From Protoeuglena noctilucae (Eukaryota), in the NCBI GenBank assembly GCA_958009085.1, contig OY253682.1:682001-746000 (forward strand): 64,000 nucleotides of DNA. The letters run 5' to 3'. Within the stretch, counting starts at the first letter, position 1; every line of letters starts with the position of its first letter. The notes beneath the pieces were generated by a model, which had not been told where the DNA came from, did no database searches, and saw only the letters and a program-made list of their open reading frames with translations. The translations under genes and the position numbers were made by a program. Positions 1-64,000 of the stretch are shown here, in pieces.

Positions 1-1351
1 CTTGAGAACGTCCGCGTCCTGGTGAGGGCCCGGCTGGCTCTCGGGACGTTGGCTGGGGGTGCCGCGGGGGCTGACGTGGGGGCTGACGTGGGCCCACGCG
101 CTGTGCTCGCAGGTGCTGGACGAGGCCGACCGCATGGTGGAGCGGGGCTTCCTGCAGCAGGTCAGCAAGGTCAAGAACCACATCCGCCCGGGGCACCAGA
201 CGCTCATGTTCAGCGCCACTATCCCGGAGGACCTCGGGAATGTGCGGATGCTGCGGGACGGGCACGCGGTGGTGGACGTGGTCGGGAAGGCGATGGGCGC
301 TCAGACCAACGCCCAGGTCGAGCAGAAGGCGCTTCTGGTGAGAGCGCAGAGGCTCAGCGGCGGGTGGGGGCATCGCAGCAAGCGCGTCTGCGCTCACAGG
401 GAGGGTCCCCCCATGTCACATGGGGGGACCCTCGCCGTCAACTGCAGGCGCCTGTGGAGCACCACGTCGATGTCCTGGTGGACGTGATCGAGTCCGTGGT
501 GGCTGACCACCGGGCCAAGCAGGCGTCGAAGTCGGGGGCCGGCTCGGCGCTCGAGTTCGGATGCGGGGTGGGCGACATCCCCCTGAGCGCAGCCATGCGT
601 GCGGCGCTGGACGCCTGGGAGATCGTGGACGCCAGCGGCTTCCGCGTGATGATCTTCGCGCCGTGCAACCACTACGTCGACTACATCGCCGCGGTCCTTT
701 CCGCCGCGCTGCCCTACGAGGTCCTCGCCATCCACGGGAACCTCACGCAGGGCAAGCGCACGCGGGTGAGGGCGGCGGCCCTGGCTGCCGCGCGGCTGCC
801 TCTCAGCGACTTGTGGTGGCATTACAGCGAGCCCGCCCCGCCGCTCTCACCGCTCGCAGGCGTATGACGCCTTTCTCACGCGGGGCGACACGATCCTCGT
901 GACGAGCGACGCGAGCGCTCGCGGGCTCGACTTCCCGGACGTGTCGGCGGTGGTGCAGCTGGGCTTCAACGCGCGGGCCGAGTACATCCACCGAGTGGGC
1001 CGCACTGGGCGCGCGGGCAAGGGCGGCCTGGGCGTGGTGATCCTGGACAACGAGGTGGAGGCGTCGGTGCTGTCGCCCTCCAGCCCCGACAGCATCGCGG
1101 CCCAGGTCCCCCGGGACCGCGTGGAGGCGTGGCGTCCCCGGCCGGGGGCGGCGCCCGTGCCCCGGGCCGTGTCGCCCTCGGAGGGCAAGCACGTCCTCCG
1201 CGCGTGGGTCGGGGCGTACGCCGGGCGGTGGAAGGCTCTGCGGTGGGACCCCTACAAGGTTGCCAGCATGTGCGAGCGCTTTGCCCGGGGCCTGGGCCTT
1301 GGCGACGACCCCAGCCGCGCAGCCAAGATCCGCGAGAAGTTGCACATCTGA
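1..1351 (+). CDS. DEAD-box RNA helicase, 3' part (5' end outside window); introns 22-112, 338-447, 766-859
   Basis: Spliced frame gives motif II VLDEADRM, motif III FSAT, motif V ARGLDFPDV and motif VI YIHRVGRTGRAG; GT-AG introns; TGA at 1349-1351. Confidence 0.92.
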
Positions 1352-1379
1352 GCACGTTCGAGGGGGCGGGGAGCTGGAC

Positions 1380-1435
1380 GATGATGCGCAGTTCAGTAGC
1401 TGAGGGTGCCGAGGTCCATCAGGATCCTCGCCGCA
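1380..1435 (-). mobile_element. Short 5'-truncated 3'-end fragment of retroposon subfamily B with ATC tail
   Basis: Near-identical to the 3' end of element B (~1473-1528, tgcggcgaggatcctgatggacctc...catcatc on minus strand). Confidence 0.75.
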
Positions 1436-2129
1436 TGGGCGAGGGGTCCCCAGGCCCACACGGGGGCGAGATGATGATGTGCAGTTCAATAGCTGAGGGT
1501 GCTGAGGTCCATCAGGATCCTCGCCGCACGAGCTAGGCCCGCGCGACATGAGCGCCTTCCCCCGGGGCTGCCGCACCCCGGGGGTTCCATTATCGCAATG
1601 CATATGGCACTTGGCCCGCCCCCGCTAGGTCCCCCCACCCGAAGGCTATGGGGCCGCCGCCCCGGGCTCCAGCGCCCCTAGCCCCTTCGCCGAACCGCCG
1701 CCCCTGCCGGGACGAGCAACCGCAGGATGCCACGCGAGCGGGCCCCTGGGTACAAATACAACAACGAAGCAACGAAGCAGAGACAAGCCCCCATGCCGCG
1801 GCGCAGAGCACTTTCGCCCCATGCTAACAACGGACCCCACCCTGGTCCCACCGGCGCGGTCCCCGCGTCCCGCCGGTCGCTCTGCGTCCCCGTCACGAAA
1901 GCCTGCCGTCCCTCTGCACGCACACAGCGCGCAGCGCCCCGAAAGCCCCCCTAGACTCGGGGGCGCGGCTTGTCCCGACCAGCAGAACTCGAGCGCGTCG
2001 TGCTGCCGCCTGGCGCCTGCCAGGGGATATGCGACCGCATCAGCCGTCGCGAATGCACGCAAAGCACCCAACCGCACCCCCTCGCCGACTCGCCAGCCTC
2101 CGCCTTGGCCAAACCACCGCCGAACCACC

Positions 2130-2225
2130 GCACTGCGCGCCACCGCGCCATTTTTTGTGAACCGGCTCTTCATCACCGGCCATAAAGGCGCGGTGTCCAG
2201 AGGGCGCCACGAGGAGGCGGCCGGC
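2130..2225 (-). ncRNA. HDV-like ribozyme core (P3-L3-P1-P1.1-P4); 5' part displaced to 3237-3275
   Basis: Minus strand GCC-UCCUCGU-GGC-GCCCUCU-GG-A-CACCGCGCC...GGCGCGGUG-GC matches the HDV genomic layout GCC-UCCUCGCU-GGC-N7-GG; J4/2 is non-canonical. Confidence 0.6.
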
Positions 2226-2226
2226 G

Positions 2227-3236
2227 ATGATGATGAGCGATTCAACAGTCGAGGGGTGCTATGACTCTCAGAGCCACGCCTTGCGGCAGAAGTGCCGTCC
2301 CCCGGGGTAGCTGACACCCCGGGGTTTCCATCGTTGCAGTGCATATGGCACGTGGCCCGCCCCCGCTAGGTCGCCCCACCCTAAGGCAAAGGGGTCGCCC
2401 ACCCCGGGTTCTTGCACCCCTAGCCCCCTCGCTGCGCCCGAAGGCAGAATCGCCGTCCCAGAGTGGGACGATGCAGCCGCGGGGGCCCTCCGTGGAGACC
2501 CCCGGGCGTCTATTACAAAAGGTGAGGCCGAGGCTAATGACGATCTGTGTAGCTTATGTGCGGCCAATCATGACATCCCCCGCTCCCTACCCTCCTCCCC
2601 TCCTCCTCAGGCGGCCCGGCTGCTCGCCCACCCAGCGACGCTGGCCCGGACGCGAGGGCGGTGGGGGCGGTCCGAACGCAGACGGCGTTCATCGGGGGGC
2701 CCAGCGTTGCCCCTGGGCGCCCCGCTCGCCCACGCTGCGCCCCTGAGGGCCGGCTGCCTCTCATGTGGACCGCCCCAGACCGCCCCGCTCCGGGTGCGTG
2801 CGCCGGCACGACCCACTCGGCCGTGTGCCCAGAGACCCACGACGCGACCCCGCTCCTCGCTCCCGCACGTCGACCTTGGCCCTTGGCCCGTCCTCTCCCG
2901 CGCCCGTCGGCCCTGGCCCGTCCCTCAACTCCTCGCCCCCACACGCCCAGATGACCTTGGCCTGTCACGCTGGCGACCTAGGCCCATCACGCTGACGACC
3001 TAGGCCCATCACGCTGACGACCTTGGCCCATCACGCTGACGACCTTGGCCTATCACGCTGACGACCTTCAACCGACGCTGTGGCGACCCTGGCGCTTTAA
3101 CGCTGACGACCTTGGCCCACCTCCCGCTCACGCGCACCCGCGCGCCCTTATAACCGTGGCCTGCCTCGCGCCCCCGTCGCCCCCCCAAACACCCGACACC
3201 CCTGTGTCGCCCAGCCCATGCCCACCCACACCATTC
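2227..3236 (-). mobile_element. 5'-truncated LINE copy A' (~1.0 kb, 3' UTR only) with 11-bp TSD
   Basis: Near-identical to 3305-4355; flanked by GGCGGCCGGCG at 2216-2226 and 3237-3247; ATC tail. Confidence 0.9.
2950..3121. repeat. 22-bp minisatellite (acgctgacgaccttggcccatc), ~8 degenerate units, in copy A'
   Basis: Direct tandem units visible in the sequence, no spacers. Confidence 0.9.
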
Positions 3237-4027
3237 GGCGGCCGGCGGATCGCGCCATCGCGCATCCGAGTCCCTGATGATGATGATGATGATGATGATG
3301 AGTGATGATGAGCGATTCAACAGTCGAGGGGTGCTATGACTCTCAGAGCCACGCCTTGCGGCAGAAGTGCCGTCCCCCGGGGCAGCTGACACCCCGGGGT
3401 TTCCATCGTTGCAGTGCATATGGCACGTGGCCCGCCCCCGCTAGGTCGCCCCACCCTAAGGCAAAGGGGTCGCCCACCCCGGGTTCTTGCACCCCTAGCC
3501 CCCTCGCTGCGCCCGAAGGCAGAATCGCCGTCCCAGAGTGGGACGATGCAGCCGCGGGGGCCCTCCGTGGAGACCCCCGGGCGTCTATTACAAAAGGTGA
3601 GGCCGAGGCTAATGACGATCTGTGTAGCTTATGTGCGGCCAATCATGACATCCCCCGCTCCCTACCCTCTTCCCATCCTCCTCAGGCGGCCCGGCTGGCT
3701 CGCCCACCCGGCCACGCTGGCCCGGACGCGAGGGCGGTGGGGGCGGTCCGAACGCAGACGGCGTTCGTTGGGGGGCGCAGCGTTGCCCCTGGGCGCCCCG
3801 CTCGCCCACGCTGCGCCCCCGAGGGCCGGCTGCCTCTCATGTGGACCGCCCCAGACCGCCCCGCTCCGGGTGCGTGCGCCGGCACGACCCACTCGGCCGT
3901 GTGCCCAGAGACCCACGACGCGACCCCGCTCCTCGCTCCCGCACGTCGACCTTGGCCCTTGGCCCGTCCTCTCCCGCGCCCGTCGGCCTTGGCCCGTCCC
4001 TCAACTCCTCGCCCCCACACGCCCAGA

Positions 4028-4198
4028 TGACCTTGGCCCGTCACGCTGACGACCTTGGACTAATGCGCTGACGACCTTGGCCCATCGCGCTGACTACCTT
4101 GGCCCATCGCGCTGACGACCTTGGCATATCACGCTGACGACCTTTAACCGACGCTGTGGCGACCCTGGCCCTTTGACGCTGACGACCTTGGCCCACCT
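4028..4198. repeat. 22-bp minisatellite, ~8 units, in the LINE 3' UTR
   Basis: Same unit as 2950-3121. Confidence 0.9.
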
Positions 4199-6332
4199 CT
4201 CGCTCCGCGCACCCGCGCGCCCTGATACCCGTGGCCGCCCCCCCGCTTACGCGCCCCCGCGCACCCAGAAGACCTTGGCCTGCCTCGCGCCCCCGTCGCC
4301 CCCCAGACACCCGACACCCCTGTGTCGCCCAGCCCATGCCCACCCACAACACTCGTTGCCCCTTGTGTTACTCTCGCCGCCGCCGCTCGCTGTTGCCGCG
4401 CTGCCATCGCGCCCGCCCCCAGAAGCCCGCTACCCTGCTGTGTGCCGTGCGAGGGGTCGCCCCCGCCAACGCCACCATGCCGGGCGCCAGCACCCCACGC
4501 CGTCCGTTGCTCTCCTGCAGGGCCTCCTCAGCAGACTCCCGAAGACAGGCCCTCCGGCCCCGCTTGCGCTCCCACTATCCCCGCCTCGTTGCAGCCACGC
4601 CGCTCTCTGATCCTGTGGCGCCTGGTCCGTTCTGCGCCACTGCCGGGTGTTCCCACGACATCCCCGGCGTTCCACCCCACGGGCGCCACGTCTCTCGCCA
4701 CTGTCTGAGCCCATCAACCCGTTGCTGCCAGCTCTGCCCCGACGTTTGTCCCCCGTCGCACCCTTTGCCAGCCCCCCCCAGCGGGGCTGGTCTCGCACGT
4801 TGGCTGGAGCACAGGCGACGCGCTGGCGACCCCCACGCGGACCCACCCGACCAGCGCCAGAGCCCCTGAAGGGCCACGGGCGGGGAGGCCACGCGGCACG
4901 CGCAGTACCGTGGGTGTGTGGGGCGCGCCGCGACGGCGACGGAGCAGTCGCCCCACGGGTGAGCGCTGGCGGCTGTGGGACACCAAGGGCCTGCGAGGCA
5001 TGGCTGCAGAGGGCTAGGGGTGAGGCAAGGGTACGTGTGCTCGTCCGTCCAGGTCTGCGGTCAGGGAGAGGTGACGGTGTGCGTGACGGAGGATGAGTGC
5101 TGGTGTGGGTCCTGATCTGCGGCTGGCAAAGAGGGTTAGGGTGGTCGTGGGAGGATGCGAGGAGGTCTGTGCGTGATTGGGGGAGGTCAGGAGGTGCAGA
5201 TGCTGTGCTGGATCAGTGTGTGGTGCTTGGTGCATGGGGAGTGATGCGCTGAGGGAGGCGTGTGCTCACCTGGGCATTAGCTGTGAGGAGAGGGTGCTGA
5301 GCCTTACCTGTGCAGCTAGGGGGGGGGTGCGTGGGGCAGGAGGGCTTGCGAAAAGGGCGAGGCTGGTTGGGCGTGTGAGGTGAGGTGTGTGGGGGGGCGT
5401 GGTGCGTGAGAGAGGTGTGGCGTTGGGCTGGCAGGGGGAGGGGTGGGAGATGATGTGTGCTGAGCAGGAAGGTGGTTTATGTGGGGGTCCATGTGGAAGA
5501 GGAGAGGGGGTTGAGAGGTGAACGTGTGTATGTCAGTGGTGATGCACGGTGAGTGGGCAAGAGTGGTGCTGAGCGGCGAGATCGTGAGATGAGTGACGAG
5601 GGTGCGTGCAGAGAGTTAGAGGGCGTGTGTGGTCTGGTTGGAAGAGGCATCTACCTGTTAGCTGCGGGCATGGACGGGGCGGCGTGTCATGCGGGTGAGT
5701 GCTGCTGGGGCAGGGTGCGTGTGCAGTGTGATGTGGGGGGTGGAAAGTGTGCGTCATAGGAAGGCAGTGGGCTGGCTTAGGGACCTGGTGGGAGCAATGC
5801 AGTCGGGTGGATGTGGGAGTAATGCGGATTGGGGTGGGGTGGCATGGCCGGCTGCGGGGAAGGTGTAGAGCAGGCGTGTGGGTAAAGCTGTCGAGTGTGC
5901 GTCCGAGAACCTGCGAGGCATGCGAGAGATGGAGCGTGGGTGCGCAGAAGCCCTTGGTGTCCCGAGCGCCGGCACCCTCCCCGTGAGGCGCCCGCCCTTG
6001 CCGCCACAGCGCGCCCCACGCCCCTGCGGCTGCGCGCGCATCGCGTGGACCCCCCGCCCGCGGCCCCTCTCAGGCTCCGCCTCCGGCCAGGCAGCCCAGG
6101 GGGTCGCCGGTGGCGCCGCCGTGCGGTACTCCAGCCCATATCATCCTGGGTGCAGGGGAGCTTGTTTTAGCCGGCAGACGGACTCTTCCGTAGATGCTCA
6201 GTGTGGCCGTGGGCGCCCCAGTTGGCCGGGGCGCCGACGCCGGAACGAGCAGCCCGAAGGCCACCCGTCCGGCGCCGGCGCCCCGGCCCGAATGTCGTGG
6301 GGTGATGGCGTGCTGCGAATGAAGAGGCCCCC

Positions 6333-9300
6333 TCAGGGGAGTAGCGGCTCGACGGCTGCCCATGTGGGCGCAGTGTAGGTGAAGGTGGACCTCGCCGGGT
6401 CCCTTGGGTGTAAGAGGGCGTCGTCAGGGTGCGTGCAGCGCGCGAGGGCCCGCCCGCCCCGGTACGCCGCCAGAGCGACGAGCTCCTCGGCCATGATGCG
6501 CGTCATCTGCGCGAACAGCTGTGCCGGGGACGCGTCCGCCCCCGCGTCCTTCGTCAGCTGCTGCCGCCTGCGCCAGATGACCTGCACGGTCGCCCCCGCC
6601 ACGACCGCCCACGTGAGCGGCCCCAACCGCGCGCCCTCCGGCACGCGCAGCAGAAAGAGGGCCGACGGGCGGAGGGGCGCCCCCTGCGCCCCCCCCGCCC
6701 ACGCCACGATGCCCCTCGCCACGCGCCACACCTCCCGCGCGCGCGAGCACTCCCAGAACGCGTGGGCCGCGCTGTCCTTTCCCATGCACGCCTCCCCCTC
6801 CTCCGTCAGCAGCGGGCACTCGTCCCGCTCCGCCCAGTAAATCCTGTCCTGCGTAGCCCACCCGTCCGCCAGCGTCAGCCACAGCCGCTCGTGCAGGGCG
6901 TCCGACAGCGGCAGTCCGTTGAGCGCCACCAGCGTGCGCCTCAATCCCTCTCCCGTTAAGCCGTGTCCCTCCCCTAGCGCCGCCGCCCAGCCCTCCGCCT
7001 TGCGCTCCAGCCGCTGCCGGATCGCCGCCCTGTCACACGTCGTCCTCGCCGCCTCCCGCACCGTGTAGGAGGCCAGGTCCAGCGCCGCCTTGGAGGCGAC
7101 GCCGGGGTCCAGTGCCCAGCCCGGCGCCGTGGCCGTCATGGGCCGGTAGAAGTCGTTGGCCTCCCCGCCGCCCGGGGAGGCAAGTCGCAGGCGCTCCATG
7201 AAGCCCTCCGTGAGCGCCAGCCCGTCCCACGGGTCCCATTGCCCCTCCACGTCTGGCCGGGCATACTCGTTGCCCGGCCCAAGGAGGCCCAAGTCCAGCA
7301 TAAAAGCCCCAACCACCCAGCCGAGGCCCCTCCGATCCACCCCCGGCAGCCGATCATAGCCCAGCGCGAACGCCCAGGAGACCCACGTGTCCCATCGCCG
7401 CGCCGGGTCCCGCATGCAGAGATAATGCCCCACAGTTCCGAAACCCCGTTACGCCATCGCCCTCCCCACCGGGTGCAGGAGGAGGGGCCGGCCGCCCCCC
7501 GCCGGCCACCCAGCACCCCCCTCGTCGATCCCATCATCCGTATTGTCGTCGCCCGGCGCGCCGTCGTGCACCCACGCCCCACCAGCCCTCCCATGGACGC
7601 CCGTCGCGAAGCTGTGGAGCGATGAGGCCGAATCGTCTTGGTCCTGTCCCATGTCGTTGTGGAGGGGCCAGCCGCCCCCTCCATCGCCGGCGCCCCCAGG
7701 GCTGCCACCCCCGCGCCCGGGCCGCCCCCGCCGGCGGTACAGAGGACCCCCGGGGTGAGAAGCGACGCGCAGAGTAGATCCCCCTTTGTAGTCCCAGTGA
7801 CGGGGGTGAAGAAGTCCGTAGAAGAGGCGAAACGCGAGCCGTCCGTGCCCGCCAGGCCCCCGCCGCCCACGCGCGCCCCCCGCCAGCCATGCCCGTCCAT
7901 GGCCACGTTGGACAGGCGGTCCGCCAGGGCGTTCTGCTCCCGTGGCACGTGCTCCCAAGTGATGTCGAGGCCCGCCGCGAGCCTCTGCGCCTCGGTCCAC
8001 AACGGCACCAGCGCCGGGTGCCGCAGCGCCGAGCAGTCCCGCGGATCCATGGCGCGGATGACGAGGAGGGAATCCCCCCGGACGCGGAGCTTGGTGGCGC
8101 CGAGCTCGACTGTCGCGCGTAGCCCTCCCAAAAGCGCGGCGAACTCGGCCTGGTTGTTGGAGGCCCCGCGCACGGCGGGGCCCGCGAGCTCCAGCGTCTC
8201 CACCCCCTCGCCTTCCCCGGCCGCCAGCACCGCCCCCGCGCCAGCCGTGGACGTGTCGGAACCGTTGCCCCGCGAGCCCCCGTCGAAGTTGAGCGTCAGC
8301 CGGCCCTCCGCCGCCAGGTTGGTCCAGCGCTGCTGGGCGACCTCGTCCGTCGTGGGTGCCAGAGGTGGCGGCGCGTGCACGGGCCCGAGGGTCACGCGCA
8401 GGGACCCGAGGCCCTTGATGGCGTCGCAGAAGCTCTCGAGGGCCGGTAGCTTGCCCCGCAGGCGGCGGGACTCGATCAACTGCGCCACGTGGCAACCGTC
8501 CGTCTCGGGCAGTGAGAAGGGCAGCAGGCCCAGCCGGCCTGCCCCGAGCCCCTCCAGGCACGCCGTGAGGATGCCAGCGAGACCGCCCAACTGGCCGTGA
8601 GCGCCCACGCGCTTCGTGATGAGGGCGCGCGCCAGGTGCCGGAGCCGCCGCGCCGCCGTGTGCGCGTCCAGCGGGAGGGCGCCCAGCCCCCCCTCCTCCG
8701 GCGGGGCGGTCAGCATGATGCGGCCCACACGGAACCACACCTGCCCCGCCGATCGTGCGTTGAGGACATAGCGCTCCTGGACCCTCCGCAGGTCAGCGAC
8801 GCACGAGTGGTCGGCGGCGGGGGACATCTCCAGGTGGTACCCCGCGAGCGAGGTGATGTAGGCGTTGGCGACGCGCGCCCGACCCCGGATCGGCAGCCCC
8901 AGCGATGACGCCGCGTCCGCGCGGCGCAGGGCCTCCCCCAGCCACCCGGGCCACACCAGCGCCGCCTGCTCTCTCGTCTGCGCCCCCAGCAGCCGCACGC
9001 CCCCCGGCTCCACCCCCCACGGGCAGCCCTGCGCGGCGGCCTTGGCCTCCTGCCGCTTGTTGATGCGTCCCAGTCGGTAGAGCTTCGTCTTGGTCTGGCT
9101 CGCCTTCAGCCCGGACACACGGTGGAAGTCCCGCAGCACCTCGGCCAGCTCCCGCCACGGGTCGAGTTGGTTCCTGTCGCGCCCCACGAGCCGTTGGAGC
9201 AGCACGTTGAAGTCGTCGGCGAAGGCCAGCAGCGTCTCGGCCCTGCCGCCCGTCGTCCGGATGCCGAGCACGCGGTCGCACCGCGGGCCGCCCGGCAGCT

Positions 9301-11902
9301 GCACCGGCTCCTGGCCCCACGCCCGCAGCCTCTCTGCGAGGGGCTCCACCGCCAGCACGAAGATGAGCGGGCTCAGGGGGCATCCCTGCTTGACGCCCCG
9401 GTTGAGCGGGAACGGCTCCCCCGCCGCCCCGTTGAGGACCAGGCTCGCCCGGCTGTCGCTCTGCAGCGCCACCGCCGCCTTGACAAAACGCGGCGGGAGC
9501 CCTCCCCACGCCATCGCGTCCGCAGCCCACCCCCGGAAGGCCGTGTCGTACGCCTGTTCGAAGTCCACCAGCACCGCCCACGCCGACTGCCGCCGGATGC
9601 GCATGAGCTCGTCGAGCAGATGCAGCGAGTAGATGGCCGTCCCAATGTCACGCCCGGGGACGAAACCCAACTGGTCCTCGTGCACGAGCTGCGGCAGCAC
9701 CCGCAGCAGCCGCGCCGTCAGCACCTTGGCCGAAGACTTGTAGAGGACGGACAGTAGGGAGATGGGGCGGTACCGCCGCCAGTCCGTCCGCGAGCCGCCC
9801 TTGTGGATGAGCGTGATGGCGGCGTCCGCGAGGCGGCCGTCGTGCCCCTCGCCGCGGAGGAGCTTGTTGACGAAGTAGGCGACCACTTGCTCGACACCCG
9901 CCTCGGTCCCGGTGCCCTGGCACGCCTTGAGCAGCGCCGGGGAGATGCCGTCCGCGCCACCGCAGCTGTCGCCCCGTAGACCCTGTATCGCCTCCGCCGC
10001 CTCCGCCCGTGTCACGTCTGCCTCGAGAGCGGCCCTCGCCTCCTCCGACAGCGGCGACCGCGGGTTGCGCAGGAAGTTAGCGCGTGCCCTCTCATGTTGG
10101 CCGTCCGCGGAGGCAGGGGGCGCGGCAGGGGCGTAGAGCTGGGCCATGTTGGTCTGCAGGTCCCGCGCGAGGTCGTCCGTGACGCCCTCGACCCGCCGCC
10201 GCCACTTGAAATGGGCCGTGATCCGCCGACTCGGCACGGCCCCGAAGACCCGCAGAAAGTGCTTCGCCCGCTCGCTCTGCCACTGGACCTCCTGCTGCTC
10301 CAGCACCGTCAGCTGGCGCTGCAGGTCCAGCATCCGGTCCCAGTCCTCCGTCGCGTTCGTCCGCTGCGCCCTCCTCTCTGCCCGTCCCAGTTGCTTCTCC
10401 AGACGCCTCCGCTCCCCGTCCCGCCGCCGCCGCACCACCAGGTTGATCGCCTCCGCGCGGTGCCGGATGACCTTGGCCACTCGCACCGACGTGCACCCCG
10501 GCCCGTCCGCCGGTAAGTCCCTCCACACACCCCGCCGGAATCGCTCGGCCTCATGGCTCCCCGGCGCCCAGAGCGGCCGGACCTGCCGCAGCGGGTTGCG
10601 CCCCGCGGCCCTGTCTGCCCGCCGCCGTAGCGTCAGGACGAGCGCCTTGTGGTCCAGCCCGGGCACGAAGCGCGCCGCCAGCGTCGCCGGGTACCGGACC
10701 AGCAGGGCCGGGCGCGCCAGGCAGCGGTCAATGCGCGCCGCCGGCGTCGCTGCCCCCTCCGCTCGCGCCCCGAACCACGTGTAGGTGTCCCGGCGCAGCC
10801 CCAGCTGCACGTGCACGTCCGCCAGCCCCTGCGGCCCCGTCACGTTCTCCGTCCAGTGGATGACCTTGGCCAGGTCGTCGTGGTAGCGCCGGGACGCCCG
10901 CTCGAGCGGGTGACCCGACGTGCAGTTGAAGTCCCCAACGACGATCGTCTCCCTGTGCGCCTGGCGAGGCGGCATCAGATGCCGCAGCCGCGCAGTGAAG
11001 TCCCTGTGCGCTGCCGCCCCCCCGGACGCCGGCGCGTAGACCCCCACCACCGTGAAGCGCCGGTCGGCCCATGCGAGGTCGACTGCGCACGCCCGCCCCG
11101 CCAGCCCTTCCACGTCCGCCCCGCGCCGCTCCGGCGCGCCCGCCACCGACTCCCGATGTACCAGCACCCCCACGCCCCCCGGGCCGCCGTTCTCGTCCAG
11201 CGACCAGTGGCAGAAGTATTGGGGGAAGAATCCCGACGCCACCGCCTCCTGCCCCGCCCGCATCTTGACCTCCTGTAGAACCACCACGTCCGCCCGCAGC
11301 CTCCGCACCAGCCGCCGCACCGTCGCCCGCTTGCCCGCCATGGCCCCGCTCGACAGCCCCCGCACGTTGACGCTGACGACCCGCAGGTCGTCGGGCGCGA
11401 GGTCCCGCGCCGCGCTCCGCCTTCCCCGTCGCCGTGGCCCGCGCGCCGGCACCGCGGCCGGCGCCATCCGCGGCGGCGGCGGCGGCGGGGGCAGATTCCC
11501 CAACGGCGGCAGCGGGATGGGTGGGAGCGCGCCGATACGCGCTCCCGGCGCCTCTCCAACCTCCGACCCTTGCGCTCCCGAGCTTCGAACGCCTCCAGAC
11601 CGACTCTCCCCGCTCCCCCGGCCTCGCAGACCGCTCCCGCCCCCCCTTCTCCTCGCGCCGCCATGCTGCCCCAGCGCGCCCCCGCGCCGCGCACCCGCGC
11701 CCGCTCCGCCTCCTCCGCCCCCCGTAGACCCTCCTGCGATATCTTCTGAACCTTCTGCATGCAAAAGACCCGACGCCGGCCCCGCCCCGCCACCGCGCGG
11801 GCCCCGAACGCTCGAGCTAACAACACCATCTGATCGGGCCGCCCCCGTCGCCGCATCCCCCTCCCGCCGGCCTCCCGGCCCATCCATGCTACAGATCGTC
11901 AT
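6333..11902 (-). pseudogene. LINE polyprotein: AP endonuclease (~11390-10630), RT (~9960-9000), RNase HI (~8300-7895), CCHC zinc finger (~6820-6745); one frameshift and one in-frame TAA
   Basis: Motifs SVNVRGL, LQE, GVYAP, GDFN, RIDR, LDHKAL; RPISLL, QLGFVPGR, DFEQAYD, QGCPLSP, FADD (9223-9212); FDGGSRGN, NNQAEF, GDSLLV, HVPREQNALADRL; CPLL-x6-C-x7-H-x4-C. First ATG at 11902; ORFs 8738-7449 and 7433-6333 share a frame, separated by TAA 7449-7451. Confidence 0.92.
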
Positions 11903-12176
11903 TTTACCGCACGCTGCCAAGCGCGCGGCGCCTCGCAAGCCTCCCTCGGCTCCGGGGCGCGGCTCGTCCCGAGCCAACGAGACCGAGCGGCTGTGCCTTC
12001 ACCTGGCGCCTGCCAGGGGTTTTGCGAACTCGCCTCCTGCCTAGAGAGTCGCGATGCACATGACCGTTCCGCCGCACCCCTCGCCACCCTCCCGCTCGCG
12101 CTACGCCGACGGCCTACCTGATGATGATGAGCGATGATGATCCCGCGCGCCTCACGACCTCACGATGAAGTACATC

Positions 12177-12216
12177 GATGATGATGAGCGATTCAACAGT
12201 CGAGGGGTGCTATGAC
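12177..12216 (-). mobile_element. 40-bp terminal fragment of the LINE (3' end plus ATC tail)
   Basis: Identical to 2226-2265; a still shorter tail-only piece (atcgctcatcatcatc) lies at 12120-12140. Confidence 0.85.
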
Positions 12217-12248
12217 GTCCGTGTCGTAGCCTCTCCGGGCCGGGCAGC

Positions 12249-12253
12249 AAAAA
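12249..12253 (-). terminator. RNA polymerase III oligo-T terminator
   Basis: TTTTT 2 nt after the tRNA discriminator. Confidence 0.8.
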
Positions 12254-12255
12254 GC

Positions 12256-12376
12256 TTCCCCAGCCGGGACTCGAACCCGGGCCACCAGGGCTTTTCGCCG
12301 GCGCTTCAACCGGAGGTATCGAACACGCGTCGGCATGATTGAAAACCTGGGATCCTAACCTCTGGACCACTGGGGA
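12256..12376 (-). tRNA. tRNA-Glu(TTC) with 49-nt canonical 37/38 intron (12339-12291)
   Basis: Acceptor stem TCCCCAG/CTGGGGA, D arm GTCC/GGAT, anticodon stem CCAGG/CCTGG with TTC, T arm CCGGG-TTCGAGT-CCCGG. Confidence 0.96.
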
Positions 12377-12731
12377 TCATCCAGCTCGCCGCGATTGGAG
12401 GGTTTAACTACGCCGTAACGACGTCCCTTGAGCACTTCTCTGCAAAGGCGCGTCTGAACGCAGAAAGTCACCCCTTGATCGACCCACATCGGCCGGGGCC
12501 CTGGTCGGGAAGGCGTGGCCCCGCGCCTGACGCGTCGTGCATTCTTGCGCCGACACGCACGGCCCAACGCGCTACAGGGCCCCGTGCTGAGCTCCGCGCG
12601 CCCAGAACATCGCGAGGTATGGGATAGCAAAGCCGCGACACCGCCCGTTGCTCCCTTCCCTCCCTGTTTCCCACGCATCGCCTTCTCGGCCCGGCTTTCT
12701 TGCCCAGAGCAGAGTAGGGCCCGGCGCACGA

Positions 12732-14173
12732 ATGGATCCCCTCGGGGGCTACGATTCGGACGACTCGGCGGGGGTGGCCCGGGAGCCGGTGGCGGCCTCG
12801 CCGAGCACGGGCGCTGTCGAGCGCCGGGACGCAGCGGAGCCTTCCGCCGAGCCCGCCCGCGCCGCTCAAGAGCCACCGAGCAGCCTTCACTCTCTGTCGG
12901 ATCTTCCGGCACCAAAGGTGAGGGCTCGAGTTGCTGAGGCTGTGCGAGCGATGCGCCAGCCTTGCTTGCCCCGTCGACCCGCCCACTGACCCACTCTGCG
13001 GTCGTCCCGGCGCAGAAGGTCGCGGGCGTCGGGATCGGGACGGGAAGGAGTCGGAAGGGGGGCACGGGACGCGTCACATTCAGCAACCGCTTCGACATGG
13101 CCAAGGTGTACGCGTCGGACGACGACGAGCTCGAGCTGGACGCGGGGGGGCCTGCGAGCAAGGTGCGCGCGTTGACAGAGGAGGTGCGAGTGGCTGTCTG
13201 GTGTGGCGAGCCAAGCGAGTCGCAAGTCGTGCCCTACCCTCTCCACACTCGCAGCGGCCCAAGACGACGGGGGCTGCCGAGGCGGGGGCGAGCGTGCCGG
13301 GGGCGGCGGCGGTGAAGCGCGCCACGCAGGCGCCTCTGCGGCAGTTTGCTGTCAACTCCAACATTGGGCCCGCCCAGCCCGTGGGAGAGGTGCGTGGCTC
13401 GCTCCTCGCCTGACCAGGCATGCGCCACGCCCTGTGCCATCCACTGCGCCCGGCCCGTATCCTCCGCAGGCTGTCACGAATCCCAACGACCTGTTCCGAG
13501 TGGACGAATCCGGTCAGTATGTCCAGGCGGACCTGGCGGCGCTGGGGGGGCATGCATACGCGGACCCCGGTGAGGCGACGGTGCTGTTGGGGTAGCGCAG
13601 AGCCGCGCCACGATGCCGGTTCGCGCCCTGGTGGATGAGCAAGAGCTCTCCTGCTTGCGCTCGCCCGCAGACGCGTACGAGCAGGCGCTCCGGGCTGCGG
13701 GGGTGGACGTGGCTGGGAGGGCGGCGGAAGGGGGGGCCGTCGCAGACGAGCGGTTCCTCGAAGCCGCGATGCGGGAGGAGGGCAGGCGTGGGGTGAGGCG
13801 CCGGGGCAGCGTGTTGTGAGCGGATGAGTTCGACAGCGCTACGCGGGCGTCATGCGAACGGCCCCACGCCCGTCGACCCGCGCAGGCCGACATGCTGTCC
13901 AGCACGAGCACGATCCGCGAGATCTCTGGCGCGGACGTGCTGGGGCGCGCGAGCACGCAGCTGGACACGGTGACGTCGCTGAAGATCGCCATGGGCGCCG
14001 AGTATGCACGCAAGATCCGGGCGGAGGCGGGCGACGTGTCCAAGATGGAGCGGCGCAAGCACCAGATTACGTCCCTGTACCACCAGGCCAAGATGGCCGA
14101 GCTGGAGATGCTGGACGCGCGGGCCTCGGGGCAGAAGAGCAAGGCAGAGACGGCCCGCAAGTACGGGTGGTAG
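12732..14173 (+). CDS. PRCC: PRCC-family (proline-rich / mitotic checkpoint) protein, multi-exon
   Basis: N-terminal LGGYDSDD and SDLPAPK; C-terminal RRKHQITSL...K.ET.RKYGW* signature. Confidence 0.85.
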
Positions 14174-14225
14174 TACGCATGGGATTTCAAGCCGCCAATA
14201 TGCCGCTGCGGAAACCTGCTGCTAT

Positions 14226-14248
14226 GCTGCTGCTGCTGCTGCTGCTGC
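14226..14248. repeat. (GCT)n microsatellite between convergent 3' ends
   Basis: Seen directly. Confidence 0.9.
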
Positions 14249-14258
14249 GGAAGCCTGC

Positions 14259-15344
14259 TCAGCCAAGGGGCACAGCTGCAAATGCAGCGGTGATGACAGC
14301 GGCGAGCAAGAGTCCCTGCACGTTCATGCGGTTGACCTTGGCCCGAAGAGCGTCGGCGAGCTGGTCGTCCTCGACGCGCGCGAGGCCGCAGCCGTCCACG
14401 TCCCACATGCGGGCGTTGCCGATGTTGCAGAGGCCCAGGCGCGCGGACTGCAGGTACCCGTACGATAAGAACACCAACGGGAAAAGCGCCACCCGCGTTG
14501 ACCACGCGGCCTCCGTGGCCACCATGTATGCCGCGAGGGCCACCGTCGCCACGCTCAGCACCTGGCGGGGGGACGGGAGGGAAGGGGGGTCAGCGGGGGG
14601 CAACGGTCCGCCGACCCTAAGAGCTCCCCGCGGCAGCGCCACCGTCCTATGCAGCACCTGCCCGGCCCTCTTCCTCCTCGTGCGCTCGTCCGGGCCGATG
14701 TTCATCAGCCTCTCCGCCGCCTCCCTGCGCCGCTTCTCCCGCTCGGCCTTGTTCACGGCGCGGAACTCCTCCAGCGTCATGCGCTCGCCGTTCGGCTTGA
14801 TTGGCCTCTCAATGTCCCGCGAGAAGACGCCGAAGTAGATCTCCTGCCCCTCGCCTGGGGGGGATTGGAGAACGGGTGGTGCCTCGGCATGCGACCGCGA
14901 TGGCACAGCACAGCACAGCACCCGAGTCCCGGGTGGATGCGATGGTCGCGAACGGACGTCGTTGTCTCTCGCGCGCTCACCGGCCTTGAATCCTAACTCG
15001 ACCATGGAACCAATGACGTCTGCAAAGGGGTGGTGGGGCGAAGGTTGCTGGGAGCGGACGCGCATCGACGATCGCGACGCATCGCGAAGCATGTCATACG
15101 ACGAGACTGGTTATGTCCTATGCGGGTGCGAGCCACGCGCGATGCCCCGAGACGCCCACGCACCCGCCACCGTCTCGATGGTCTTCGTTGGCCCCGCCGA
15201 GGGGCGATGCCTCGCGCCGGCGTCCGTGTGGGCCATGCCCGTCGCAGCGAGCGTAGGAGCGCCGACGAATGGCTTGGGGCGCGGCCCACCCGCGACGCCA
15301 GGAGGCCGGCAACGCGACGCGGGAGCCACTAGGTTGGACAGCAT
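14259..15344 (-). CDS. Small membrane protein, probably plastid-targeted; NIG..ER..R...G motif before TM helices (DUF2892/YgaP-like pattern)
   Basis: Transit-peptide-like N-terminus MLSNLVAPASRCR; spliced exons; three hydrophobic helices. Confidence 0.55.
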
Positions 15345-15549
15345 CGAGAACAGAGCGGGTGAGGGATGGAAGCCTATATTTGCCTCCTCCGGCAACGCAA
15401 GGGCACCTCTCCAATGCGATGTCGAGACGGACGAGAGCTTGCTTCAGCCACATCCTGGCCCTGGCATGCAAGACTGGCACGACCCGCGAACTTCTCCAGC
15501 TTCGAAGTTCATCGCTCAGTGTGACAGTTCGGCCTGCTGTGGCGCATCT

Positions 15550-16096
15550 CATGCCCATCGGTAGCAAGGCTGGCGCGGGGTCTCGGCTGGGCGGAGGGCA
15601 GGGAGGGGCGGGGAAGAAACTCTCGTTAGCGGACGAAGAGTTTGTCGCCGAGATTCTCCACAAGTACGACCTGAGCCGGGATGGATTGATTCAGGTGCAT
15701 GAGAACGGGAATCGCGGGCTGTTCGGGGCACATGCGCTCTGGCCGCGCTCACACTCAGATGCGCACCGCATCTCACAGGAGCCAGAGCTCTTCGAGCTGA
15801 TGACGGATCTGAATGGCGGGAATCGACCCAGCAAAGGGGAGATAAGGTGAACTTGTCTGAATGGGCTTGGCTCCGCATCCCCTCGACCCGGGCTAGGGTG
15901 GCAAGCGTGGCCTTATCCTAAGGTCTGCTCCGCCGAGCACTCGCTCCTGGCCCGCAGGCGTCTCATGTCCTCATTGGACGTGGACAAGAACGGGGCGCTT
16001 GACCCCGTGGAGCTGCTGAATGTCATCAAGCTCTGGTATTTGGAGACATCCGCAGGAAAGAAGACCGCAAGGTGCTTGACGTGCAGCGTGCAGTAG
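15550..16096 (+). CDS. Small EF-hand Ca2+-binding protein ending in a CaaX motif
   Basis: Loops YDLSRDGLIQEPE and LDVDKNGALDPVE across two introns; C-terminus CLTCSVQ*. Confidence 0.75.
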
Positions 16097-16175
16097 CAGT
16101 GAGTTCTTGTCGCGACCTTTGCCGCTGCCCAGCCCGTCGTCTAGCATCACACGGTGTTCAAGGGCGCGCAACGCA

Positions 16176-16974
16176 TCACACGCTCCCGTGGCCCCCCGTC
16201 GACCCGAAGCCACCCGCGCCGCGCTCCGTCGCATCCAGTTCCTGCAAGAAAGCGCGTTTGGCAGGATCGCTGACGAAGCGAAGCGTTCGCCTGCCTTGGC
16301 ATGCTGTTGCATTTGAGCGAGCGCTTGCCTGGACCTCTGCAACGTCCGCCATTTCGATCCTCTCGAGAATCATCTGCGCAATACGGTCCCCTCGCTTGAT
16401 GTGGAAGTCCTGCAAGGGGGCGGTCGCGAGCACATCATGCGCAGCGTGCACGTGCTGAGCGGCCCCTGCCCAGGCGCGGCGTGCACTCCACCCCCGCGCA
16501 TCACCTCATCCGAGTGGTTAAAAAGGACGACGCCCACGGGGCCGCGGTAGTCGTAATCGATGACGCCCGCGCCCGTGTCGATCCCCTTCTTTAGAGCGAG
16601 GCCCGACCGAGGGGCCACGCGGGCGTACGTTCCCCACGGGATGGCCACGGACAGGTCCGTGCTCACGAGACCCCTTCCACGGGCGGGGATGACGCAGTCC
16701 TGGGACGCGGACAGGTCGTAGCCTGCACAGCAGGCGCAGCAACACTTCGAATCGTGGGCTGGGCCCGGCTGTCCGGCTGCAGCTGCGGCTGCCTGCGGCT
16801 TGGAAAGGCGAGAACGGAAAGCGGGCATTCCTTCTCAAAGGGAGCGAGCGAGTCACCTGCAGCGCCGGCGCTGCCCCGCGTGGGGAGCACAGCGTGCTCG
16901 CTGAGCTTCTTGACCTGAAGCCGCGACGCGAACTTGGCCTGCTTAGGCAGGCTCTCGCCCTCCGTGCCCGTCAT
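16176..16974 (-). CDS. DUT: dUTP pyrophosphatase
   Basis: All five motifs: [35 protein letters not shown]. Confidence 0.97.
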
Positions 16975-17245
16975 GCTGCAGATGCAAAGACGCTCTGGCG
17001 CGGCGAACGGCGGAACACGACCCCAGGCCTTCCAACGCGTGCAGAGGCTTGACAGGGCGCTGCTGAGTCGGCTGGGACGCATGCGAAGGGCGGCAGAGGC
17101 GACAAAAGGGTTTTGTATCGCAGGGTGTGGAGCGTGGAGCACCTGATGGTCCATAGACTTGCGGGTACTGTCAGAACAAGCTGCCAGCATGACACCGTTC
17201 AAACAACAGATGGGGCGATGGGGCGAGGGAAGTGGCGCGCGCCAA

Positions 17246-20200
17246 CTAATGCTTGCTATCCGGAGACGCGACCCGAGGGCAGACGCTGCAGCCGCGGGTG
17301 GCGCTAGGGTACCCACCCCCCTCTGCGACCACGTCCAGCCGCACCGGGGCCGGAGCCCTGGCCTGGCTAGGGAGGCCCTGCGCCCCGCCGGCGTCCAGGC
17401 TCGAGGACGTCAAACGCGCCCCGTCACTGCCAGCTACCGGGGAGTCAGCACCCCACGCCTCTTGACGCTCCCCGGGCCTCTGGGCCCCGCCACTCTCGGC
17501 AGGCACGCTGTTGTCCTCGGCTTGTGTGTCGGCCTGGGACTTAGCCAGCGCCACGAGTGGGCGAAAGACGCTTGTCACAGGCGCTCTCCCCGGCAGAGGT
17601 GGTGCGGCAGACGTAGCTGCAGCTTTGGGGGACCCTCGCACCCCGGTGGCATACCTCTGCCCCGCTCTGGGACGGCCAAAGCCACGGCTGGGCCCGCCAG
17701 CCACCGGGGGAGAAGGCTCTCGGCGTCGACGCGCCCCGCCGCGCACGTGACTCGTCGCGTCCGGAGATGAGGCGCTGTCAGTGCCCGAGCCCCACGCGAT
17801 GCCCGCCCCCACGGCTGCCGGCCCCGCCTTCCTGTCCCCCAGCGCTGCCGCGACGGGGGCGGACGTCCCAGCGCGTGCAGCTGCGGCCCCAGTCACGCTT
17901 CCTGCCGCAGAGGCCGTCGACCGCGCGCGCCCAGGCCGCACATCCGCAGCGTCGGCTTGCTCGGTCCCGGCCCACTCGTCGGTCGACCCGATCCCGTCCC
18001 GGCGTTCGGATGTCGGCCTGGGGTCCGGGGCGCTCGTCACGCCCACGCCGCCTTGACCCCAGGCTGCCCCCCGTTTCCCTGATCCTCCCCCTGCATCGGT
18101 GAGTGCCCGCCAGTGTCCTCGAAAGCACTGCTGCCTCACGACCACCCGCTCGCCCCCGTGCTCACCTCCTCTGCCCGCAGCAGCGCCTGCATCGACTCCA
18201 TGAGGCGGTTAGACAAGGCGGAACCCCCCGCGGCCCCGGCACCAAAGTCAAACGCGTCCTCCTCCGAGTCTGCAAGTGACGAGATGCAAGTCGTAAACGT
18301 CTGGTCCGACACACAGCAACCCATCACTCATTCACATGCACGCACTCACCACGCCCCGTGGCAAACTCCTTTAGCGGGTGCGGCTCCGGCTTGGGCCTCC
18401 CGCCGCGGGCCGCCCGTGACACTGCCTCGTTGCCCGCTCGCTGCAGCGCATCCATGACCTCCTTGTTCACGTCCTGCAGGCATCGCGGGACCCAGCACTT
18501 CTCGACTCCTGAGCATGCTCGCTGCAGCTGACGCGGTCAGGCCAACTGCAGCCTCTCACTTCGTACGGCCGCGTGAGGCGCATGGACGGTGCGGCCACCG
18601 CATTGTAGACCTTCTTGGGCACGCCCGGGGCCGGACCCGGGTTGAAGGAGCTCCGGAGGACCTTGGACACGGCGCCCGAGGCGTTGATCTTCGGCCTGCA
18701 GAGCAGAGGGCGACGCCCGTGGCGACTTCGGCACCGGATGCGAGCGCGCGACGTCCCTCATGTGCCAGATACTCCCCAGCCCTCTCACTTGAACGTGTAC
18801 GCCTTGAGCTGCTCGTCCTCGATCCGCTGCTTCTGGGCCTTCCGGCGCTCCTCGGCAACCTTGCCCTCCTCAAACAGCGCGTCGAACACGGAGATGCCCT
18901 GGCGCTTGGCCCGGGCCATCTCGGCGCTGGAGTCGTTGATCTTGGGCTTGAACGTGATGTTCTGGTCCAGGGCGCGGACTGCTCGACACAAGGGTGGGGG
19001 TCACGTGTCATGGCTCGCCGTGCACAAGCATCGCCTCGTGAGGCAGAAGTCGCAGCCGCATTTCCCGCAACCCCCCCCTCCCTCCATGGCTGCCAGCCAG
19101 ACCGCATGTGCCTCGTCACCTCGCGTCACGGGGAGCAAGTACGTCCGCTGCCCGGGGTTGGCGTCGATGGCGTCCGTCATGGCCTCGACGAAGCCCCGCG
19201 GGTTGACCGTCACGTCCCCCTTGGGCCGCCGCCGGTTGGGGCTGGCGGCCACCGCCCGCTCGATCGCCAGCCGGCACGCGTCCTCCACGTCCATCCGCAC
19301 CTCCGGGTCCATCGACTCGAGCACCGGGTTCCCCGGCTCCACCAGCTTGGTCACGTTGACGACCTCCCCCGCCCCCTGGTTCTCGGCGATGTACTCGAAG
19401 ATCTGCTCGAACCGCCGCAGCCGCAGCTTGGCCAGGTACTTGGTGCTCTCCTTGCTCATGTACTTGAGGTTTACGGGCTCCCTCTGCTGCGCCGCCATCT
19501 CCTTCCGCCGCAGGTTCTCCAGGCCCTTCTGGTACAGGTACTCCCCCACGGGCAGGCCCGCCATGTCGTCCTCGCGGTTGGCGTTGGGGCGCCGGATCAC
19601 GGGGTGGAACAGTGGCTGCCCCGTCACGGGGTCCATCATCTGCAGCGCCTCCTTCTGCTGCTGGGCCTCCTCGATGCGCCGGAGCCGGACGCGCTCGTGG
19701 GCGTTTAGGCGCTCCACCACGTCCTCCGACGAGCTCCCCTCTCCCGACTCTGCAGGAACGGCCCGTGTTCCCAGTCCGGCAGTCGCTCTCGAAAGCGCCG
19801 CCGCCTTGCGGAAAGCGGCAGCCGCATTCGCACCTTCGGTGACGAGGTTGTGGCTGCTGATGTTGGGGTGCTCGTCGACCTCCACGCCCTCGGGGAGCTC
19901 CGCCTCAGCCCCGTTGAACTGCGACATCGTCGAGGTGGGCTTGCCGTGCTTGAGGGCCAGCATGCGTGAGTTCTCGTCGATCTTGGGCTGGAAGGTCGCA
20001 TCCGCCGGCTGGAAGGCCTCGAACTGCTCGGCGCGCAGGCGGCGGCGCTCGGCGTCCTGCGAGCGCAGCGGGCGAGGCAGGTCCCGCGGACGGCGTGTGT
20101 CGCGGCCGGACAAACCAGCGGGCGCAAGATGGAAGCATCCAGGCTCACCTGGGTGAGCTGGTCGAAGACGGTGATGTTCTCGCGCAAGGCCTCGACGCGC

Positions 20201-21632
20201 TGGCTGGCCATGCGCCGGCTGTTCTCGTCTGCGACGCCGCGGAGGAGGTCACGGCTGTCAGTTATGCCCGAGACTCCCACTCAGGCGGGCGCCGCCACAG
20301 CATCCCTTGCTGCCGCTCACCGATCGCGGGGCGGAAGATGCATGCCTCCCGCTCCTTCCGTTCCTCGTCCTCCTGCCGCTGCCGCATCCGGTCCGCCATC
20401 GACACCTGCTTCTGCTGCGCATTCTCCCACAGCCTCTGCCACCCGGGCCCCTTCTGCTGCACCCCCGCCGCCGGCCGCGTCGAGATGACGGGGCGGAAGG
20501 TGTACTCGGACATCATCTTCTCCTCCCGCTCGGCGCGCGCCGCCTCGTACTCGAGCGTGCGGATGGCGCGCTGCTGGATGCCCTGCCGGTACAGCCGGTC
20601 CACGAGATGGTCGCCGCGGACCTCGGCCGCGGGGGCGCCCTTGCGCCGGGCCCCCGGGCCCTGCGCTCGCTGCGCCTCCCGCTCCCGCTCCGCCTCGAGC
20701 ACGAGGAGCTCGTGCCGCCGACGCGTATCATCCGCGTCCTCGTACAGGCGGTTGTACGCCGGCTCGGGGCGCTTCTTCTTCTTCTTCAGCACCTTGCGCG
20801 TCCCTGCCGCAGCGTGCCCCGATGAGTCTGCATGGGGCGACGAGTCCTGCGCCGGGGCGGCCTGAGCGGCCTGCTCGTCCGCCTTACGAAGCTCCTCTGC
20901 GGCCAGAAGACGAGGATCCGGCGATCCGGCGCTGCTCGGCGCGGCCCGCCAGGTGTGCGCCCTGCTCGCTGGTGCTCACCCAGCACGTGCTGCAGCAACG
21001 GGACGACGACGTCGTCCCCCAAACCATGCTCCTGGCAAAATGCACGCACGCGGTCCTCGGCGGAATCGTCCTGCGGCGCACGCGGGACGCCGGGCGGAGC
21101 GTGTCAAGGTGTCGCGAAGATGCTGCGGGCCCGGTCCCCACGACGCGCGGGGGGCGACTCCGCGACGTCATATCAAACCCGCCGGTGCGAACCCCATATA
21201 CTAGCATCGGGACACGGGGAAAGGACGCCGACGCGCCCGGGGAAGGCGCAGGAGCTGGCGCACAGGTCGGTTGTCGCAGAGAGGGCCCTCGGCCGCTGAG
21301 CGACAGCGTCGCGCGTCCGCGCCCAGCCAACACATAGTTCGGCGAGACAGGTGGCGGACACGCGCCCCAACCATCCGCCATCGGCCCCCGAGGCGCGCAG
21401 CAAAGGCCCGCACTTCGACATGGGGCCGGGCAAGGGCCAGGGCCCCCCGCCGCGCCATTGCGCACGTCCGCCGCCCCTCAGACTACCATGCAGGCTCAGA
21501 CGTCAAAGCGCGTATGCGCACCGCGTAGAGGATGAGCTGGGGCGCCCAGGGCGGGTCTTCGCTGAGCTCCACGTTCGTGATGAGACGGATGGGCCGATCC
21601 GACGGCATCGGGTCCGTCTTCGCTGCCGACAT
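17246..21632 (-). CDS. Large coiled-coil protein with repeated xTFxPxI motifs (putative microtubule/basal-body associated); 3' end uncertain
   Basis: EYTFRPVIS, CIFRPAI, ATFQPKID, LFHPVIR, ITFKPKIN and 'RLY' motifs; N-terminal DSAEDRVRAFCQEHGL domain; ~10 exons. Confidence 0.65.
21107..21500 (-). ncRNA. Candidate long intronic H/ACA RNA
   Basis: Inside the 451-nt intron 21521-21071: H box ATATGA 21173-21168, 9-bp stem GTCGCGGAG/CTTCGCGAC, ACA at 21112-21110, 5' closing stem TGAGCCTGC/GCGGGTTTG. Confidence 0.5.
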
Positions 21633-21929
21633 CGCCGAAAGCGCCCGCCTTGTCCGCCTGCACGCCCTTCGAGCTGGCTCGCGGGCCTCCCGGTTCTTCT
21701 GGTGGCCGGGGAGACCGAGCACGGACTCCGCGGCGAGCGAGGCTAGGCGAAATGGAAAGGAGTTGTCACGGTGCGACCCTTCAGCCGCAGATTTGACAGA
21801 CGCCCACCTGACTCGGTCGCCGTTCGATTTCCAACGTCCGACCGACGGAGTTCCGGGACTCCGGGCCTCCCCTACCTGTCGCCGGCATCGAACGGTCACG
21901 CAGGGTCAGGACGGGCAGCATCCTGGCAC

Positions 21930-24024
21930 ATGTCTGCAGCTGCATCGGGTGTGTGCATGCAACGGGCGCAGGCTTCGGCCCGGTTCGAGACCTGCGCCCG
22001 ACAGCGTGGCGGAGCCGAACCCTTGCGAGCAACCCGATACGCTGGGATCGACCTAGGGACTTCCAACTCCGCGGTCGCCGTGGTGGACCTGCGTGACGGC
22101 GGAGCCCGGCCGCGGATTGGTGAGCGCGGGCCCGAACACGCCGATGCCTGTGCGGATGGAGAGTGGATGACAGGCATTCGAAGGCTGGCCTCTAAATTTC
22201 TCACCACGGACGCCGATGACCGCAGTGGAGACGCGGGATGGGGCCACCACGCCGTCCGTCGTCACTTTCCTCCCGGATGGAAGCGCTGTGGTCGGCCGGT
22301 GAGGCGGACTTCTGTGTTATCGCATAAGCATGGTGTCCGAGCCAGGTGCGACGCAGGCATCGCGGCCCTGTCCACAGGACAGCCCTGCAGGCCGAGGCGG
22401 AGGGTCGCGGGACTACTCTCCGGCATTTCAAGCGCTTGACGGGGATGCGCATGCAAGACGCCACCGCCGGCTTCGTCACCATTCCAGCGCCGGCCCAGGA
22501 CCGCGATGTTCTCCCTCAAGAGGCGGGCGCAGCAGTCATTCGTGCTTTGCTGGATGCCATTTGCGACCAGGCGAGAGCCGCCGCGCGTATCGCAACGTCC
22601 GCGTGCTGGATCGAGCAAAGTAGCTGCCGGTCATGCTTCGCGAAGCGTGTGCTCGCCACCGTCGCCGCCGCAGACGGGAGACACGGTTGACCGGGCTGTC
22701 GTTTGCGTGCCCAGTGACTTTGGGAGGGAAGCTATTTACGCGACGCTCGAGGCTGCACAACTGGCTGGTGTCCGGAGGGCTGTGCCCCTTCAGGAGCCAG
22801 TCGCCGCAGCGATTGCCCACGGACTCCTCGCAAATGCTGGTGCGCCCCATCCCGCCCCCGCCACAGTGGCTGCTTGAGTTCACCCTCGGAGAGTGGAGAG
22901 CGGTTCACTGGCTGACCCGCGCAGAGAGTGACTCTGGCCTCTCGCCCGCCTCCCCCAGGCGAGGAGCTGGTGCTGGTGTTTGACTTGGGCGGTGGAACAT
23001 GCGACGTGTCCCTGCTAGACTGCTTCGAGGGTATCGTGGAGGTGGTGGCCACGAGCGGGGACCGGGGGCTCGGAGGCACGGACATGGACGACCTGTTGGC
23101 GCGTCATATGGCCATGCGGTTGGGGCTGGACCCCGAGGTGTGCAGCGAGCATACCTGCCGCCTTTTGGAGACTGACATGATCCTTGCAAGCTGCAATCGC
23201 AGCCCAGGGCCTCTGACCTCAGGACCTGTCTCGAGATGCCGGGGTGTGGCAGCGCTGGCGCAGTGCCGCTGAGGGTGCCAAGCTGCGCCTCAGCGATGCG
23301 GAGGATGCTGACTTTCAAGTCCCAGGAACCTCGTCGGAAAGCCACGCGGGCCCCAATACCAGGGCTTTGGTGACGCGGTGAGTGCGTCTCCTGCCACGAA
23401 AGGCCTGCCTGAGCCAGCTTGTACTCCAACCCAATCCCTCCCTGCTCTCCGCTGTCCGCACCAGGGAGGAGTTTGAGACCGTCGTGCAACCCCTGCTACT
23501 GCGAATGGCATGCGGGCCGTTGCGAGAGCTGTCCGAGGCAGCTAAGCTGGAGTGGGAGTGGGCGCCGTGGGAGAAGGCGGCTGCCAACGTGGACCGCACA
23601 GGTGCTCAGGGCTGGCGGAGGAACAGCAAGCGGCCGCGGGAGGCAGTGGTGACGGAGCAGTCCCTCTATGCCGTCCTCGCAGTGCGGGGGCGTTGGGACC
23701 CGCCCCCACGGAGGGTGACGCAGGTGGTGCTCGTCGGAGCGGCAACAAAGGTTCCCTGCGTCCGGGGTCTAATCGAGCGCATGACTGGGCTCGAGGCGAG
23801 GGGCAAAAATGCTTTGAAATGATTCTTGCATCATAGGATGGCCAGGGGCGAGCGCATGCCCCCCCTGCTCATCGCAGGTCAGGACCGACGTGGACCCGGA
23901 GCTCGCCGTCGCCCTGGGCGCTGCGGTGCACGCGGCCGTCCTTGAGGGCCACGTCTCTGGCATCGAGGTCATGGACGGCACCTACAACTGGGACATGCAC
24001 CAGAGGGCCTCAGGGTTCTCGTGA
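21930..24024 (+). CDS. Hsp70-like protein consisting only of the nucleotide-binding domain
   Basis: [66 protein letters not shown]; stop ~30 aa later. Confidence 0.88.
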
Positions 24025-24065
24025 CGCTGAGGGGGCTCTTGTGGTCAGACTGCAGGGCGGGTGTG

Positions 24066-25077
24066 CTAGGCGGCAATGATTCCACAGCCCGCGATGACCA
24101 CGGGCACCGTCGGCTTCTCTTCCTCGTCCTTCCCCGACGCCGTGGCCTCGATCATGTCCAGCACCTCGAAGCCGTCCGTCACCTCCCCGAACACGACGTG
24201 CTTGCCGTTGAGCTTGGGTTGCGGGCCGAACGTGATGAAGAACTGGCTTGTATTGCTGTTCTTGCCTGCGAGGGTGGGAGGTCCACCTGCTCCCGCCTCA
24301 TCAGTCATGCATTTGTCCGGGTGCCACCACACGGGCCTGGAGACTCTTGCCTGTGTTGCCCATCGCCACGAGCCCCCGGCGGTCGAGCTTGGCCTTGAGC
24401 CCCGCGGGGTCGTCCTTGAACTTCTTACCGTGAATGCTCTCGCCGCCGGTGCCGTTCCCAAAAAGGATGTCACCGCCTTGCACGACGAAGCCCCGCACCA
24501 CGCGATGGAAAGGGCAGCCCAGGTAATGAAGCGGCTTCCCACTCTCGCCGCGCCCCTTCTCCCCCGTGCACTGCAGACACGCGCGGCTCAGCCTCACGGC
24601 GCTGCGACTGCGCTGCGACTGCGCTGCGACTTGACTGCGCAGCACACGACCAAGCCACGTCGCCCAATTGCGCAGTCACCATAGCCATGAAGTTCTGGGT
24701 TGCCAGGGGCGCGACATCTGGCCACAGCTCGATGGTGATGCGCTCAGGGCGCATCTCCGTCACCACGGTGCCCTTCCCCGACCATTCCCAGTCGCTTGGG
24801 AACAGCTCCTGGACTATGCGCTTCTTCTCGCTGCCCCCCAGATCCTCGAGGTTGTTGCTGCTAAAACCGTATCTTCAGATGGAAAGGAGGTCTGCCGTTT
24901 AGGACCGTGCAGGGCAGCGACCGTAAACCAGCCCGCATGGGCAACGGCAGCCGCTTCTCGCCGCCCCTGAGCGCCTGCTGACCTGAGATTTGTCGCTTTT
25001 ACAAATTCACAGGCGAGATTGTACTTGTCGCGCCATCCATCGATGTCCACGTCCAGATACACTCGCGGACGTGCCAT
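24066..25077 (-). CDS. Cyclophilin-type peptidyl-prolyl isomerase with N-terminal insertion
   Basis: [42 protein letters not shown]. Confidence 0.95.
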
Positions 25078-25232
25078 CAAAGCTTCCCCATCGATCCCAT
25101 CGCGCGTTTCCGCGCAGCCGCTCGTGACGCGTGGGCCGTTGCACGTGCCCCAGCCAATTTAGATCGCGGGGAAGGGCTCGTGAAAACCCCAAGGGGTTTT
25201 ACCAGGGTAGCTGCCAGCCTTAGGCACCACCA

Positions 25233-27863
25233 TCATACGAAGTAGTCCTGGACACCCAGCATTTTCTGAAGATCTGTGTTCTCGTACAACAGGATGACCC
25301 CGCAGCCCCCCAGGACGCCCGCCATCGCCAGAAGCCGCACCCACGACATGCCACCTGGCTTTCTTGAGAGACACGGGGCAGCGTGGCGAGTGGCAACGCG
25401 AGACGCTGACCTCGACGATCGCAGCATCCTGCTACGCGCCGGCTGGTGCCGTGGAGCCTCACCAGAGTCCGCCCTTGTGCCAAAGTGCCGGCCCATGCCC
25501 GAGACCACCAGCATGATGAGCGCCATGGATGCCAGGGACGCCATGACGGGGACGTTGAACAGCATCGAGTAGTCACCGTAGGGCTGGCCCACAAGGAGCA
25601 GGTTGGAGCGGAGGACCCGGGTCGACGGGTGGCGACAGAGCCCTGGCCCCTGCTGCCATGCCGGGTGCTCAAACAGCACCACGGTCGCCGGGGGCACCTC
25701 GTACCCTCGCGCCATGTCCGCGGGCGTCTCCTCGAGGGATATGGGCAGCTTCTCGACCGTCACATGGAAGCGCGCCACGTCCCGGCCCGCCGCCGCTCCG
25801 GCCGCCATGCATGCCACCAGAGAATGCGCCCCGCGGCGAACATGGGACGGCGCGCGAGACAGGTGGCCTACCGGGCTGCCACCGTGCGCGCTGGCGGCTG
25901 ACTCGAGCACCGCAGGACCATGGGGGTCGCCCTGCGTGCAGGGAGCCCCGGGACATGTACGGGACATCGCATTAGGGGCACAGAGCAACCCTGTGCATGG
26001 CATCGCAAACCACACCCCCTATCTCACTTGAGAGACAGACAAGCCCCACTTTGCTGCAGTCCACGCCCCGGCCACCACCACCTCGCGTGTCTCTGGGTCC
26101 GCGTGGCCGAGGGAGGCCCCGAGAGTGAACAGCCGCGGATTGATGTTCCATGGGAATGTTTGCCGCACACACAGAGATGCTGCGCATGTGTGAGGGTGGG
26201 TAGCGCTTGTGCCAAGGATCACGGGGCTACGTACCAAGGCGCGCCACGCGGCTGCGGCGCACCTCCGGGTGGGAAGGGTGCGTCGGCCACGATGTCGAGG
26301 GCCACCGTGGCCAGGTTCGCGCCATCTCGCAGCAGATACTGGTGCACACGCACGCCTCCCACCAGGACCGGATCCGCGTGTGCTGTGTGCAGAGAAGGTG
26401 AGTTAGTCCAATGGCGCCCGCAGAGTCGCGTTCCTCCGGTACGCGAGACCAATATCGCACCTTCGCCCAGTAGGCGGGCACCCGGGTAAAGGGGGAAGTC
26501 GTAGAGTGTCCCAACACAGCTGAGGCGCGGGGCAGAGGTGGCGTGCTGGGCCGCCTCTTGCAGACCACGGCACCCCATGGCAAGACGCAGGCGCGACGAG
26601 GACGCCAGGGGGCACCCCAGCAAAGGCGAGGTGTCGATGACGCGAGGGAGAAGGGACTGGGCGAAGTCCTGGGAGGGTGCAGCCAGGGACTACGGGGAAG
26701 GTGGTTGGCTGTTCCAGACAGCGTCCCAGTATGGCCATCATTCGCAGCGCCACAGGCGCCTCAAATAAGACCCAGGAGTTGAGCCAGCGACTCACGCGCT
26801 GATCAACACCTCTCTACCCCAGTAACTCACCGAGAGCGCGTGCGCGACGTCGAACTCGTTGGGGAAGATGCCAGTGACTTCCACCGTAACTTCCCAGCGG
26901 CCAGGTCGAGAGTCGAGGCCCGGGTGGGCGGAGGATGCCACGCGCAGGTTGGCGTAGTCGGCCTTGTCCATGAATGCGGGTGACGCGAAGAGGGCAGCGG
27001 CGCCCACGGAAGGGCCGCAGGGCGTCGCCATCGCAGCGGCTCGGAGCATGTCGGAGCGCAGCGTGAGCCGTCCCAGGAATGCGTCCAGGCACACGCGGGG
27101 GCCCTCCGATGGGTCGCTGAGACACGGCCCCGAGGCTGGCAAGGGGCCCGCACCCAGGCCCGCAAAGCCAGCCCCGTCGACGGCAGCGACGACCCTGTCG
27201 TAGCAGCTCGACCGCTCCCGCGCCTGGCCCGCCCCCCCGCCCGGCATTTCGACGTGCAGCGACGCCCCGCCAGGGTCGCCGGGGGATCGCCGCAGCATGG
27301 CCCACTCGGGGTCGATGTCCCCTCGGCTCGTTGACGCCACGAACGAGCTGGCACAGTCCAGCGCGCCGGAGAGGGAAGAGGACGCCAAATGCGAGCAGGC
27401 GAGGGCCTGCACGCCGAACGAGGTCGGGAACCCCGCCTTGGGAGCTTGGGATTCCTAGGAACGTGCCATGACGCGCTCGTGTGAGCGACATGTACCGAGT
27501 GCGGCGAGCGTGGATGCCATCGCTGTGCGGGACAGCGCGCTGAGGTCACCTCCCCGTCCATGGCGGCCCCGTACGCGACGCGGATCGCCACACCGACATG
27601 GCTGGAGGACGCTGCCCACACGTCCACTTGCTCCTGCACGCAGCCATCGCACGCCATGGCGAGGCAGGGCGCCGGCGAGTCGCCGGGCCTCGCTGGCTCA
27701 CGCTCCGTCTGGCACGCGGGCCAGCCCGACTGATTGCGAGGATCCTGAGAAAACAAGCCACTGCGAGGTGACCGGGATCGCACGTCGTCCCGGAAATGGA
27801 ATCGCGGCACAGTCCCGGTGCTTTGAGAAGCCAAGTCTGTCGACGTGCAAAACGCAAGTGCAT
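25233..27863 (-). CDS. PIGT: GPI transamidase subunit PIG-T/Gpi16-like (start uncertain)
   Basis: EETPADMARGYEVPP...LLLVGQPYGDYSMLFNV followed by TM helix resembles the PIG-T C-terminal motif (EY.PD..HGF...LLV.LP.PDFSMPYNV); TPCGPSVG. Confidence 0.7.
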
Positions 27864-27961
27864 GTTCTTCGCTCAATTGGCCTCCGGTTCAATCCTCTAT
27901 GCTGCTCTTCGCGGTCAGCTGCTTCGAAATAATTAGCCCGCAGTGCCGGCGGCTCCATCTG

Positions 27962-29341
27962 ATGGGCGCCTCGCCAGTGCGCCGGTCTGCGAAGCGGCAG
28001 CGATCGGCGGACGCGGTCGGCGACAGGAGCGTCGTTTCTTCTGCCAGCCCGTTTCCAGAGTTTCCGTCGCCGTCACCCAGCGAATGTAGGGGTGCTGCTG
28101 AGGCTCTGGTGAGAGAATCTCAGAAAGGTGACTTTCCCTTCCCTGTGCCACTGGTCTCTCGCTGACCACACACCCTGCTTCGGCGCAGGCGCGCCTGCAT
28201 GGGCACCCCACTACCAGCCAGGGTGCTTCGGGTCCTCGCAAGACGGTGCTGGACCACCTCGTCCGCACGGTGCTGTCCCAGAACACCACGGACACTACGA
28301 GCCAGAGGGCCTTCTCCGCCCTAAAGGCCAGGTTCCATGCCGCCCTCACTGCTTTGCCTCCTTTACACCCCACACTTTGCTCTGCCCCGTCCCAAGCAGT
28401 GCCACCTCCTGTGCCGAGAGCTGCAGGTTCCCGACGTGGGAGGAGGTGCGAGCAGCTGATTCAGGCGTCGTGGAGGATGCGATTAGGGTGGGGGGTCTCG
28501 CGGAGATCAAAGCGTCCCGCATCCGAGCCATTCTAGACACGCTGGTCGAGGAGCGGGGCGAGTGCACGCTCGAGTACGTGCGTGACATGGACACTCCATC
28601 GGCCCTTCGCGAGGTGACATAGTGACCACCTCGTTTTGCGCCGGCCGGATGGCTGCCACATGCAGCACGACGTGTCCTTGCTGAATTCCCTTCCCAGCTC
28701 ACGCGCTTCAAAGGCGTGGGGCCGAAGACGGCCAGCTGCGTCTTGCTCTTCGGCATGGGCAGGGCGGAGTTCCCGGTCGACACGCACGTGTGGCAAGTCG
28801 ACGAGGCACGCGAGCGCCCGCCCGCCCGCCCGTGGATTTGGATGGCCTATAAAGACGTGCCCCTGGTAACCCCGCAGGAGGATCTCCCGGTCGCTGAGGT
28901 GGGCGCCGTCCAAGGCGACGCGCGAGGAGACGTACCTTCACCTGAATGAGCGCGTGCCAGGCGAGCAAGGGAGGTATCCGGGCATGGGGATGTCTGCTGT
29001 GCCGTGCCTGTCTGAGCTTCCACTCGCCCGCTGCCCCAGAGGACGTCAAGTACGAGCTGCACGTGCTTCTCGTGGAGCACGGCAAGCGCTGCCCGCGGTG
29101 CGCCAAGGGAGGGAAGAACAGGCAGTCCAGCCACGGGGAGTGCCCCCTGACCGCCGACAACCTGCGCCTGTGGCGCGATGGCCTGGGGGCCAAGGGCGCA
29201 GGGGGGGGCGGTGCAGCGGGGGGCATTGCTGCAAAGGAGGAGGATTGCAAGGTAGGCGTCGGGCCGCTTTCGGAGGGCCCGGGTGAGGGGGCCCTGCCGC
29301 TGAAGGACGAGGGCGCGAGGAAGGGCAGGCGCTTGGATTGA
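27962..29341 (+). CDS. HhH-GPD / endonuclease III-like DNA glycosylase
   Basis: LSQNTTD, GGLAEIKA, FKGVGPKTASCVLLF, FPVDTHVWRIS, LHVLLVEHGKRCPRC. Confidence 0.93.
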
Positions 29342-29505
29342 CTAGGGGGGCAGGCAGGAGCTTTCACTGCAATGCTTGAAGAGGTGCAGAAGTATGACGG
29401 CGATGGCGCCACCCGGCACCACCCGAGAGATCTGCCACATTCAAGGATGGGGAACGTCGTCACACGTCCAGGCACATGTGCAGGCAACTACCACCAAGCA
29501 AGCAT

Positions 29506-31490
29506 TCACTCGGCCAGCCCCGTCGCGTTGAGGAGCTTCCAACGCTTGAGCAGGTACAGGATGATGGCGAAGGCGCCACCCGACAAGATGGCTGACATCA
29601 AGAGAATGACGAGAAAAGCAGGCAGGTCAGATGCGAGGACGCCCGCTTGCCAAGTGTTCATCCCAAAGAGTCCACTGATAGCCGATGTGATCCCAATGCA
29701 GAACGCGGCGGACGTAACGATGGTGTTGAGCATCTGCAGTGCAGGGGAGGTGGAGCTGCATGGCCTCCGTGCCTGCCCGCCGCAACCGCGCACTCGCATG
29801 CCAGCGCCTCACCAGCAGCTGGTTGCGCTGGTTGTCCTGGTTGGCGTGGATGAAGTCCTGCGTGTCGTCCATGTACTGCGAGATGGCCGCCACCTTCTTG
29901 GTCAGCAGGCCCACCTGCACCAGGTACGCCTCCAGCAGCATCTCCACGTCCTCCACGTACTCCTGCTCCACCTCGTCCTGGATGGCCTTGCGCGCCTGCT
30001 GCATCATCGCCATGCGCGTCTCGCGGTCCATGGGCGCCAGCGGGGCCGCCAGGTCCGCGTCGTCGTCCGCCAGCTCCTCGTCCATGGCCGCCTTGACCTC
30101 CTCGTCCACCAGCTCCGGGCTCGACAGGTACAGCCCGAGCATGCTGGCGCTGCTCTCCAGGAGCTTCTCCAGCAGGGAACGCAGGCTCTCGATGTTCTCC
30201 ACCGACGACGCCAGCTTGGTCTTGATCTTGCGCACCGACTCAAGGCCCAGGCGCGTGACCTGGTTCACGAGCGCGTCCATGGTCGTGTGCGCTGAGATCT
30301 CGTGCTCCGCCACCACGTCCCCCAGGTGCTTGATGAGCGCCTGCAGCACGCACTCCAGGCACACGAGCTCGAACGGGGCCTGCTCCTCCACGCTGTGGTG
30401 GGCCACCTTGCCCTGCAGCTTCTCGACCAGCGCGTCCACGGCCCGCGACGACACGGGCTCCTTGAAGTTCAGCATGAACATCTCCTTGGTCCCGATCACG
30501 CACAGGATGGGGGCCAGGTTCACCAGGATGACCTTGTCCCGGCTCATGATGGTGTTGGGATACTGCCCGACGAGCTGCGGCTCCAGCATGCGCAGGTCCC
30601 GCAGGGGGACCCCGATGCGGCGGGATGTGGCGACCTTGCCCATGAACATGAACGACTTGTCCCCGCGGATGTCCACCCGCAGCCACTCCCACTGCCCCGG
30701 GGACACCTCCAGCTGCGGGGGAATGGACGGCAACAGATCGAGTCTCAGCGCGTGCCAGTCCCGCGGAGTGGGATGGGGCATGGCCGCGGCGCCCCACCTG
30801 CTTGTGCTTCCGGTTCATCATCAGCCGCGAGTGCACGCGGGCGTGCATCACAGCCTGCAGGTCCGGCACCGACGTGCTCTTGGCCACCCTGGGAGCAAGG
30901 AAAATCTGCGAAGTGCGGGCGACCCAGTCGGCCCCAGCAGCGACCTCATGCCCCGCCTGCAGCCCTCACGCTTGCGACGCCGGCGCGCGGTCGCCGTGCA
31001 CCGTGGCCGGCCTCGGATGCTCCACGTGCACCCTCCCCGTGTCCACCTCGGACGACCCTCCCCCCGCTCCGTTCTCCGACTGGCTTGGCTTGGGCACCGG
31101 GGGCCCCTCCCGCTGCCCCGGGGACGTGCTCCCTGCGAGGCCCTCCGACCGCTCCGGGATGCCCTCCATCGTCCCGCCGGTGTCCACCAGCCCCCCGAGT
31201 CCGGGCGCTTCCTGGCCGACGAAGCTCCGCGCTTGGCGCTCCATGGTCACCGCGGGGCTCAGCCCGGCAGAGCTGGCGCTCCCCCGGGAGACGCGCGGGA
31301 AGAGGTCGGGGCTCCGGCTGACGTCCCGGCTCTGCTGCCGCGAGAGGCCCTCGCCCCCCGTGTTGCTGCGCTCCACCTCCCGCGAGCGGCGCAGGGAGCG
31401 GCGGAGGCTCCAGCGGCCTGGGGCCGACCGCTGGGGCGCCAGGGAAGGAGCATCGTCCGCCCCGTCAGCGCCCCGTTCCGGCGAAGCCAT
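29506..31490 (-). CDS. MRS2: MRS2/CorA-family magnesium transporter
   Basis: VPLRDLRMLEP, PFELVCLE, DVEMLLEAY, DNQRNQL, LFGMN, two C-terminal TM helices. Confidence 0.93.
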
Positions 31491-31782
31491 GGCACGGCGC
31501 TCCCCACGTCTTCACTCCCCGAGCGAGCACCTGCGACGCACGGAGGCGCGGCGAGCATCGTTACCCGAGGCACGCGGAATAACCAGTTGGAGGGTGAGGC
31601 CTCCATGTCCAATGGAAGAAGGCCTAGGTTTGAAGTGACCGGCAACAGTGTGCCTTAAGCCTGCCACAGGGAGGCCACCAGGAGGCTGTCATGCAGGAAG
31701 GTTTGTAAGTGCCTCTGGCGCTGCCAGTTGTTGTGCGGGCATATGCGCCCGTGATCCATCCTGCCTCTCACTGGCCGCCATG

Positions 31783-33171
31783 TCACACGAGGCCCTCCCT
31801 CTTGAGCCACTGGTGGATGTCATGCGCCCCGGCCGGCGCAGGCCCCGCCCGGAACCACTCGTGCCGCAGCACTTGTGCCGCAGACGCGCGGCGAGCCGGG
31901 TTGAGCGTCAGCATGTGACCCAGGAGGTCGAGGGCCAGGGAGTCGGCGTGGGGCAGCAGGGGCGACAGGCCGCCCCCACGCCAGGGCGGGAAAGAGACCT
32001 TGCCATAATCAGGCAGGCGCGCGGCCTCGGGCCACTCGTCGAGCAGAGCACCCGACCCGAGGGCCTGGAGCACGCGGGCCAGCTGGAGAATGTCGGTGTG
32101 GCCGGGGAAGAGGGGAGAGAGGGCCAGGAGCTCCCCGACCACGCAGCCAGCCGCCCACACGTCCACGGCCGGGCCGTACTCTCGCGCGCCGAAGAGGAGC
32201 TCCGGGGCGCGGTACCACCGCGTCGCCACCGTGTGGGTGTAGGCGGGCCGATGGGGTGCAGCGACCACGTCGGGGACCACGGGGCGCGCGAGGCCAAAGT
32301 CCCCGACCTTGACGGCGCCTCTGCGGCGGCGGGCGGGGGCGGCAGTGACGGCGTCGGCCGGTCCGCGTGCCCTGTGGGCTCACCAGCTCTCCGCTCGGCT
32401 CACCCGGGCGCCACGAGGACGTTGGAAGGCTTCAGGTCTCGGTGGAGGATGCCCGCACCGTGGATGGCAGCGACGCCGCGCAGCATCTGCTGCGCGAGTC
32501 CCTGCAGGAAAGACACCGGCGAGCGATGACATCTTCAGCATCGAGAAGGCGCCCAGGGGGCCGAGGACGCCGCCCCCGCGCCTCGCCTTGACGATGCCCA
32601 GAGGGATGGGCCCCGCGACGCCTTGGATCACCGAGTGCAGATCCGTCATGCAGAGCTCGGTCGCGAGGCAGAGGTAGCTGCCACGGGCGACCACGTCGAC
32701 CAGAGACAGCACGTTGGGGTGGCCGACGCGGGCCAGGGCTTCCGCTTCCCGCACGACGTTGTCTGGCACCCCCTCTTCCGGCTCTCTGAGGGGGCGTCGC
32801 AGAAGAGAGTGGAAGCCTCGAGCGATTAGGCGAAGATGTCCGGCGAGGAACAAGCATTCGGAGCCTCACCGAATGAAAATCTTCTTCAGCGCCACATGCT
32901 GGCCCGTCTCAACGTCTTTGGCGTGGAACACCTGCGGGAGGGGGCGATGCGGCCGGCGAATTTCAAGGAGGGCCAGATAATAGCCCGATGGAGCGGCAGG
33001 ACGGGGGCGTCGGCCCGCCGGATGCACTGCAGAAGGGCGGAGAGTTGTTGCAAGGCATGCATGGCGCCGCCGAGGACTCACATCTGCAAATGCGCCCCGT
33101 CCCAGCCTCCTTAGAACCCGGAAGCGCCCGGTAGTCTCCGAGTCGTCGCCCAGGAACTCGGAGAGGAGCAT
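31783..33171 (-). CDS. CDK20: Cyclin-dependent kinase, CDK20/CCRK-like
   Basis: LGRGAF, VALKK, GVPDNVVRE, HRDLKPSN, DFGLAR, YTHTVATRWYRAPELLFGA, LPDYGKVSF. Confidence 0.8.
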
Positions 33172-34166
33172 TTTGTTTCGGACGGAGGCAAACGCAGTCC
33201 CCGTCACGCACCGTGAGTCCCCCCACAGTGGAAACACGACTTTGTCATGGCCAGGGTCTAGTGGCCTCCCCGACGAGAGCCACGGGGATGAGCTTGAAGG
33301 GCAGGCGCCAGTACGCCAGCGATGGGGGGGGGTGGTTGCGTCGCCCCTGGCCCAGCGAAGCCATCAAGTCGGCCACGAGGACTGTTGGGGTTGTCCAAAA
33401 GTCCAACATCCGAGAAAAGGCGTACAGGTCAACGCAGAAGAGGTGGGCAGTGTGTCGGAATGGAAGCCGTCGCGTCCGCAGAAATAGGCGACCCCACGCC
33501 CAATCTCGCACACAAAAGATCACGATCGAAAACGAGGCTCAGTCTGACCCGGCTCGAGCGTGCAGAAACCGGCCAATTCACATGCACACTCCCGACACAC
33601 GGACCGCCGGCCTGCTGTGTGGATGGGGCAGCCCGGGGCACCCCGGCCCACCCTCGACAGGTGAATGGGGCGTCGCTTGGTGCGAAGGTACCCCGACTCC
33701 GATGGCTGTCATCTCACCACGCCGCAACTGGATGTCTGACCTTTGTGCGAGTCACGGCACCGTCGCCAGGCCGTCACGCCTCGTCCTGCAATCACCTTGC
33801 GCGAGTCCTGGACCTATGGATTTGCCAGGAGTTATCACGGCCTTTATGGAGTTGCTGTTCTCATTGTCGTGTCCGTAGAAGCTCGCCGATAGCAGCTCAA
33901 TAGCTGATGGCAGTAAACGCAGCCGAGGAACGGAAAAGGCGGTGCGTATGCTGGATTTGCTAGCAGCGCCTGCACACTCAAGGCCGCGACTCATGCCAGC
34001 GCGACGCAGAGAACTGACATTTAGCAAGCACAGTTGTTGCTGCAGCCCCTCCCCTGTGGCCGCACTCCGTAGTGATCCAAACATCCGCTGCGTGCTCGGG
34101 GAACACGCCTGCCGCATCGCCTGGTCTCGCTTCCAGCCACGCTCAGCTAATTTGATCACGGGCACG

Positions 34167-35651
34167 ATGGGGACGTTCGCCGATCCCACGTTCCTGTCCA
34201 AGGAGCAGCGAGATGTTTTGAGGTGTGCATGCGCCTTCTGCAGAGGGAATCTTGCGCCCTGTGTACACTCGAGCATGCAAATAGGACGGTTACTTTAGGC
34301 GTGCCGCGAGTCCTCCCCTCCTTTCTCCCGCGGACCGTCGGCAGCGACTGCGTTCGCAGGGCCTATGTCACGGCGGAGGACAGCGGGATCCAGAACCAGG
34401 CGGATTCGACCGTGCGGTTGCATGTGTCGCACAGGTGGGCAGGGCTTCGCGTATTTCCCCCGCGGCACCCGCCCGCGTCCCGCCCCGCTGGTGGCGTTTG
34501 CGAAGGGACTGCCTGCGTGTCCTCTGCAGCAACCTTCGCCAGACGAAGCTTCAGGAGATCCGCCTGGACAAACACATGACTGTTGATGCCGTCAAGCGCA
34601 AGCTCATCTCCCACACAGGTGTGCTTATCAGCACCGCGACGCAGCGGGGCGTTTTGCTGAGAGCGAAAAAACAACAGCCCGCGCCTGGTGCGTCTGTTGC
34701 AGGGACCAACCCCTCGGCCATGGTGCTGCAGCTGTTCAACGATGCCAATGGTCTGGTGGCCACGCTTTCTGACGACGCCCGCAAGCTGGGCTTCTACTCC
34801 CCGCTCGACGGATGGCGCCTGCACGTCATCGACACGGACCCGACGTCCGTGTCGGCGAACGGATGGCTGGAGGACGTCTCGAAGGTGACAGAGTCGGGGT
34901 GGTTGGAGTTCCCAGGCACAGGCGTACGGTACAGGCGGGCTGATACGCGTTGCATGTCCTGCTGCTGCGGACATGATGTTGTGAACCCATCACGTGGTCC
35001 GCGTGACCCAGGTCGAGAAGTACATGATGTCGGATGCGGACTATGAGAAGCGGGAGAACACGTACCGCAAGTTCAAGCAGGAGAAGCTGAAAGAGGATCC
35101 AACGTGGACCCTGCGTGAGTTGCGGGGAGAGCTGGTCGTGGCACAGCTCTGGGACTGCTGCTTATGTCCAGCCCTCCGCTGCGTCACTGTTGCAGAGAAG
35201 GAACTGGCGCAGCGGCGAGGAGTGGACGTGGAGGCCTCCAAACCGCGTGCCGAGGGTCCCGACTACATGCGAGAGGAGGCGGCGGGGATGTCGGTGGGGA
35301 TGCGGTGCTCATGCGAGCCGGGGGACCGCCGGGGCCTGGTGCGGCACGTGGGGCCTGTGGAGGGGCTCCCGCCGGGCTGGTGGGTGGGCGTCCAGTATGA
35401 TGAGGTGATGAGGAGCAGGGCAGCAGCATGAGAATTTGCTGGGTTAGGATGGAATGACATGTGCGACTCGGAAAGCCCTTGTCGCAACGCAGCCCCTGGG
35501 CAAGAACGATGGCACGGTCAAGGGGCGACGGGTGTTTGAATGCCCACCGAACCACGGGGGGTTCCTGCGCCCGGATAAGGTCAAGGTCGGGGACTACCCT
35601 CCTATTGACGACTTGGACAGCGACTTTGGGGATGAGCCTGACGAGATTTAG
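34167..35651 (+). CDS. TBCB: Tubulin-folding cofactor B (Ubl + CAP-Gly)
   Basis: [40 protein letters not shown] terminus. Confidence 0.95.
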
Positions 35652-35787
35652 GCGACGGGGCTGATAGCACTGGCGTTGGTGGGCGAGGTGGCGAGAGACT
35701 GCGTGGATTTGTTGCAGTAGCCCGATTTCAAGCGTACAGCGCATCAAGAGGGAAAGCTCTTGGACGCCTAGAGTCGCGGCAGCCGGA

Positions 35788-38700
35788 CTACCATCCCAAC
35801 AAGGCGGCCACCGCCTTCGACACAGCTTGGGTCAGCAATTCTTGACGCCGTCCTCCGTTTCTCGCGTCCATATCGACATCGTCCGACACGCTCGCCCTCG
35901 ATGCCAGCTTGCCCGGGCAGTGAGACCGCAGCCATGCCCTCCACAGTTCTTGGTGAGCAGCGGCGTCCTCCGCCCCCCCGTGCCGTGCGACCAAACCCAA
36001 TGCTGCAAGCGCTCCTTCCGCTACCACGGCCAACGGCAGGCGTTTCGACCTGGCTATACCGGGCTCAGAAGCCCCGCATGTCGCTGACCCTATGAGCGAG
36101 CCCCAGGCTTCCTCTGCCAGCCGCCAAACGACCCCCTCGCTGGCCATGATCGGGGACACCGCCAGTGACAGAGCCATGGCCAGAGCGTGACGCGGGCAGC
36201 GTGAAATGCAGCCTCGAAGGATTGCGACGGCCACGGAAGCGCACGGGATAACATTGCTCATGTGCGTGGAGTCGACCGGGGGCCTCCCTGCCATGGCATT
36301 GACGCAGACGAAATTGGCAAGGGATGCGAGCAAGCGGTCGGCGTCTGCGCCGGAAAAGAGGGGAAGACAACGTTTGAGTGCCCAAAAGGTTCATGATGAG
36401 GTCCCTGTAGGACAGCATGGTGCAGCGACACGTTGCCTTGCCTGACTTTGCATGAAAGCAGGCGAAGACCGTCCTCGCCACTCCGTCAACGAGACCCAAG
36501 CCTTCCACAGCTGTGACAAAAGGGATGCGTTGGAGCGACAGCAGCGCAGTGGCCAGCGAGTCGAGAAGCTTGGCTGATATGCTTGCGGCCCTGCAGCGAA
36601 GAACTCGAGAGTTACAATAACTCTCTACCAGTCGATCGGGTCTACAGCGCACTTGTCGCAAAGAAGGAAGAACTGGGAGCATCACCTCTCTTCCTGCTCA
36701 CTGGCGGCCGTCCCGATGAGATCGCAGACAGCGTCTCGAGCCCACGACAGCAAACCCATCCGGCCCACGACGTCGCGCGCGTATCCAGGCACCCGAGCAA
36801 GTGCCGAGACAGTGTCGGCCACTGCAGCACGCATGGCCCAGGACGCTGACGGTGCCGCATGCACACCGCACAGCATCTCGAAAGCATAGTGCCTGCGCAA
36901 GGCCTCGGCGACAGGCTCGTGTGCTTCAGCAGAGCCACTCGCATCCTTTGCAGGACCCGCCTCCCCAGACTCCTCCCCAATCGTGTGCCCAGACACGGAT
37001 GCGGCTACCCCTGCCCAGACCAAACACATAGCCTGTGCCCGATCCTGATCTCCATCTAAACCAACTTTCCCCGTAGCGACGAGCTCGTAAAAGTGCGGCA
37101 TCTCAAGGGGCCGCATGGCCCGCTTGCGACGAAGGACGCGCACGATGGCACGAGCTCGTGTCGACCCTGCATGCACCGTGAGCGGCATGCATTCTGTGGC
37201 CACACCATACGAGAAAACGAGCAAACCAGCCGCTCTCCTGCTGCACTCGCCGTGAGCCTGCAGTCCCGCTGCACAGGCGGCCGCAAATGATGCGGCCGCG
37301 GGGAGCACAGGCGACGCAAGCGTAATGCCATGCGACACGATCCCTCTGGCGACGAATGCCGCAAGGTGAGTAAGAAACGGCTTCTCGCGGAAGTGGGTAC
37401 TTGACAGATGGCGACAGTACAGCCGGAAGCACAGGTGCCCAAGTGCGCGTGCCACAACGTCCTGGCTCCCGAACGCACGTAGAATCACCGGCAGCAGCCC
37501 CGTCCCGCTGAGGTCGGTCGCCACGTCGAGATGACCCTCCTGGAGCCCCGCGTACGCAAACAGCAGCGCCCAGTGCACGTCCATGCCCGCACCAACCACG
37601 TCCTCACAACCATGCTCTCTTGACTCCATTCGACGCTGCGGCTTTGGCGCCCATCGATCAAACCCGACGCTGCCGATATCCATTGCTGCGCAGCCCAGCG
37701 CCAGCCTTCGAGGATCAACGACGCCAGCAGAGCCAACCGCACGCCGGCGCACCGCCTGTGTGCGCGTTGTGCCCGGGCTGGGCGCCGACCCGTCACCCAG
37801 CCAGTCCAGTGACCCTTTCCCCTTCTCAGCCGGCTGAAGCGCACCCTCCTCGTCGGCACGCCGCGCTGCCGGCCCCCACAAGAATCCCGTTCGTGTAAGG
37901 GCGGACGGCGTGAGAAATGTCTGAAGAGCCCCATGCACACGACGCTCCAGGCTCGACAACGGAGACACGTACTCGCTTGCATCAACCTCAGCAGAGGCAC
38001 GTCGTGCGTCGTCATCCTTGGAGCCCTGGTGACCACCGTGCAATTTCCGCAGGCTGCCAGGATGATTTGCACTTGGAGGCTGCTGTCGATTGTTGCTCTC
38101 GTCATCGTCAGAGGAAGACCTCGCGGTGCCCTCGCTGGCATCGTCACCGTCTCCATGTGCTTTCGTGTGGGCAACATCGCCGCCCACGGCTCTGCGCAGA
38201 GTTGCGGGGAAGTCACTCCACCTAGCCCCAGAAACCACGTGGTCCATGAGGAACAGGCACTCTTTGCAAAGAGTGTCCTGAAAGCTCCGCGTGCACTGGA
38301 AGCTCCCAAGCAACACAGGGATTGCTGCAGAGACTGCAGCTGTGAGCTGACGTCTGTCGTCTACAAGCGCGCTCGTTGCGCGCTTCAGAAGCGCACAGAC
38401 AGCGCGAAGCAAACTCTCTCGTATCGGCGGACACGACGCCTCTCCGCTGTGCGAGATGCGTCCGGGTCTGGCCGGGGCCGCACTTGACACCGCTGCACCT
38501 AGGAAGTCCAGCTGTGTGTCAAGTGACATGACAGGCTCCTGGAGAAGCACCCGAGCTGCGTCCCCGTCTTGCAGTACCCTCAGCACGGCATCGCGCTGCA
38601 ACATTTGCGCAGCAAGGGCTACGCAAGCAGCGTCCAGCCTGGAAACCCAGCTCCCACCACAACTCTCTGATGCAGCAGCCATCGCCTCCAAACAGTCTGC

Positions 38701-41700
38701 GGCGCTCTTAGCTCGCCAGGGATTCGAAAACGCATCCTGATTGTCTTTGAGTGGCAACAGAGACCTCGCAAGTCCCATGCAAGCGTCTGCCGCCAGCTTG
38801 CTGACGTCACCCACGAGCCACGGGGCAGCTTCGCATAGGGAACTACACGCACACGGGGGGAGGACGGCCAAAGCATCGCAGAGAGTTGTGGTCAAGCCGA
38901 AACTTCCCACGCCTTGCGGCGGCTGCGAAAGGGACGGCGGGACCACCTCTGCCAAAACGTTGACCAACGCAACGAGCCACTTCCCAATGAAGCCCATGCG
39001 CTCTCGAGCAAGCTGGTCACCGCTTGCAGCCTTGCTAGCCTCCTCATGAGCCCTCGCTGCCAGCCCAGCCACGACTTCGAGCGCAACGACGGTGCGCTCC
39101 AACGCCCCCGCAACATTTGCCTGGCGGCTTATGCTGGACGGGATCAGAGCCCGCAGAGAGGCATGTGCAGCAGAGATATCCGAAGAAAGGAGAAACGTGT
39201 CATCAAATGAAGGTGGGAAAGCCACAAGCGCATCCAGGCCTGCGAGTAGGGCGGTAGTCACTGCGCTGGCGTCGGTATGGTCCCCACTCGCAGGGGCAAC
39301 CGCACAAAAGTGAGCGTCCATAGCAGCACCGCGCAGTAGAGACTTGGGTGAAAGGATTTTACGAAGGTCGGTAGAGAACTGGTCCGGGCTGTCTGCTGCC
39401 ACCCGCCAAAAGGAGTCGCGATCTGGCAGGCTAGGAGAACGCATCACAGAAGCCAATGAGCTGCAAGACACAAACCGTGCCGCTGCTGCTGCAAAGAGGT
39501 GCAGAAACGGCAAGTGCAAGTCCGTGGGTGGAGGAGGCATGGGTAGCACTTTACCGAACAGATAGGCTGCCAAGGGAGCTGCGTAGGCTTGCGAAAGGGC
39601 ATGCTCGATGCTATCTCCCAGATGTGCTTGTGATAGCGCCGCCAAAGCAAAGGGCATGGCGTTTGCCAGCATTACCCGGCGAGCGTCACGCGAGGGGGCA
39701 TGCGGTATGGTCGCGAAAGCACGCACCAAACGGGTCGCCATAGATGCCACGCAAGCCTCGTCACACAGAGAGCATGCCTGAGCCGCCAAGAGACAGGCGT
39801 CGGGCGAGTCGAGGCGACACGCTCGGACTGCAAGGGAGTCAGCATTGCGCATGACCCAAGAACGCGCAGCCGCAGATGTACCAGGCATGCTCAAAAGTCG
39901 CAAGACAAACGTAACCGCCGTGTCTGGCAAAGCACCGCTACCCGTGAAACGGCAACTGTCGTCTGTGAGCCACCGCACGCAAAGTGACTCTAGCAGGCTG
40001 CCAAGATCCAGGCATGCAGCTAGAGCGGCAATTGTCGTGGTCGATGACGCTGCAGGTCGCAGTATCTGCCACAGGCGACTGGACGTCCCCCCGAGCTCTT
40101 GGGAACCCTGCCCCCGTGAAACTGTTGCGAGCAGGCGAAGCGGCTGACAACAGCACACGTCCCCGTCACTTGCTGGAGTTTGCCGGGAAAGCTGCTTCTC
40201 GGCCACATCGGAAACAGCTCTCAAGCAGGAATGAATGTTAGCCCTGACTGCTCGGGGCGAGTCCCCAACAGACGCCCTAGCCAGCGCTTCCAGCATGCTC
40301 TCGAAATCCGCACGTGCATCGCGGCCTGCCGTCAGCGTCCCCTCTGCCATCCCAAGCCACACCTCACCGAGGCTCTTTGCAACAAAACTAGAAAGCGGCA
40401 AAAACAAACTGCCAGATTCCTCGCTACCGGGCTGACCGTCCGGCTCTGGCACATGATGAGAGTGGCGTTTCGGCGCATCGCTGGCGATTCGTGTTGCTGC
40501 TCGCTCTGAATCAGCAAGCAAGGCAGCCAGAACTCGGAGGGATGGTGACTCTTCCACCATATCGCCCGGGCGTGTGCACTGCTCCCGCACCACCTTGGCA
40601 TGGAACGCAGCGCATGCTGGGATAACGCTGAGTTTCGAGGCTGTCATTGAGTCGACAGCCCCAAACCATGACTTGGTTGCGGCCAAAACGTCTGCAACCT
40701 TCCCATGTGATGCGTCTAATGACTCTGCCTCTGCAACTCTTTTACCACTGTGACCTTTGTGCTCCCTCGCCCCCGCAATGTCTATGGCTTGCAGCCAAAC
40801 GTGCTCTCGAGCATCCGCGCCCCCGACTCCCTTAGCCCTCTTCCCAGGCGGGGATCTCGCTGTGGAAGTGGATGATGTGGGTGCGAGCCCTGTCACTGCC
40901 CTCACGCAGTCAGCGTGCAGCTCCGCCAAAACCGCTGCCTCTGCTGGCAGCGAACCTCTTTCATCCATCGGGGACCCTGCACGAGCGACTTCTAATCCCC
41001 ACACAGCACGCCCAAGCGCAGCTGCCACCCCCGCGGCACCAGGGACGTCATCCCCAGTGACCAAAAGCACAGCACAAGCTGCCGCCAGCATGTCCGCGAT
41101 GGCACGCCGTGAGCGAATCGGCGTCTTGGCAGATCGCAGCACTTTGACCCCTTGCTCGACCAGCAGACAGAGGAAAGGGCTTGGAAACATTGCCCGGTCG
41201 TCTGTGCTTGGCCCCAGACGTGTCGAAGTCCACTGCCCTGTTGCATCGGCCACCTGCCGCGCGGCGAGAGCCGCGACGTGTGGGCGCTTCCCAGCCTGCG
41301 CAAAGACCTCGGACGCTAGAGACGCACAGGCTCTCGCGCTCCCGTCCGACGCGTTGCCGTGACGCGCAGGAAAGCGTGCACCCGCAAAGCCGAGGGCAAA
41401 ACAGATGGCGGTGGCATCCAAAGCTCCCCCTGGCCCCATCATGCCCGAACAAAGCAATACAGTCTGCAGCAGACGCCACAGCACGCCAACCCCTCGTCCA
41501 GCAAACCCCACAGCGCCCCCAGGCTTGGCACCCACTTCGGGGCAGCCGCTCGAAACGCAAGCAGAGGTCAGCGCCAGGATGTGACCCTGGCCGACCCAGG
41601 AAATACATGCAGTCAGTGCTTCTGGGACGACTTCCACACTCTCGCCCGATGCAGTGTCAGGGGCCACTCTACCCGGTGCCACATTGGCATTGCCAAGACC

Positions 41701-44615
41701 CACAGCCCCGAGCAACGAGCGTCCCTGCAGTGCGCCTAACTGCGGCAGCCGCTGGCACGCCAGGGCCATGGCAGCTTCCATGCACGCTGCGTCACATTCG
41801 TCGACGCTGATCATCTCATCAGGCAGCACCTGAGTGGGATCTGCGCCGGACTCCCGGTATGCCTGCGGAAGCAGAACTCCCAGCACTCTCATGGCTTCGT
41901 AAATATGCTGGGCCGTCTCCACCCTGCAAAGATCAGCTTTGGCGACACGGACAGCATCCGCCGCTTCTCGAAGTTCCTCAAACAGCACTGCAGCATCTGG
42001 TGGCATCCCCCCCGGACGCTCGCTGTTCGGTCTTTCCACCGCGGATGCACCGCTTCCATCCACAGTGGCCACCTCGCCAATGTCGTTTGCTGCGCCCCAG
42101 TCCTTCCCCACCACTGTGAGCCCCTGGTCTTCCACCCCACCATCGTCTCCCCTCAGGCGGAGGACGCGCTCTTGAAGCGCCTCAACCTTGGCACCAAGTG
42201 CCTGCGCGCTGCTCTGCCTCCAGATTGACGCCACAGAGGCGTTCGCCGCGAGAAGTACCTGGATGTCGGGAAGGGACGCTTGCAAAGCCACCTGGGTCTC
42301 CTGCACATCCAAGTGCCCCGCTGGATGCGCTGCGAGCAGTGACTCAAGTGAAAGACACAGCTCCTGCAGCAGTTCGGCGGCAGCAGCCCGCACGCGGGGC
42401 TCGGCGTGCTGCAGTCCGCGTGTCAGTGCCGCGCGCGTGAGGGGGGCCGGGGCCAGCCACCGCACGAGGTCCGAGGCCCCATGGATTGGGACGCCGGGCC
42501 CGGGAAGGCACCCACGAGATTGGCGCAGGAGGTGGCACACAAGCGATGCCGCGGCGAAGAACTGCGGGGGAAGGAGCGAGACGGGCAATCTGTTACATGG
42601 AGGGGACTGTAGTCCTCGCCCCAACGCGTGCCATGCCGAGCTTCAGGGCCTTGCCTCTTTTGACGGGGCAGGCTCCAGCGCCCAGGCATTCGAGCCGTAA
42701 AGCGCCACTCCCGCTGCCGTCATGTCGCTCTGCGCCATTTCGAGCACAAGGGCTGCGTGCCCCGGGTGCGCTGCCGGACGCAGCCGTGAGATCATCTCTG
42801 CTGCCGTGCTCCTCCCGTCCGTCGCACCCTTCCCCGAGCGAGCGGCGGCACTGAACAAAGCAATCCACACACCCACTGCGGGGTCACCCCCCTGACCTGC
42901 CCCAGGCTGGACCTGAGGCGCCTTGGGCCCCACTACGGCATCGTCCCTCACGCGGAGGAGTGCGCCGGGTCCCACCACGAGGCCCCTGAGCAGCGCCACG
43001 CATCGCTCGCGAGCGGCGATCGCGGTGGCGTCCCCCGGGACCGCGGAGGAGGTGCCGTAGACAGCGGCCAGCTGCACGAGGCTGTCGGCATCGAACACCT
43101 GCCAAACAAGCTCAGGATGGTTATTAAGTAACACTCAATAACAGGAATGACATCGTGGCACGCGCCGTTGTCGAATCCTGCACCCACGACACTGCACAGC
43201 ACGCACCTGCTCTGCGGACGCGCTTCCCTGTCCCAGCACGTGCGTCTCCAGGGTGTCGAGGATGTCGAGGAACACACCCGGAGGGTCGTGGCTGGCGTGA
43301 TGGAGGAGCCCGGAAATGAGCGGGCGGCAGCGGGCAACGGCGGCAGTGAGGGGTCCATCCCTGGTGCGGAGCTGAGGCGACAGACGGTGGGGGGGGGAGG
43401 TGAGTTGGGGTGGACCCCTCACAGAGACGGGGTCTCACACCGCTCGCCACCACTCACCAGAGTCAGCGCCCAGAGAACAAAGGTCGGCCGCGTCGGTCTC
43501 CCCAGGATGCCGCGCCCCACGAAGTACGTGCGCCCGCCGACCATGGAGACCGCCGAGGGCTCTTCGTCGGCCAAAGCGTCGCCGTCGCCCTTGTATCGCG
43601 GCGGGCGGGCCAGCTTCCTCAACGCACTGCGCGAACATGCGAGCTCGGGGCTCCCCACGGCAGGTGGCATCATGGCGTGGGAGGCCCACCGGGGTGCACT
43701 GCCCGTCACCTCAGCGACCAGTCGAACACCTGCACCAGCTCCCGCGCTAGGTACGCGCCCCGCGCAGCCACGGCAGTCAGGAGGTGCAGAGCCCCGTTGA
43801 TCCTGGACCGTGCCCCGGACGACAGGTGGTGGTACACGGCCTTCATCCGGTTGCGGAGGATGCCCCGGGCCTGCGGGTGCGGCACCCCGCGTGGGCACTT
43901 TGCCAGCCAGCCACGCACGGCGCGATTCCCACTTGCCATTCTCCCTCCTCTAGTTTTCCTCACAAGTTCGTCTGCGTCCCTCGCCACGTCCGGCACCCTG
44001 TCTGGCGTGGCCAGGGCCATGACGCGGGCTAGGACGAGCAGAAGCTTGTCGTCGATGGGCGCCTGCACGGTGCCTTTCCGAGCATTGTCCCACGCCCCCA
44101 GGAGCACTGCCAGGCCGTCCGACTTGGCATGGAAGGCTTTCAGCGCGTTCAGCGAGCCCTGCGAGGCGACAGCCGGCGCGCCGAGCATGAAAGAGCGCTG
44201 GCGACCGACGGCTCCGGGCGCCCCACCGTGCCCGCGTGCGTGCGCCTGTCACCTTGGCATGGAGCGCGCGGTGCAGGTCCTCCAGGCCCAACAGCAGCAC
44301 TTGGGGGTCGTTGCGGACGCGGAGCTTGTCGATGGTAGCCACGACGTCGAATGGCGAGGACTTGTGGGCCTGCCTCTGCTGCTGCAGGACCCAGTCGGTC
44401 GAGTCGGTGATGCGAAGGGCCGCCTTGCGTGACGGCGGGGCCGCACCCACGTACGCCTCGCGCCTGGGCGCCGCCCCGTCGCCAGCCGGCTCGTTCGCTG
44501 GTACCGAGCGCGCGCCGAAAGTGAAGGCGCCCGTCGGGGCCGCTGGCAGGCGGCTCTCAGCGAAGAGGTGCGCCAGCGACCCCGACGGCAAGGACGGCGC
44601 CGCGTCGCCGGCCAT
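35788..44615 (-). CDS. URB1: Nucleolar pre-ribosomal-associated protein 1 (URB1/Npa1)
   Basis: Very large helical protein; N-terminal MKAVYHHLSS..ALHLLTAV..ARELVQVFDW (Npa1-like); C-terminal GLLPVILRAFGSQD..R...FREK (NopRA1-like). Confidence 0.75.
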
Positions 44616-45012
44616 GGCGACGCCGCGACCTGTGCGCCTCCCGATGGGGAGCAATACCGGCGAAGATCACAGCGCGTGCTTAGTTTTAGGAAGAGAAAGC
44701 GGCACCGGAACGATTTGCTCGATTTGCTCCTTAGCAACAGACGGCAGCTTGGCTCGCCGCACGGGAGCAGTGGTGCGCAACGTCCGCTGCGACGTAGGTT
44801 TTTCGATAACATGAGAGTCACGTGGGGAGATATCGCCCCATTTTCATGCGTGTAGCGGCGGGGCGGGGACTTTGTGCCGCAGCGCCAGGGAAATGATGTG
44901 CCACCCGTTCATCGAGCACCAAATCGCTGTCGGGATGGTCCACAAACGCCACTGTCCTGTCCCTCACTGCCGGCGTCAGCACTTGGAACCCCCGCGCCGC
45001 TGCCACCACGCG

Positions 45013-45644
45013 ATGAGAGCGCGCATCGGCCTCTCGAGCGCCTCGTCCTGCGCAAGCGCGCTCGCGAAGTCGCTTTCCAGCTGCAAGGCTCGCAGTCAAA
45101 GATTGCGAGCAGCGGAAGGTGCCGTGGGCGCTTCCATCGTGCATTCGATCCACGCCAGCGTGAACGTTCGCTTCCAATCAATGACGTGCGCCGTTTGCAG
45201 GGCCTCCGCCGCCGAGGTCGGGGCGGGACGGGAGCGAAGGTCCAGGGCCAAGGGTGGGGATCGAGACGGTGGCCGTGTACTTCCGCAACGACGACATCCT
45301 GCAGGAGGCGTCGCCTGGGGAAAGCCTAGCGTCCGTGGCGTCCCGGAGTGGCGTGGATATCCCCTACGGCTGCCACACGGGCAAATGCGGCGTCTGCGAG
45401 GTCGAGCTGAGGAAGTTTGGGCCTGCCGGTGACGACAAGGAGGGCCTCGTCCTCGCAGGTGCCGTCCCGTCGCTTGGCAGGGTCGCACCACGTGTGCATC
45501 GCCCACGCAGGTGGCGCGGCGGACGAGGCTGGGGCCCCGGTCGTGGTGCGGGCGTGCGTGGACGTGGTGCCGCGGGGGTGGCAGCGCATTGAGATTGACT
45601 TCCTGGAAGACGCCATTTGGGGGCTGGACGGGTGGGACACGTAG
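45013..45644 (+). CDS. 2Fe-2S ferredoxin-like protein, probably plastid-targeted
   Basis: IPYGCHTGKCGVCEVE ... VRACV; Ser/Ala/Arg-rich N-terminus (alternative ATG 44893). Confidence 0.85.
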
Positions 45645-45659
45645 CAGCGAGGCATTCAA

Positions 45660-46940
45660 TCACTTGAGCTCGATCCTGCCGTCTCCAGGCAGCACTTGCT
45701 TCCGCTGCCCCTCGAAGAACTGCTCGAACCAAAGCTGCCGCTCGCTGGCAAAGGTGGGGTCAAAGTCCGTGACCACGGGGGCCACGCCGAACCCCACCGC
45801 ACGACGCAGCCTCTCGAGGAGCGTCCGCGCCTCGTTGCGGTCGTACTCGATCAGGTTGGTGAAGGACAGGCCCAGCCGACCCACCGCGGGGTCGCTGCAG
45901 AGGCGGCGGGTGCGTGGGCATCACGGCACGCTGCGGCATGGCGAGCCCAGTCGTGACCGGGTGGACGCTGGCACTCACCCGCGGGAGCTGGCGCGCGCGG
46001 TGACGAGGTTGTCGTTGGCGATGAAGACGAGCTCGACGTCCACTGGCGACGACAGCTGCACGGCTGGCTCGCTGCCAGGGAGGGGACGGGGACCGTCGTC
46101 GGGAACTACCCCCGGTTCTGGCGACGGTGCCTGGTGGTGGGGAAGGAAGGGGAGCGCCGATGAGTGGCAAGGCGAACGATCAGCGGCTCTGGCAAGACGA
46201 CGAGTGGCAGCGGCACTCACGGGAACCATTCCGGGCACGAAGAGGAAGCGCAGGTAGATGCTGTTGTCGTCCGTCACGTGACGGTCCACGAGCGTGCCTG
46301 GGAACGGGGCGTAGGTCTCTGCCTTGCGCACGGTCGGGCGCTGGGGGAACAGGTCGGGCCTGTTGGTCGAGACGGCCGCCGTGCCCTGCAGGATGAACCG
46401 GGCCACGTCGCCGCGGTCCCTGCCGTAGGGAGCATCCACGACGCCCTGATACGGGCCCCCCTCCGCCACGGTAATCACTCTTGCCACCGCGTCCTCCAGC
46501 GACAGGTTGTCGTTCTCCCACGGGGCGTAAAAGTGGGCCTCGTCCTCGTTCAAGCTTGACACGCACGACGCCTGGCCAAAGGGGCACTGGTTGAGGGTTG
46601 AGCGCACCTCGCCCAGGCACTCTGCGTACGTGAGAACGTGCGTGGTGTGCTGCCAAGAAACGGCGCCCTCTCATTCGACATTGACACACCACAAATTGTG
46701 AAGCAACTTACCAGGGCAGTTTCCTTCCAGTGGCGCGGGCGGGAGGCCCTCCATCGTGGCGAGATCTTCCGCGTTGGCTGGCGAGGGGCTGCACGCGAGC
46801 CCGATGGACAAAACCGCTGCCAGGAGATGGACTCGGAGATCGCTTCGATATCCGATCCGTTGTGGAGATGGCGGAGGTGGATCGCAGCCGCGTCGACCAC
46901 CGCTGCACGCAGGTCCGAGACACTGCGCCAGGACACGCAT
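45660..46940 (-). CDS. DUF1499-family protein, probable thylakoid-lumen targeting
   Basis: LNQCP..ASCVSS, FYAPW, DVELVF, RASSR, N.AR..LE.LRRA.G; hydrophobic stretch then ANA/ED cleavage motif. Confidence 0.7.
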
Positions 46941-47111
46941 CGCAGCCGCGCGAGTGCCCCGCAGAGGTGAGAGGTGGCGGCAAGCGATTAACCTTCGTTA
47001 ATTCTGTGTCTTGCCGCATCACTCCTGTTGCCACTGACGATTCAAAACGGGTAGGGCACGTCAAGCTTGCGTGCTGCCGACACGAGTGACACTGCGTCAC
47101 ACGCCGATCCA

Positions 47112-50100
47112 TCAAAAGAGCGGATACGCGGGCGGAAAGTGGTCCAGTATCGCGCTGCGCTGCTTCCGCGCCCAGTGCTCCCACCCCAGCGCGTCCAGAA
47201 CCCGCGCCCGCATCTCGAGCGTTTCGCGCGAAGGCGTCCCCTCGTCCTTGACCTTGCGGTCCACGCACTTGAGCGCCGACGCCGGGCGCTCGTGTGCGAG
47301 CTCCCATCTCGCGTGCAATAGCGCGTACTGCGAAGAGACCCAGAAGACGGTTCCCCACCACGCCTCAACGCCCACGCCGACGCCAGCCGAAGGAACACCC
47401 TCTCCCCTTACCTTGGCGTCCTCTGCCGTGTCGACCCACGCCCTCAGAGCCTGCATGTCCTTGTCCAGCTCCTCCAGCGACCCCTGCCCCGCATCCAACA
47501 CGTCCGCCCCCGCCTGCACGCGGCGCTCCAGGGCCTCCACCAGCGCCCGCCGCTCCTCCTCCAGTCGCTGCAAAGGAGGTCAAGACCATACCAACAAATA
47601 AGAATCGTGCACAAGACGCCCCGCCACCGCCCTCACGTACCACACCTTCACCTCACAACGCCCCTCACCTTGCCCTCTGGGCTGCTCTTCTCCTCCTCCT
47701 CCTTGCACCGCATCGCCGCCCAGATGGCCACCTTGTCCCTGTCCACCGCACCCACCACCGCATCTGCGGCCTCCTGCACCCCCCGCAGGCGCTCCACCTG
47801 CTCCGCGGTCAGCGACCCGGACGCCTGCGCCTGGAAAGGGGGGCTCTGTGAGCGTCGCCAGCACCGACGCGACGCATGTCCCCAAGGTTACACACGCAGC
47901 CCCGCCACGGCTGCCGCTCACCAGTGCCTCCCGGGCCTCGTTGGCCCGCTTGTGCGCGGCCGACAGCTTCTCCAGCAGCAGGGGCAGGTGGTTGGGGAAC
48001 TCCTGGAGCACCTCGGCGCAGAGCGACTCGCGCAGCTCCGCCTGGGCGGCGTCGGCCGGGTCCAGGCCCTTGAGGAAGGAGACCTTGGCGTCCCGCATGG
48101 CCTCCCTCAGCTCCTTCTCCCCCTTCTCCGAGGCACCGCGGTCGTCCCCAGCCCCGCCCCCGTCGCGCTTCTTGGGCGCGGGAGGCACTGCGGGGACAGC
48201 GAGGGCCGTGGACCCCCTGCGAGCCGTGGGGCGCGTGGGAAGACACCCGCACGGCCGTGCCACCTGCCTCACCCGTGTAGCGCAGGCCCGCCTTCCCCAG
48301 CGGCTGGTCCGAGGGGCCCCACTTGAGCGTCCCCGTCATAACGCGCCCCTCGGCCGCGTCCTTGGGCAGCTTGTCCCACGGCGGCATCCCGGCAAAAAAC
48401 TTGACGCGCTCGCCGCGGTGCATGGCCTGCCCCTTGAACGCCTTGCCGCCCGACAGCGCCTCGGGCAGCGTCGCGTGCAGGGGCACGTCCACCGGCGTCG
48501 GCAGGCGGCGCTCCAGCACCAGGACCACGTCCCTGAGCTTCTCGAGGAGAGCGACGTTGTCGTGGCGCAGGCACACGCGGGCCATGTAGTCCCCCTTCTT
48601 CAGGTCGGCGTGCTCGGGGTAGATGTCCGAGACCAGCACGCGCCGCTTGTGGGCGTCAAACACCATCGCCATCTGGCTCTCGAGCGTCCCGTCGTAGACC
48701 TGTCGGTTGAGCAAGGGCAGCCGGGGAGTCACCTCGCCCGCCTCGGCCAGCGTGAACTTGTACGTAAGGAGGAGCTGGTGGGGCACGCGGTCGCCAGGCA
48801 TCATCAGGTCGCGCTCGTCGCTGCGGCCAGGGACAGACCGCCGGGCTCAAGCGCGCCTCGGGGCAACCATGCACTGCGGCTGCTGCGATGCGGCTCCTCG
48901 CCGGTAGGGCTCGATGGAGGACTCGGCGGGGCGCACGGGGATGCGGATGTCGGTGAGCTTGGCGGAGGGCTCCAGGCGCACGGGGCCCAGGGGGGCGAGG
49001 ACGGCGAGGGGGACGGGGAAGCCAGACCCGTCCACGTGGACGGTGCCCGAGGGGTCTGCGGTGGATGGAAACACGGAAATCTAACAACCCGCACCATTGT
49101 AGTGAGATGCGCCCTGAGCCCGGCAGGATGCAAGCTGCAGTCTGGCGCTCCGCCTCACTGGTGACGATGCCGTGGAAGGCGATCGTGGCGGCGATGGAGG
49201 ACACCCCTTGGGACAGCCAGTACTGTCCGATGGTGAGCTCGAGCGTCGCCCCGGGTACCAGGTGGTCCACGTGCCACTCGCGGCGCTCGCCCGTCCCCAG
49301 CGCCACCATGGAGCGGTCCTCCGTGTCACTGGGGGGGAGGGCGCGGCACAGAGGTGCGACGGGGATGCTGTGGACGGGAAAGGGGTCCTCAACACCCGAG
49401 AACCCACCTGTACCGCGTCTTGGGGAGGAGTTGCGTGGCGCGGACGAGGTACTGCCGTGGGGGGTGCGTGCCCACGCACGTCATGCGCAGCTGGGCCGTG
49501 CATGCGCCGTCCGGCACGCGCACGAACCGGCGCAGCTCAGTGCCGCCCGTGAAGTGCAGCGTGCCGAGGTCGAGCTCCCCGCGCTCATTGCAAGCCTCAG
49601 GGACCGTCACTATGGGAGGGGAAGGGGGGGCGATGGAGCTGACCACGACTGCATTCCCTGGGAGCGCCCTTCCTGTATTTGCCAGTCCCACCCTCACCCG
49701 TGATGGGCACGCGGAAGAGCGGCCCCCGCCACTCCGCCACGGCGTCCAGGCCCTGCACCTCTGCATAGTGCAGGCCCGGCGGCAGCGAGCCCGCCTCCAC
49801 CTTGACGCTGAACGACCGGCCGTTGTGCGGGACGAGCACCACCTGGGGGCAGGTCACCCACGGCGCCGACGCCACCAGGCGCAGGCGGTCCTCAATGGCG
49901 CAGCGCTCGGTGGCTGCGTCGACCAGGCGCGGGCATGTATCGCAGCTTCTACACACAGAGCCTGCAGCGGCCACAAAGGCGTGGGACACAACAACACCGA
50001 TGGCGGCCCAATCTTACCCACGTCGGCGTCCTCGCGCATCCTGGGCTCCACGGTGACTTGCGCCTCCACGCAGCCGTCGGACAGGGGGTCGCGCAGGTAC

Positions 50101-52842
50101 AGCCCGCGCCCCTCCTCGCCCCGGCTGTCCGTCCGCCGCACCCGCACCGCGTAGCGGTAGTCAGGCCGGTCGACCTCGACGCTCCGCTGCAGATAGGCCA
50201 TGGCTTCGTCGACGCGCAGCATCCCGCGCCCGCTCGTCAGCACCCAAGGGCCCACCCCCGTGCCCAGGGGGCTGCACGTGTTCTCCAGCGCCCGGCGCAC
50301 GCGCGCGGGGCTGAAAGACTGCGGGATGTGACATGGGGCGAAGGTGACGGTGCACACCTGTGGGGTGTCGACCACTGTATTCCGCACGCATGCATCCCGA
50401 TGCCTCGCTCGCCTGGCCCTCTTGCTTGAGACCTGAGATGACGCAGGCGATCCCCCCGCAGGCGTTGGGCGAGGACATGCTCGTGCCGTTCATCAGCTGC
50501 CGCTTCTGCTGCGTCCACTGCGGCACCGATGCCACGGCGCCCCCGGGCGCGGACAGCGTGACCCCGACTTCGCCGTCGTGGGTGGGGCCACGGGACGACC
50601 ACGTGTACTGCTGGCCGCTCTCCAGAGCGTCGCGTGCTGCGAGGGGTAGGCGACGGCGGCTAAGCACAAGGCATCCCTCGACAAACGAACCGCGCTCTTC
50701 CCGTGCCCCAGTTGCATCTCGGGTCTCACCCGAGTGCCCGGCGGCGGCGAGGGCAGGCGACACGTACGCCCCCACCGACACGATGCACGAGGTGGTGCCT
50801 CCGGGGGAGCCGGCGGTGGAGAGGGCGGGGCCTGCGTTCCCGGCCGAGGCCACGAACATCACACCGTGCTTCTCGACGATGTCCCTGGCCAGGTCCACGA
50901 ACCGCCCCGCGTCGGGGAGCGCGCCCGCCTCGCCGTAGCTCATGTTGATGAGGTCGGCGCCGTGTTGGCGGCACGCGGCGAGCGCCCGGGACAGACCGAT
51001 GATGGTCTCCATGGAGCTGCGAGCGCGTGGGGGCGCGTCGTTTCTTCCCTCAACTGCACACCATACAATGCCTGCCAGCTCATCCAGGCAACCGATGCTC
51101 TGGTGCCACGGCAAATCTCACCCGAGCCTCGAGTCGCCGATCTTGCAAGAGATGATCTGCGCGCCGGGGGCCACTGCGCGGGAAGGACGTCTTCCCTGTT
51201 CGATGCGGCACCTGCATCGACACCGCAGCAGGCACGCAGACACTCCCCCCTGCCCCTGCCTCACCGCCGTTCGGGGAGGGGTCCTCCGGATGGTGTGCCG
51301 CTGCGATGGCGGCCACGTGGGTGCCGTGGGGACTGGCGTCCGTTACGATGGACAGCACGTCGCCGTTCTGGTAGATGTTGAGGGCGAAGTTGTTCGAGTC
51401 CAGGGGCGTGAACGTGCCGTGCCGACGCTCGTCCCGGTAGTTGGTGAGGGGCGCGAAGTCCGCCAGCCTCCCCTTCTCGGAGCCTGGAGGGTACATGTCC
51501 GAGGTGTCGAGAGCCGCGCGCCACTTGTCGCCGTCGTGCCACACCACGCAGTGGACCATCGGACCCTCGTCTGCACGTATTGACGGGGATGCCGCATGCC
51601 ACACCGCCACGCAGACCCCACGCCCCCGCCTGTGCCGTGACCCGCCCTCCTCACCGCTCCACGACTCCATCATCTCCTCCAGCAGCTTCACCCGCGCCTC
51701 CAGCTCCCTCCGACGCCTCCTCCGCTCCTCCCCAGCCTGGCTCTTGCCGTTTTCGCGGTCGAAGGCCGCCAGGTCCCCCACAACTGCCTGCGGAACAGCG
51801 CGCGGCCAGATGCTGGCGTGGGCGGCCGCCGCTGCGCCCACGAGCGTCCGCATGTGATGTGCAACCCCGCTCCGCTCGCCTTGACCTTCTCCCGCTGCAC
51901 CTTCTCGAACTCCTTCCGCCGCTCCGCCTGCACCCTCTCCCGCAGCGGGGCCGTGAACAGGTCGTACGCACGCTTGTGGCCCACGCGCCACTTCCCTGTG
52001 GGGTTCGTCCACGCAGGATTGACGCGCATGACGTGGCCACCGTAGCCAGTGATCGCGCCATCCGCATCCGCCTCCACTGCGGCAAGCGGGAGGAACAGGG
52101 CCATCAGCAACTCAGCCAGAGGCCTCGCCGGCCAGTCCTCAACTGATCTATGACCCTCACCGATCTTGGACATGTCGACGTCGCCGGACCCCGTGCAGTC
52201 AATCACGTCCAGAATCTTGGGCTTCCCGTCCGTGGTGACATGCAGCCCTGGAGCAGCGGGGTCCACCCCCGAGTCGAAGATGGCAATAATGACGCCCCGG
52301 CCGTCGTAGGTGGGGTGCTTGGCCAGCAGCGCCAGTGCTCCGATCTCCTCCTTCGGCATGGCGCCCTGGAAGAGCCCCTGTACGTCCGCAGGCACCTCCG
52401 CAGAGGCCAGGGGCTCGACCTCCGACGTCGCCGCTTGGGCCGACGACGTGGAGGACGCCACGCCGGCCTTGCGGTCCCGACGCCGGGCCTGCTGGTGCGC
52501 CTGTGATTGGAGGGTGTCAAGGGCGGCCACCGGTGGCGACGGCGTCTGACCGGACGCCGTGGGGGACGAGGCCTGGGCGCGCAGGCTTGCGCCAAGGTAC
52601 GTGTCGGGCTGCATGGCCTGGACGCGATGCGCTGTCCTGCGTGGAGAAGGCGTACAGATGCGAGAGCTCGAAGCACGCAAGCCCAGCGACGTACGCGCCA
52701 GCGCGGCTGCGACTACGGGGTCGTCCCACGTTCCACGCTCCTCGGGCAGATCCCCGCACCTGCAAAGCTCCAGACGCGGAGTGCGCGGAGATGCAAGTAC
52801 TACAGAAGCCGTCGTGCTAGTTGCGCGACCGCGCAGGAGCAT
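47112..52842 (-). CDS. TPP2: Tripeptidyl-peptidase II (S8 subtilase)
   Basis: MPKEEIGA, IAIFDSGVDP (Asp), PHGTHVA (His), LMNGTSMSSP (Ser), C-terminal FPPAYPLF*; start uncertain. Confidence 0.96.
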
Positions 52843-53194
52843 CGCCCGCGAGTTCTTCGCGGCGCGCACCGCGTGAGTGGGACGGTCTAACCCGTCGTCG
52901 ACAGCGGTATAGACAGCGCTGTATAGTGATAGCCGACGATGACTTGGGGTCGCATCGGTGATAAGGAGCACCAGCGCTCTCCCGATTTCCCCCTTATCTC
53001 GTCACTGTTCCTCTCACTGTTTCCGACTGAGCACGAGGTGCCAGGATTGCCCATGCATCGTTGATGTGGGCCTAAACGGGTACTCCAGGACATCAAATCT
53101 CTGTCTCTGCACCCTGCGATAAGAGCCATTGGTCACCGCTGGCGGTTTGAGCGGCATCTGGCTGCAGGTCGCTTGCGCTTGCTTCTAAAGGGGC

Positions 53195-55347
53195 ATGAAG
53201 AAGCAAGCGCCCGCGAACACGGCTAGGGACCCTGACGGGGAAGGCGTGAACGGAGAGGGGGACCTCACCCCTCATCGCAATCCGCTCTACAGCCCTTCGC
53301 TCAGCTCGCGACGCATGAACTCCGTTCCCCAACCCGCGGGATCCGGCGCGATGCCGAGCTCTGGTGAAGCGCGATGGTTGATGCATGTTGTTCTGCTGGC
53401 AATGGCTTCATGCCCCGACTGATCCGGATTCCAGCCGCAACCACCCGGCCCAGCGTGGCCTCCCTGCCATTTCAAGATCTCGCCCCGCTCGCGAGCACGC
53501 GCAGACATTCTGAACCGCCTGGGCTTGAATCGGAACCCCTTCACGGACCGAACGGCGGAGAAGGCGCGGCTCGATCTGAGCGCGCTGTACGTCCACTCGG
53601 ACCTTCAGGGCTTCCAGCCCAACGAGACGACGTACGTTTTCTTCGGGAAGCGGGGGAGCGGCAAGACGACCATTCGGCTCCAGATGCAGGAGGCCTACCG
53701 GCGAGGGCAGCCGCGTGGTATCACCGACGGGGCGAGATGCCCGTGCCGTGGCGGGAAGCGGCCATTCCTTCGCCCCGCAGGTCTTACAACGAGAAGGCGG
53801 TGCGCGCCGGGGGCATGGGCCACCTGTTGGTGGACCTGAGTCGCCCCGGGAACGTCTCCTCGTGCCTGACCACGTTCAAGCGGGCCATCGCCTGCGCCGA
53901 GGACGCCTGGGACGCTGCCTTTGCCGAGCACTGGTCCGAGTCGGACGTGGTGGACTGCATCCTCAGCATCGCCAGCACGGAGCTGGTGGACCGGCTGACC
54001 AACCCCGACGACCCCCTCATGTCGGCGCGCATGGTGAAGCGCCTGCAGGCCGACCCACGCGCGGCGCGGCACATGCTGCTGCTGGCCCACCTCTACGCGG
54101 TGACGGACGCCTCGACGCTCGCGCGGCTGCGGGCGGACCTCACGCCGCCCCGCGACTGGACGCGGCTGCTGCGGGGGGCGGGGGTCGTCGGCGGGGTGGG
54201 GGCGGCTGTGGCAGGGGCATCCCGGGTGCCGCAGGTCCGGGAAGCGCTCGACCGGCCCCTGCAGCGGTGAGCAGGCCTCTCGTACGCACGGAGGGCGCCT
54301 CAGCATGACGGCACCCGTCCTTTGCTCATCTCACTGCCCCGTGCCGCTGCTTCCCTGCAGGGCTCGGGAGGAGACCGAGCGCACCTTCCCGTGGATCTTC
54401 TCGCACCCGCGGGTGGCGGCCACGGTCGCAGCGGCCACGGCGGGGGCGCTGCTCTACACGACCATGCAGGCGCGCGCCCGGTGGTCGCTGGCCCGGGCCG
54501 CGAGGCTCCAGCAGTGAGTGCGGCAGCGTTGCTGTGGCGGCATTGGCGGTGTAAGCGGTGCGAGGATGTTGTGGCTGCTCCCGTGCCCGCAGGCCCATCC
54601 GGGTGGTGCGCCACATCGACCCCGCCGTGCTGTCTTCCCTCCTCGACGCGCTCTTCACGCGCCAGGACCGCGCCGCCGACATCCAGACGCTCTACGTGGG
54701 CACTAGCACCTCGCAGAAGCTGGAGCTGCTGTACGAGGTGGCACGCGTGGTGGGGTTCGAGTCCGTGGCCGTCTTTGGGGACTGCTTCGACGAGTGCCCC
54801 CTGCTGGACCCCGTGGCGCACCCCACGGCGCTCAAGGTCTTCGCCTCCCGCATCTGCCGCAACGACCTCCTCTCCTGCGGCCGTCAGCACTGGTTCTTCC
54901 CCGACAGCCGCCTGGCGCTCGACCTCAGCACCGACCGCACGCTCAAGGAGGCGCGGTTCGACCGGCACTTCGTCAGGGACCTGCAATGGAGCCGCCACCA
55001 GCTCGAGCAGCTGGCACAGCGCCGGTTCGAGGCGGCCAGGGCGCACGGGAGCGGCGGGCAGGTGAGGGTGTGGGCGGTGCAGGGGCGCTGGCCCGGGACA
55101 AGCCCTGCTCGAGAGGCATTGTCATCGACCCTCGCTCCCCCTCCCCCAGGCCGCGTCCTTCGAGGATCTCTTCACGATGATTGGCGGCGAGGACTTCAGC
55201 TCGTACCTCTCCAAGGTCACCACGCCGCGCGAGCTGCTCATCATGATGACACAGCTGCTGACGCGCCTGGAGAGCAACCCGGGGGGGGCGCTCACGGCGC
55301 AGGACATGGAGATTGCCGTGGAGAAGGCCAAAGAGCAGAACGTCTGA
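53195..55347 (+). CDS. Uncharacterised P-loop NTPase with an internal hydrophobic hairpin
   Basis: LGLNRNPF...AE, Walker A GKRGSGKT, Walker B-like VAVFGDCFDE, LQWSRHQL...RRF, TPRELL; 5 introns. Confidence 0.75.
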
Positions 55348-55415
55348 GCAGCCTCGCCCGCGCTCGTTCAAAGAGACTCAATGCCAGCGGCAGCCGCGCG
55401 CGTTCGGTGGCCGTG

Positions 55416-56427
55416 TCATGGCTTGGCGGCGTCGTCCGCCCCCATCTGCGCCGCCAGTTTCGCGGCGAACGCGGCGACCTCGTCGTCCGACAGCGTCTCG
55501 GCAGCGCGGATGGCCGCCATGACCACCGCGGCCGCGCGGGGAGAGGACGCGTTGACCCACACGCGGCCGTTCATCCCCACCGCCACCTCGTACCGCACCA
55601 GCGCCCCCAGCTCGACCAAGATCGGGGCCGGCGGCCGGCTCAAAAGCCTGGGTGAGGCAAGGGCACTCGGTTGCGGGCAAACCAGTGGGGGCTGCCAACC
55701 ATGAGCCATGCACAGCGTCAAGCCCAGCGCGGCTCACCTGCGAGCCAGCCCCGTGGAGACCTCGATCAGGCACCCACTCTTGAGAATCCCGAACCCCATC
55801 GCCCGCTGCACCTGGTCGACGCACGAGAGCTCGGGGTCCAAGTCGCGACTTGCAGACTCCACCCGCGCGTACACCAGGTCCCCCGACTTGAGGTTGGGCC
55901 TGCGACGCGGGTCGAGGTGAATGGTATCCAAGGCAGTGGTATGGGCCGCCCAGCGCAGGGACAAGGCTGCCATGGAGCACCAACCCACCGGTTGCGCTGC
56001 GTGGCACCCTCGAACTTGAGCAGGCTGAGGGTGGCCCTGCTCGGTCCGCGGATGTCCACGAACGCGGTGTCACCCCCCTTCTCCCCCACCACGCCAATCA
56101 CGAGGTCGTCGACCTGGGGCACGTAGCGCTTTTGCGACGCCTCCACCCACAGTTTTCCCTGCACGGACAGGCCGCCTCTTGCGTGTCAACGGAGACAAAC
56201 TGATACTAAACAGCTTGCGGGCGGCGGGGTGACCAGCCGCGGCCGCGTGCCTGCGGCGTCTTGCGAAACACGCCGGGCTTGGTGACCATGATGCGGCCGT
56301 CTCGCGGGTGCAGTCCCTGGCCTATCTTAACCTCCCCAGTCTCTGGCAAGAGGGTTGGCACATCTCCCGGCAACACCGGTCGGTCCACCCACCCCCCGTT
56401 CCCACGCAGAGGCCCCTCCGCGGCCAT
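55416..56427 (-). CDS. RRP40: Exosome complex subunit RRP40
   Basis: VLPGD, QKRYVP..DDLVIGVV, FEGATQRNRPNLKSGDLVYARV, EVAVGMNGRVWV. Confidence 0.95.
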
Positions 56428-56847
56428 CCCTCCACCGATTCCCACCAAGTCGGCCCGCGACGCCCTCTACCAAGCACCCTGTCAGCTGATAAGCATGTAA
56501 AGACCCCGACCGCGCCCGAGGCGGCGCGTTATAGCAATTCCGTTCAGAGGATAGGCGAGCGACGGGTACGCTGGGCGGGATGGAGCGACTAGCGGGACGA
56601 AGCGGATGTATCTGAGCCACACGAGTTGACGCACGTGTGAGTGGGGGTCAGCGCCCATCGTCTCGGCTTGGATTGTCGCGGCAACCCCCCGACGCGGTTG
56701 CCAGTCCCTCGAAACCCTAGAGGGCAGACTCAATTGCTCTGGACAGACGCGGAGCGTGACAGGACTTTCTCTTAGTCCAGGTTGGTGGGGTTGCGGGCTG
56801 GGGAGAGGCGTACATCGACTAGATATCAGGGCCCTGCACCCCACACC

Positions 56848-59800
56848 ATGCCGGCTGCGGTGCAGTACAGCAGCGCGCTCGAGGTCCCGCGCCTCACGTC
56901 TGTGCTCCGCTCCCTGGCGGAAGGCGATGCAAAGGTGCGCACGCAGGCCCTCGCCTCGCGCGCAATCGCCCCCCGGCTAAGCGCGACTATCCTCCAAGCG
57001 CTCTCGTGTGGCGCAGACGCGGGATCTAAGCGCGTTGGCCGTGGAACGATCGGTATGGTTGCGGGAAGTGCAGGAGGAGCGCCGGAAGCGCAGCCGGCCC
57101 GCGCTGGCTGGCCCCTCCTTCCAGGCCCAAGTGCTTGGCGACCCAGCTAAGGCGCCAAAAGACGCCAAGACCGGTTATTCCATGTTTTTGCGAGCCGTTG
57201 GATCCATTCTCGGGTGCGTGACGTTTGTCGGAGGCCCCAGCTCTCGACACGGCAATCCGCAGCACGCTGCGTGCTGCGCCGCGCCTGGATTCTCGCCGCG
57301 CGCTCGCCGCCCCGCGGTCACAGCCGCTGCAAACGAGGGTGCGAAATCGCTGCAGTCTCTGAGCGCACGTCGCCGTCCGACTCCGCTGCAGTGGCTCGGA
57401 GGCCGCCGACCCAGAAGAGGTGCAGGAGGCGCTGCCCATGGTGTGGCAGGCACTGGTGGAGGCGGGGCCTCCGGACGCGAGGCATTTGCGCATCTTTGGA
57501 AGGGAGAAGGGTCGACTGTCGGCAGTCAGGTGCGCACCCGCTCGTGGCTTGCATCAAGGCGGAGAGAAGCGTGGCGCCGTGCCACCGCTCCTTCCTCGCA
57601 ATCCCCTCGCAGCGTGCACCAGCAAAGCCTCACGCGCGTCCTGGGATTCCCCGTCACGGACTCGGAGGCCGTCGCGGACGCCGTGGACCTGGTGGCCAAG
57701 CTGCAGCGATGGCAGGCCGGCGGAACCAGCCCTAACCCCGCCGTGTCTGGCCTGGCAGAGTTCGGTGCCGACCTCGAGGTAAGACGCGGCAGTCTGCGCA
57801 TGCTTGTGGTCGCGCTCGCCGCCGTGCAGCAGAGTGCCGGATGGTGATGGGTCCAAGGCCTGCTTCCCTTCCCAGGTGGTGGTGCCCCCGGGGGATGCGG
57901 CGACAGAGGAGGCAGTGCTGTTTCTGGCAGACGCGGACGCGGCGCGCCCGGTGCCCGTCGGGATGGGTCCGCGGGGCATGCTCGAGGAGTTGCTGGGGCT
58001 GGGCATGGCAGAGGCCGGCAGCCGACCAACAGCGGGCGGGGACGCACCGCAGGTGTGATGTGCCTGAAGCCATGTCAACGGCGGTCTCTTTTGCGAAACC
58101 GAAGCATGCATATTGAGTACCTCACGCCTGCGCATTTCGCGGTATCTCAGGCACGCCAAGCCCCCCCAAGTGCCCAGCCCGTGGCCCTGCGGGGCTTTGT
58201 GGCCGATGCGGCGCTGGTTGAGGACGAGGAGGACGCGGAGCGGTCGGGGGGCGGGCAGGTCCGTGAGGGCGTCACGGTCATGTGGCTGCAGCAGTGGGTG
58301 GCGACCACGGCCGCGCGCCTGGGGGCGGACTCGCGGGTGCTGGAGGGGACCGTGTGCCGGGTGCTGCTGGGCAGGGAGCCGGGAGAGGTGAGGGGAGAGA
58401 TGCGTTATGGACCGTCGCCTACACACAGCTCGGCAGTGGCCATGACTGAGCTCAACCTGAGGATGCTTGGGCGCCCTCGCGTGTTCTCCAGGTGTTGGCG
58501 GCGGAGCTGATGGACGTGCTGGGCCCGGCTGCCCTGGATGCGATCGGGGACCTGGTGGCGCGGCGCGAGGCGCTGTCGGACCGCATCCAGCGCATGGTAC
58601 GGGAGCAGCGAACGAAGGAGGCGGACGCGGGGCAGTCGGATGGGATGCCCGTGTACGGCCGCATGGTCACCGTCTCGTCTGAGGTGCGTGGCATGCGATG
58701 GGCAGTCATTGCGTTGCAAAGTGACTGAGGCACCTCGCGGATGGGGAGGGATGGCGGATTGGCTTCCTGAGGATGGGCGTGTGACGCATCGGATGCCGTT
58801 CGCTCGCCTTGTCTCAACCATATACGTCATCCTGACGTCAAACTGTGCTCTCTGCTCCTCACATTGCAGCGTGCCAAGCAGCGGGAGAAAGCCCTGCGCA
58901 AGGAGCGGCGGAAGGGGCGTGGTGCTGCGACCGACAACGACCTGGGCTGGCTGCTGGAGGTGGGGCTGGACGCGCTGGTGGAGCTGGAGCAGGCGGAGAT
59001 TGCTGCGGCCAAGTCGCTGCACGGGACGGACGGGCTGGGGCAGGGCGACGGGGCGGGCGCCGTGGGGGTGGCGCTGCCGGTGGGGACACAGCGGCGGAGC
59101 TTCAAGGGCTATGAGGAGGTGCGGGTGCCGGCAGGTGAGCTAGGGGGACCAGAGGGATGCGTTGTGCAATGTTCGGGAACTGGTGGGTGTCCAAAGCGTC
59201 TGCTGTATCTCATGGGCACGTCGTGTCGCATGGCCGCCCCTGCTCTCCTCACCATCGCAGCGCCCAAGTCCGAGATGGGAGAGGACGAGCGCCTGGTGCG
59301 CGTGGCGGAACTCGACGGCTGGGCCCAGTCGGCGTTCGAGGGATACGAGGCCCTCAACCGCATCCAGAGCCGGCTCTACCCCGTGGCCTACCACAGCAAC
59401 GAGAACATGCTGGTGTGCGCGCCGACGGGGGCGGGCAAAACCAACATCGCCATGCTGGCCGTCCTGCACGAGGTGGCCCAGCACATGCGGCACGGCGTGG
59501 TGCAGAAGGGGGACTTCAAGGTCGTCTACGTGGCGCCCATGAAGGCACTGGCGGCCGAGGTGACGAATGATGCGGCATCAGCGTGTACAATGGGTCATGA
59601 GCAATGTATGATAATGGAATGGTCGCATGTATTGGCCAGTCGTGCTCAAGCTACAACCCCCCCACCTCTGCCGCCCCTCAGGTGACGGCCACGTTCGGTC
59701 AGCGGCTGTCGGGGCTGGGCCTCAAGGTCCGCGAGCTGACGGGGGACATGCAGCTGTCGCGGAAGGAGATGGAGGAGACGCAGATGATCGTGACGACGCC

Positions 59801-62800
59801 CGAGAAGTGGGACGTGATCACGCGGAAGGGCGGCGACGCCGCCGTGGCGGGGGCGGTGCGGCTGCTGATCATCGACGAGGTGCACCTCCTCAACGACGAC
59901 CGGGGGAGCGTCATCGAGGTGAATGGCTACATCTGTAATGGCGGGGAATGTGCTGACTGGAGACTGCTTCCTTTGTACCAGCGCCGACGTGCCGCGTTTC
60001 TTGTCGACCGCACGACCACCCCTCTGCGCCCCTCCTTTCCCGCAGACGCTGGTGGCCCGCACGCAGCGGCAGGTCGAGGCCACACAGTCCATGATCCGCA
60101 TTGTGGGCCTCTCCGCCACCCTCCCCAACTACCGCGACGTGGCGGCCTTCCTCTCCGTCAACCTCAGCACCGGCCTCTTCTTCTTTGACGCCTCGTACCG
60201 CCCCGTGCCCCTCGAGACGCAGTTCATTGGCGTCTCGGAGCCATCACTGGTCGGCCGCACGCGCGTGATGAACCAGGTTTGCTGGGACAAGGTCGCCGAG
60301 AGCCTCAGGGGAGGGTACCAAGCCATGGTGTTCGTGCACTCGCGCAAAGAGACGGGTGAGGGGCAGTTGGTTGCCATGACACAGAGTCGCAACATCCATT
60401 TATGTCCCGGTCTCTCCACCCGCCCCATCACTTACTCTGCACACACACCAATCTGAACACACACCCACTTGCCCTGTCGCAGGCAAGACGGCGCGCACGC
60501 TGGCGGACCTGGCCGCGGCGTCGGGGTCCTCCGAGCTCCTCCTGGCCCCCTCGCATGACGAGCAGTACGGCATCTGGAAGCGCGAGGTGTCCCGCTCCCG
60601 CAACCGCGAGCTCCAGGAGCTCTTCGACCGGGGCGTGGCCATCCACCACGCGGGCATGCTGCGGTCGGACCGGAACCTGGTCGAGCGCCTCTTCTCGCGG
60701 GGGGTGGTGCGCGTGCTGTGCTGCACGGCCACGCTGGCCTGGGGGGTCAACCTGCCGGCGCACACGGTGGTCATCAAGGGGACGCAGATGTACGACCCCC
60801 AGCAGGGGTGCTTCACGGAGGTGGGCATGCTCGACGTGCAGCAGATCTTCGGGCGCGCGGGCCGCCCCCAGTACAACATCCCCGGCGTGGGCATCATCAT
60901 CACCACGCACGACAAGCTGGCGCGTTACCTGGGCATGCTCACCCACAGCGCGCCCATCGAGTCGCACTTCGAGAAGGGCCTCGTCGACAACCTCAACGCC
61001 GAGGTGGTGCTGGGCACGGTGACCAACGTGCGGGAGGCGTGCACGTGGCTCAGCTACACCTACATGCACACGCGCATGACCAAGAACCCCCTGGCCTACG
61101 GCGTCACGTGGGAGGAGCTGCAGTCGGACCCGGGACTGGAGCTGCACCGCCGCCGCATGGTGGAGCGCGCGGCCAAGGAGCTTGACCGCAGCCGCATGGT
61201 GCGGTTCGACGAGCGCAGCGGCAACCTTTACGTCACGGAGCTGGGGCGCGTGGCCAGCCACTACTACGTACGGCACAAGACGGTCGTCGAGTTCAACGAG
61301 AGGCTGAGGCCTCAGATGTCCGAGGCGGAGGTTTTGGACCTCATTGCCTCATCCGCAGAGTTCGAGCAGATGAACGTCAGGCGAGGGGCTTGGGCGCGGG
61401 GGTGTGACACACGGCGGGGACTGCGCGTGAATGGCGATGCTCAGAGAGTGACTGCGCAACATTGCTGACAATGTGACTGCGTGTGTCCATCTGCGCCCTG
61501 CAGGGAGGACGAGATTGTGGAGTTGGAGCGGCTGGCACGCCGCGAGTGCCCCGTGGAGCTCAGGCACGGCGTCGACAGCAAGCAGGGCAAGGCCAACGCA
61601 CTGCTGCAGGTGCGGGAAGGCTTGAGGGACGACCCTGTGCCACTCGTTCCCTCTGTTCTGTCCCTGACTGCCGCACCACCAGCGTCACCCCTGCCCTCCC
61701 AAGCACCGACCCTCACTCCCACCCCCGCAGTCCTTCGTGTCCCGCGCCCGCATCGACACCTTCTCCCTCGTCGCCGACATGAACTACGTGGCCCAGAACG
61801 CCCCCCGCATCGCCCGCGCCCTGCTCGAGATCGCCATCAAGCGCGGGTGGCCGTCCCTGGTCGACGTCCTGTTGGCGGTCTGCAAGAGCCTTGAGCAGCA
61901 GTGCTGGCCCACGCAGCACCCGCTCCGGCAGTTCCCCCACGCCCTCAACCCCCTCCTCCTGCACAAGCTGGAGGACCACGGCCTGACCCTGGAGCGGCTG
62001 TGGGACATGGATGCAACCACCATCGAGCGCATCGCCAGGCACCCACGCTGCGGCCGCCCGGTGCGCGACGTCGTCGACGGCTTCCCCGACCTCTCCCTCG
62101 ACTGCGACGTCCAGCCCATCACGCGGTCAGTGCTCCGTGTTGTGCTGCGCATCACGCCCGAGGTGAGAGAGAAAGACGAAACAAGAGTGTCGAGGCATAT
62201 TCAGGCCTCGTGTCAGTCAATCTGCATTGGCGCTCATACCACTGCCAGCGCCCGCTGCTCAGTGTGTGCCCTAGCCACTTGGGTGGTCATCTGGGCGGTT
62301 GTCGGCACCGCCCCTCCCCAAACTCTTGCAGTTCAAGTGGCGTGACGGCATGCACGGCGGCGCCACCCGCTGGCACATCTGGGTGGAGGACGCGGAGAAC
62401 GAGCACATCTACCACCACGAGACCTGGGCGCTGACCAAGAAGATGCACCGGGAGGGCACGCAGCCGGTGTCCTTCACCATCCCCGTCTTCGAGCCCCTGC
62501 CGCCCCAGTACTTCGTCCGCGTGGCCAGCGACACGTGGCTGCACGCGGAGGCGGTCCACGAGATGCGATTTGACACCCTGGTGCTCCCGGACCGGGCCCC
62601 CGCCCATACGGCTCTTCTGGACCTGGACCCTCTGCCACGCACGGCCCTCAGAGATCCCTCTTTCGAGGCCCTCTACCGCTTCTCCCACTTCAACCCAATC
62701 CAGACCCAGGCCTTCCACGCCCTGTACCACTCGGACGACAGCGTGCTGATGGGCGCACCCACGGGGTCGGGGAAGACGGTCATGGCCGAGCTAGCCATGC

Positions 62801-64000
62801 TGAGGTTGTTCAAGCACCGACCGGACTTCAAGGCGAGTGTGCGGGGGACGAGAAAATTAGGGTCTGCAAGTGTTCATGTTGGGAAGGCAGAGAAGGCGGG
62901 GCTGTGCAGTTACCTGTGACCGTGACCGCCCTTGCGCCACCCAGGTCATCTACATCGCCCCGCTCAAGGCCCTGGTGCGCGAGCGGATCGAGGACTGGGG
63001 CGCGGGTCTCTGCCGCCACCTGGGGAAGCGCCTGGTGGAGCTGACGGGCGACCACACCCCCGACATGCGCGCGCTGCTGTCGGCGGACGTGATCGTGTGC
63101 ACGCCCGAGAAGTGGGACGGCATCTCCCGCAGCTGGCACACGCGCGGGTACGTGCGCCGCGTGGGGCTGCTGGTGATCGACGAGATCCACCTCCTCGGCC
63201 AGGACCGTGGCCCCGTGCTGGAGGTCATCGTGTCGCGCATGCGGTACATCGCCGCGCAGACGGGCGCGGGGGTGCGGTTCGTGGGGCTGTCGACCGCCCT
63301 GGCCAACGCCGAGGACCTGGCCGCGTGGCTGGGGGTCAAGCGCGCGGGCCTGTTCAACTTCAAGCCCAGCGTGCGCCCGGTGCCGATGGAGGTGCACATC
63401 CAGGGGTACCCGGGGAAGCACTACTGCCCGCGCATGGCCACCATGAACAAGCCATGCTACGCGGCCATCCAGATGCACTCCCCCTCCAAGCCCGTGCTCG
63501 TCTTCGTGTCCTCGCGCCGGCAGACGCGGCTCACCGCCCTCGACCTCATCGCCTACGCCGCCGCGGACGGGCGGCCCCGGGCGTTCGTGCACATGGGGGA
63601 GGCGGAGCTGGAGGCAGCGCTGGCCGGGGTGCGGGATGCGTCCCTGCGTCACACGCTGGGGTTCGGCATCGGCCTGCACCACGCGGGGCTCACGGAGGCC
63701 GACCGCAAAGTCGTGGAGGGGCTCTTCGTGGAGGGGAAGATCCAGGTGAGTAGACAAGGGTGGAGGGTTGCATGAGGTTGAGAGGATGCATGTGTTGAGG
63801 CAAGGTGCAGGGTGCTACATGGAGGCACGGAGTAGTGGAGAGAGTCCTGACATGTGCAGCGCTGGTACGATGACATCGCGTGTCCTCCTCCCCTCAGGTG
63901 CTGGTGGCGACGTCGACGCTGGCGTGGGGCGTCAACACCCCCACGCACCTGGTGATCGTCAAGGGCACCGAGTTCTACGACGCCCCCACCAAGCGGTACG
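56848..64000 (+). CDS. ASCC3: ASCC3/Slh1-type tandem Ski2-like DExH helicase (3' end outside window)
   Basis: N-terminal [20 protein letters not shown], Sec63 region; second cassette [24 protein letters not shown]. Confidence 0.92.

Follow-up and report, generated by a model that had tools for sequence, protein, structure and literature searches.

A tRNA gene followed, on its own strand, by a pile of retroelements raises the question of whether such elements are directed to the DNA behind tRNA genes, or came to lie there by another route. Targeting of tRNA genes is a textbook survival route for retroelements in compact genomes, and an earlier note on the DNA analysed here, a stretch of 64 kb (the window), had read the pile as the work of a tRNA-targeted LINE. 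The stack, its position and one independent tRNA-linked locus support this reading; the junctions at other loci, most of which join element to element, speak against it.

The tRNA gene (12256-12376, minus strand) matched Rfam family RF00005 with 50.6 bits over model positions 1-71, and was read as tRNA-Glu(UUC) with an intron because of an anticodon loop UUUUC and 51 inserted bases; the intron measures about 49 nt and lies at position 37/38. ARAGORN made no call at 12256-12376. A TTTTT terminator starts 3 nt past the 3' end of the gene. This is the sole tRNA gene in the window, and the sole repeat cluster sits at the same place. Convergent with it is a DEAD-box helicase gene, of which the last exon and stop codon occupy 770-1351 on the plus strand (Helicase_C, 3e-11) and the DEAD motif (VLDEADRM) was read at 112-135. 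DNA of the window is present in marine metagenome runs, and Pfam matches of 11 long ORFs from it gave no placement of the organism.

Between the two genes lies an L1-like LINE of 8.9 kb (3276-12152, minus strand), a disabled copy with Pfam matches to Exo_endo_phos, RVT_1 and RVT_3/RNase_H. Its ORF begins with ATG at 11902. Exo_endo_phos occupies residues 209-439 and RVT_1 residues 740-975 of the translated product P0001, and the arrangement is the same in P0107, an intact version of 1711 aa; a single polyprotein in which the AP-endonuclease stands ahead of the reverse transcriptase is a mark of L1-clade LINEs. Aligned with P0107, the window copy shifts frame at about 7664 and is interrupted by an in-frame stop at 7449-7451. 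The C-terminal part of the protein lies in another frame (6333-7448, minus strand) and is continuous with the upstream ORF in P0107; a Pfam search with this part gave no match, and a Cys/His motif, C-x10-C-x7-H-x4-C, was recognized in it by eye. The best solved relative of the LINE protein is human L1 ORF2p (E 4e-29), R2 reaching only 1e-7 to 9e-10, values that come from pairwise matches. The 3' region contains 22-bp tandem repeats, and the tail reads CTGTTGAATCGCTCATCATCAC followed by (ATC)8. Read depth climbs from 5' to 3' along the LINE, from about 3-6 times that of unique DNA in the 5' half to 6-20 times in the 3' part, and copies of the family are 98-100% identical. Judged by their sequences, the elements are a young, low-copy family of predicted L1-clade LINEs.

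The 5' end of the LINE had been placed at 12116, with a separate insertion at 12120-12140. Neither assignment survives: 11702-12152 recurs in a multi-copy contig with a depth of 53 (unique DNA, 15), which departs from the window exactly at 12152/12153 and has 51 more bases unlike it. Because this contig includes 11702-12152, the segment 12117-12152 is part of a shared LINE leader, and the supposed insertion belongs to it. Within the leader is a tag that stems from the 3' end of the element itself, and at another locus (P0126) the 5' end of the LINE is likewise preceded by TCGCTCATCATCATC-AGG. A 14-bp duplication proposed to flank the LINE, CCTGATGATGATGA (3273-3286/12117-12130), becomes doubtful, since leader, tail repeat and one chance base explain it.

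Two further pieces derive from the LINE 3' end. F1 (12177-12216, minus strand) is a 3'-terminal fragment of 40 nt that ends in (ATC)3 and is 100% identical to 2225-2265 and 3303-3340; a fragment with the same cut point was found at another locus (P0114). A' (2227-3236, minus strand) is a 5'-truncated LINE 3' end of 1.0 kb, with 92.5% identity to 3303-4355, truncation at the equivalent of 4355, and complete identity over the first 300 nt. It is inserted into a second element, B, where it is flanked by an 11-bp target duplication, GGCGGCCGGCG, at 2216-2226 and 3237-3247. Other B copies, in which the site is empty, prove this duplication, noticed previously: multi-copy contigs at B depth pass from 2226 directly into the sequence of 3248-3273 in all four runs.

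B is a non-autonomous LINE relative of 0.8 kb, whose 5' end (3237-3274, minus strand), reaching to about 3274, is cut off by A' from the body and tail (1470-2226, minus strand; tail ending in CTATTGAACTGCAC(ATC)3). The 5' part resembles the LINE 5' UTR (1926-2034 vs 11920-12027, 79%), local alignment pairing it also with 11900-12092, and the 3' part is similar to the 3' end of the LINE (1543-1690 vs 3358-3507, 83%). Present in several copies, at a read depth 5-11 times that of unique flanks, B has a LINE-like 3' end and tail and is without coding capacity, holding stray ORFs only. Three copies share ...GGSRHRASES in such an ORF, beyond which their upstream flanks diverge. A tRNA-derived SINE was considered for B and rejected, given these three copies with one 5' end but different upstream flanks; Rfam at lax thresholds gave, for B and the spacers, sub-threshold matches only and no tRNA-like or SINE-like RNA. 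The last piece, F3 (1380-1435, minus strand), is a B-type tail fragment of 56 nt that ends in CTACTGAACTGCGCATCATC and is 94.6% identical to 1473-1528. The consensus fold of the 3' ends of A, B and F3 is a 3-bp hairpin only, with two covarying pairs in three sequences, which is too thin to claim.

Read from tRNA-Glu along the minus strand, the stack thus consists of a LINE tail fragment, the LINE, B split by A', and a B-type tail fragment, and all five pieces have the orientation of tRNA-Glu and (ATC)n ends. Direct abutment of a tail and a 5' end departs from what independent hits at variable distance would predict. The tail motif TTGAATCGCTCATCATC, with up to three mismatches, has four matches in the window (chance expectation 0.06), every one of them within 1473-12196 and on the minus strand. 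Ten of the 11 matches to CATCATCATC fall within 1470-12186 on the minus strand, the remaining one being at 60892, and blastn of 1352-12255 against the window found no copy outside the region. The earlier note was right about the stack, its orientation and its site behind the tRNA gene, where it begins 39 nt past tRNA-Glu, and the blastn search agrees with its statement that the other ~51 kb lack such tails. Its count of about six independent insertions was too high; three to five events remain, because 12120-12140 is LINE leader and the 14-bp duplication is doubtful.

Native DNA between tRNA-Glu and the helicase stop would amount to about 125-137 nt. The 39 nt from the tRNA 3' end to the first element (12217-12255) are unique in the window and lie within a unique-depth contig (12187-13000). 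Two more stretches, each single copy in the window, may be native spacer or filler: 24 nt at 12153-12176, and 34 nt at 1436-1469, the latter within a unique-depth contig (1000-1499). Provided that both are native, the insertion points lie at about +39, +63 and +97 from tRNA-Glu. Their native status is unproven: among the contigs from four runs none joined across the whole stack, so that an empty allele was not seen, which does not imply that there is none.

The 5' truncations, the proven 11-bp duplication and the intact copies elsewhere show that the LINE and B spread through target-primed reverse transcription. Where they insert was followed at other loci, the flanks of which were read from stray ORFs in public protein sets. 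P0112 runs antisense from the 5' end of a B copy and, after 34 codons (100 nt), enters a tRNA. Among the matches listed, annotated tRNA genes were matched by this tRNA stretch in 22 of 25 phage records, with weak E-values (0.2-8), and in the one record checked the stretch is antisense to tRNA-Lys(ctt). Because P0112 reads B and the tRNA both in antisense, the tRNA lies upstream of B and in the same direction, with 100 nt between this tRNA-Lys-like gene and the full-length B. A cloverleaf score for degenerate back-translated P0112 (30/30) was dropped, as shuffled peptides scored 28 and unrelated ORFs 29-30.

A native upstream flank is visible at three other loci, one of which, P0112, has a tRNA; the flank of P0114 shows no tRNA within 96 nt, and that of P0111/P0113 is readable for just 39 nt. 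In addition, the LINE tail in P0129/P0131 adjoins the ORF of a P-loop ATPase, near codon 121; if this ORF was once intact, the native site can have had no tRNA less than 150 nt away. A copy at such a place speaks against tRNA association as a strict rule. A search of protein representatives with the B antisense ORF returned P0112 and P0113 only, while the A-tail antisense ORF gave downstream flanks and no new upstream ones. The tail pattern had no match in metagenome and genome contig collections, P0112 was confirmed in no entry of the metagenome contig collection, and tail and B 5' patterns were without match in the viral contig collection.

Two loci are thus tRNA-linked, one of them, the window, having been chosen for its tRNA. 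The elements begin 39 nt (window) and 100 nt (P0112) from the tRNA, in its orientation at both (n = 2), and the chance of such a tRNA-proximal position is about 0.1-0.25% per locus, taking one tRNA per 64 kb. From these two loci, a TRE3-like preference for sites downstream of tRNA genes appears somewhat likely.

Two joints at other loci have tails in opposite orientation, which speaks against such a preference. That the family stacks on itself is clear: elsewhere, at least eight junctions join the tail of one element to the 5' end of another. The family might do nothing more than this, either by entering its own tails, the alternative that the earlier note had named, with a primer strand ending in GAT repeats, or by a reverse transcriptase that chains RNAs, so that a chance seed by the tRNA grew and the tRNA is a bystander; we consider this possible, though rather unlikely. 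Several arrangements at other loci fit it. A LINE truncated at 10958 comes directly after an A tail, a LINE truncated at 10418 stands 11 nt past a B tail, and a 20-nt B tail follows an A tail. In P0114 two A fragments, of 117 nt and then 40 nt, lie about 12 nt apart, and some 6 nt past the second comes a truncated B; in P0134 an A tail precedes B interior, in P0126 an A tail and a 21-nt tail precede a full LINE, and in P0137 an A tail is followed, after 42 nt, by a 165-nt A fragment. Abortive or jumping reverse transcription would suit the fragments of 20-40 nt and the one 40-nt cut point at two loci, and in the window itself just one base separates the LINE tail from the B 5' end. Self-stacking, however, leaves P0112 unexplained, where a full-length B 5' end lies at non-repeat DNA at that distance from a tRNA of the same orientation. 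The A' copy, the P0112 copy and the P0129 copy all sit in non-repeat DNA, the target of A' being GGCGGCCGGCG^GATCGC, without any tail. Moreover, the primer-side ends of the five 3' junctions in the window have no motif in common, and the 24 and 34 nt between F1, B and F3 match nothing else in the window.

It is also conceivable, but very unlikely in our view, that insertion is unaimed, and that a compact genome keeps copies only in harmless spots such as a gap between a tRNA and a convergent gene, or dead viral DNA. The window is dense with ORFs and the native gap measures only about 130 nt, and the copy in the P-loop ATPase ORF possibly sits in a dead integrated element, all of which would suit such survivorship. 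Survivorship, however, explains neither the tRNA orientation at both loci nor the spacing of 39 and 100 nt, nor why one gap of the many in 64 kb was hit repeatedly; besides, the copies are young, which leaves little time for sorting by selection.

LINEs of this family have one long ORF with a Gly/Arg-rich N-terminus, AP-endonuclease, reverse transcriptase, RNase H and a C-terminal Cys/His motif, and B is a derivative that retains LINE-like 5' and 3' ends; both elements end in (ATC)n, apparently after a short hairpin-like motif. Under the preferred reading, that of tRNA-directed insertion, they would insert downstream of tRNA genes as Dictyostelium TRE3 does, the likely means being an element protein that touches the Pol III transcription complex. 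The stack might then grow by more hits within the same zone, by insertion primed at pre-existing (ATC)n tails, or by a reverse transcriptase that, on reaching the end of one RNA, jumps to the 3' end of another. Tail priming and jumping would both leave elements piled up head to tail, with very short pieces of tail in between.

Such arrays have a parallel in Drosophila, where HeT-A and TART form head-to-tail arrays and the 5' 'tags' of HeT-A are pieces of the element's 3' end; the LINE described here has both the arrays and a 5' leader with a piece of its own 3' end. The HeT-A/TART arrays stand at chromosome ends, whereas those found here are internal, behind tRNA genes. A bolder proposal, which we regard as improbable, is that an L1-type LINE of a marine alga-like eukaryote, independently of social amoebae, homes 40-100 nt downstream of tRNA genes and depends on head-to-tail arrays, 'promoting in tandem' like HeT-A; the 3'-end tag in the leader would then look as if the upstream neighbour's long 3' UTR supplied the transcription start. 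Short 3' fragments fused to 5' ends, as seen in this family, are also known from L1 chimeric retrocopies, and U6-L1 chimeras arise by template switching; the shortness of the tail fragments and the tag in the leader would bear on template switching by LINE reverse transcriptases.

Zepp, known for its nested clusters, and the L1 LINEs of green algae and plants share with the LINE the L1-clade domain order with endonuclease and reverse transcriptase. The tail of Zepp is poly(A), that of the LINE (ATC)n; microsatellite tails occur in eight of 15 green-algal L1 families (table 3, PMC3747384), and (ATC)n is absent from the tails in that table. A literature search on Zepp and on green-algal and plant L1 LINEs found no reported link to tRNA.

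The closest parallel in behaviour is TRE3, which is described as entering 40-150 bp downstream of tRNA genes with matching orientation, insertion of this kind being 'only found in dictyostelid genomes' (PMC5911963). The P0112 copy, at 100 nt and in the orientation of its tRNA, fits this range. Like the LINE, TRE3 is of the APE type, lives in a gene-dense genome and piles up several elements at one tRNA; it differs in that it has two ORFs with a -1 frameshift and that its tail is oligo(A), where the LINE has one ORF, RNase H and an (ATC)n tail. Membership of the TRE clade by descent, which would also entail a zinc finger after the reverse transcriptase and grouping with TRE ORF2, was considered and set aside given the single ORF, the RNase H and the (ATC)n tail. 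Descent from that clade is not indicated, since the best protein identity outside the LINE's own species is about 31%, and no TRE protein occurred among its named protein matches. Nearly all TRE3 copies are tRNA-linked, as compared with the two loci known in this family. If targeting is confirmed, this unrelated LINE of a GC-rich marine eukaryote would provide a second system, with intact copies, for asking which features set apart the DNA behind a Pol III gene, and a clean case of convergence with the dictyostelid elements.

The window is eukaryotic, GC-rich DNA (GC 0.60-0.74), in which a DEAD-box helicase gene ends at 1351 (Helicase_C match, with VLDEADRM read at 112-135) and in which Pfam searches of the long ORFs also identified Urb1-like and Brr2-like ORFs. 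The sole Rfam match at gathering level within the 64 kb is a tRNA gene on the minus strand (12256-12376, 50.6 bits). Because its Rfam alignment shows UUUUC in the anticodon loop and 51 inserted bases, the gene encodes tRNA-Glu(UUC) and is interrupted by an intron of about 49 nt; a TTTTT run lies 3 nt past its 3' end. ARAGORN reported no tRNA anywhere in the window, this one being missed, which implies that intron-blind callers would conceal tRNA links in this genome. Two other contigs (runs X2 and X3) match the window as far as 12280, within the 3' half of the tRNA, beyond which they differ from it; they probably represent further tRNA genes with the T arm and acceptor in common.

The retroposon stack described in the earlier note does lie behind this gene, and every element in it has the orientation of the tRNA. 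Read along the minus strand, a spacer of 39 nt leads to F1, the final 40 nt of the LINE (12216-12177, 100% identity to other tails), which is followed after 24 nt by the LINE itself (12152-3276), after a single base by the shorter element B (3274-1470), interrupted by the truncated LINE copy A' (3236-2227), and after a further 34 nt by F3, a B-type tail (1435-1380, 94.6% identity to the B tail) located 28 nt from the helicase stop. The tails are confined to the stack, as had been claimed: their motif occurs four times in the window, always within the stack region (0.06 expected), and the remaining 51 kb contain no copy of any part of this region. The 24-nt and 34-nt spacers have no match elsewhere in the window; their native origin is unproven because no empty allele of the stack was seen in the contigs of four runs.

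The LINE ORF (P0001) contains Exo_endo_phos, RVT_1 and RVT_3/RNase H domains (Pfam); among solved structures, those of human L1 ORF2p are closest to it (E 4e-29). The top protein matches outside the species reach at most about 31% identity; copies within the species (P0003, P0004) are 98-99% identical. Alignment with an intact ORF at another locus (P0107, 1711 aa, with an additional C-terminal Cys/His motif) shows that the copy in the window shifts frame near 7664 and is interrupted by an in-frame stop at 7449-7451; an extra G behind 7663 is present in about half of the contig depth (four runs). A contig found in three of the four runs, in which 291 nt of the ORF (9973-10265) are exchanged for 18 other bases, is a LINE deletion variant. 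The long 3' region of the LINE carries 22-bp tandem repeats (7.5 copies) at 2953-3119 and 4029-4195, which vary among copies through indels and deletion variants (joints 2495/3570 to 4338; 12210/2259 to 3768), and an inverted repeat of about 135 nt (4860-4995/5943-6077, 75% identity). The 3' ends of the LINE and B types (3303-3330, 1473-1500 and 1383-1410) have in common CTRYTGAA between the arms of a 3-bp stem, whose bases vary by family with pairing kept (CGA/TCG vs CAG/CTG); this may be a recognition hairpin ahead of the (ATC)n tail.

Real coding capacity is absent from B, which is similar to the LINE 5' UTR (79% over 110 nt) and 3' end (83% over 150 nt) and is a non-autonomous relative of the LINE. 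Against the depth of unique flanks, the baseline for copy estimates (about 15 in X2 and 200 in X9; contigs from four runs), the LINE 5' half stands at 3-6x, the LINE 3' part at 6-20x and B at 5-11x. The LINE/B family is small and young.

Contigs at B depth join 2226 directly to the sequence of 3248-3273 in all four runs, which proves the 11-bp duplication flanking A' and shows that B extends to about 3274, in agreement with the earlier note. The LINE 5' end, previously placed at 12116, must be moved: a multi-copy contig (depth 53) spans 11702-12152 and then continues into 51 bases unlike the window (X2, X9), and at another locus (P0126) TCGCTCATCATCATC-AGG again stands directly ahead of the LINE 5' end. 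The supposed separate insertion at 12120-12140 is therefore part of a leader travelling with the LINE, so that the proposed 14-bp duplication becomes doubtful, since leader sequence, the tail repeat and a single base that agrees by chance account for it. The number of independent insertions falls from about six to three to five events.

DNA of the organism is present in marine metagenome runs. Upstream flanks at other loci were obtained from stray ORFs that had been called in public assemblies on the strand opposite to the elements; such ORFs exit the element 5' end into the flank. The search with the B antisense ORF found five proteins. One of them, P0112, exits the 5' end of a full-length B and, after 34 codons (100 nt), reads ...PALQRIRTPDHAVKSRALWPTELEGR...; in tblastn, 22 of the 25 phage records listed have an annotated tRNA gene where this stretch matches, with weak E-values (0.2-8). 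It is antisense to a tRNA-Lys(ctt) in the phage record checked, and its VKS covers an anticodon loop with YTT (by back-translation). A second locus thus carries, 100 nt upstream of B, a tRNA that points the same way. The flanks in P0111 and P0113 are readable for 39 nt only and are uninformative, and the 96 nt of flank in P0114 showed no tRNA motif by eye. Metagenome, genome and viral contig collections searched for tail and B patterns and for P0112 gave no match. At one tRNA per 64 kb, the chance of a same-orientation tRNA within 150 nt is about 0.1-0.25% per locus, so even one match among two or three independent flanks is unlikely to be due to chance.

The family certainly stacks on itself, and most junctions at other loci join family members. 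In run contigs, an A tail (LINE 3' end) precedes a LINE truncated at 10958 or a 20-nt B tail, a B tail and 11 nt precede a LINE truncated at 10418, and two joints have tails on opposite strands. In P0114, 117-nt and 40-nt A fragments precede a truncated B; in P0134, an A tail runs into the B interior; P0126 has an A tail, then a tail of 21 nt and a full LINE; and in P0137, 42 nt separate an A tail from a 165-nt A fragment. The 40-nt fragment has an identical cut base at two loci. Priming at existing tails and jumping of the reverse transcriptase between RNAs both occur in LINEs, and the structure of the junctions and the common cut point fit either. At one locus (P0129/P0131), which is not a tRNA site, a LINE tail adjoins a P-loop ATPase ORF (GIGCGKT) at about codon 121, a 121-codon N-terminal piece; its Pfam matches are weak and sub-threshold, Pox_A32 among them, and it may be part of an integrated virus-like element. 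In X3, two copies are truncated near 3399, and the flank just upstream has three T runs (7, 7 and 5, element sense strand), odd for DNA of 70% GC; either a Pol III terminator zone or an antisense poly(A) might account for them.

The prevalence of family-to-family junctions among those seen at other loci would suit self-stacking only, with the tRNA as a bystander, a reading that we consider rather doubtful. Self-stacking alone, however, fails to explain why the upstream flank of the first element, in both loci where it is long enough, leads to a tRNA gene of matching orientation, at distances of 39 and 100 nt; nor does it explain the target sequences of A' and of the five 3' junctions in the window, which are unrelated, as had been noted. 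Survivorship seems a distinctly improbable account. We lean towards a TRE3-like preference for tRNA-downstream sites, which would seed stacks that tail-linked events would then enlarge. The targeting proposed in the earlier note is strengthened by the second tRNA-linked locus, but the ATPase-ORF site and the mostly element-to-element junctions count against it.

L1 families with microsatellite tails are frequent among green algae (table 3 of PMC3747384), and full-text literature searches of limited coverage turned up no link between an algal LINE and tRNA genes. According to a 2018 review, insertion downstream of tRNA genes occurs in dictyostelids alone (PMC5911963). If a genome census confirms the link, the present family would be a convergent variant of a strategy already known: TRE3 inserts 40-150 bp downstream of tRNA genes and in their orientation (PMC5911963, PMC5006619), and the loci described here lie at 39 and 100 nt, likewise in the same orientation.

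Follow-up and report, generated by a model that had tools for sequence, protein, structure and literature searches.

A probable HDV-like ribozyme at the 5′ end of a short non-autonomous retrotransposon family

Introduction

Does the retroelement at this locus begin with a self-cleaving ribozyme of the HDV type, and, if so, which bases make up its helices and its catalytic centre? The stretch of DNA analysed here (64,000 nucleotides, hereafter the window) comes from a GC-rich marine eukaryote. An earlier note on it had proposed an HDV-like ribozyme at the 5′ end of an element family, broken up by later insertions, with one strand of P1 reassembled across a neighbouring LINE. Our analysis supports the ribozyme itself, from its fold, from the boundary of the family and from the cytosine found at position 2172 in other copies, and places several of its parts elsewhere. 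We consider it likely that a ~0.8-kb non-autonomous non-LTR retrotransposon begins here, and that an HDV-like self-cleaving ribozyme is encoded in its first ~110 nt. The sequence, its compatibility with the fold, the family boundary and the difference between C and U at 2172 are observed; the cleavage and its role are inferred.

Results

The window holds one truncated copy of the short element and, abutting it, a complete autonomous LINE (Table 1). The leader of the short element (2034-1926) is 80% like the 5′ UTR of the LINE, and a ~230-nt 3′ module with a (CAT)n tail is common to both. The LINE is the likely source of reverse transcriptase (RT) for the short family, and, judged by sequence, the short element may have been moved by this RT via the shared 3′ end. 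The ribozyme module was seen on the short element alone; the leader of the window's LINE copy is different. Of the 11 relatives found for the LINE protein, two are 99-100% identical and presumably belong to the same genome; the other nine, at 28-35% identity, are too distant for a comparison of 5′ leaders.

The proposal that a later insertion, A′, interrupts the short copy could be confirmed. The 10-bp direct repeat GCCGGCCGCC flanks A′ at 3246-3237 and 2225-2216, and over 939 nt A′ matches the 3′ end of the adjacent LINE (3303-4239) at 96.6% identity. An empty site exists in other copies: high-depth contigs of runs X2 and X7 pass from 2226 directly into the sequence of 3246 and beyond, a reading without the insert (...RWRDPPAASSW...) occurs in 7/12 members of protein cluster P0015, and the insert is likewise missing from three of five opposite-strand ORFs. 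When 13 rows were aligned to the representative, 12 showed a protein identity of 88-98%, and P0016, a JGI protein outside cluster P0015, one of 53%; the near-identity of the copies leaves no covariation to be read.

Table 1. Features of the ribozyme region and its surroundings, in window coordinates
Positions	Strand	Feature	Remarks
3276..12152	-	Autonomous LINE, its (CAT)n tail abutting the short element	1,620-aa open frame (11998-7136) with APE, RT and RNase H
3271..3275	-	Remnant of P1 5′ strand, AGGGA	Positions 3-7 of the family's terminal GGGGGGA; from sequence and 7 other junctions
3247..3270	-	J1/2, CUC plus 21-nt hairpin (3267-3247)	From sequence; hairpin predicted by folding
3237..3246	-	Upstream copy of 10-bp target-site duplication	Duplicates P2 5′ and P3 5′ strands
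2226..3236	-	A′, 5′-truncated copy of LINE 3′ end with (CAT)n tail	1,011 bp, between J1/2 and P2
2219..2225	-	P2 5′ strand, GCCGGCC	Listed pairs; helix also in free MFE fold
2206..2218	-	P3 (GCC/GGC; 2218-2216 with 2208-2206) around L3, UCCUCGU	From sequence; aligned to P3/L3 of RF01787 and RF02682
2199..2205	-	P1 3′ strand (P1′), GCCCUCU	U2199 would give a G1-U wobble
2197..2198	-	P1.1, GG paired to C2214 and C2213 of L3	From sequence and core motif scan
2174..2195	-	P4, local 8-bp hairpin, C2190 bulged, UUUAU loop	In both free and constrained MFE folds
2169..2173	-	J4/2, AUGAA in the window copy	2172 is the catalytic-cytosine position; UGAA at 2172-2169 here, CGAA in the family
2161..2168	-	P2 3′ strand, G(A)GCCGGU	7 bp if A2167 is bulged out, or 6 uninterrupted bp
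2141..2149	-	Strand able to pair with 2195-2187 ('P4' of the earlier note)	Competes with the ribozyme fold
1470..2160	-	Remainder of ~785-bp non-autonomous element	Leader, 3′ module, (CAT)n tail at 1479-1470

The ribozyme RNA was read from the minus strand and its helices were threaded by hand, with the P2/P3/P4 nest evaluated by RNAeval and RNAfold. The minus-strand string quoted in the earlier note is present as given, including P3/L3/P3′, the 7-nt 3′ strand of P1, the GG of P1.1, a 9-bp complementarity of 2195-2187 with 2149-2141, and C2139. When the 5′ strand of P1 is taken from the inferred terminus of the family, the elements follow the nested double-pseudoknot order P1-J1/2-P2-P3-L3-P3′-P1′-P1.1-P4-J4/2-P2′, and those between 2225 and 2161 are contiguous and have standard pairs. 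P3 has 3 bp, L3 carries the U...CC...G pattern, and the two bases after P1′ form a 2-bp P1.1; the string GCC-UCCUCGU-GGC...GG can be aligned with the P3/L3 segments of two known ribozymes, drz-agam-1 and the HDV ribozyme of F. prausnitzii. The 5′ strand of P2 abuts P3, and both versions of this helix exceed the expected minimum of at least 5 bp; as an alternative to the bulged A, C2219 can be left unpaired. Within J1/2, position 3264 is U in the window copy and C in the family consensus of the run contigs.

The position of the catalytic cytosine, which is described as the first base of J4/2 (PMC10879173), is 2172 rather than the 2139 chosen earlier. It is C in contigs of all three runs that cover it (X2, X3 and X7, as A>G on the plus strand) and in 10/10 translated copies elsewhere in the genome, where it can be read as T for M in 7/7 copies and as V for I in 3/3 opposite-strand ORFs; among the copies seen, U is confined to the window. 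J4/2 of all the other copies seen is CGAA, directly before P2′, in agreement with the C-N-R-A pattern from which the UGAA of the window copy departs. Since P2 (2225-2219 with 2168-2161) follows directly after this canonical CGAA, the caveats of an unusual J4/2 and of a displaced, bulged P2 vanish. P4, which had been assigned to the 9-bp pairing of 2195-2187 with 2149-2141, is instead the local hairpin 2195-2174. The earlier reconstruction was misled by the nested insertions, and the canonical fold is masked by a single, probably inactivating base in the window copy.

The 5′ boundary of the family lies at the equivalent of 3277, upstream of which the flanks differ in seven junction types from other loci, all of them read by codon table from the amino-acid sequences of spurious ORFs rather than from DNA. 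G is forced at the 3277 equivalent in five of the seven types and compatible in two, the equivalents of 3275-3274 are GG in 6/7, and GA at 3272-3271 is forced in the five minus-frame types and compatible in the two plus-frame ones; the 3273 equivalent is fixed by codons in no other copy, and 3276 in two junction types only. Together with the window, these junctions display a conserved downstream and an unrelated upstream sequence, a known mark of retrotransposon ribozymes according to PMC6765202. A terminal run of six G would fit as the 5′ strand of the family's P1, pairing with CCCUCU (2204-2199) so that G1 stands opposite U2199; the probability that six terminal bases could all pair in this way by chance is ~0.004 at window base composition. 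The P1 so reconstructed includes two G-U wobbles and is topped by an A-G mismatch, and with the family strand as partner the duplex was computed at -8.6 kcal/mol. Against this placement, the high-depth contigs of X2 and X7 stop at 3270, whereas the proposed G1 lies 7 nt further upstream. The own P1 of the window copy is just 4 bp (AGGG/CCCU).

The P2/P3/P4 nest is the MFE structure of 2225-2155 at -26.9 kcal/mol, with L3, P1′ and P1.1 held single-stranded, and it is also the MFE structure of a transcript ending at 2161 (16/17 pairs). Once 2149-2141 is transcribed, a competing fold becomes better by 13.7 kcal/mol than the nested part of the ribozyme (-73.4 versus -59.7, pseudoknots not counted), and none of the 17 nest pairs survives in the competing fold of the longer transcript. 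The stability of the 155-nt module equals that of shuffles (MFE z = -0.5), a value that is uninformative on a ribozyme.

An Infernal search for HDV-type ribozymes, as the earlier note had suggested, brought no Rfam family to its gathering threshold: RF01787 (drz-agam-1) scored best with 19.7 bits against 37, RF02682 reached 9.9 against 44, RF00094 was absent from the Rfam matches, and no further HDV-type family was listed, with models that have narrow seeds and leave P1 unscored. The Infernal register, which takes 2181-2173 as the 3′ strand of P2, lacks P4 and puts a U at the catalytic site, was dropped for the register with P4 and CGAA. A P4 hairpin at 2181-2160 with CAAA, tried by hand, was rejected as well, and so was a J4/2 of CCAA at ~2109 (a second tail match at offset 94). 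The exact 23-base core had no match in the metagenome, genome and viral contig collections. In a search for related loci by ORF alignment, 597 pattern matches in the metagenome collection and 61 in the viral one yielded none that was confirmed, and two short matches in bacterial MAGs of the genome collection were discarded as spurious. The protein representative library, searched with P0015, returned only P0015 itself and P0016. Smaller shares of the words sampled from the region were present in two related organisms, B (0.37) and C (0.10).

Discussion

The copy in the window is probably dead, as the earlier note had suspected, because it has lost G1-G2, carries U at 2172 and is split by the A′ fragment between J1/2 and P2. 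In intact copies the module could work as follows. They would be transcribed inside longer RNAs, for example from upstream elements, since (CAT)n tails are frequent landing sites for new copies, in head-to-tail order; the ribozyme would fold during transcription and cut 5′ of G1, and the freed RNA would be copied by the RT of the LINE, so that all full-length copies would begin at G1. A ribozyme at the 5′ end of a retrotransposon is of an already known kind, of which this family would be a further example. A release from tRNA read-through, proposed earlier, found no link at the locus, where the tRNA gene lies 9 kb upstream of the short element, beyond a full LINE. As to transcripts, the X3 RNA-library contigs over the region show neither transcription nor cleavage; a 579-nt contig of this run has 376 letters on 1852-2226 and 203 more past 2226, and if the latter are RNA, uncleaved read-through exists.

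Other explanations deserve weighing against a working ribozyme. It seems unlikely that the leader is a ribozyme-derived relic which inherited the fold and lost cleavage, its uniform 5′ end being set by an internal promoter or start. A weak P1 of 6 bp with its wobbles and mismatch, the bulge in P2, the strong competing helix downstream and the sub-threshold Rfam score would all suit such a relic, and the same 77 nt of L1Tc are reported to be both promoter and ribozyme (PMC3383444), so that a leader of this type can act as a promoter. Nevertheless, all 10 other copies seen retain the catalytic C, CGAA and each of the helices, the sole copy with U is also truncated and interrupted, and the family boundary matches the predicted G1. 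Still less probable, in our view, is a chance likeness within a GC-rich, structured 5′ leader of no ribozyme ancestry. The window contains three instances of the strict P3/L3/P1′/P1.1 core, and 40 shuffles average 0.7, which makes the core alone weak evidence, and P2-like helices arise easily from GCCGGC-type palindromes; the Infernal E-value of 0.67 in the first 1.8-kb scan and the unremarkable MFE of the module point the same way. Against this, a tail of P4 hairpin, [C/U]NRA and P2 3′ strand, which turns up in 0.14-0.16% of 100,000 random sequences with the base composition of the window, follows only the core at 2218. The two other cores, at 53906 (minus) and 23529 (plus), have neither J4/2 nor P2 and were judged to be chance occurrences. 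Taken as independent, the core (0.7), the tail (0.0015) and the terminal P1 (~0.004) give ~4e-6 per window, which leaves out the location of the module, within a retroelement's first 110 nt.

The architecture of the earlier note, with a LINE-split P1 (GGAGGGA), P4 at 2195-2187/2149-2141, C2139, a displaced P2 and tRNA read-through release, appears hardly credible. Its 9-bp helix does exist and dominates the MFE fold of long transcripts, and both GGA (12143-12141) and GGGA (3274-3271) are present. Their joining into P1 fails on the identity of 12152-12120, which belongs to the 5′ leader of the LINE family itself: in X2 and X7, multi-copy contigs traverse it together with the rest of the LINE leader and leave the window sequence only at 12152, and the seven other junctions end the short family at the 3277 equivalent with unrelated flanks. 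Moreover, P2 at 2126-2117 was rejected, as it leaves a 14-nt J4/2 without CNRA, and a canonical alternative fold is available.

Returning to the preferred reading, a self-cleaving ribozyme at the 5′ end of the short family, a broader picture may be sketched, which we hold as speculative and doubtful in its entirety: an HDV-like lineage in a GC-rich marine protist, outside the animal and trypanosomatid elements from which 5′ ribozymes of this sort are documented, in which the element would exploit both the RT of the LINE and upstream transcription, the ribozyme might release single units from the read-through transcripts of arrays that build up as copies accumulate head-to-tail on (CAT)n tails, and the strong 2149-2141/2195-2187 helix could serve as a co-transcriptional timer that closes the fold. 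In full-text word searches of the literature, the trypanosomatid elements were the only retrotransposons of protists or algae for which HDV-like ribozymes were reported. If the intact form cleaves, ribozyme-defined 5′ ends would extend to a marine protist and its LINE/SINE-like pair with microsatellite tails, and the family C2172 and window U2172 would provide a natural matched pair for experiments.

Among known ribozymes, drz-agam-1 has an identical L3 and a 3-bp P3, yet it scores below its threshold here, and its alignment by Infernal differs in register from the proposed one. The genomic HDV and CPEB3 ribozymes have the nested double pseudoknot in common with the family, and the CGAA of J4/2 and the predicted G1-U wobble match them also; they reside in a viral replicon and an intron, whereas the present module is found at a retrotransposon 5′ end, with a predicted P1 formed from a G-run with two wobbles. 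R2 ribozymes, as described in PMC3774820, resemble it in fold order, in the letters of P3/L3/P1.1 and, for its predicted P1, in a length of 6-7 bp directly upstream of a variable J1/2, and their P4 and P2 tolerate irregularities: top mismatches of P1 are reported in a quarter of elements, P2 spans at least 5 bp and is mismatched in a third of them, and P4 is variable. R2 is, however, site-specific in 28S rDNA, employs a restriction-like endonuclease and often uses 28S sequence for P1, in contrast to the unrelated flanks and the APE- and RNase H-bearing partner LINE observed here. The closest parallel in organization is offered by L1Tc/NARTc of Trypanosoma cruzi, with L1TcRz in the Pr77 hallmark, in which, according to PMC3185411, PMC3383444 and PMC6765202, an APE-type LINE system starts directly with an HDV-like ribozyme that a short non-autonomous partner shares or carries; the elements stand in tandem, and the ribozyme is proposed to free the element from longer co-transcripts. 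The family described here differs in its host lineage, in that the ribozyme was seen on the short element only, and in its (CAT)n tails.

The proposed ribozyme fold and its catalytic position

The family of the short element, a non-autonomous retrotransposon on the minus strand, probably has a functional HDV-like ribozyme whose predicted cleavage sets the family's 5' end. The earlier note had placed such a ribozyme there and this part of its hypothesis stands, as does the string that it quoted, which is present on the minus strand; its list of parts, with a 9-bp long-range P4 and the catalytic C at 2139, is replaced by a canonical HDV arrangement at 2225-2161, which emerges when the fold is threaded with the catalytic position left open (table). 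The P1 5' strand was derived at the amino-acid level: in the family, six terminal G could pair with CCCUCU (2204-2199), with G1, the predicted first base after cleavage, opposite U2199 and A7 opposite G2205 at the top of P1 (duplex -8.6 kcal/mol).

Features of the region, predicted parts of the ribozyme and bases at the family's 5' junction
Feature	Position	Strand	Remark
tRNA gene, 121 nt	12376-12256	-	presumably with intron; Rfam 50.6 bits
LINE 3' fragment, 41 bp	12216-12176	-	with (CAT)n tail; after the tRNA gene in minus-strand order
Full LINE	open frame 11998-7136	-	1,620 aa; endonuclease, RT and RNase H domains; ends in (CAT)n at 3276
Short element with ribozyme motif	3275-1470	-	directly after LINE (CAT)n tail
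P2 5' strand, GCCGGCC	2225-2219	-	
P3 GCC/GGC enclosing L3 UCCUCGU	between P2 5' strand and P1'	-	
P1', GCCCUCU	2205-2199	-	
P1.1, GG	2198-2197	-	opposite C2214 and C2213; one A before P4
P4, local hairpin	2195-2187 with 2181-2174	-	8 bp; C2190 bulged; loop UUUAU
J4/2, after A2173	2172-2169	-	
P2'	2168-2161	-	7 bp with A2167 bulged, or 6 contiguous
9-bp helix	2141-2149 with 2187-2195	-	would undo P4 and P2 once transcribed
Junction base	equivalent of 3278		variable in 7 junction types: T, T, G, A/C, A/C, A, C
Junction base	equivalent of 3277		forced G in 5 junction types; G-compatible in 2
Junction base	equivalent of 3276		G where fixed (2 junction types)
Junction bases	equivalents of 3275-3274		GG in 6/7 junction types; GA in P0026
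Junction base	equivalent of 3273		left free by codons of other copies; G in window
Junction bases	equivalents of 3272-3271		forced GA in 5 minus-frame types; GA-compatible in 2 plus-frame types

J4/2 reads UGAA in the window copy, and 2172 is the sole difference from the family contigs within 2141-2226. Because contigs from three public sequencing runs (X2, X3 and X7) have C here in the RNA sense and the translated copies are concordant (Thr, ACG, for Met in 7/7; Val for Ile on the opposite strand in 3/3), the family J4/2 is CGAA, with C as its first base. According to PMC10879173, the catalytic cytosine of HDV-like ribozymes is the first base of J4/2, and a C-to-U change there inactivates them. 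The window copy carries a C-to-U change at 2172 and is triply damaged.

Other copies and the 5' boundary of the family

The earlier note had reassembled the motif by excising A', a 1,011-bp fragment (3236-2226) corresponding to the 5'-truncated 3' end of the neighbouring LINE (96.6% identity over 939 nt to 3303-4239) and flanked by a 10-bp duplication (3246-3237 and 2225-2216). This excision is borne out by independent copies without the insert: high-depth X2 and X7 contigs span 1800-2226 and continue into 23 letters matching 3246-3270 instead of A', and translated copies from other loci run uninterrupted through the site.

Searches of metagenome, genome and viral contig collections yielded no DNA from further copies; the translated copies were read at the amino-acid level from spurious ORFs called through the leader on both strands. 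The minus-strand frame (P0013) leads to a cluster of 12 proteins (P0015), of which seven cross the 5' junction without A', one (P0018) has the same arrangement as the window copy, A' tail included, and four begin further downstream and are uninformative on the junction. The plus-strand frame (P0014) leads to five proteins, three spanning the junction and two representing 5'-truncated copies that adjoin LINE tails. Both frames together give seven different upstream flanks, and junction bases were derived by back-translating the residues around the junction. Since the flank varies at 3278 and G is forced or allowed at 3277, the family starts at the equivalent of 3277, most simply with GGGGGG-A-C. 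At the six terminal positions the window copy has U, C, A, G, G, G, so that two bases are missing from its start, and it adjoins the LINE tail directly.

A different origin of P1 had been proposed in the earlier note, in which the LINE was dropped into P1 and 12143-12141 supplied its missing part. It is contradicted by X2 (depth 446) and X7 contigs with the LINE leader, which continue through 12120-12152 and leave the window only beyond 12152, so that these bases travel with the LINE family, and by the short-family flanks, which are unrelated to 12175-12141 in 7/7 other junctions. Copies abutting (CAT)n tails recur at other loci (P0031, P0032), and thus the arrangement is read as a short element lying head-to-tail on the LINE tail, and the insertion into P1 is rejected. 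The high-depth X2 and X7 contigs of the short family both stop at 3270, 7 nt short of the proposed G1, and the next bases agree among all translated junctions; this stop implies a major branch that the eight junctions leave unaccounted for, and the 5' end of the family may exist in a further major form.

Setting and neighbouring elements

The window has a G+C content of 67%, and the region occurs in public runs of marine metagenomes and metatranscriptomes and of organisms coded A to C. ARAGORN, with bacterial settings, did not call the tRNA gene at 12376-12256 (-). Beside the element, the host sequence at about 1-1350 (+) looks like a DEAD-box helicase in its C-terminal half, with a motif like HRVGRTGRAGKGG.

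With A' removed, the short element is about 785 bp long (3275 down to 1470). Because its leader is 80% like the LINE 5' UTR over about 110 nt (2034-1926 versus 12027-11920), its last 230 nt or so are homologous to the LINE 3' end, finishing in (CAT)n, and it holds no LINE genes, it is the LINE's non-autonomous partner. The motif lies in the first 134 nt or so of the short element, a stretch that is absent from the window's LINE copy and not repeated elsewhere in the window.

The LINE frame, with its endonuclease, RT and RNase H-like domains, is uninterrupted, and the element is possibly still active; as its nearest protein relatives beyond near-identical copies are only 28-35% identical, it represents an isolated lineage. 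Its family leader at 12120-12152 (-) has an internal (UCA)n-like stretch resembling the LINE's own 3' tail. The stretch is present in multi-copy contigs, and since these part from the window upstream of 12152, the window's LINE copy is probably 5'-truncated or of a different leader subtype. Scraps of the LINE and the short element, 5'-truncated to 41, 21 and 82 bp, stand directly on (CAT)n tails (12120-12216 and 1388-1469, -), with the same tail-to-head pile-ups in ORFs P0031 and P0032; this suggests a preference of new copies for existing tails, or template switching by the RT.

Chance expectation and competing structures

The strict core (P3/L3/P1.1) is not rare alone, with three matches in the window versus 0.7 per shuffle (40 shuffles). 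The two further matches, at 53906 (-) and 23529 (+), lack the P4/J4/2/P2' tail, neither having a J4/2 or P2 partner; that at 53906, with L3 UCCUCGG, lies within apparent coding sequence. Given the core, the succession of a P4 hairpin, [C/U]NRA and a P2' with 6 bp or more turns up in 0.14-0.16% of 100,000 random sequences, and the probability that six terminal bases are all pairable with the P1' strand is about 0.004, from window base composition. The product of the terms is about 4e-6 per window, leaving uncounted the placement within a retroelement's first 110 nt; the descriptor was chosen with the sequence already in view, and its terms are standard ones. No Rfam family reached gathering level (best drz-agam-1, 19.7 bits versus 37, in a different P2' register), and no covariation was found because the copies are near-identical.

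The ribozyme nest has the lowest folding energy only in a transcript that stops near 2161 (16/17 pairs). From 2141 on, the 9-bp helix of the earlier note and its neighbours win (-73.4 versus -59.7 kcal/mol, pseudoknots not counted) and 0/17 nest pairs are kept, so that cleavage, if any, would have to be co-transcriptional. The helix could act as a cleavage attenuator or could merely be part of the leader's mature fold.

Comparison with known ribozymes

No report of HDV-like ribozymes in retrotransposons of algae or other non-trypanosomatid protists was found in the literature searched. Such ribozymes are known from the 5' end of retroelements (PMC6765202, PMC3185411, PMC3774820), and co-transcriptional cleavage is reported for L1TcRz (PMC3185411). 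In R2 ribozymes (PMC3774820), P1 has 6-7 bp with top mismatches in a quarter of elements, P2 has at least 5 bp and is mismatched in a third, and P4 ranges from absent to long, so that they tolerate the same irregularities of P1, P2 and P4 as the fold of this family.
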